A stretch of DNA of 61,352 nucleotides, filler included, from Platydemus manokwari (taxonomy: Eukaryota): the NCBI GenBank assembly GCA_037951405.1. It is 6 parts of 6 records of this genome, joined end to end, with 100 filler letters (N's around TTAATTAATTAA, not from the genome) between each part and the next. Parts side by side here need not be neighbours in the genome. Positions count along the whole stretch, not along the records: positions 31,975 to 42,159 come from JBBMOY011160104.1; 5 more parts are not named here. One strand, written 5' to 3'. The notes beneath the pieces were generated by a model. It saw only the letters and a list, made by a program, of their open reading frames with translations, did not search any database and had not been told where the DNA came from. This document shows, piece after piece, positions 1 through 61,352 of the stretch (positions within the stretch are counted from its first letter, which is position 1; each line of letters starts with the position of its first letter). A program made the translations under genes and the position numbers.

Positions 1-14459: not shown

Positions 14460-14820
14460 ACAATTATAATCCGATTATTGAAACCATATAATCGAAATTG
14501 GTACTAAGCGTGGGTTGATTGATGTAATTCGGATGACTCATTGGGATATTTTCTCTACAAAGCCTTAATAATTCTAACAATTCGGCTTTAATCAAGAAGA
14601 ATATGAAATCAGATAATTTTCCTAGAATTTATAGAATTCTATACAAGCATAATTTATAATTATAATATTAAGTCATGTAGATTTTTATATTATTCATGTC
14701 GGTGAATGTCATGTTTTCCAGACTGAAATTCATTTCTAAAACTGATGAAAAGCATGAACATTTTGTCGGTAATTAAATAATATTTTAGACTTCGACTTTC
14801 AGGAAGCATTTGAGTGATTC
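14460..14820 (+). mobile_element. Decayed LINE reverse-transcriptase fragment
   Basis: Motif remnants in the expected order: NYNPI (about NYRPI), QFGF, and DFQEAF (about DFxKAFD). Interrupted by stops and frameshifts. Confidence 0.4.
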
Positions 14821-15479
14821 AGAATTTATTTATACGCTTAATTGACTGATAAATCAAGAGAAGATTGAAATGTTGGAATAAAAAATGTTAATAATGCGAA
14901 AAAAAATTGTCATAAATCTGAGAATTGACCAAAATTGAAAACTGCTCATCTGATGTCACTCTTGTGAAGAATCGAAGCGATGATATTTTTTATCAAATCA
15001 TATTAGCAACTCTTAGATTTTGTAGGAATACGCGGAAATTTGTAACGAAAAATGGAAAATGTAAAAAATATGAAACGCCAAATTTGAATCATAACAGAAA
15101 ACCTATTTTCTCTAATATATCTTCTATAATATAACTGGAAGCTATTATCTAAAATTTCTAATGCTTCTCAATACTCTTACACCAATAAATTATTCCCACT
15201 TATACCTTAGTTTCATAATATTCCTTCAATTACTAAATTAATACTTAATTTACTGCCTCAAAATCCACATTTGATTTCGATTAATTCTGATTACAATGGT
15301 TAAAATAGAAAATAATGATAATTAGGATTAAAACAAAAAATTGAAATTATAATAGGCATTTAAAATCAGCAGATAATACTTCCCCTGACTGTGACAAAAT
15401 TACATACCGTGACCTTTCACTTTTAGACCCTGTACGTATTCTTCTAACTCATCTTTTTAATAAAGTCATTTCGACTCGT

Positions 15480-16990
15480 AAAAACACAATACTCATTCAA
15501 CAACCTAGTAAAGACGACCATTATAAAAATATCAATATTGGAGACCAATAGCTCTCTTATCAACTTCATATAAGATTTTTTTCGTCAAGATTTACTGACT
15601 AAAGAATTTTACATGCAACTTAGTGTCCTTGTTGGTGATAAAAATGATCAATCTCCTTATGAGATTTTAAACAAACTTGTAATCGATCTTGGCAAATTGT
15701 TAACTCTGATTTATGAGATTGGCAAAAGCTAAAATCGTACAGATTTTTTTTGCACTGCAGATTTGTATATGCGTTTAGAAGTAGGGAAAACAAAATTTCT
15801 TCGCTGAAACAGAGAAGTAGTAAGACACAAGCGTATATTAAGTAATTACTTCATTTGCCAAATCTGGCTGAAACTTATTATTTTTACTCGTTGATAATTA
15901 ATGGTTGTGCTGGACTAAATGGATTGATTGATGGATATCACATACAGTTCATTATTCAAGCATTTCGTCCTTCGAATTCTGATTGTTCAATTACAAAAAG
16001 AATTATTTCTGATTCACTTTGCTTTGTTTCTTCTAGTAATTTTCGTATCATAAATCCATCAATTGCTGAAAACCTGGAGTGGATCAATGGCAAAATATCT
16101 TTCCAAAACTCTGCCTCTAAAAAGACATGGTGGATACGTGTTATCAAATCAGTGAAATATTTTCAAAATACTTACAAAATCAGATCGATTTTTGAACTTC
16201 TTTAAACTTACTTGAGGATGACATCTGAACTTTGTGGCACTTATGATTTTGGTCTTCGTATTCGTAAACTACTATCTCTTGTTTTGCACCAATTGATTCA
16301 GGAATATTACTCGTCAAGATGGCTTGATAGTTAACACAGTAACTTTATTGCAGATACAATTAGACTATCTTCACGTATTAATAAGATAATTTTTCGTAGT
16401 GACTTGAAATCTTTTTATTCATTGAGCTAGAACGAATACACTCGCTATTGAAGAAAGTTAAAAATGCGGACGTTGCCACAATTCCAATGAAACCATGTCA
16501 ATGCTTTACGATGTTGTAACTCGAACAAAAAATTACAGACTGCTCATCATGATGCACGGCTAAACACAATTGTTGAGTATCTCCGTTCACAGGACATCAT
16601 TGTAGTCGTCAATCAAATGTGTTCCCTCTTACCAAATTTGATGATAACCAGTGTCGAGAAGAAAAAGTTTTTCCTTGTAGACATGAAATGTCCAATTGTT
16701 ATGTTGAAATATTTCGAGGAATCGCACAAAAATATATAACTCACTACACCGATTTTAGAAATAAGCTAGCCAAATTAAAACCAGACTTCAATATTGAGCT
16801 TTTAATATTCATTATAGGCTCTGTCGGTACAGTTCCGGTCTCAACTGAAGCAATTTTAATAAAAATTAGAGTGCCAAAGACAAAAATCCGGAACCTGGTC
16901 AAAGAATGTGCAATAAGGAATATGGAACACTCAACGAAAATCTGTCAATTTCACTTGACTGGTATTCTGATAGATTTCATCTAATCTATC
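15480..16990 (+). mobile_element. Decayed non-LTR retrotransposon with restriction-like endonuclease (R2/NeSL-type)
   Basis: WRPIALLSTSYKIF at about 15539; zinc-knuckle remnant KCGRCHNSNETMS../ALRCC..TAHHD at about 16460-16555; C-terminal K..Y..L....IFIIGSVG in ORF 16619-16984. Confidence 0.75.
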
Positions 16991-19038
16991 AAACATTCAA
17001 ACTGTTTCAACCCCAAGAAAGCCGAGATGAGTGAAAGAAGAAAGCAACACTGTAACAGGCTGTGCGTTTATTGATCCGATGACGTCACGAATAAAAAGCT
17101 TCTAGAACCAAGCATGTCAAAATATATCCTAGAAAAATGAACTAAATTTGTATTTTAATAAATCTTATGACACATTAGATAATTAAGCAAACACAATTTG
17201 TTTATTTAAATTAAAATTTGTATTTGGTAAATAGATCACCAAATTAGGAATATGCTGACACTTCTTAACTAGGCATTTTATAAACATGAGGCCAATGAGG
17301 CAGAAATTTCTACACTGCGTTGTCAGTAGAAATTGTATATAAAAGATTATAAGAGAAGAATTCTTACTATTGATTTTGTTATTATTTAATATATTTATAT
17401 AATTTAATTTATTTTAGTGTTTAAAATCGACCTTTGCTTTATTTTATTATTCGTAAAGGTGTTATAACAGTAAATAGTAGTAACAATGTTGGGGACAATT
17501 ATTCGACAATTATTCTGACATTAAGTGTAACATTTTATGCATGATAACAATCACTGTTTACATTAATATCATTTTTAGTTTAATAAAGTGTATCGTTTTT
17601 TCCATGAATTAATTCAAAGTTTATCGGATTTATATAAAAATGAATATGCAAAATGTAACAATTATTTTTATGAATGGATGATTACATAAAGTAGCAATTT
17701 ATTTAGTTTTATTTTCTGATCAATTTCTGGATAAACTATTAATAAGGAAAACAATAATTATAAAATAATATTTTAAATTATTAAATATACGGTTTATAAA
17801 ATACAAAAAATAGATATCATCTACTTAAGAAATTGACAAATTGGAGGTTAATTCTAATAATTATTATTAATTCGAAATAGTTTCTGATATATAAAGTGAG
17901 ATGCTTTGAATGAGAAAAGAAAAAAGCAAGATAATTAAAATCAAATCCCTTAGGAATAAAATGCTTAATGTAGCAATTTAAATTACATTGCATGTCAATA
18001 AAAGCTTATCTATCAGAACTATAAATAAGAGTAAAACCTTAATAATTCCATACACATCGAATATTATGGAAGCCACTAGAGTACGTATTTGGGGTACATT
18101 TGCTCCACAGACGTATATGCTATAGTTGTTGTTCGAGAAAGCCATTATCAATTAACATGAGTCAGATATTTTGTTAAACTACTGATCGGTATTATAGTAG
18201 CTATCGCTTATTGCCATAGTATGGAGTTTAGTATCACAAAAAATTCTGCATCTAGTATCTAGTTTTAATCCAAGAGAAGGGATGTATCAACCGTATCTTT
18301 TCCAGAAATTTTTTAGAACAAATCGTTTAAGTGCTCATTTTTATTAATGTATGTTGTGTAGTTAAAATCATTGTCATTTTTATATTTAGTTGTTCTTGTT
18401 ATAATTGTTATATTAACAAACATTGTGTATAGAAATTGATTACTAATTAATTGAAGCACTATAAACGATAAATTGTATAATAGTAGGACGATTAATATAC
18501 ATTGAGACTGATATTTCAAGGATTACAAAATCATTGTTGCCACACGTATTATTTCCTAGCTTATTAATTTTTGTGAATATCTACATTCTTTAATGGAGTT
18601 GCTTCTAATTTGTGTTGGGCAAAGTTAATTTTAAAATTATAAGCTTAACAGTCATTATTTCAACTTAATTTTTGAGATGTATCAATAACCTTAGAGATAT
18701 CCAAACTAATGATAATCATTAGTCTACCTTATAACTTTAGTACCGAAAAAAATTAGTCCTCCAAAAATAAAAACAGATTTCCTCAACATGATTCTTTCTT
18801 ATCAATCATCAACGCTAATTAAAACACAGCTCATTAAATATATTTTTATTTAACCATATTAAAATAAATTTATTGAGCAGAATTTCATAGCTTATAAATA
18901 TACATATAAATGGTTTCAAAACATCGAAACATCAAGTATAAAATGAAACCTTTATTAAAAATCAAATCAAAAAACAAAAGGTATTTCGAAATTATAAAAA
19001 AGCATATTAGTTGAGCTCCATTGAATCAGTGGAATTAA

Positions 19039-19493
19039 TCAAATATCTTTGAAATGAGAAAAAAGAGAGTACAGAACTCGCATGGTCGATTTCAGATCAC
19101 CCAACACAATATCTTCCGGAACCGAATTCGGCCTTGGAATGCCCGCATCTTCCATTAATTCATAAACAAAATTGACATTTTCCAACCGAGCATTGAATTC
19201 CACTGCCGGTAGAGTGAATGCATAATTGGGAACGAAATAATTCCCCAGTAAACCCATTAAATAAATAAGAAAAACACCATCTCTGAACTGAAATGAAAGC
19301 CATCAATTATAAATAGATTTCATATATATTTCTAGTATATTTCGCACCTCATTTTCAATATCATTCACTTCGACACCTATCTTTTTGAAATGAACATTAA
19401 CAAAATTTAAAAGAGACGTCTTGACATCATTAATTTTCTCTGGTGCTGAAGCAAATAATGTGTCAAATGAATCTTTGCCGATTTTGGAATGAC
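19039..19493 (-). CDS. PARV: Parvin (alpha/beta-parvin, PAT-6 family), last two exons encoding the CH2 domain; 5' exons absent
   Basis: Exons 19493-19348 and 19287-19039, 60-nt GT-AG intron. Protein: KDSFDTLFASAPEKINDVKTSLLNFVNVHF..ENE|FRDGVFLIYLMGLLGNYFVP..PEDIVLGDLKSTMRVLYSLFSHFKDI*. Matches parvin DAFDTLF..FADGVYLVLLMGLLEGYFVP..PEDIVNCDLKSTLRVLY. Confidence 0.95.
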
Positions 19494-21613
19494 CTGAAAT
19501 TGATAATAATCAATGAAATAAACTATTGATGATATGATTAAATCAATTCGAAACATTAATGGCATACATTTTTATTGAATTTCAAAATACTTGGAAATAT
19601 GAGATCAATTGTAGATAAATAGAGTTTTAAGCACTAACATACAATGAAGTTCGATTTTATTATTATTATTATTATTTGAGACAAAATTATAATATTTATA
19701 ATGAAATCCCTGTTCCACATGCCTTGATCTAAAATATGAGAAGCATATAGAAATACAAATAACAATATGGACAAGTCTTTATGGATTAATTGAGAACCTT
19801 CTATTTCGATAAATGATTTTTATAAATAATAAAACAGGCTAAACTTATATCTAAACCTAATTATATAATGAAACATTAACAATCAAAGCTGTTTCAAATA
19901 TAAATATGAAGCACATGATTATAAAATATAAATTAATAAATATAAAATTTAACGACTTGTTGTGATTTACTGTTTAAATCTTTGCCAATTCCAATATATA
20001 CGGTCAATCCATAAACCAACTTAGTTATTTTTTCAATTTATTAGTATCGATTAGTATCTCGTTTATACAATTTTTATTGATTCGAACACACAGTCACTTC
20101 ACTCGCATTCACCAATTCTAACGGGTTTGAAAATGACACGAGTATTATGAACATAAAAATACATCGATACAACCGATATCTTAAAAGGTCTCAATCATTA
20201 CTAATATTTATATAAAAGTTTGCCCATCATGTAATATTAATGATCAAATTTAATATTTTATAGGCAATGTTTATCAAATATTTAAAATTTTAATTATGAT
20301 GTTTATCCCCTGAAAGATGAGTATATAATTCATTTCATCTCATTATTTACTTTCTTAGAGTTAAGGAGAAATTCTTGAAACACCTGTTTATATGATCATT
20401 TGATAAAACTAAATCATGTTAACCGTGATTAACGTGATGATATTTAAATATTATAAACAAACAAATTAACAAATAAATTAAACAAAACAAAACTGATTTC
20501 ATAGAAACCAAAGCAAAGCATTACAAATCTAACATTTAATCATTGACTGTTGAGTGTTGACAATACATTAATAATGTTTGATTAATTTTCATTTATTTCA
20601 TTAGAGTTTATATAATAAATTTTTAAGTGAAAGAAAATTATTTAAGATTTATTATTGATTTTATAATTTCATTATTGATTTATTGATAAATTAAATCCAT
20701 AAATCAATATTTATAATTGATTAACACATAAATAATCACCGATCTGGTGTGTTTGATTTTTGACAAATAATTTGTTTAACACAAATAAATATTTATTGAA
20801 ATCGATATCTTTTTAAATACAATTAATTTACTGAATCATTTATCAAATTTCGTGTTGTTAATTCGTTAAATCATTTTTATTATTGATGTTGTGACAGGTG
20901 CTGAAATGGTCAAATGAATCTTTAAAAACGTCAAGACTTTGTTTCATTTTTATATCATAGGGTCATCACTATAAACTATCATGTAAATAAAATGATTGGT
21001 CATTTATTTTTATGACATTATTTATACAAATTTATACAAACTTTCATAAATTATGATAATGATTGGAACCTTTAATCAGTATTATTATGAAAGATACGCT
21101 GATATAAATGCAAAATACAATTATAATGTGTGGCCATGATCAATCAGGAAGAGTTAGTGAATGTGATCCATTTGACCGTGAATTCCAATCGCTAAATTAT
21201 TGATTCGAATTCTTATTCAATTATAATGAGTGGGAAGTGGATCATGGACGAATCACATGTTGAAATTAACAAATGTTTAACCAACAAATCAGATTAACTT
21301 TACAACTTTTATTACGTGCTAAGTCATGTAACAGAATTTATATATTAGAAAAGAATAAAATTATTAGTAATATTTCAATATATTTAGAAAAATATGAAAA
21401 ACTCGACAGATATTTTAACAAAAACTTTATTTAAAGATACCATAAATATGAATATAAATGTTTTCAATTTAAAATATGTAAATTAAGATTATTAACTCAA
21501 TTTAGACTTCAATTTTAGCTAGTTTTTTGGTTCTGATTACAATAGTAAAATTATATTATGGCCATTTATAAAAGATCCTATGAACAATATGAGATTATAA
21601 AAGCGTTTTAAGC

Positions 21614-21713
21614 NNNNNNNNNNNNNNNNNNNNNNNNNNNNNNNNNNNNNNNNNNNNTTAATTAATTAANNNNNNNNNNNNNNNNNNNNNNNNNNNNNNN
21701 NNNNNNNNNNNNN
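21614..21713. other. Artificial assembly spacer
   Basis: N44-TTAATTAATTAA-N44. Confidence 0.97.
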
Positions 21714-23130
21714 ACTGAACCTGGTTATTTGTCATTATTTGTTAACCTATTTGATTGATCGTTATTCAGATTGTATTTGTTATATTTTCAGTTATATTTT
21801 CAATATTGTATCTCTTATATTTTCGATATAATAATATATTTTCAACGCAACTTAATTGTTAATAAAGCATAGTATCGAAATTTTAAAGTAGTTTATAATT
21901 CATAGTTACACGACACCTTTGGAGTCAGGTGTTTACTAAGCTCAGAAGTTGGGACAACATCGAAACTACTAAGTATAAGTAACCTAAACTACTAAACTTA
22001 CATAACCCAACAGAGCCAAGAATAATATAAATGGCTAAATGTAGAAGAAAAGGCAAAGAAAGAAAAGCAAATAGACAATGATCAATAGATCTGGATGAAA
22101 TAGTAGATGAAGAAACAAGTGGTGATAATAACAGTAATCATGACAAGAAAGAAATATCGAAGAAGAAAAATGGAAGAAAAAGGAAGTTAAAGATGCAGAA
22201 GAAACGGAGTCATCAGGAAAAGACTTCATGAAGTTAATACAATCAGCAGAAACATATAAGGTGAATAAGCAAATAAGAAAAAAACAAGATGAGTTAGGAA
22301 ATTACATGGAATGTTTACAAGGACAATATCATGATCCATCTTTCGTAAGTCAAAATAACAGCAAATGGAATAACACAGAAATTAAAAAAGTGGTGTATCC
22401 ATATCGAGAAGAGATAAATCTGACCACAGCTGAAATACATAATGATGAAGAAAAAGAAAACAAAGTAGAAAAAGAAATAATATATGATGAAGAACACATA
22501 CATCAACAACCAATTTTTCCACCAGAATGTCAACCGCAAAATAATTATGGTTATATACCCCAAGTGCCATATGATAATTATGGAAATATGATAAGAGAAG
22601 AATCTATGCCATCAACATCAAGAACATTCCAAGTTATAAATGAGCCAATAAATCAATTGACCACATATAATTATGACAACAATGGAGAAATAGAAATACA
22701 AGAAGAACAGAATAAAGAGGAAAATTAGAAGAAAAAGAAGATGAGTTAGGGAAAAGAATTGAGATAAAATTAAAAATAAAATCATGAACAACGTTGATCC
22801 CATAATATAATACTTGAAGAAAATAAAATCATAAATTGCGACAACCTTTTAAAATCAAGCGAAAAAGACATACCACCTAAAGATTCTGACCAGGAAGAAA
22901 AAGCAAAATGGAGAATCAAATATAAGGCACAAGCACTTAGTGACGAAATCTGCGCATTAAATAAAAATGAGATGCATGCACAGGCAATTAAAGAATTCAA
23001 CCAGAAAAAAGAAGAGAAGGAAAAAATTAAACAATATCTACAAGCACTTAGTGGCGAAGCCAGCGCCTTAGATAAAAACGAGAAATTGCAAATAAAGGCA
23101 TTACAGTATTGTACCAGTAGATACCGATGA
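21714..23130 (+). mobile_element. Probable LTR-retrotransposon 5' region: LTR end plus decayed K/E/N-rich gag-like ORF
   Basis: AATAAA at 21861 and a TAGTTACA terminus at 21910 resemble an LTR U5 end. An intronless A-rich ORF from 22031 is broken by stops and frameshifts (includes ORF 22228-22728) and has an in-frame 111-nt direct repeat (QALSDEICALNKNE / QALSGEASALDKNE). No diagnostic gag motif seen. Confidence 0.4.
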
Positions 23131-24836
23131 TTTTAACCAATGATTATATTATGAATCCTATAGACACTTTACCAATGAAACAATTGAATACAAGTACTAA
23201 AACAAGTATTTATTCACAATGAATAACAATGTACACTGATTTTTAATAATACTTTTATACACTTAATCAATGAAGTGAAATTGTTACAATTCAAGGAAGC
23301 TATATTATCAATAAACTACTTCGTCAATATTTCGGAAGTATATTTATCAAGATATTTGATTGTAGCTCTATAAGTAGTGCGGAATATGCGATATATATAT
23401 ATATATATATATAAATATATATAAATATAATGTCTTACATTTAAATCTTCTAGTAGAATACTGGACATATGTGTGATTCTTATCCTAGGCATAGAATGAT
23501 CTTCCTTAATTGCAAGTCATGTCCTGATTTTCTTATGCAACAATTGGCCATGTAATAACTGTGACTACTTCAGCAATGGAATTATTATTATATAACAATG
23601 GAATTTCTCTACTATTATTTATTTAATGCAATGTACGTATATTTTATGTCTATGCGTGTATTGTGGCAGAGAAATATTCTCTGCTATTAAATTATTATAT
23701 TGAAAAATATTTTCTGTGGTTAAATTTATCCTGAACGATTATTATATAAAATTATTATAGGGTAAATCTAATGAGTTTGTTAATATAAATGCTGTGTTTT
23801 ATTAATTATAAGGGTTATTACTTTGGGTTCAATTTATATTATATATTATTTCTACTAGCCATAAAGCTTTCAGAATTTATGAAAAAATATTCAATATTAT
23901 TTTTCATGAAAAAATACTTTTATACACCATATAAAACAATATGCATTGATAGAATCGATACACTACTATTGTCCTATCATTGTAATTTAAAGTTTTTAAT
24001 ATCATCAAATCCCAACGCTTTATCCATTTGAAATTTTTGTGAAAATTAAATATTATATATAAGATATTAAGAAATGATATAAATAAAATTTTAAAATGAA
24101 ATCAAAGTAAATTAATAAAATTTCGAATATTGAACAAAGAATAATATTTAAATATATCGTATAAAGTATTCAAATACAGTGAATTATAGATAAAATAAGA
24201 ACTTTTTAAAAAAATATTAAATTGATAGAGGAATTTAAAGTACCCAGGTTAGACAAGTACATAAGGACGAGCATTCAGAAATTAATTTGTCCTAAATATA
24301 GACAATAAACTTACAACTTAGTAAGAATGCTGAATGGAAAATGAAATGACCGGTTTGATAAACTAAAATCTTAAAAAGCTAAATATTAAATGAAAAAACG
24401 AAATTTTAACTGGAGAATCAAATGTCAAATTGTAAAATATATGATATCAATAATAAAAAATATAGTAAATTCATGATTTTTGTACATAGAGATAACAATA
24501 AATGAAACAATCAACTGACTAAAAGAACTCTTTTTTGGATGGATCCTGAATTACTTTTAATCTCTATTTAAACTAAAATATTTAACTTTCAATAACATCC
24601 CTTGCTACATTTGTAAGTTCATTTGTGGTTTATGAATATGATTGCAACAAATAAAATATTTTTTTAAAAAATACATTATTTTTATTTTCTTCAATTAGAT
24701 TTAAGTTGATATAAAATATAGAAGATTATGTAGAAAAAATTGTAAATTTCAAGACTTAATTTAAAATACGGATATAGAAAATGTTAAATTTAAATTTCAT
24801 TGTTTAAATATTTGTATTGATTTTAGTATATTTATA

Positions 24837-25791
24837 ATGGAGGATTTGTTAAAATTGAAAGTAATATAAGTTTAGAAATTTATGGTGTTAAAATTTAAAT
24901 ATAGGTGTCTGAACTTAGAAAGAAATGTAAAGACTTAGGTCTTTCATTAACAGGAAATAAAGCAGAACTTATTACACGTATACAAGAACATATTAATAAA
25001 GGTGGAGATGATTCAGTTTTAAATGAAGCAGAATTGCTTGGAGAATTAGATGGTTTAGATACCCAGGTGGTTAGTAATGTTGATGAAGATTTATTACTTG
25101 GGGATTCTATCAGTGAGTCTAAAGAAGAAAGCGAAACAAACATTAAAGTTAGTATGGAATCAAACGAAAAGTTAGTTGAGTCTCAAGTTAGTGAAAAGGT
25201 TGAAGAACCACCTGCTAAATTAGCAAAATTAGATATTACAACTTCAAAAGAAAAAGTAATTATTTCCAAAACTGAACTGACAATCGAGCAGGTTAGTTAT
25301 TATCTTTCTAAATAAAGTTTTTTGGATTAGAATTAAATTTTACCATTAAGATTGAAAAATATTAAATAACAATAATTTAGAAAAAACAGGAACGGGCTGC
25401 TCGTTTTGGAATCAGTAATCAGAACAAAGAGGACGAGAAAAAAATTGCAAGAGCCCAAAGATTTGGACTTGAGCTACCGAAAACTAATGGTGATGCTACT
25501 ATTGATCTTGAAAAGTTAAAGAAGAGAGAAGAAAGATTTGGTGTGTCTGTCAGTGATAAATTGAAAAAGGTTTTAAATTAATGAAATTATCATTTTATAA
25601 ACTTTTATTAGGCTTCCGAAGAAGAGAAAAAACAAAAGCGAGCTGAGCGATTTGGTATTCAACAAATTTCTACTGAAAAAACTAACAATGATATTTCAAA
25701 TGATGATAAAAAGTCCATTAGAGCTAAAAGATTTGGCATAAATTCTGATAATGATAAAAAGCAAGCCAGGGCAGCTAAATTCGGGAAATAA
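24837..25791 (+). CDS. SARNP: SAP domain-containing ribonucleoprotein (SARNP/CIP29/Tho1), complete, 259 aa
   Basis: Exons 24837-24860, 24905-25291, 25381-25569 and 25612-25791, all GT-AG and phase 0. SAP domain LLKLKVSELRKKCKDLGLSLTGNKAELITRI, followed by EAELLG. C-terminal repeats RAARFG, RAQRFG, REERFG, RAERFG, RAKRFG, RAAKFG. Confidence 0.95.
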
Positions 25792-25915
25792 TTTTTGAAA
25801 TCATAATTTGTATTTAATTAAATAATTTTATTGTTTATTTTATAAATTTGAATCAGAAAATAATCTGTTATATTTGAACAATTCATAACACCGTTTTAAG
25901 TAAATTTGAGCAATT

Positions 25916-28900
25916 CTACATTTTTTTGCCAAGTGGATCTACATCAAGCTTTCGACCCATCGAGGAAGACCTTGTAAGAGTAACTCGTGGCTTTTGCAAA
26001 AGAAAATTATTAGTTGTATCACTAAAGCAGCTTTTGTTATCTGAGATTTCGTCAAAATTGAAACGATTCTTCATGAACGAGAGAGGTGTACTTGATATAT
26101 TTCTTTTGAACGTGCTGACTTTGCACATTTCATTTGTTATCTGGCGTAGATTTCGCTTAATATGTTAATATATTAGTTATATTGAGAATTGCAAATTTTA
26201 ATATTATACTGAAATTAACAAATATAATAATATTTAATTAAGTCTTAATTTAGGACATTACATTGATAAAATGTGCATTATATACAAAAATATATCAATC
26301 ATTTTTGTAAGTAAGAACAAGTTTTAATTCATATCGTTATAAAAGCACTTCACTTATTAAATGTTATTTATATGATATGTTCCGATAAAATAATCAACAT
26401 TAATCATGGCTAAAATTCTTGTTTAATATAATCAAGATTTGATTCATGTATTTTTATTTAAAGATTTGATTTATAATATGAATTTTACAAATAAAAGATC
26501 TGATATGAATCTTAAGTATAAATGACTAAATAATTGCATAAACCATAATATGTATTTCATGAAATGTGAATTCAAATAAAGGTTAACTAATAAACCGATT
26601 TTACAAATTAAAGTTGATTTAATTCGTACTAGAAAAAATTCGCTAATTTTTTTTCAAATTGCCATATTATGCAACAATTTGACACCCTGGATTTAACGTT
26701 ATTGAATAATGCCAGCAAAGCATAATTATCAATTTATTTTGTTCTTATCGTATTGAACTATGATACAAACGCTTAATATAATGTTTATATTAATTGAAAA
26801 TTAAAATTTTATTCCTATATACTACTTTATTATATAAATGAAAATAGTTTAATTTTGCTTATTTTGATTTTATATTGGTGCTCAATTGAAAGATTATTCA
26901 GGTGATATCAAGCAATCTACTAAGTCATTAGAACATGTATAAACTTAATGTAATTTTATCGTATTTTATGATATAAAGAAATTTAATTAAAACTGTTATC
27001 AATGTTCATTTAATTTGTTTCGCATAACAAGTTTTCTTAGACTTCGTAAAGTGATTAAATTAAAAATAATTGATAACATTCGCATAGCCCTTAAGCAATG
27101 TGAGTGTTCTTTTTGATGGACTTTGAAAATTTTAATCATATTAGGCATTTATTTTTGTATTTTTCTTGAATAATTAGACATGATAAATCACAAGTTTCTT
27201 AAGCTTTCTCCATTGTTTTTAAAAAAGTGCATAAACCAATACTGAATCAAATTAAATTGATTAGACAATCAATTTATTTCCAGTATTTATATTAACGCCA
27301 GACTTAAAAATAAGAAAATCCGATAAACGTCGTGGTATTTATCAGAAGAAGCGCGATATTTATTTAAAAAATTATATTTATATGTTGGGCATACTTGGAC
27401 AAAAAAATTTATATTGTTAATGACTTTCATTGCAAATCTTAATTATTAATAATAATAATTATTATTATTACCAAAGGGTGGTTTCGCCAATTTGTTATTA
27501 TTGTAGTTACTAGAGTAGCGCTACAACGAACGAGTTCCACAATTTTATCAATTTTAATAAACAGCATTGAACGATTAGTAGTGCTTTGATTTTGAATTGA
27601 ACAAATTGTTGAAATCAATGAAGGAAATTTGTCCAGTTCCGATAGAATATGATCCTAAACACAGACCAAAATGTAAACTAGTTTTTTATAACCAATCATT
27701 CAATGATTATAATTAGTAACACAATTTTTTAATGTATTAAAACGAATTTCCAATACGTTTTATAATGAAAAATCTATTGTTAATAAAAATAATAAATTAT
27801 AGTCATTTATATTAAGCCATATGTACATATATTATTATTCAATGAATCAAGTAGCATAAAATAGAATATATAATAGAAAATTTCAAAATTTTTAAAATAA
27901 TTATAAAATTAAGAAAATTCACTTGATTAAAAACCCAGTAATTTCGTGAATGCTAAATGACTAGGCTAGTTATCAACAAGTGTAAAAACGTGAAATCAAT
28001 TTACCGGTTTCTGTGTATGTGAAAAATGATAAATTAATTCATCATTAAAATCAACGAAAAAATGTTTTAATTAATCTAACATTTGAAATCATCGTTCACT
28101 TTCATATGATATCATACACTGAGCATATATATATCATTTCTGATTCGGTTACCTGTAGCTTTACAGATGAGGCCTACTTTATTTAAATAAATACTAAAAT
28201 AAGTATTGAGATTGAAGTATAATTTTTCCATCATAAATTTTTTTTTAAAGTCATAACTCATCAATAAATCTTGAAATTAAGAGGTCAAGTTGAAAATGTT
28301 ACCTGTACTCCAATTTTTAACAACAAAAAATTTGAAATAAATAATTTTGATAGCTTAATGTCAAAATCGAAATTTTAAAGGCTTTTATTTAAATATATAA
28401 AATTTCAACTCACACTCAATAAGTTACGTTCAGCAAATGCATGAAAATTAGCCAATTCCCGGACCAGTTGTTGAGTAGTGTTCATAAGGTCGATACTTGT
28501 TTTCAAGGGACCTTCATTGTGACTAAACATTGTTATTTGCGAAGCTAAATCTAAAATTTAAACTCAAAATGAAGAGATTGTTTCATGTTATTGGTAAGTG
28601 AATTTTGTATTCAGAAATTAAATTTTAAAAGATCGTCCTTAGGAAATTTAATAATCCACTATTAAAGAAAATGCATGATAAGAAATAAAATTTCATTTAA
28701 TATTTCAATCATCCAGAAATCAATGACATAAATTTATTAAGCAGACTTCTAAAACTGGAAAAATATTCGTTTCCAAATCAAATGGATGAAAAATTACCTT
28801 TGATAGTTTGTAGCAATGTACCATTTTCCTTAATTTCATTTTGATTTTAAAAAATGGTAATTTTTCAATCTTATTTTCTTTTTCAATGGAAATAGTAACG

Positions 28901-31046
28901 ATTTACACATAGAATTCCGAATATTAAGTAACAAAATTAATTATTTAATTATATAATTCAATTCATTTATCTTAGACCACTGTTTGACAAGCTTGTTATA
29001 TTTGCAAATTTCTTTCCTTAAATTGTTTAAAGTTTTAAATAATAGGAGCATTTTATAATTTTCATAATTTAAACTGAAATAATAATTAAAAACAAATATG
29101 CTTCTTTTAAAAATAAAGATATTTAATTATTATTTAATTTTCCAGTGATCTATGTTCAGAGAAAGATGATATTATTGATGTGATTTGTGCCAATTCTTTG
29201 TATTAAAACAAAATATACAATTCACTGTAATGATTCAATTAGCTATTGTTTCACATCACAGTCTCAGCTCAGATTTCATCATCTGCAAATTCTGTTCTAG
29301 ACTTTTCTTTATACCCAAGTACCTCACTATTGATGTTTTCTAAAATTAATCATCGGGATATTCCTTGTAATAAAATAGTTCTTCATTTTATCTAGGAAAT
29401 CATTCGGTAGATTATTCATAATTTCTACATCAAAATATGCCAATTTTGTTGTCACAAACATTTGCACAATTTCTCATACACTATATTAATTCAGTAAAAT
29501 GCAATTATTTGAGTTCAGTCATGCTAAATATAAACGTTATATGTAAGAGGGATCATTTTAGTAACGCTGTTTCGATTTCCCTCTCTAAGCTTCCATGATT
29601 CTTCAAATTCTTTACAGTTACATTCAGGGTATTATATCGCATCGATTTTAGGACTGAAGGCTTTGTTTGAAGAGCTTGATTCTCCAAAGACTGGGCTATC
29701 ATGCATTCTTTATTTTACAATCGCAAAATTCCTTGTCAACAGTAGCTATTCCTCAAAAATTTATAAAATATTGCAACGTTGAGCTAAAATGAACGTCATT
29801 GAAAGATGAACGCCATGTTGATGGGTTTCGTCCGCTTGACTCATTTTTAAACAGCTTGAGTCTTGAAATTAGCTTTTGAGACAATCATTCTTCACTATGT
29901 GATTTTTACAGGTAAATCTCTTAATAACAACAGGGGCATAAATTTCGAGAGTTTGTGTAACAATCTTGCTTGGTGAATGCATATCATATTTTCCGAAAAC
30001 CAAATTCTTGTCTTCACCTGCCTGTTCTCCTTATTTAGTCAGAACAGGACTTCCTATACTTTAATAACAAGAGTTAGCGCTTTGAAAGTATGAATTATTG
30101 TATATGCGGTTGTCGGAACAGTGAGTGATCGACTGTGTGATCTATTCATATTGAACTAGTATATTGGAGTGTAAGAATACCTAGCATTTCGTAGGAGAAA
30201 AATAATTTTACATCAAAATATAGATAACCGTCGTTCAAATAGTGTCTTAAATACGCTGTTATGCATGAGAATTTTACAAATAAGGTCTTCTACTCACTTT
30301 CAAGCACCTGCACTTTGTCGAATTAAATTTAAATCATAATTAACATGAAGACTAATGATTTAAAAACTCGATTTGAAAAGAATGAAATACTGAGAATTCA
30401 TCAATGTTAAATGAACTGACCTATCACGACTTGTCCTTTCATTGAGATGATTCTTTCTATTTCAGAAACGCTTAACCACGGATTTGGACTTTCATGTTGT
30501 CGATTATTTGATAATTCAGACTTGTAGCAAAGTCTGTCTTGATTTAATGAATTCATTGATGGAGTCGAGAACACCTAGAATCTGATAACAATCGTGATAA
30601 TTTTAATTTAAATATCACCATAGGATTAAAGATATTTCTTTGAGAATGGTTTCGATCTAAATTCAATCTGCAGGGATTAGTGGTTTTCTGCATTAACGTT
30701 ACTGAAGGAGATGCTGGAGCTGATAAAATTGAATTAACTTCAGAATTGGTATCAGTCCTGCTGGCTGAATGAAATAATTTATACTTTTTCATAATGTCTG
30801 ATGAACTATTAGTATTGCAATAAAATTGATAATGCTGACTAGAATATTTGTGATTTCTCCAATCTCTGATATCGTTTTTGATGCCTGATATTAGCAAATG
30901 AATTTAATAATGATAATATATAAAATCATTATATTACTGAGTATATCAGATACTATGGACACCCATACATCAAACAAAACATCAGAACAATCTTTAGCAT
31001 GTTTACTGACCGAGACTTCGGTGAAGATTTGGATTGTAAGATTAAT
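25916..31046 (-). CDS. CTNNAL1: Alpha-catulin-like (vinculin/alpha-catenin family), last six exons; 5' part absent
   Basis: Phase-consistent exons 31046-30938, 30884-30619, 30574-30421, 28550-28414, 27654-27472 and 26155-25916. Motifs: SKHAKDCSDVLFDVW (catulin SKIAKENLDVFCEAW), DLASQITMFSHNEGPLKTSIDL (YLFTRGEGPLKTSQDL), LSELDKF..MLFIKIDK (LEINKL..VFLKVDK). Confidence 0.85.
28600..30250 (-). mobile_element. Highly decayed Gypsy-like pol remnant inside a catulin intron
   Basis: Ordered minus-strand remnants: AYFDV (YxDD region, about 29430), VRYLG (about 29320), F.L..L.NAPI (about 29050), YL..EFYV (about 28910). Boundaries approximate. Confidence 0.45.
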
Positions 31047-31874
31047 CTGTAATGAGTTTAAAATCAATTATTTATAGATAGGAAATTCAATCCTTTGTAA
31101 AATTATATTTATAAAATCTAAAAATTTATGTTTGTTAATAAATGCTTAATCTCAATTGTAAAAAATAAAAGTTATTATTATTATTATTTAGGTTTATATC
31201 AATCCAGTCTTACTCCTTTAGTGTTAAAATTTTTTATCTTAAACAACAGTATTTCGTTTTATTCAATGGTTATATATTAATTGACTGACTAATAATTCTC
31301 TGTTATTTATATAAAACATAAATTGAGGACGAGACTTTCTAATAGATTTTTTTACAAAAAATTAAAGTATAATAATTATTAAAATTGCTTTAAAATTATA
31401 TTTTAAATTATTTTTTTAATTAAAATTACTGATATTATTCTTATTAAACAATTTTATTAAACCATTTTATTTTCAATAAGAAGTCCAGAGTTCTATAAAT
31501 TCGGGCCTACAAGATAATAATTACTGACAAGAATGGAATCAACCTTATATTTCATCACAAGCCTACTCGTATCCGTAAAAATTTAAATTTCAAAGGAAAA
31601 GTTTTAAATTTTATTTTAAAGAAATAAAAAAGAAAAAAATCTAAAAAAATAATGAAAAATAACGATATGAAGTTTAAAATTTAATTTTACAAGCTTTCCC
31701 ATAGACCAACAAATAGTGGGGTTTTGTTTTTTATTTAATTACCTTTCCACTTGAAATTAACTTTGATTGTAAAATTGAAGAAAAGCTTTATCTCAAGATT
31801 AAACTAATATTTAAATTTCTTTGATTAAATTTAAAAATAAAGGATTAAAAAATTAAATTATTTGTCAAGTAAAA

Positions 31875-31974
31875 NNNNNNNNNNNNNNNNNNNNNNNNNN
31901 NNNNNNNNNNNNNNNNNNTTAATTAATTAANNNNNNNNNNNNNNNNNNNNNNNNNNNNNNNNNNNNNNNNNNNN
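31875..31974. other. Artificial assembly spacer
   Basis: N44-TTAATTAATTAA-N44. Confidence 0.97.
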
Positions 31975-33101
31975 TTAAGATCTACGTTTTAGTGAGCTAA
32001 TTAAATCCTATACAAAATAACCAAAATATTCACATAAAATATTTATAATCGATAAGTGTATTTAAATGGAAACGTCTCACTGGCAATCAAATAATCGAAA
32101 ACTACTAGTAATGCTTGTTTACTTAATTCCTTACTAAACAAGAAAGCTAAATAATGAATTAATCAGATTTATAGCTATAGATAAGTATTCAAAAGATAAA
32201 TGATAAGAAATATCAAATAAAAATTATCTTTTAAGATTTTAAGGGTAAAACGTTTTAATAAATAAATAAAAAAGAATTATACACATGATCAATTGTTTTT
32301 CTGTTGGCCTTATTCGAACATTTTATCAGTGCATTCATTGTACTGATTTTTTTAAGTCTAGCAACCAATTTACGTTACGCTCGATCTAGCACGATAGTTT
32401 CAGATATATTGTGCACATATTGAGAGAATGCAGTGTATTATCAAAGTTATTGGAATTGCTCATTACAAACACATTAAATAAATGTCATTGATTCTGAATG
32501 ATTTATAATTAATTGGTATAATTATGTGCTCACACATAACCTATCAGTGTCTTGTTTAAGCTTTGAAATTTGTTCGCGAATATCTGCGCTAGCCTTAATT
32601 CATTTATCTGGTCTCCTTATAAGTATTGATTGAATTGTGTCCATTGTAAATTCGAGATCTGTGGTTGTACCATTGTGTTGGTATGTGAGTGCATTCGTGT
32701 GCCGCATTCTCAGTAGCATTGTGCGCGTGTTATAGAGGTGGCCAATTTTATAATAGACAATCAATGAATCAGCCAAGATAGATTAAGCATAAATTTATTC
32801 TATTAATATTGAGCAACTAGCTTCACAAGGAACAATAATCAATAGCGCTATCACAAAAATACAATTCAATTCAGAAGCATAATAATAACACATAGAGATA
32901 TCAACGTTATACAATATACAAATCACGAAATGCACGCTGCCAAAGTGGGTTTGTTATTCGATGGCATAGTACCGTAAGGAATAAACAAAATAGAATAATT
33001 GAATATAGCTATCACGAAAATTTATAAAGTGCATCACAGGGTATCAAACGGAATCTGCAGATGCAGTATTTGTTGGTGGGCATATAAAATGTCATCAATG
33101 A

Positions 33102-36100
33102 TTATGTCATTTGTGCTCTGTTACGAGGATTTGCTCCATACTTTCCAATGATTGAGCCATCTTCATTGAAGTTGGCTAGAAAATATTGATATTAAGATTT
33201 CTTACAATGAGTCATAAATATCATATAAATCAATATTTTTAGAACATTGCATACAAATTAAATCCATTTTAATCTCAAACAGCGTGTGTTCCACTTACTC
33301 AATTATTAGCCGATTTTCTATAAATATAAACTGCTGCGAGAATGGGTATTGATTGATCCGTTGGTAGATTATTAAATAGTTGGAACAGTTCATATTGGAT
33401 TTCTTTTAGCCAAATAATTAATTTCAAAGTGTGTGTAACCCACATGAACAATGATTATTATAATATTCACGATCTGTGAATCATCAATCAGCGGTGTACT
33501 GATTTCAGTTTATTGGAATTAGTTAGGTTAATGTTCAATATTATTATTATTTTTAATTTTATCAACGTTAATATAATTGTTTATATTATTGATATTAACA
33601 TCATTATCATTATTAATTACAAAAAATAATAATTCTATTATTTTATTGTTCCTAATTTTTGTTGAAAATAAATATTTTGTTATCATTAATTCAAAATATG
33701 ATCGAAATGTGATCAATTTAATGAATCAATATAGACGATTGAATAAAATTACTTACAAAAATGAATTCTGCTTCATAATAGGTAATAATATATTTTATTT
33801 AATAATAACGGAAAACTAACATGGATCCAAATCGTAGTTGTCCAATTCGCCATCATCTGCACTACCAACACTGTGACCAGTTATCGACAAATTTCTTTCA
33901 GCCGTGCTGGCTGATAAAACGTCTGGATCATGATCTCTAAATGACAAATATCAAGTGATTTTATAAAGAATATAAAATCTATTCACTCTCTCTCATATGG
34001 CTTAAACATTTCCTCCTGAACTTCTTTCTCTGGGTCATAGCCATGCTCACGTTCAATTTTACCCACTAAATGATCATTTATAATAACCAATCAACAATCA
34101 AAAATTGATCATCAAACAAACATTGATAGGTTTCGCCTTTGTTTGCCATACAGTATCGGGTGAGGAGCACGATTAAGATAATGAGTATGAGCAATGCCAA
34201 TATAACAGCAATAATCCAATATATATATGCCGTGTCTACAAACTAAGTCAGATGTTTATCAAGGTATTTATAAAGTCACTTATTGGTTGATAATCCATTG
34301 TTATTTTTGCTTTCAACATGCTTCCCAATGTTACATCATTATTTGATGAATAAGCGAATTTACTTAGCGGAGATGATAATTCTAGATTACAAACGATATA
34401 ATTGGATTTGAGAGCATCTTTGACAAAGTTATCTCGTTTTGTATCATTAGAAACTATTGGACCTAGAGTCAAAGTTTTCTGAAATACAATACGATTAAGA
34501 CGTATTTGTGAAAAAGGAAGTACATAAATGTTATATAGTGGACATTACCGTGATTGGATCGATTTTACAATAGGGTGCGAAATCATTCAAATTTTGTTGT
34601 TCCAATCGATGACTATTAATAGACCAGAACTGATCCACAATTAATTCCTTGTTATTGTAAACACTGATATCGATTTCGCACTTGAATTCATGACTAGCTG
34701 CGCTGCTACATGCACTGGTGCAATTGTTTAATTCTGGTGCCACTTTAATAAGGGGTTTAACTCTGGGAACCGTATAAATCGATGTGCTTTTCACACTTAA
34801 ACCGAAATCATTTTGAGCAAAAAACATGATACTGTGATCCTGATAGACTTGTTGACCTAATGTTTTTTGCAAATTGTAAACATTATATGTTATTGTGACA
34901 TTGGATGGGAGAACATCATTGACGGAAAATGTAAAATTTAGCAAGCTTAAATAAGGATAAGATTTTTGCAATTCGGTTTGAGATGCTGATAATTGTTGCT
35001 TTGGGGGAATTTCCAGATGATTTATGAATAATTTCTGAAATTAACATATATATATATAATTTAGTGATCAATCTGAATATATGATACCAGATATTGTCGA
35101 GACACAAATAAATGAAAATAAACTCAAATAATGACAGGTATTTATTATTTATTAATGGTAATACTATAATCAGCATTATTGATTATAAAACTTTAGAATT
35201 GATCAACAGAAAAATTGTCCATAAATTCCGAGGTTGAATAAATAATCTTATCGAAGCAGTTGCTAAGGTAACAAGCATTTAATATGAAATATTTATTAGA
35301 ATGATAATCCATTTGATTTATCTTTTTTAATTAATAAGAATTCATTTATTTAATATCATATGGCTTTGTCTCACCAATTCTTTCGGCACATCCCTGTATG
35401 TGCAACTGAAAAACGAATTGTCATGCTCCCATACGTGTTGCAACAGAGGTAAACATTCTTTGTGAACGAGAGTCGGCGGCCCCAATACCTCAACATTGAT
35501 TGTGAACGTGAGCTTTTCTGGACCATCAGTCACTTCAAGTGTATAGACCCCAGCCATGTCTGACGTAATGTCAGATTGGAATTTCACTCTATATCTATCG
35601 CGTTTTCTAATATCTCCATCATTGATTTCCACCCCATTTTGACGCCAAATCCCTGTAGCGGTTGATGATGCTTGATACATGGCATAAATTGACACAATTG
35701 GAACTCGATTGGTGCTGTGCTTCTGAAAGAGAAGGTTGAAATAAAAATGCATGAATTATAACGATTAATTAGTATCAACCTTTCTCGCATAGATTTTCAT
35801 ATTCTGTATCAAAGGTGAAATTGCTACTAGGGGTAGCTTAAATGGGGACATTCTTCCATCAAATACTACACCTTCTTTGATCATATCGCCTTCATACGAT
35901 GATATATAAGTATTAATAGGGCTGATACCCAGTTGAGACTTAGTGTAGCACATAAGGCTATATGTCAATGATGGAGCTGTACTTTGAGGTTGAATTTCAA
36001 ATATTAAGAGTTTTCCAAATTCGTTGATATACCAGTCCCACTCTGACATCTTAAACAACTCCTTAGGCTCCAAAATAGGGTCACCCGTCCATCTCATAGC

Positions 36101-36534
36101 TGTATATTTTTTGCAATGTGTGAAAGACACACGATCAATTGACGGCAAGCTATCGAAATTCGGTTTCACAGCACAAACAATCCAGGAAACTGGACTCAGG
36201 AAATCTTGGGGAATCCACTTGGGACGAATAGGATTGAGCGATAATTCACCTTCTACACATGAGAAAGAGATGGGTGTCGAATTGCGTAGCACAGGAGTCA
36301 TGTGTGGGGTTTTTAAATTATTCGCATTCAATACAAGATCTATTTTTGGTGAATTTAAGATAGAGTTCTTCATTTGACTTCATCACTTACTTTCTTCCCA
36401 ATAAATCCAATCACGTATCTGAATATTGTTCGAACGAATCATAAAATTTCCACGATTATCACGAGCTTCACAATAATATTCTCCAGAAATATCTTTTGCA
36501 GTTCCAGAGATCGATTTTATTGTCAACTTCAATC
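33102..36534 (-). CDS. L1CAM/neuroglian-like Ig-superfamily single-pass receptor (about 706 aa visible; 5' exons not found)
   Basis: Nine phase-consistent GT-AG exons: 36534-36391, 36339-35780, 35722-35375, 35034-34549, 34478-34280, 34235-34122, 34065-33987, 33936-33821, 33175-33102. Ig motifs DISGEYYCEA and DMAGVYTLEV; TM YWIIAVILALLILIILIVLL. L1-type tail NKGETYQLGKIEREHGYDPEKEVQEEMFKPYER..SADDGELDNYDLDPSNFNEDGSIIGKY. Confidence 0.9.
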
Positions 36535-37147
36535 CTTTTACAAAAATCAATAATTATTATTAATAATGGGTAGTCAAATAATTATAGTGAACAAAATTGA
36601 ATAATAATAATAATTATTATTAATGATAATAATATTAATTAGTATCTAAAACGATTAATAATTCATCCACTAATAATTATTAGCAAAATATAGAATCATG
36701 AGAGTTAAACATTAAAGAACAATTTTTTATCTAAATTTGATGGAAATTCTTCGTTTATTTTATTTCCTCTCATTAATAAAAATGATACAGATTCTTTTGA
36801 ATCCATTTTATCGAAAATTTCCGATTGTTAAGAAAAATATTGACAAATAAATTTTCAATCTACACTTAATCTCTCAACTCACGAGAAACTACAATTATTG
36901 CTTATCCATTTATGACAAATAAAAAAAAATGATAAGACACTGTGAATATTCCATCCCACTGAGATAAGAATGAAAGTAATTGTTATTTCTAAATTATTTT
37001 GCAAATCAAATACTTGCTATTGTTATGTCATGATGAAATGATTAAGATGAATTGAATTACACTTTATAATAAACTATTCTCCATGTTGACTTAAATGAAT
37101 GAAAATTTGACGATTAAAACAAAATTTGGACAGTCTTATTAAACTAT

Positions 37148-37840
37148 TTAATTATCAATGATCACGGATCCATGTGGAACCTGTGATTGTATTTCGGTTT
37201 ATGAGTTTTTAAGATTGAAATAAAAGATCGATTAAACCTTTGATGAAAAACCATCAGAGAAATTCCTTACTGACAACTTTTAAGGAAAAATTTTATTTAA
37301 CAATGATATTAAAGAATATTATCAAATAGAGTTTGAAAAGATTCTACAACTGAGATGGTTACGCCACACAATACTTTTTACTGTTTTATCTATCTGGTCA
37401 AGTTCAATAGGTGTTTTAATATTTAAAAATATTAACTTTTTATGTTTTATTTCTTTATTCGTTGATATAAATTACCATTTTGATCAGTAAACTCATTGGA
37501 TAATTATTATCGGAAAATTCTGATGTTTATGTTATCATAATTTTAAAAAATCGTATGCTAAATATAATTATTAGAAATCATAATAGTTATAAGGTATTCC
37601 TATTTAAAATGTTGAAAACCACAACAAGAAACTCGCGACTGACATAAAGTATATAATAGAACATGAAATTCACCAATCAATACTTCTACTTCACAGCCAC
37701 TTTATTCAATTTAATTATCATCGATCACTGATCCGCGGTACCGTTGATTGTATTTTAGTATAATATGATTTTATTTTTCAATTAAATTATGAGCTTTTAA
37801 GACTGAAATAAAAGATCATAGAAGCCACTGATAAAAAACC
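37148..37840. repeat. Imperfect direct repeat pair (about 105-130 bp) at 37148-37252 and 37711-37840
   Basis: Shared TTAATTATCA..GATCAC.GATCC..TGATTGTATTT..TATGAG.TTTTAAGA.TGAAATAAAAGATC..AAAAACC. Confidence 0.6.
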
Positions 37841-39159
37841 TTGAATTTTTGGAAAGAATATGATCGACACCAAATAAATATAATTCGACTACTTGGTTTC
37901 ATCAAGTATCATAATCAATACATATTAAATTCAAATAATTGTGAGAAATACATTTGCTCGGTTTTTTAATAATAAAAAGATCATTTTTCGGTTGGATTGA
38001 TTTAGAATAACATAACAAGCTCGCCTAATAAGAAATTATATCGATTATTTTTTGTGCCAAGAATTTATAATTATGATATTAAGCCGATGATAAGAAATTC
38101 ATTTATCATTACGTAGTAAATATCCATTCTTTTTGTATTGCTCATGCGCAAATAAAACGATCTGATAGTGAAATGATATGTTTTCTGAATAATCTGATGG
38201 CTTAGTTTAGAATATACAGTTGGTTTAGTTACTGTTCAGGGGTAACTTTCCTTTAAAAGTCTATCATTTAAATATAAACTGAATTATTACTACTATCATC
38301 TGGAGATGGTAATTGTCTCGATTAACTTGCTATGAATTTGTTTTAAATAAATATATAAATTATAATTAAATTATAATTTTAATGCAACATTTCTCTTTCT
38401 GAAATCATATCAGCAAAGATATTTCAAAATGGATATCTAATGTGGTATAAAATAAAAAAAAATCGTCATTCTGTGCTGATAAACGATTTCATTTAGTTGT
38501 AATATCGATTAAAAGAAAAGCTGAATAAATGATCAATGGTCTTGATAATGCATTGTTATACGAGTATCTAATTTCAAGTTCCCCAATGAATTTATGGAAT
38601 AAATTTCCAGTTTAAATCAAATCTCATTAAAATTGATTGAGACATGAGACAAATATTGGCATTTTTGAATGATATAATAATGGAACACAATCAGAAAACT
38701 ATTCATTAGATTTACAGAAAGAAATTCATCGATGTCACTTGTGAGTTTTTTAGAAATTTCTTTTTATGGGGCACTGGCGGTTTGAATCGTTCCATTTCTA
38801 CGAATTGATTATTTTGATATTACCACAAAGAATAGTTTACAAGTCGGTAATTTAAAATAATTAATTAAGTAATTAAAATTTACTTTTTAAAATTAATTAA
38901 CACATTTATTTAATATTAATCCCACCTTAATCAGTGTTTAATATAGTCATAATAACTTTATTTCGGATAACCAAATGAAAACTATAACACAATGAGAAAT
39001 CATTCTCAGTTTAAGGATTTAATAAAATAAATTTATAAATAAATTTTATTTTGAAAGTAATGGAAATCGGTGGAACAGTAAAATTTTAATTTAAATTCAA
39101 TAATTTTGCATTTTCCGAAAATTATTTTAAAACCCATGAAAATAATGTTAGAGACGAAT

Positions 39160-39790
39160 TATGGTGTTGGTCAAGGAATTTTTTAACAATACAGATTACA
39201 GAGTCTTTGTAGAGAAAGAATGCCAAGACACGGAATCCAAATCCATTGATCTTCAACTAATAAATTATCGAAAACCCACGATCCTCCTAACCGATGTAAA
39301 ATGGGCATTGAGGAAAACCTGCATTGATGACCGAAACAGCTCAAAAGCGTATTGAAGAATACTCAGACTTCCAAAATGCGATCAAAGAAAGAAGCCTGAC
39401 TAGACTGTTCACTTTTGTTGTAGGGGTTCTCTGGACTTGGCAAACACAGACCAGCGACATTGCCATAAAGAAACTAGGGATGGATAAGAAAGCGATAAAC
39501 AAAATAGGTCTTGCTTGCATAAAGTCTAATATAATTGCAAAATATCTGCTAGGGATGAGCAACAAATACAGCTTTAAAAATATGGGAAGACAATATCTCA
39601 GACAACAACGACTAGAAGTCCGAAGACAGAATTGATTGAAGCGTTGAAATGATTGTATGATTGAGCTAGCCAACTGTGATTTATAGATCGATCGAAGGAA
39701 AGAACCATGTACATCCCACATTTTAATGTATGGCTTTCTCTATTATCAATGTTTATGAATAAATATTTGTATGTGATACTTAAATAAATA
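39160..39790 (+). mobile_element. 5'-truncated RLE-type (R2/NeSL-like) non-LTR retrotransposon, antisense to and upstream of the L1-like exons
   Basis: Overlapping ORFs give IDLQL..ILLTDVK (PD-D-K region) and AQKRIEEY..FVVGVLWTW..SDIAIKKLG, the RLE C-terminal pattern. Followed by a short 3' region with AATAAA and a TAAA tail. Confidence 0.7.
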
Positions 39791-42159
39791 ATTTGACAAT
39801 CATTTTAGATTGTTAATAATTAATATAGTAAATAAAAGGCATTTTTGGTAATAAGAATATGTATATATGAATATGTGTGTAAGTGTATGTGCGTGTAGAG
39901 ACAGTGAGAAAAAGAGAAATACACACCAGAGGTATGTACTGAGACACGCAATAAAACACATGGAAACTAGCATTAAAGATTCTTTATAATTAGAATAGAG
40001 ATAAATTACAGTTTATTTTCTATCTTCACTCATGATCACCACACTTTTAAGGAATCCCCAACGCTACATATAATGTCCACATAAGTGAAGATAGACCTAG
40101 ATTAATTCATCACTTGACAGAATAATTTATTTATCATTTTAAAATTTTTCTTTTAATTAACTTAACTGATACATTTTAAAATTTTTACCTTATTTGTACG
40201 ATATATTTCATTTATAATACTAATCAATTACTCCGTTAACTATCATTTTAAACTAAATCGATCCAAAACCTAAATATATTTCATCATACTATATTATTCA
40301 CTTAAATTCAGATCACCTACTTCATCATCATATCAATGTATGATTATTAACCACTTCTACTTTCACAGTGCCTTCAACGTCAACAAATCTATTTTTCCTC
40401 TAAACTGCAACAACACTACATTATTTTGAAAGCTCCAAACTTTTGCTGCTCTCGATGATATAATGTCGAAACACTGAGAAGCTCAAATTAGGAAGATAAA
40501 ACTATAAAAGAAAACCTAACTACCTACTTAGAAAACATTTCCCTACCGTGTCGTGAAGGCCTCATTTATGTTAAATAAATATTAGTATTCTTAATTAAAG
40601 TAGTAGGACCACTGCAATTGTATTAAAGGTGCCGTAAAAGTAGTTGTAAAGTACATTAACGTATTTTAAGTGATGGTATAAGACCTAATCTAACAAAATG
40701 TGTTTCAAGCAAGTATTTGTTAGTTTTTGTAAGGACTGATTCCTCTTAATATTATCTAATATTTGAGCCTGATACTTTGTGTTATTTAAGAACCTCTGTA
40801 ATATAGTAGCGTAATATAACACACTTTTAAGCAGAAGAGCAGTCAAATCGTACCACCAGTTGTGCTCCCGTAGCTGGCAAATTTTACAGTAATGATGGTA
40901 ATAATAATGATTATAAAATTAATATAAATACCAAGATTAATAACGGTTATGATAACAATAATATTCACGATTATATTTATTTACTAGTTCATACGATAGT
41001 TGGAATGATTCAATAAAGTATTACAAGCTAAAGTAATCCTTGATATCATTCATTTTGGATTCCAAGGGAATAATTGCATTTTGGATTTTATAAATTTAGT
41101 AAGTCAGCATATTGGTTACCATAGATATTTCAATTAAAGAATTTAATTGAAATAAATGTAGCTTTGGTGTGATTATCAAATGATTTATCAGAAAACTTCA
41201 GGCAATAATAATTATTGACGATATTTACTAATTCAACCTCATTTGATAAAAAAAGTATCATGGCAGATAGCTATAAGTTCTCATCTCAGGAAGAGAATAA
41301 TATAATATAATTAAAATGAAAATAAACTATAATAAATGGTTTACTGGAATATATTGGTGCATTTTAGATGATAGGAAAAAAATGCACAAAAATCTGAGAT
41401 ATCCTGTCAAGCTTGAATTAACAAAGCGTGGTTAAAAATTAGTTTTGTATATATTAATAGAAGAGGGTAAATATAAATATTTCAAAGTTTCAAGATTTTA
41501 CACAGATAAACAAATGTTGTGCTTATAGAAAATAAAATGATTATAATTTTATAAATAATTATATTCCCATCGCTTAATCTTACTGATTTTCTCTACACGT
41601 CGCGTGTTTTTAAAATAATTATTATAATTTTAAGGGTTTATAAATATATAAAAAATGCAGATTAATTACAAAGAGATGGTTTAATTTGAAATCACTACTA
41701 ATAACTTGATTCTACAGATTCTTTATGAGAAGCTTATGTGGAGAGAAGACTCTTTTCGCTGAGAGTAAGAGAATTCATCTTAATTGCATGGAAACACTTT
41801 TATAGAAAAATAACAGCGGGTGATTCATTGTATGGGTTTTTACAAATAATGACAAGTTTGATGATGATGGAAAAGAATAATCAAATAATGACGTTCATAA
41901 CGCTGTAAGTCTTTCTAGAAAGGAATACTATTCTGTTATTCAATTAATAAAAAAAATTTCGACCAGCCCGACATGTTTGATTTTAAAGCTATTGAAGGAC
42001 TGAATCAAGTCTCAGAAGCCTTGAAGAAGAATAAAAGAATTTGCACACTAGACAATTGGATTATAAAAAATAAAAAGTTCATTTAATTCATTCTTAAACG
42101 TCACATTTTTCGAATTCCCCAAAGGTGGCAATTAGAAGGAGGAATACTGTATATGTAGT

Positions 42160-42259
42160 NNNNNNNNNNNNNNNNNNNNNNNNNNNNNNNNNNNNNNNNN
42201 NNNTTAATTAATTAANNNNNNNNNNNNNNNNNNNNNNNNNNNNNNNNNNNNNNNNNNNN
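42160..42259. other. Artificial assembly spacer
   Basis: N44-TTAATTAATTAA-N44. Confidence 0.97.
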
Positions 42260-42274
42260 TAATAATAATAATAA

Positions 42275-42336
<62 letters not shown>

Positions 42337-44792
42337 TTTTGTGATGTTTTCTATCACTTTACTCAAAATTATTAAATTCCGTCTGTCAGATTGTAGCACA
42401 AGCACCATGTGAGTTATTAAATAATTTTATTACAATTTACAAAAACAATTAAAGATCGATTGATAATCCTAATGACCAAGAAAAACTGCGATGCTTATCG
42501 ATGAATCTAATTTTGCCGCATTGCTTGTATTTAGTTTGCAACAAATTTTCTGGTTTTAAGTTATTTTTATAGGTTATTAGATAAACTCATTTTCTAGGCA
42601 CTGTATTTATGAAGGGTTTTATCGATCATTATTTTTCAAATTTTATATAAAAACAATCAGTTTTTCTGTCACGTGATGATAGATTGTTGATAGAATTGTT
42701 GACAAGTCAGAAGTAAATATGAAAATATTATGAATATCAATATTCAACTATTGTTGTTATTGTTATCGATTTTCTTTAAAAATTTTCAAGTTCCGTTACT
42801 GTTTTTATCCTTACATGAATGTTAGATTTCTGTTGATTTCATTTCGAATTCATTTAATGTGGCTTTTTGATATTTTAAGAAGCAATAATCGATTACAAGA
42901 ATCACGATCACAGCTTAAAGATCTGTATGAATCAAGTGAACGATTATTATATACGATTTGGTTTATAATTTCTCAATTAAACAAATCAACAGAAATAATA
43001 ACGAATCCTATTGATTAAATATTAACTTGGGTTGAATTACATTTTTTTTTCAAATATAATTTTACAAGAAATTTATTTGAAAGTATTTTCTTTCTGCCAT
43101 TAATAATTTATTTTTATTAGTCAATCCGAATGACGATTGAACATTCTGAAGCAAGAATTGTTGTTTGAGAAATAATTGATTATATATAATCAATTATGAA
43201 ATAAAATATTTCACATATATTTGAAAACTATTTTTGTTTGTTTAAATCAATCGAACAAGAATGATTGTTCACTAAATACGTGAGATATTTATTTTGAAAA
43301 TATATCACGATTATTTTGTTAATTTGTTTTTAATAATAATCGATTTTGATAATTATATAAATGAAATTATAAAGGAAATTAAAACAAAAGAATCAATTTT
43401 TAAAAATTACCATGTCCCATGAAGCTTAAAACTACTTAATTTTCAAATATTTAATATATTTTCTTTATTATTTTTATAAAAATAATCAATAATATCCTCC
43501 CTGAATTTCTCTACAGTTATATAATTTCAATTTTTCGGTAGTGATTATAATTCTTTTGATGAAATTACTTCTTGGGTTGAAAGGGATAAAATATTTTTTA
43601 ATAAACAGTTTTATTGATTCTCAAATGTCTGATACATATCTATCGGTATATTGTAAACCAAAGCGGATTATGTCCACAATCTTATCATTTTGATAAGGAT
43701 TTTGAAAGAAACTCGTTCAAATAATGAATCGTTCAAATAAATGACGTCAAGTTAAGTTGCGGAAAATTTATTATTTTATGAATGATTAATAAATATTTAT
43801 AAATAAGGTTTCCGATTAAATTTAATCTGAATGTTAAGGTTTCGAGCGAAACATTAGTTAATTAAAAATTTTTGCAAAAAATAAGTTAACGCTGGTTAAT
43901 AACACGAGTTATCGATTTCCACGATTGCATTTGATGACAATTTTAGCACAAGGCAAATACCGTCAGAATGTTGAAATATCATTTAAAAATTTGGAAACAT
44001 TGATGTACTTTTCTTATGTTTCTTTTATTGATATTAAATATATTATTTGAATAAAGAAATTCATATTTCGTCGACAATATGCTACATCATTTCATTTTAT
44101 TTTTTCAATACTTCATTATATGATACTTGGTATGTGATTTGTCTTGTCGATCGAGAATTTCTTCATTAAGTTCCCCTGGTCAGACTCAGTTTGTATTGGT
44201 TTTAATTTTATTGCATTATTCGGATAAATATTTTGTGTTGAATTTCATTATTATTATTTTATTTTTAATTATAATTTATGTAATTTTTAAATTTTTTTGT
44301 AATTTTTTTAATTTTAAACATTTAAAAAATATGTTTTTTTATAAAAAAAAATCATTGATTAAAATTTCCAAATGAGTTTTCAATAAATCAGTCTAGATTA
44401 GGAAGTGCTTTAAAAATCCATTTTCTCTTCTTCTAAATAAAATCTCATAGTTGGATTTTGTTTTATTTTGAATTCAAATTTAGATTGAGTGAAATTTTCT
44501 GTAGACTTCTCGATAATTTTTACCAATCTATAAAATAATTAAAAATTATGAATGCAGCAAATCTTCGACACCACTCATTTATTTTTCAATTTCAGACTAA
44601 TATTTTAAATAAATTTTCGAAATTAAATTTAATTTTTTGTTATTTTTGTTGAGTTTAGTCGGTTTATTAATTTCCAGCAGACAGAATAACACAACTGGAA
44701 ATCAAATAAAATTCAATATGCATTGCAAATCGATTGAATTCATTTTTCCCTTGCGTATGTCATTGAAATGAAAATTATGTGTGCAGAGATTA

Positions 44793-44823
<31 letters not shown>

Positions 44824-45001
44824 TATACTAACAATTTTTAGAGTTCTTAATTATTATGTTTATCTTATAGACAAAGTCTGTTGAAATCGATTGGAATCAG
44901 CATTAAAAATATCATTGTTATCCTGTGATGTTTTAATTCATCACATTTATATTCAAGAAATGTATTTCTCTTTAATAACTCTACTATCAATAATTAATAT
45001 A

Positions 45002-45906
45002 CCGTGCGATTCATCAGTCTCTGTCTCTAAAACTAAAATAAAACAACAAACTAAATGTTTTGAGTTACTTTAATATACAGCAAAACACAATAATAGTAAG
45101 AGCAAATAACGGTAAATAATAAGCAATTTCATAGCAACTGTTCAAAATGTTCACCATCTTGATCTAAACAGATATTATATCGTTTCTTGAAGCTTGAATA
45201 ACATCTACGGACGACGTATTGATTGATGTTTATTAATTCATGTGAAATTACTTTTTTCGTACAAGACCGTTTAGATAAAACTAAACTTCATCTGAGAAAA
45301 TAGTCTTTCTATGGAAATTGACATTGTTTTCACTGACAATCCAAGAACAGAATTCAACCCTCCTATTGGGATCATCTTCTCCCAATGCTTGATTAAAAGA
45401 ATATTTTAAAGGTATTATTTTTTCTTCCTTGAGATATCGGTGAACAGTCATACACACTCGTTCAGTTTCTCATTGATTTGTGCCATCATTCTCTTTTATA
45501 AAATTCACCACCTTTTCCTTCATGATTTCATCAGACGGTCTTCCTGATCGCAACCCAGTGGATAAGTTCCCAGTTTCTTCAAACTTCTGTTTCCAGTATT
45601 ATACTGTTGTCCTAGCTTGGGGTGCACGATTGAAATGTTGTTGAAATTCTTGGAAAGCTTTGGCACTACTCTGGTACACTATTACATGGCTAACTATAAA
45701 CATTCTATCCGCAATCGAAAATTTAAGATCACCAGCTGACTTCGCTATATTGTAATAATGCAACTGATTAATAAAAAATAAGAAAAAAAGCAAATGAATC
45801 AGTAAATAATAATTAATATCAATGAGTATAAATATATGAGTGTAAATTATATTGTGTTTTATGGTTTTATTTTAGTTTTAGAGAAGGAGACTTGTGAATC
45901 GCACTG
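45002..45906 (-). mobile_element. Tc1-like DNA transposon (DUF4817-type N-terminus), internally deleted
   Basis: TA-flanked TIRs C(C/A)GTGCGATTCA..TCTCTAAAACTAAAATAAAAC. Minus-strand remnants: KFEETGN..RSGRPS, LGEDDPNRRVEFC, IFSDE..YLNG, and CLDQDGEHFEQLL*. The middle of the catalytic domain is deleted. Confidence 0.9.
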
Positions 45907-47710
45907 TATATTGTGTATTTATCTATTTAGCTTTTATATCTGATGACGAGATTTTATAATATTTTTTGTGCTTATTTATTCTATAATTTGCTTCGTTTTT
46001 TTTTAACAATTCAGAAAATATTTGTGAATTGGTCACATCTGAATTTATATATCTAGTCGAGCACAGTTAATATCCCAGCATCACCACGAGAGGAAAAATA
46101 GCAATATAAATTGCATATTCTTAAAAATCGAATCCCATTTTGAAAGAAATCTTTCAATGATAAGTTAAAAACTAAATTCATTCAAAGAGAATTGAACTGA
46201 GTAGTTATGTGTATCTTTATTATTATTTTGAGCAAAACTGTCAAGATATATTTAGCTGTTTTATCTTATTATCTTTTACATAAATACAACCATACAAATT
46301 TAACCATGTTTTTGGATACCAACTAAACATATATAGGTGTGTGTAATAATATATCAGTAAGCAAATTATGAAAATATGAATTATTGTCGATAGTGCCGAT
46401 GAGTAGAAGTGACTACTCCAGAGAGTAACCTGTTTAGATTATCAGTGATCAGTTGGATTAATTATTACAGTAACCGCTACTTTGCGGGAATTGGAAAAAT
46501 GTGGCGGTTATGAAGAGGAGGAATCTTTGTTATTGTTATCAATATTAATTATTGATATTCAATAAATTCATTTGAAAATTACAGATTTTAATCAAACTAA
46601 TATTTAATTTTATAGTAAAGAATTAATTCTAGAAATAAATCAATAAATATCACAATACTCTTATTCTAAAATTATGAATTCATGGGCGGTAGTGAAGATG
46701 ATGCAATTACTTGATGTTGAATCAATAATAAAATCAAAAACGAGATTATTTGAATCAAATGAAATTTACCCAGATAAATAATTTTTCATTACAACATATG
46801 GTAAATGACTATTTGAAAGACATTGATTTACACCATTTTCTACCGGAAAATGCTTAATATCATTGCCAGCAACACAGTGGTTCAATGGAATATTATTTTG
46901 TGTTACACAACCTTTCTGAAAGTAAGGAAGATGATTTGGTACTAGATATTGATGCTGGAAACAACTGAAATTGTTAACAAAGGAAGACTGATCACAGTTT
47001 TGCGAATTATTAAAACAAGGTAAATTGCGATTATAAATTATATTTGATCCGTTGATGTTGGCTTCTAAATTAAATAAATATATGAAGTATAATCAGTATC
47101 CAACTAAATATATATAAGTATGTTTCGATGAATTGTTGTTCGAATATTCATAGAAAATATTGGCATTGTATGGCGGGATGTTTCGATTTATTTATATCAA
47201 TAATAATTAACAAATTAATTATTAAAAATATCTAAGTCTTTTCAATTTTATAAAATATAATAAACTACTAAATAATAATCACAAAATTATTAAAAATTTC
47301 AAAATATAATGTTCGTGATAAATATGTTTAAAAAATACAAATAAATATAAAATCACACACGTGCATATAAACGATAATATCTTCTAGAATACATAAGTGC
47401 AAATCTTATCACCCATGTGAAATCTGTGATTCATTGTTTGCTATTTAATATAACGAATGATGACTTGATTTTGATTTGTCGAATACATAAATATTTGATG
47501 AATTTCAAAAATATATATTATATGTTGAAAAATAAATAGTCCTCGATTAAGATAGATAGAATTTTCGATTTTTATGAGCTTTGAATATATAATATCAGCG
47601 ATTAATTGAAAATATTTTTGATTTATTAAAGCTTCTAAAATTCACAAATAATAATAATAATAATGATAATAATAACATTATTATTATTAATAATGATAAT
47701 ACTAATAATA

Positions 47711-47871
47711 NNNNNNNNNNNNNNNNNNNNNNNNNNNNNNNNNNNNNNNNNNNNNNNNNNNNNNNNNNNNNNNNNNNNNNNNNNNNNNNNNNNNNNNNNN
47801 NNNNNNNNNNNNNNNNNNNNNNNNNNNNNNNNNNNNNNNNNNNNNNNNNNNNNNNNNNNNNNNNNNNNNNN
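47711..47871. other. Sized sequence gap (161 N)
   Basis: N run without the linker, next to a TAA microsatellite. Confidence 0.95.
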
Positions 47872-47932
47872 TGATTATAAAATAAAGAATTAAAATCAAT
47901 AAATAATTTTTTAAAAAAATTATAATTTAAAC

Positions 47933-48318
47933 CTGTAGGAATGTTTTGATCCATTGTGTTATTTAGCAAATTGTCTTGCTTCCAGTAATTGTTCACTCTA
48001 GACTCTTTTCCATTACGACAATTCTTCCCTAATCGAATTTTGTTATTGAAAGACTGCATAATTATTATCTTTTAGAAATATATATAAACACTTTAGCTCA
48101 AATGATATGGATTTCGAAAATCGATATTGATGATTCGAAGTTATAGATTCCTATTAAAATAAAATCATTAATATTGTATTAAATATTAATTATGATATGA
48201 AATTGATTTAAATCAATCTATTTATATAAATGAGCTAGAGATATGGGCTAGTCGAGTATTCTATGGATTAAGTCTTACTCCTTGCAACTGTTTCATTACA
48301 TTTTGGATCTGCTCATCA
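47933..48318 (-). CDS. Probable further F-BAR exons of the srGAP-like gene
   Basis: Phase-consistent exons 48318-48279 (DEQIQNVMKQLQG), 48150-48090 (ESITSNHQYRFSKSISFELK) and 48028-47933 (WKNCRNGKE..NIPT). Resembles srGAP HEDLMKVLNELYTVMKTYHMYHAESISAESKLKEAE. Some splice sites are weak. Confidence 0.5.
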
Positions 48319-51284
48319 CTTGTATTTCACTTGAAAATATTGATTTCAATTTCAACCAATTTCAAAAGCAATTTATATTAAATTAAATTTTAAAAAATAC
48401 AAAAAAATACAAACTAAAAAATGAAACTCTTGATTTATATTGATTAATTTGTAATATCGTTATTTATTAAAATTTATTGAAGCTTTAATTTATAAATGAA
48501 AGACTTAATAAATATTAGAAAATTAATTTATACCTTTATATTATAAAATTATAAAATAAAGATTATTACATGAAATAATTTATAAAAAATCATTTTTAAA
48601 TAGTAAATATATTAATATTAATCAATAGAAATGATCGATTTAATGTGTTTGATTATTTTTATTTTAAATATATTTTGTGGGTTGAATTTCTTAAATTGGT
48701 ATTTATTGAAATAGTAGCAGTTAACAAATAATAATCGATAAGGCTAAGGTATATGACTTTGAATTTGTATTTTCACATTTAGAAATGAAACTTTTTCAGT
48801 TCTTTATGAAACCATTATAATATCGAACCCATATCGTTATATATATATATATATACATGCGTGTGTGTGCATGCATTCATTTGTGCTGAATTTTGCTAAT
48901 CTTCAAAACAAGCAAATATTATATTTGTTATTAAATTGATTTTGTTAATTTAAAACACATTTCACATTATAGAATTGGAACACCACCAATCGATAAAAAC
49001 TAATTCAAAAGGAAAAAACACGGTTTCAATAAAATGGAACATTTTGTAATAGATTAATAAAATATAATTACCTATCTGTATTTGATAATTATTTTCAAGA
49101 TATTTAACAAGCTGTTGGATTCAGTATTTTAGTTTGACAAAAAAGAAGAAACTTTATGGAAAATTTCTGTTCGTTTTAATTGGTTTCAATTTTATGTTTG
49201 GCTATTTTGTTCATTATGTTAAATTTTCACAACGATTTAGGAATTTGGACTCTATTAGAATGATGGCATGACACGTGAAATCACTAATATTGGTACATAT
49301 GATTTATATAAATACAAATACGTGTATAAATAAATATTTCATAAATTTTTTTGGTATGACAAATAAAAATTTTGAAATGGCTTCATCCTGCGGTTTATAA
49401 TACATATATAAGATGAACAGTTAAATTCTACGGAATATCTTGATGACCAAGAAATTCAGTTTCTTTATGTCTAGATTAAGGAGATTTTATAATGGAGTCA
49501 AATAAAACTTTATTCCAGCTTTTTAGATTTTCGTAAATTGTTTGATTTGTAGCATTATTAGAATTTCACTTGATATTGATATTGTAACTCAAGCACATCT
49601 AAGGTCATCTTTAGTCATCAAACCCCGTTTACATGCAACTTCTTACATTACAAGATTCAAAATTATTTCTTAATACAAACGACCATTAAAATAATTAATT
49701 ATACTTTTACCTTTTTATAATTAATGGTTTATATTATAAGTATCTAGAAAAACTTTTCTATCATGAAATTCTATAATATCTGTTTTATGTTCATAATAGA
49801 GTTAGTCGAGAGCAGTTATATTCTGAAAACCCCCTTTACTATTTTCATTTTCAACCAACATTTAAATTGTGTTAGTAATTTATTAAATCTGCCGATAATC
49901 TGAATATTTCACCAAATTAAAAATATTTTTCGACACGATGTCATACAAATGATGGAAATTTCTTACGTGCATTTAATTTGAGTTGGTTTTAAAGATACTC
50001 GACACTAGCATTCAAAAACCACGAAATGATTTCAAAATACTCTCGTTTTAAAATAATTTAACTCTGAATAAAACCTCTTTTATTTCATAAATTTTAATAT
50101 ATTTATAATTAATAATTTTAAACATAATTCCTCCAAAAAATCAATTAATAATAACCAACGTGATTATCCACAATTTTCGTAATTAGCATAGTTATTTAAA
50201 TATACAATTCATTAATTTTTGATTATACGACATTTTTACAACAAATTGAACAACTAACCTTATATAAGCACAGTATATCATCCGAGAAACACAAATGAAA
50301 TGATCTGATACTTCTATTATTCGTTGAAATTAAAAAATATATATAATAGAGCACAAAATAATTGATTATGGCAGAACCTCGTCAAATGACTCGATACTGT
50401 CCATCATTTGCAGATACTCACTTGAAAAATCTATCAAATCTGATTGTCCTCGATTTGATTGCATTGACACAACCATACACACAAACATACAATAACACCC
50501 ACATTAGCACAGCAGGGCACACTTGAAATATACAGGTAAAATAAGAGATAACAATCTTGTCATGTTCCATTCAGTTACTGCTGGGGTAGCAGTGGAATAA
50601 ATATGATTATCTTCGTGTGCGAATTGGTGAGAAATTTCATATTCATTATGTACACGAATTTTGTAATATATTGGCGATGATATACTTATAAATCTCGCAG
50701 CTTATTATTATAGTATTATTTATACAATACTATAGGTTAACAAATTAAGGAGCCTATGTTATTCGGTGATACTGAGCGACATCGGAAAAGTACAAAATAA
50801 TTTAATTGCAAATCAGTTTTTTATTAATTTTGATTATTATTATTTTTTGTTGAAATTAATTTTGGAATTTAAAATTTTATTTATATAATTAATTAAACGA
50901 GAAATGAAGAAATTGTAAAATGATGAAATCTATTTCATACAATTAACACCTATATCAAACTGATGATTCAGAAATAATAAAAAAACAAGAACAAATGTTA
51001 TTTCACAACATTTGGTATTGAGAGTTAATTTTTGCTTTATTAATTTTGTGTAATCGATATTTATCTAGCATATATAAACGTTATTGAAATAATAGCTCAA
51101 TTGACACTATTAATAAAAATCACAATAATTTTCAGCTAATAAAAATACTAATAAAATTATTCCAATTTTTTTATATACCAAACTTATGATTAAATGGGTC
51201 TTTCAGCGGCTGAAAGATTTTATCGATGATTATTTTACTTTGCCGTATTTTATTAGTCTGTACTTGTTTTAAGTATAATATGTG

Positions 51285-51384
51285 NNNNNNNNNNNNNNNN
51301 NNNNNNNNNNNNNNNNNNNNNNNNNNNNTTAATTAATTAANNNNNNNNNNNNNNNNNNNNNNNNNNNNNNNNNNNNNNNNNNNN
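51285..51384. other. Artificial assembly spacer
   Basis: N44-TTAATTAATTAA-N44. Confidence 0.97.
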
Positions 51385-52779
51385 ATATAATTTATTTAAT
51401 AGTTTCAGTATAATGAAAATTATAAATAATATCTTTATAAATAAATTATAAATTATATCTTTATAAATAATATCAACAATTACAGCAAATAATAATGTAT
51501 TTATAATTGCAATAATAATTATAATAATAAGTCATAATAATATTATTATAACATTGTCCAGTGTTATTTGCAGATCAGATGATCATATTTCATTACTAGA
51601 CAAGTAAGAACAAAAAATTCTCACCAATACAAATTTAGAAGTAAAAATCTATGCACACATAATCGGCCCATATCCTATATTAGTGGTTAAAATTTTATAA
51701 ATAGTCTTCACATATACCAATTTGATTCCGCAATAGGATATTTCATAATTTCTCGATTATTGGTCAGTTTTGTAACATTTTATCAATACAATATAAATAT
51801 CAAAAACCATTGGATGTTTCAGAAAGATTGCATTGCAAACCAATGTATCTAATATCATATGGTTTGGGGTTTTATGGTACCATTTCGAAACGAGAACGAT
51901 ATGTTTCCAATGGTGAAAATGTTGACCACATGATAAAATTGAAATGTGTGATATCAATAATAATAATGCTAATAGTTGGCATGGTGATAAAATATTCAAA
52001 AACAAAAGTCTACAAACTCAAACTCTTAACAAATATTCCATGTATCATTCGACAATAATCGATATTTATGATATCCAATGAAGAAGATCCACATGAACCC
52101 TGTTCATCTAAACAATTAGATTTTCCAATTGATTAAGCCGCTTCATTATGTAAGCTTAACAATAGAAATCAACAATTACCCGTATGCGGGAAAACACGTT
52201 AGGTCATTCCGACAAAAGATTTGTGTTTTTCGGAAAGCTAGATTAATGAGAGTATTTCTATACATGGAATATTGATACAAACTGTATTATAAACGTATTA
52301 TCAATGATTAATTGGTCGAATAAAAGGGTTAAATTCCCTCAATGCTGTTCAATGATTTGATCTCTATATCCAGAAATATGTCATACCCATTCGAACCAAC
52401 ACGATATGCATTTATTGATCTTTAAGCAACCGAAAGAATAAGCTTGTTAAATCTTGTGTTAATGATGTCGTATAGTGAATCAAAATATCGATATTTAAAA
52501 CAATTAAATAAATATTATAAGGGATTTATTGATAAATTCAATAATTGACAAAACACGAGTAGAAAACCTCGATAAACTTGGGGATAAACATATTGTTTAT
52601 TAATAGCATTAAAAATAACGAATCAATAATGATAATAATATATTATTAAAATACCTCAACATAATAATAAGTTCATAATAATCACTACATGTGATCAATA
52701 AATGTTTAAATACAAATCGAAATGAATCCAACTAAATGTCAATGAGGCTAATCGATAGATCGATCAATATAATAATTTT

Positions 52780-53085
52780 AATATGTGAAAATATAATCGA
52801 TAATGGTCATATAATCATATCTTTCTAATATTGGTAGATCGATATTGAAAATCGATATTAAATCAATACCATAGGTCAAACAATATAATAATTTTTATTA
52901 CGCGAAAATAAAATCGATAATCATATAACTATTTCTCAAATATTGGTAGATCGATATTGAAAATCGATATTAAATCAATACCATAGATCTATCGATATCC
53001 TGTGACAATAAAATCGATAATGAATAAATGATCATATAAAGATATTTTTCTAATATTGGTAGATCGATATTAAATCAATACCATT
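52780..53085. repeat. Degenerate ~112-bp tandem repeat x3, rich in ATCGAT
   Basis: Core ATATTGGTAGATCGATATT(GAAAATCGATATT)AAATCAATACCAT starts at 52828, 52940 and 53053. Confidence 0.85.
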
Positions 53086-53589
53086 TTCAAAACATTTGCA
53101 AAATAATAATAATAATAATAATAATAATCAATTGATTGACTAATAAAATGCTATCAAAACGTGGATAAATAAATATGAATCATGTTATTAAAATAAATAT
53201 ATATGTGAATTAATTTACCCTTGATTAATAATAAACGAATTAAATAATATATGAATGATCGGAATATAAACATAAAATAAGAAAATTTATGAATAAATAA
53301 AATCGATATTTGGTACATTAAGAACAATATTTCATCGATCGATAGAAATGTTATTGCATTAATAGAAATGTTGAATCGGTTATGTAATGTAATCAAATTA
53401 ATTGGAAAACGTTACGATGATGTAACCGTGAGATGACGCAAGTGAACGCGATTTCATAACATACACAACCAGGTAAAAATATTCCACCGCAAATAAACAT
53501 GCAATCGACAACAAAGCTAATATAAGGTTTTGTTTTCCAATTACCCGAAAAACGGATCGAATAAATATTGGAAAAATGAAGCTATTTAC

Positions 53590-53773
53590 TTTTGATTGTC
53601 CGCATTGCGTCTTTGGTAAAAACTTGAACTCAACTTCAAAAGACTATCTGAATATTCTTGTTCGATTGCCGATCGTCGCTTGTACAAATCAAGAATATTT
53701 CCCAATATACCATTATCGATGGTCACTTTCGATTCGAGGCATTTGATTTGCTCTGTGAATTGCTGGCTAAAAT
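53590..53773 (-). CDS. SRGAP: srGAP-like (Slit-Robo GAP) F-BAR/FCH domain exon
   Basis: TTTTAG|...|GTAAAT-bounded open exon: (D)FSQQFTEQIKCLESKVTIDNGILGNILDLYKRRSAIEQEYSDSLLKLSSSF. Compare srGAP EIRAQLTEQMKCLD..LLQDLQDFFRKKAEIEMDYSRNLEKLAERF. FCHSD/nervous wreck is the alternative assignment. Confidence 0.75.
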
Positions 53774-54532
53774 CTAAAATTCGTATCGTTTATCAAACAA
53801 AGACAAACATATTTTGAAATAGAAGCGAATTAACAATTTTAGAAGTACAAATTTAATTTCATAAATAAAAACAATTATTATGTTTAACCTCTTATTTGGG
53901 TCTCAAATTGTTTCATTAAAAAATCTCTACAAAATTAATATTTATCATTTAAATTCAGAAATGTAACTTATAAGGTTATGTAAATTTAATACCAATGGTT
54001 TATTTAAACACAAATAATTTTTGAAAGAAATGTTAATAAATAATAATGGAATTTATAACATTTTAAATATTACATTAAAATCTTTTTTTGTGATTATGTG
54101 TGTGATAAACTTTTACCAAACAATATACAATAAATTAAGAATATTTTATTAAAAGTTTAAATCACAAATAATTTAGTTTAGGCACAATTTCTTCGACAAA
54201 TGTTTTTATTTAATACATTGGTAGTAAAAATTTGAGAATGATTTCACTAAACTTAATAATTATGATTTAGCTATGCTGGTTTTCAAATCAATTTAGTTCT
54301 GAAATAATTTATTTAAATTAAATTTCTTATCTATTCTAGCCATTTAATTAGCTTAAATCAGTCAATTGTTTCAAAATCGAATCTAACTTAAATTAAGAAA
54401 ATGGGTTCGATTATCAAATTTTATTATGATGCATTTTCAAGTTTAGCTTGAATTTATAATTTATTTTTGTTTTTCTAAAATTTTATGGTAATTATTAAAT
54501 TTTTATAAAATTTTAATGTTAGTGAAAAATTG

Positions 54533-56392
54533 GGCCTAAGATAAGAAAAGGAGTCCTAAAATAAAATTGCATTTGTATGTGTCATCGATGAAGATGCCAT
54601 ATTTAATTAATTTATATGCTGCAAACAGTCTCTCTCACCTACAAAAGGTCAAGATATTTTTTATAAAATAACAATATATGCCTCGAAAAATATGGCTTGT
54701 CCTGGGATTTATGTGTGGGAATATGTACCGATGGAGCACCACCAATGGCTGTTCTGTTAAAGGTTTTCATCTTTAGTGGAAAAACAGAATCCTGCAATCG
54801 TGAGAACTCATTGTCTTTTACACAGATAAGTATTAGTTTCAAATAAAGCGCAAAAATAAACTAAAGGAAGCATCGAATCAAGTGATCGAGATGGTAAATT
54901 TCATAAAGTACAAAATTTTTGAGTTGCTGTGCAAGGATATGGATTCCCATCATATTCGTTTACTATCGCACACAGACATAAGATAGTTATCCAAGGAAAG
55001 GTGCTATCTTGCGTATTGAAGCTTCAGAAAGAACTTTTTATTTTTTTTGAAAATAAAAAGTTTGAAATATTTTGTAAATTCCTTAAGAATGAATTGTGGA
55101 GGTCCAAAATAAAGTACTTAAGTGAGAAATTTGACATATCAATAGTTTGAATAGCCCAATGGAAGGCAGAAATGAAAATATTCTTACAGCAACCGATAAA
55201 TTATTTACTTTTAAGAAAAAATTGCAATATGGAAGAAAATAATGATGATTAACGATTTAGATATGTTTCAATCAGTCCGCAAAACCCGCGTTACCGAGAT
55301 GATTTTCATTATTACTGAGATTTTGACAATTTTGAAAAATGAAATTGAAGAATATTTCCCCTCAATCAAAATTGTAGAATTTGATTGGATTCGCAATTCT
55401 TTCCTAGATTTATCGATCATTAATCTTTCCAACTTTGAGTTATGCGAAGAGGAAGAACTAGTGAATCTTTCTAGTGATCGGGAACTCAAATTGAAGTGCG
55501 CACAACTGCCATTAGACGCCTTTTGTATTTCTGTTATGGAACAATATACAATTCTCAGTAAAAAAAAGCCATCAAAGTCTTACTGCAATTCTCAACTTTG
55601 TACCGATGTGAACTGGGATTTTCTTACCTAAAGAACATTAAAAATAAAAAAACACATGAAATACTTAAAAAAATTGAAGAATCGTTAAGAGTATGTCTTT
55701 CTCACATCCCCCCACAAGTTGAAGGAGTATTAAAGAAGCACCAGGCACAGCTGTCATTCTGATATTTCACCATTATTATTCTATACTCTGTATTAAATAC
55801 ATGATATGCTGTATTTATGTGAATAAAAATTCTCCTTATATGATCTTCTTTGGTTTATATTATATATTTGACGAACGTCTTTATGAGTAGAAAATATTTA
55901 GTTTTTGTGATAAATGTGCCTTGAAAATTCAAAGAGCTCAATAGTATGCCTCAATACAAGAAAGATTGGAAACTACTGCACTAGAGCTTCTAAATCTCTC
56001 GAAATTTAATTTTTTGAAAAAGGAATCAAAGGAGGTCAAATTGCAAATTATTGGAAATTAGTGAGGACACCCTTTTAACGTCAGAAGTACATTAAGAGAT
56101 TTTCTCAATTTTATAAAAATAACACATGATATTATTAAACATATCTGTAATTAACTAGCTCGATTTATAATTATAAAAATTTAATTTAAAAGCTCGAATA
56201 ATCATATAGAAGTGCTGTGAAGAACTTGGATTGAAAACTATGTTTTGTCCATATAAAAAGTGAGATATTACTGAATTACACGAATATATAAACATCGCAA
56301 ATATATATAAAATTAAGTTATAAAATTATCTTATGCTGGAAAAATCATTATTACAAAAGTATTTCAAAGGACTCCTTTCCTAAACTTAAGCC
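54533..56392. mobile_element. Putative MULE-like non-autonomous element (TIR pair) enclosing the hAT remnant
   Basis: GGCCTAAGATAAGAAAAGGAGTCCT at 54533 versus an inverted copy ending at 56392 (21/25 identity). The 9-bp flanks GAAAAATTG and GAAATATTT match at 7/9. A related terminus is at about 5853-5888. Confidence 0.45.
54566..55978 (+). mobile_element. hAT (Buster/Charlie, ZBED8/SCAND3-like) transposase pseudogene, 3' portion with right TIR
   Basis: Remnants TKGQDIF, CTDGAP, GKVLSCVLKLQKEL, LLQFSTLYRCELGFS and LRVCLSHIPP..QAQLS. Right TIR reverse complement CAGTAGTTTCCAATCTT, followed by the Buster-type 8-mer CACTAGAG. Confidence 0.9.
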
Positions 56393-58949
56393 GAAATATT
56401 TCATAAATTAATTGGAGTTCAATTATCCTTTGTTAGTATGGTTTAAAAATAACTCGGCTTTCCCTATGGATGAAACACTCTGTTTTATTACATGATGTTT
56501 TTTGATTTTTTTACAAGGATCAATATACTCAGTTAATATGGGGGTGGATTTTTTGTGTAGATCTTACGTAAGAAGGCTAAATTGTTTACAATGTTGAATA
56601 GAATAAAAGGAATACCAAACCAGGTTTCTTTTCTGTTCAAAACACCTTTATTACATGTGCGTTATTGGCATTTATTTGATTGTTGAAATTTGCAAACAAA
56701 TTTTATAGGATTTTCGCTACTACACATTTCCGATCTATATATCCAATTTAAAATATCAGCCAGTGAAGTTTATTTTTTAATCCATTATTAGAAACTTCGT
56801 CCAACTATTGGAGATTCTAAGACTAAAAATACAATTGTCGTTGAGCCAGTAAATAGAGAAATGGATTACCTGTACAAAATCCCGACTTGCACTAGAATTT
56901 CTTAGTAAGTAAATGTATTGATTCCTTCTTAAAATGATCTATTTTCCATTGAAAATCAATAAAGTAAATCAGATTTAAATGGAAGTTTCAAGCATATACT
57001 ACCCAGGCATAGGGCCATTCTTCATTCAGTCTACGATGTTTTACTATTCAATTCTGATAATAAAATAGTTATGCCTAAAACTGTACCTACAAGGAATCTA
57101 TTGTTCAGTTATGATTTGATAAGAAAAATATCTTTTAATAATTATTATGATTGAGTCTCGATCGATTTGAATAGTTTTCACTTAAATATTCTGGTTTATT
57201 ATCAAGAATTTCTCTAAAATAAACAATTTTTCCTGTCTCATCTACGTCCCGTACAGCAGGGAATATAGAGCTTTACAATGAATACATTTCACTAAAAATA
57301 GTATCAATTATCCTTATTAACGTCATATTTATTCAATTTGGAATTCTTTACTTGTAGGGAAAATGGTGAGTTGTTTTGTAATCCTAGACTCAACAAGGAA
57401 TTCACACTACTGGGTTTTTTTTTATCTCTACACTTTCCTACAAAGAATCATTTTACAATTAGTTTTCATGAAAAATTGCCTGGTATTCCTATAACGACTT
57501 TATCTTATATAAATTATCACTGTTCTTTGTTTTATCGATAATATTTTTCATAAAATTTCAATGTCGAATATTTATTGTCTCATAAAAATAATTCAGATTT
57601 TTTTCTAATTTGCTTGAAAGTAGAATTCCTTTAATCACGACTGTCGGTAGTAGAGCTTGCATAACAGAAGATCTAATCAGCTGAATATGTAAGGTACGTG
57701 CCAGAAGAAATCTTACCGAGCTTTTAAGTGACAAGAAAGAGTTAAGAGCGAGATAGATCATCACCTGTTCGTTCGTTTTAAGCTGAGTGGCTTTGAGAAG
57801 TGAAACAGAATTCTATTTTTATAATTACATTTTTTCGGAATTCATAACGAGCATTTAGAACGAGAAAAATGAGAGGATTGATTGTGAGAGTTTCTAGGAA
57901 ATGAAAGGGTTTCTGCTCAGTGAGCAACAAATGAAGGCTGTGCTTCATGGTATATGAGCGCATAGTGAGTATGTGTAATAAACGAAGATGACTTTGGAAT
58001 TATTCGGTAGCGGTGTGGGTGAGAGAATAAATTACTGTTTCACCATTACCTCAAGGTGATATGAATCAAACCCACACATACCAAGGTTTTATTTATTACG
58101 TTTATACCTGAAATTTTAGAACATAGAGCAGTAGTTAATTATTATATGTAACAAATACTTGTAATTACCGAGGCTCTACGTAAATATTTAATACTTATCT
58201 TACAATCAATTATTGCAATGTAATTTATAAAATCAATGATTTTACATTTTTCACTGAAAAATCGATATAAAAAGTAAAAGGTTTAAATAAATTAATGGAT
58301 TTATATGGGATGTTATAATGATCAGAAAATTAAGGTATTCCTCAATCAATTACTGATAATCAATAAATTAATCACATGATGAATGTATTCTTAGCAGAAA
58401 TTTTTGGAGTTTTTTACCATTATGAGTTTTATTCTTAGCAGTAAATCGATTTAAAATTTATTGCATGATCTTATTATTGTATTTTATTTATGTCTCAATG
58501 GCTCTTAAGAAGTTTCGATGGTGAATATTGGAGACCACACTATTGGAAAGGTCTTTGACTGAATGATCTGAAGGTGATCCATACGTAAATAACGCTGCAG
58601 TTATGAGTACTATATTTTCAACTGTATAGTTTGATAATTGTTGTAATGAGACTAAAAATAAAATCATTAAATTGTATGTCAATCTTCAAAATGGTATTGT
58701 TGCTATGACAATAACCAAAACTATCCATGAATAATAATTTATTTATATTGAAATAAAACGACACTAGCAATTTAAATTAAATTAAAGTATTATTTTTTCA
58801 GTGCCAAGTGCTCCACAAAAGTGGGTTACTGGAAATCTGTAAGCGGACAGAGAAGAATGTTTTGTTGGCAAGGTAATAATGGCAACATTAACAAATTTAT
58901 TTATGGATCACGTAATATTATAATTTATTAACTTCAATTGAGTGTGGTT

Positions 58950-59990
58950 AAGTAAAATATGGGTTACTTAACTTGAAAATAAAATAGACAACCTACTTCC
59001 ACTCGTGCTTGTAAATTTAAAATTTTCTGAAATCGAACTCCTTGTACAAAGCCTGTGCGAACAAAGATTCCCAAATGATATCATTCGAAGCTATACCATT
59101 AAATCATAGCCAGTATTTACCTTCTTGATCGATTCAATACACCGATCGATCGTATATGATTCAAGAATGTCTCCAATTCTTATCTTCCAAATAGCGTTTA
59201 TAATAATTGTGATTTCTCGACGACTATTCAACTGAGTCATTTCTATTGTGGTCGTTTAATTATATGAGAATTTTTATCATTTTTATGGAATGTCCATGGT
59301 TCTTTCTATCGATTGTTCCATGGGTCAAGGTTCCCTATTTCGATTATATAATCGTTCAATGTTTCAACCAATCCTGTCTCCAAATTTTAAACTGTTTCGG
59401 TCATTAGCTCAAGTTCTTACACAATGACCTTCAGCTTTTGCCATGGAAATAAATTGCCTGTTTTCAATTTTCTCATTTTTCCATGGCAGCGAATAGTCCT
59501 TTAGTTGTACATTATAGCTTTAACGGGATATTTACTCCCAACTCGCGATAGTACACTTCTAAGCTGATTGTAAGAATTTTCTCTTTGTCAATCATGAGTT
59601 CCTCCGCCTTAGTACTTGCTATTAGATTATGTAAGTACCTAATTTTAAGAAATTGATGTTTCGTTGATCATCATTTTAAGTCCATCTTTGTTTTTTTGCA
59701 ATATTTTCTACGTCATTTGCATAAGTGAGGCATAAAATCCAATGATTTACAATTATAAGACCTCTAACAAGATAGTTGTTCACTTGTATCAATATTAAAT
59801 TGATGGCTATGTTGAATAAAAGCTTAGAGATTGGAAAGCCTCGTTGGACTCCTCTTTCATTTCTGATTACATTCTTTCATAATCTCAACATTTAAGAGTG
59901 GTTTAATAGTTTTCGTAGGGGTATCGTATAGTTTAATTAGACATATATGTTCACGATTGTAAACATCATTTCAAGATCTAATGAAAGAGG
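58950..59990 (-). mobile_element. Decayed LINE reverse transcriptase
   Basis: Minus strand reads ERGVQRGFPISKLLFNIAI (about GVRQGCPLSPLLFN, 59800-59860), ILCLTYANDV (YADD, about 59710-59740), then RYL (about 59635). Confidence 0.8.
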
Positions 59991-61352
59991 AGTTTTCTTC
60001 GATGTCTAAGAATCATATGTGTTTTTTTTCTTACTGTTATTGGTTATATCACAAATAAATGAATATGGTAATAAGAACCAAGAAAAGAACCTTTAAAAAG
60101 AGTCAATACACACAGACTCGATAAACACACGTGCCGTCAACCAATAAGATCCATTCTAATGTTATTTTATATTTAGAAGCTAAGAATAGACAAGCACATA
60201 TCTAAATATGGCACCAAGCTCAAATATCCGCCAATGGCACGGGAGATATAAGGACAATCTCAAGTAAATCGATCCACGAACAAATTCAGTGAATGGAAAA
60301 CGAAGATAGTGACATCAAGTAGATACACCTGATAGGACTATAAAAGAGGTTGAGTTCCATGGATATTTGCCAGTCTTTTTTAGTCGGTAACTTCAGTGCA
60401 TAGTTTACGTGTGATTTTAATAATAAGTCTTTTTGATTATTTTTCATTCTGTTTTTAACTTTTTAATTTTATACAAATTTTCAGATCTAAATTTTTGATT
60501 GATAACCCAAGACTGTGTTCTTTTAAAATGGCTCGGAGCGAAAACTTTTGTTCAGCACATCTGTTACTTGGACTTAGGCTCTTCTGAAGTGAATGCATTT
60601 AGTTCTTTTCACAAATCCAATTCTTCAGTTGTTTGCAGTCGAGCAGAGCAAGAGGACGCCAGCAACTGACTTGCCGATAATGCCTTTCTTCGTGGGTTTG
60701 AGTATCATCAATGTTGCATGTATTTTCGATTCAGCAGGTATTATCTTGTGTCTGGAATTTGCATGTAGAGGGTCTTTATAGTTTCGTACTTTAATAAGAG
60801 CCATAACCGTTTTATACGATATGCGTTTCATGGGGCTAATACCGATATTCTCACAGTGATAATAAATCCTTAATTAATGCACAGTCAGTTATACCATGTA
60901 CCAAAACATGTTTATTGCAATACTACATAAAACATTTTAACATCATTCATTGCCAAGTGGAATTTAAAGAGATCCATATAAGATTAAAGAAAAATGACTC
61001 TAATTCTTCAAGGAAAGATAAAATCACCTACAAGAATATTATGCCCGATGGACGTGACAATAAACTCATCACCTTCGTAATCTAGACATATATTGAGATC
61101 AGAAAATTTTTCAACCGATGGAAAACATACAGTATTGCCATGTTCTCGAAACATATATAAAAATGGTATTTCAACAATGACTTAAAATGCTTAAATATAA
61201 ATTATAATTATAAATGAACATGCATATACAAACTGTTTCAAAGTGGTTGACTAAATTCCTTGACATCTTTTTCTGGAGAGCTTTAGCTATCAATCTTAAT
61301 CAGATATAAATAAAAATATTTAAATTATTTATTAATTACTTTATAATAAATA

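Follow-up and report, generated by a model that had tools for sequence, protein, structure and literature searches.

Here we describe a gene that is probably a functional type I receptor gene with an L1-family cytoplasmic tail and a short ectodomain of five modules, in which the canonical FN3 block is absent. It lies on the minus strand of the window, a stretch of 61,352 nucleotides in which six parts of the Platydemus manokwari genome assembly are joined with filler, and its sequence marks it as a real and conserved gene for a predicted adhesion-type membrane receptor. The L1-family ectodomain of six Ig domains and 3-5 FN3 repeats has been fixed from cnidarians to mammals, and its FN3 block is credited with setting how far the molecule spans and with carrying sites of cis-interaction and cleavage. 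The canonical layout of 6 Ig plus 3-5 FN3, in one form 6 Ig plus 5 FN3 (PMC2196473), is the standard against which the gene is compared below.

Reading frames and splice sites were reconstructed on the window sequence, and positions 33102-36534 of the minus strand, on which all features below are placed, yield nine exons after splicing, with GT..AG at every intron and intron lengths from exon 1 to exon 9 of 51, 57, 340, 70, 44, 56, 50 and 645 nt. Joined together, the exons form an open frame of 705 codons, consisting of an ectodomain of ~577 aa (the initial annotation had estimated about 580 aa), a single TM helix and a tail of 100 aa, which is the single-pass type I topology of the L1 family. 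Exon 1 (36391..36534; AG acceptor, GTAAGT donor) encodes the E-F-G strands that make up the second half of the first Ig-like module (LKLTI..SGEYYCEA..SNNIQIRD). Exon 2 (35780..36339, 186 aa) encodes an enlarged Ig-like module with four conserved cysteines and an insertion, and its 3' part supplies a conserved linker and the A-strand leading into module 3. The B-G strands of Ig-like module 3, with its cysteines replaced, are found in exon 3 (35375..35722, 116 aa), the end of which is already the start of module 4 (PPTLV..C..HVWEH..FFSC). Exon 4 (34549..35034, 162 aa) completes module 4 (..FAQNDFG..SIYTVP) and begins module 5, of which it encodes the first half (FKC..FW), while exon 5 (34280..34478, 66 aa), placed by its splice sites and frame, contributes the second half (TLTL..YIVC) and a short stalk. 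The TM helix, a 21-residue hydrophobic run followed by basic residues, is encoded together with the juxtamembrane KGETY by exon 6 (34122..34235); in the joined model its onset is at residue ~580, with the hydrophobic helix at ~583-603. The pattern FKC..FW..TLTL..YIVC is exactly present, as is the intron of 44 nt ahead of the TM exon; on these the initial annotation had built its argument that no room is left for FN3 exons, and the argument holds: these 44 nt (GTGACT..TGTAG) are all that separates the last module from the TM exon, so no FN3 exon is hidden there, and the five introns from exon 1 to the TM exon, at the lengths given above, are such that a domain-sized exon cannot fit into them.

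The C-terminal cytoplasmic domain of L1-family proteins is about 85-150 aa long. Judged by its motifs, the tail of the present gene is clearly of the L1/neuroglian (ankyrin-binding) type that had been claimed for it, with KGETY, DPEKE..F.PY, SADDGELDNY and NFNEDGSIIGKY all found. Exon 7 (33987..34065) encodes the tail segment GKIEREHGYDPEKEVQEEMFKPYER, whose motif order agrees with that of L1 tails, and exon 8 (33821..33936) an acidic, Ser-rich segment that ends in SADDGELDNYDLDP, both being placed by their splice sites and frame; exon 9 (33102..33175) encodes NFNEDGSIIGKY, a motif of the FIGQY ankyrin-binding class, and then 11 residues and the stop codon. The pattern EDGS.IG.Y is found a single time in the piece, where chance would give 4e-6 occurrences, and in none of 300 shuffles. 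Within the last exon, NEDGSIIGKY matches EDGSFIGQY, the L1-family ankyrin-binding motif found near the C-terminus (PMC2196473), at 7 of 9 positions, and the tyrosine is retained. The sole Pfam match on this exon is to Bravo_FIGEY (PF13882), spanning profile positions 71-84 of 86 with 19.3-19.5 bits (E 0.002-0.003; gathering cut-off 23.8), a score that falls under the cut-off because only single exons were scanned. The other tail exons (25-38 aa, including the 25-aa exon 7 piece), scanned singly, gave no Pfam match, and the searches for relatives turned up nothing homologous to the TM or tail exons.

In keeping with the initial annotation, the ectodomain comprises about five modules, all very divergent, and not eleven, compared with the six N-terminal Ig domains that precede the FN3 repeats in the L1 family, and only module 3 has Ig profile matches. 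Exon-by-exon scans with Pfam and NCBIfam returned nothing but weak matches to Ig_2 and Bravo_FIGEY. For module 3, Ig_2 reached E 0.014 in the present gene and E 0.003 and 0.0023 in two orthologs, all under the 27-bit cut-off, and sub-threshold Ig_2/Ig_3 matches were repeatable; exon 3 was also the only exon with Ig matches in the PDB searches, where its profile matched Ig domains throughout, among them those of titin, LRIG1, Dscam, MyBP-C and DCC (best E 0.0028). Modules 1, 2, 4 and 5 gave no Ig profile match, exon 2 no Pfam match, exon 5 no family match, and exon 4 no Pfam or PDB sequence match beyond a weak one to the haptoglobin CCP domain (E 0.005), which we treated as chance since the CCP cysteines are missing. 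No homology to Ig1-4 of L1-family ectodomains was detected for exons 2-4 by phmmer and profile searches of all PDB sequences or by Pfam, and hhalign comparisons between exon profiles gave no internal repeat signal. Feature searches of a protein atlas produced generic or noise-level matches, those of exon 4 being to beta-sandwich families (REJ/PKD) at 0.87, and the features of module 4 suit a degenerate Ig domain as well as a degenerate FN3 one.

AlphaFold2, run on a 7-sequence alignment of exon 2, predicted one beta-sandwich core at pLDDT 49; nearly all VIA-align matches of this model were IgSF domains (Z <= 4.7), and Foldseek found nothing with it. The corresponding model of exon 4, from 2 sequences, had a pLDDT of 35 and was unusable. 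Since both models are of low confidence, any fold given to modules 4 and 5 is based on a visual reading of sequence patterns. The first three modules appear Ig-like; the last two are unassigned and show Ig-style Cys/Trp patterns. The fn3 profile (PF00041) matched none of the nine exons and none of ten related sequences up to E 10, in agreement with the proposed lack of FN3, in a scan made less sensitive by the exon-wise division of modules 4 and 5. The further proposal of an Ig-only ectodomain stood in part: the Ig matches of module 3 and the Ig-like, low-confidence model of exon 2 speak for it, while the membrane-proximal modules gave neither a profile match nor a usable model, and with the models of exons 2 and 4 too poor, an Ig-only composition is unproven for these two modules, for which it is plausible. 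At most one or two degenerate FN3-like modules could be present.

Because exon 1 begins in the middle of an Ig domain, the gene model as first drawn is truncated at its 5' end and holds ~4.5 modules within 33102-36534. The 5' exons, encoding the rest of the first module and the signal peptide, lie upstream of 36534, where their placement is tentative. A tentative candidate at 36890..37016 would supply strands A'-B-C of Ig-like module 1 (..ITITFILISVGWN..FFFICHKWISNNC); upstream ORFs of two relatives, L001 and L002, align to it weakly (E 1.1 and 10, not significant alone), in both cases in the right order and on the right strand, 350 nt upstream of exon 1. An AG acceptor precedes it at 37017-37018, and the B-strand Cys of the first module is apparently lost in it. 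Very tentatively, a small exon at 36711..36793 may supply the C'-D part of the same module (..NKINEEFPSNLDKK..); it was matched by eye to a small exon of L001 and L003 ending in ..KFSNRKG / ..KFQDKKG, and its splice phases work only if exon 1 starts at 36526 and not at 36534. The scan for a signal-peptide exon upstream in the window gave no convincing candidate. The 5.6 kb of upstream sequence are AT-rich and contain repeats, and Rfam and tandem-repeat scans found nothing relevant. In L001, only 41 nt separate Ig1 from a signal-peptide-like exon upstream of it, and hence nothing precedes Ig1 there, which supports a count of five modules; when complete, the ectodomain would measure about 640 aa.

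A full HMMER search with exon 2 against 1.84 billion representative proteins recovered six unannotated ORF fragments, with 27-48% identity and shared exon limits, and no annotated full-length protein or annotated L1 protein; so sparse a distribution fits the initial annotation's description of the gene as lineage-specific. Of the genome, the analysis covered the 10-kb part that holds the gene, and for this reason the gene is a putative paralog only, the other term of the initial annotation. A separate match in this search, P0006, was rejected as a spurious repeat protein. Relatives were seen only as unannotated ORF fragments from soil metagenomes and read assemblies, at 27-65% identity overall. 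By tblastn, exon 1 is 51-63% identical to its counterparts in L001, L002 and L003, with the whole of Ig1 in a single ORF in L002; exon 3 is 53% identical to L003 and 48% to L002, and P0009, an ENA metagenome ORF, is 65% identical to exon 4 and has the same end boundary. Exon boundaries are kept in the relatives, and dN/dS, calculated against distant relatives, is ~0.22 for exon 3 and ~0.21 for exon 4, by which measure both exons are under purifying selection. The contigs of the relatives are 0.6-2.5 kb long and none of them reaches exon 5 or the tail; that of L002 continues for >730 nt past exon 3 with no recognisable exon 4. A word-based protein search had no match with exon 2, found one already known fragment with exon 3, and with exon 4 a single relative at 65% identity; scanning contigs from metagenomes, viruses and prokaryote genomes added nothing new. 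In the search for RNA support, the only public run with DNA of the window was a genomic one, and contigs from it are collinear with the window.

The same observations bear on other ways of reading the locus. The FN3 block might have been reduced instead of lost, module 4 and possibly module 5 being degenerate FN3, so that ~3 Ig and 1-2 FN3 modules would make up a shrunken L1 protein in canonical order. We think this unlikely, even though by eye the start of module 4 (GPPTLV, then 13 aa, then HVWEH) resembles FN3 A-B strands with their Trp, its end (..FFAQNDFG..S..IYTVP) fits FN3 F-G as well as an I-set motif, it has no F-strand Cys, and the feature search of exon 4 reached only the generic beta-sandwich families mentioned above. 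The fn3 model is usually sensitive, yet it found no match at E up to 10 on exon 3, exon 4, P0008 or P0009; module 4 moreover has a conserved B-strand-like FxC and, at ~125 aa, is long for FN3, and the Cys..Trp..Cys triad of module 5 is typical of Ig. A decaying or 5'-truncated copy, that is, a pseudogene or partial duplicate not expressed as modelled, strikes us as very improbable. A signal-peptide exon was not found in the window, the first-module B-strand Cys is apparently lost in the candidate upstream exon, and the AT-rich, repeat-bearing upstream 5.6 kb would suit such a copy, but all nine exons are open and their splice sites intact over 3.4 kb at 27-39% GC, a composition in which stop codons arise easily, dN/dS is ~0.2, and the tail motifs are intact.

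The descent of the ectodomain raises a different question, for an unrelated IgSF receptor could have gained an L1 tail by exon shuffling, or the ectodomain of an L1 protein could have been wholly replaced. The ectodomain has no sequence similarity to any L1-family protein or L1-family PDB chain, the exon 2 module with its four conserved Cys and insertion has no L1 counterpart, and separate small exons encode the tail. However, a true L1 paralog that evolves fast would equally combine a divergent ectodomain with a conserved tail, the layout of Ig modules, a single TM and tail motifs in L1 order is L1-like, and a donor or intermediate for comparison is absent; we consider an origin outside the L1 family quite improbable. 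Another reading, which we also think improbable, is that the L1 cassette is portable, and that a lineage-specific family in soil and aquatic micro-invertebrates uses an L1 tail to link to ankyrin and spectrin an ectodomain unrelated to L1, made of five odd Ig-like modules, one of which has a four-Cys insertion. If true, the family would represent a novel class of adhesion receptors coupled to ankyrin and not a trimmed L1.

Like L1CAM, CHL1, NrCAM, neurofascin, neuroglian and LAD-1/SAX-7, the predicted protein is of type I, with N-terminal Ig-like modules and a ~100-aa tail that has the family motifs in family order and an EDGS-x-IG-x-Y end; unlike them, it has ~five modules in all, no detected FN3, a dissimilar ectodomain sequence, and IIGKY in place of FIGQY/FIGEY/FIGAY. 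The short isoform of C. elegans LAD-1/SAX-7 likewise joins a shortened L1-type ectodomain to the same tail, but in that case alternative splicing drops the first two Ig domains and five FN3 are kept (PMC2196473), whereas here it is the FN3 block that is lacking, lost from the gene itself and not through splicing. With Ig-only receptors (such as nectin/CAR/JAM-type or Ig-only IgSF CAMs) the gene would share an ectodomain of nothing but Ig-like modules set directly on the TM helix, and no sequence relation to them was detected. Those families are not known to have an L1-type ankyrin-binding tail.

On the reading that we favour, of a functional L1-tailed receptor with the FN3 block absent, a short and fast-evolving ectodomain of five beta-sandwich modules, the canonical 4-5 FN3 repeats missing, would bind a partner that belongs to the matrix or sits on another cell, with its binding surface nearer the membrane than in canonical L1. 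The tail cassette, made up of the juxtamembrane KGxxY, an acidic F.xY stretch, SxDDxLxxY and the putative EDGS-IIGKY ankyrin-binding motif, would anchor the receptor to ankyrin and spectrin, and its conserved tyrosine may serve as the phospho-switch that it is in L1, neurofascin, neuroglian and LAD-1. The gene would be a member of a small family that has so far been seen in unannotated genomic fragments only. A family under selection that has an ankyrin-binding tail and a half-length, five-module ectodomain with no recognisable FN3 would mean that tail and ectodomain evolve independently; it would show that ankyrin-coupled adhesion works without an FN3 stalk, and the gene would give structure-function studies a minimal L1-type receptor of natural origin.

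Within the stretch 31975-42159, to which the analysis was confined with runs of N left as N, three-frame translation of the minus strand and inspection of boundaries yielded a gene model of nine exons, each placed by its translation and splice sites: exon 1 at 36534-36391, exon 2 at 36339-35780, exon 3 at 35722-35375, exon 4 at 35034-34549, exon 5 at 34478-34280, the TM exon 6 at 34235-34122, exon 7 at 34065-33987, exon 8 at 33936-33821, and exon 9, with the stop codon, at 33175-33102, all on the minus strand. All eight introns (51, 57, 340, 70, 44, 56, 50 and 645 nt) run from GT to AG; most are tiny, the acceptors are of the TTTCAG/TTTAG type, and GC content is 27%. Together with relatives of metagenome origin, these traits point to a small invertebrate as the source. 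The joined frame, which served for the frame check only while similarity and fold searches were run one exon at a time, has 705 open codons and ends in TAA, with a hydrophobic helix of 21 residues from about residue 583 and ~577 aa extracellular. The initial annotation had placed the gene at 33102-36534, with an ectodomain of about 580 aa whose last module (FKC..FW..TLTL..YIVC) meets the TM exon across a 44-nt intron, and we recovered all of this. It had also left no room for hidden FN3 exons; the ectodomain introns are no longer than 340 nt, and the largest, which lies inside a module, holds short AT-rich ORFs only, so no domain-sized exon is hidden between exon 1 and the membrane. That observation is solid. 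The one public run with the gene's DNA is genomic, and the contigs from it run collinear with the window across the introns as well. The modelled gene is 5′-incomplete, with exon 1 opening in an Ig-like domain at its E strand.

Behind the helix the tail presents, in order, RYCMANKGETY, DPEKE..MFKPY, a Ser-rich acidic stretch, SADDGELDNY and then NFNEDGSIIGKY, which sits 11 residues before the stop. The L1 family combines six Ig domains, five FN3 repeats, a TM segment and a tail with the ankyrin-binding motif EDGSFIGQY (PMC2196473). On the last exon the sole Pfam match was Bravo_FIGEY, at 19.3-19.5 bits and E 0.002-0.003. It falls short of the 23.8-bit cut-off since this exon, 23 aa long and scored alone, spans only the profile's end (positions 71-84 of 86). 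The pattern EDGS.IG.Y has a chance expectation of 4e-6 in the six-frame translation of this piece and arose in none of 300 shuffles. Since a PDB search with the last exon found DGSF.G.FG-like strings in NHL repeats too, the argument rests on the ordered motif set behind the TM helix rather than on the string; judged by that set, the tail is very probably L1-type, and it would presumably bind ankyrin.

A word search with exon 2 returned no relatives. Among 1.84 billion representatives, the full HMMER search identified six short ORF products (27-48% identity) and no protein that was both full-length and annotated; each ORF product is a gene called in prokaryote style on a small eukaryotic contig. 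A seventh match, P0006 (1621 aa), is built of ten identical Cys-rich units of ~150 aa, against which exon 2 residues 56-99 matched ten times; we rejected it as a tandem-repeat artefact, unrelated to the gene and apparently produced by assembly or annotation. The unannotated contigs L001, L002 and L004 all come from one read assembly, SRR33002330, L003 from a JGI metagenome and from the version of it re-assembled at ENA, and the other ORF products from ENA only and from UniParc. The exon 2 relatives on L001, L002 and L004 are 42-48% identical to the window and ~44% identical mutually, on contigs of 37%, 41% and 47% GC; either one organism with several paralogs or a mixed sample would account for them. 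Exon 4 has a relative in another fragment, P0009, at 65% identity. None of the relatives' contigs extended as far as exon 5, the TM segment or the tail, the 730 nt that follow exon 3 in L002 contain no recognisable exon 4, and the metagenome, viral and prokaryote collections scanned gave no further relatives. L002 holds the entire first Ig module within one ORF, and L001 has a Met-initiated hydrophobic exon with an AG/GTATGA donor 41 nt upstream of the exon opening Ig1; the mature L001 protein would thus begin with module 1, and the family ectodomain is predicted from this start to comprise five modules, ~640 aa.

In the window itself, placements of upstream exons are tentative. A minus-strand ORF at 37016-36890, 350 nt upstream of exon 1, reads ..ITITFILISVGWN..FFFICHKWISNNC, has an AG acceptor at its start, and as a candidate exon matches weakly to upstream ORFs of both L001 (E 1.1) and L002 (E 10). 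Comparison with L001 and L003 points to a small candidate exon for the C′-D part at ~36793-36711, whose phases require exon 1 to use an alternative acceptor at 36526, and a candidate A-strand exon at ~37701-37663 is weaker still. Scanning to the edge of the piece gave no convincing signal-peptide exon. Direct-repeat blocks at 37130-37252 and 37693-37840 (42 and 54 nt, 76-81% identical, 563-588 nt apart) suggest a duplicated ~0.57-kb element within the putative 5′ intron region. Beyond these, two adjacent plus-strand ORFs of 67 and 107 aa (39152-39632), in a locally GC-richer, purine-skewed stretch, had no Pfam match and could be a transposon remnant or a piece of a neighbouring gene; a TG/CA-rich low-complexity run lies at ~39840-39900, and strong negative GC skew (-0.45) at 39975-40474 directly follows a positive-skew stretch (+0.24).

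Among the ectodomain modules, numbered toward the membrane, module 3 (exon 3) gave a sub-threshold Pfam Ig_2 match at E 0.014; its orthologs P0008 and L002:1281-1751 match Ig_2/Ig_3 at E 0.003 and 0.0023, and a three-sequence profile against the PDB retrieved Ig domains only (titin, LRIG1, Dscam, MyBP-C, Otk, CEACAM1, DCC; best E 0.0028). In module 1 the classic signature ..L.L.I....D.SGEYYCEA.. is present, but no profile matched. Exon 2 (186 aa) keeps four Cys and several Trp conserved, and its AlphaFold2 model from seven sequences (pLDDT 49) shows a single sandwich core with an inserted helix; VIA-align against 48,161 chains gave almost exclusively IgSF domains (Sidekick, FGFR D2, NCAM2, Dscam, contactin, neurofascin, hemolin) at Z up to 4.7, under the level where a match means more than a common arrangement, and Foldseek with this model gave no match.

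Exon 4 encodes the larger share of module 4 together with half of module 5, with no Pfam match and an AlphaFold2 model too low for use (pLDDT 35). Its sole PDB sequence match, a weak one of residues 65-111 to the CCP/sushi repeats of haptoglobin (profile E 0.005), was discarded as chance, the CCP cysteines being absent. Read by eye, the Cys..Trp..Cys triad of module 5 has Ig-like spacing, and module 4 combines a B-strand FxC motif with an F-G turn of the form A.N..G but lacks the second Cys, its start (PPTLV..HVWEH) being compatible with FN3 and Ig alike. The fn3 profile gave no match at E up to 10 in the nine exons scanned singly, nor in ten related sequences. A canonical FN3 block is absent from the gene, and we regard degenerate FN3 folds in one or two of the modules next to the membrane as unlikely. 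In these exon-wise searches the ectodomain showed no homology to that of the L1 family, and an unrelated IgSF family that captured an L1 tail, with its motifs in L1 order, seems to us improbable. A decaying or truncated copy would be a most surprising explanation. The exon limits ..IYARK, ..PKEL and ..DPVT are kept in relatives and dN/dS is 0.21 in exon 4 and 0.22 in exon 3 (the remaining comparisons are saturated at synonymous sites), so the gene family is real and under constraint. We think it probable that this is a functional type I receptor, joining an L1-type ankyrin-binding tail to a short, very divergent five-module Ig-like ectodomain without a canonical FN3 block. The initial annotation's interpretation is thus partly supported: the L1-type tail it proposed is borne out by KGETY, DPEKE, SADDGELDNY and NFNEDGSIIGKY in order, and of its Ig-only, FN3-free ectodomain the lack of a canonical FN3 block stands, while an Ig profile match was found in module 3 only.

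The tail carries the defining motif of the L1 family, whereas the canonical FN3 block and ectodomain homology are missing, which sets the gene apart from canonical L1 members as a variant of the L1 kind; the predicted module count is five, against six Ig domains in the family. The nearest case in the family's description (PMC2196473), the short LAD-1 isoform, drops Ig1-2 but retains FN3, whose canonical block is absent here. The literature searched described no L1-type protein that lacks FN3, and such a description may exist for some lineage. In such a receptor the Ig-like modules would bind an extracellular partner, the IIGKY motif would anchor it to ankyrin and spectrin, and the tail tyrosine may serve as the kind of phospho-switch described for L1, neurofascin and LAD-1 (PMC2196473). 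With an ectodomain of ~640 aa against ~1,100 aa in canonical L1 proteins, the reach of the receptor from the membrane would be shorter.
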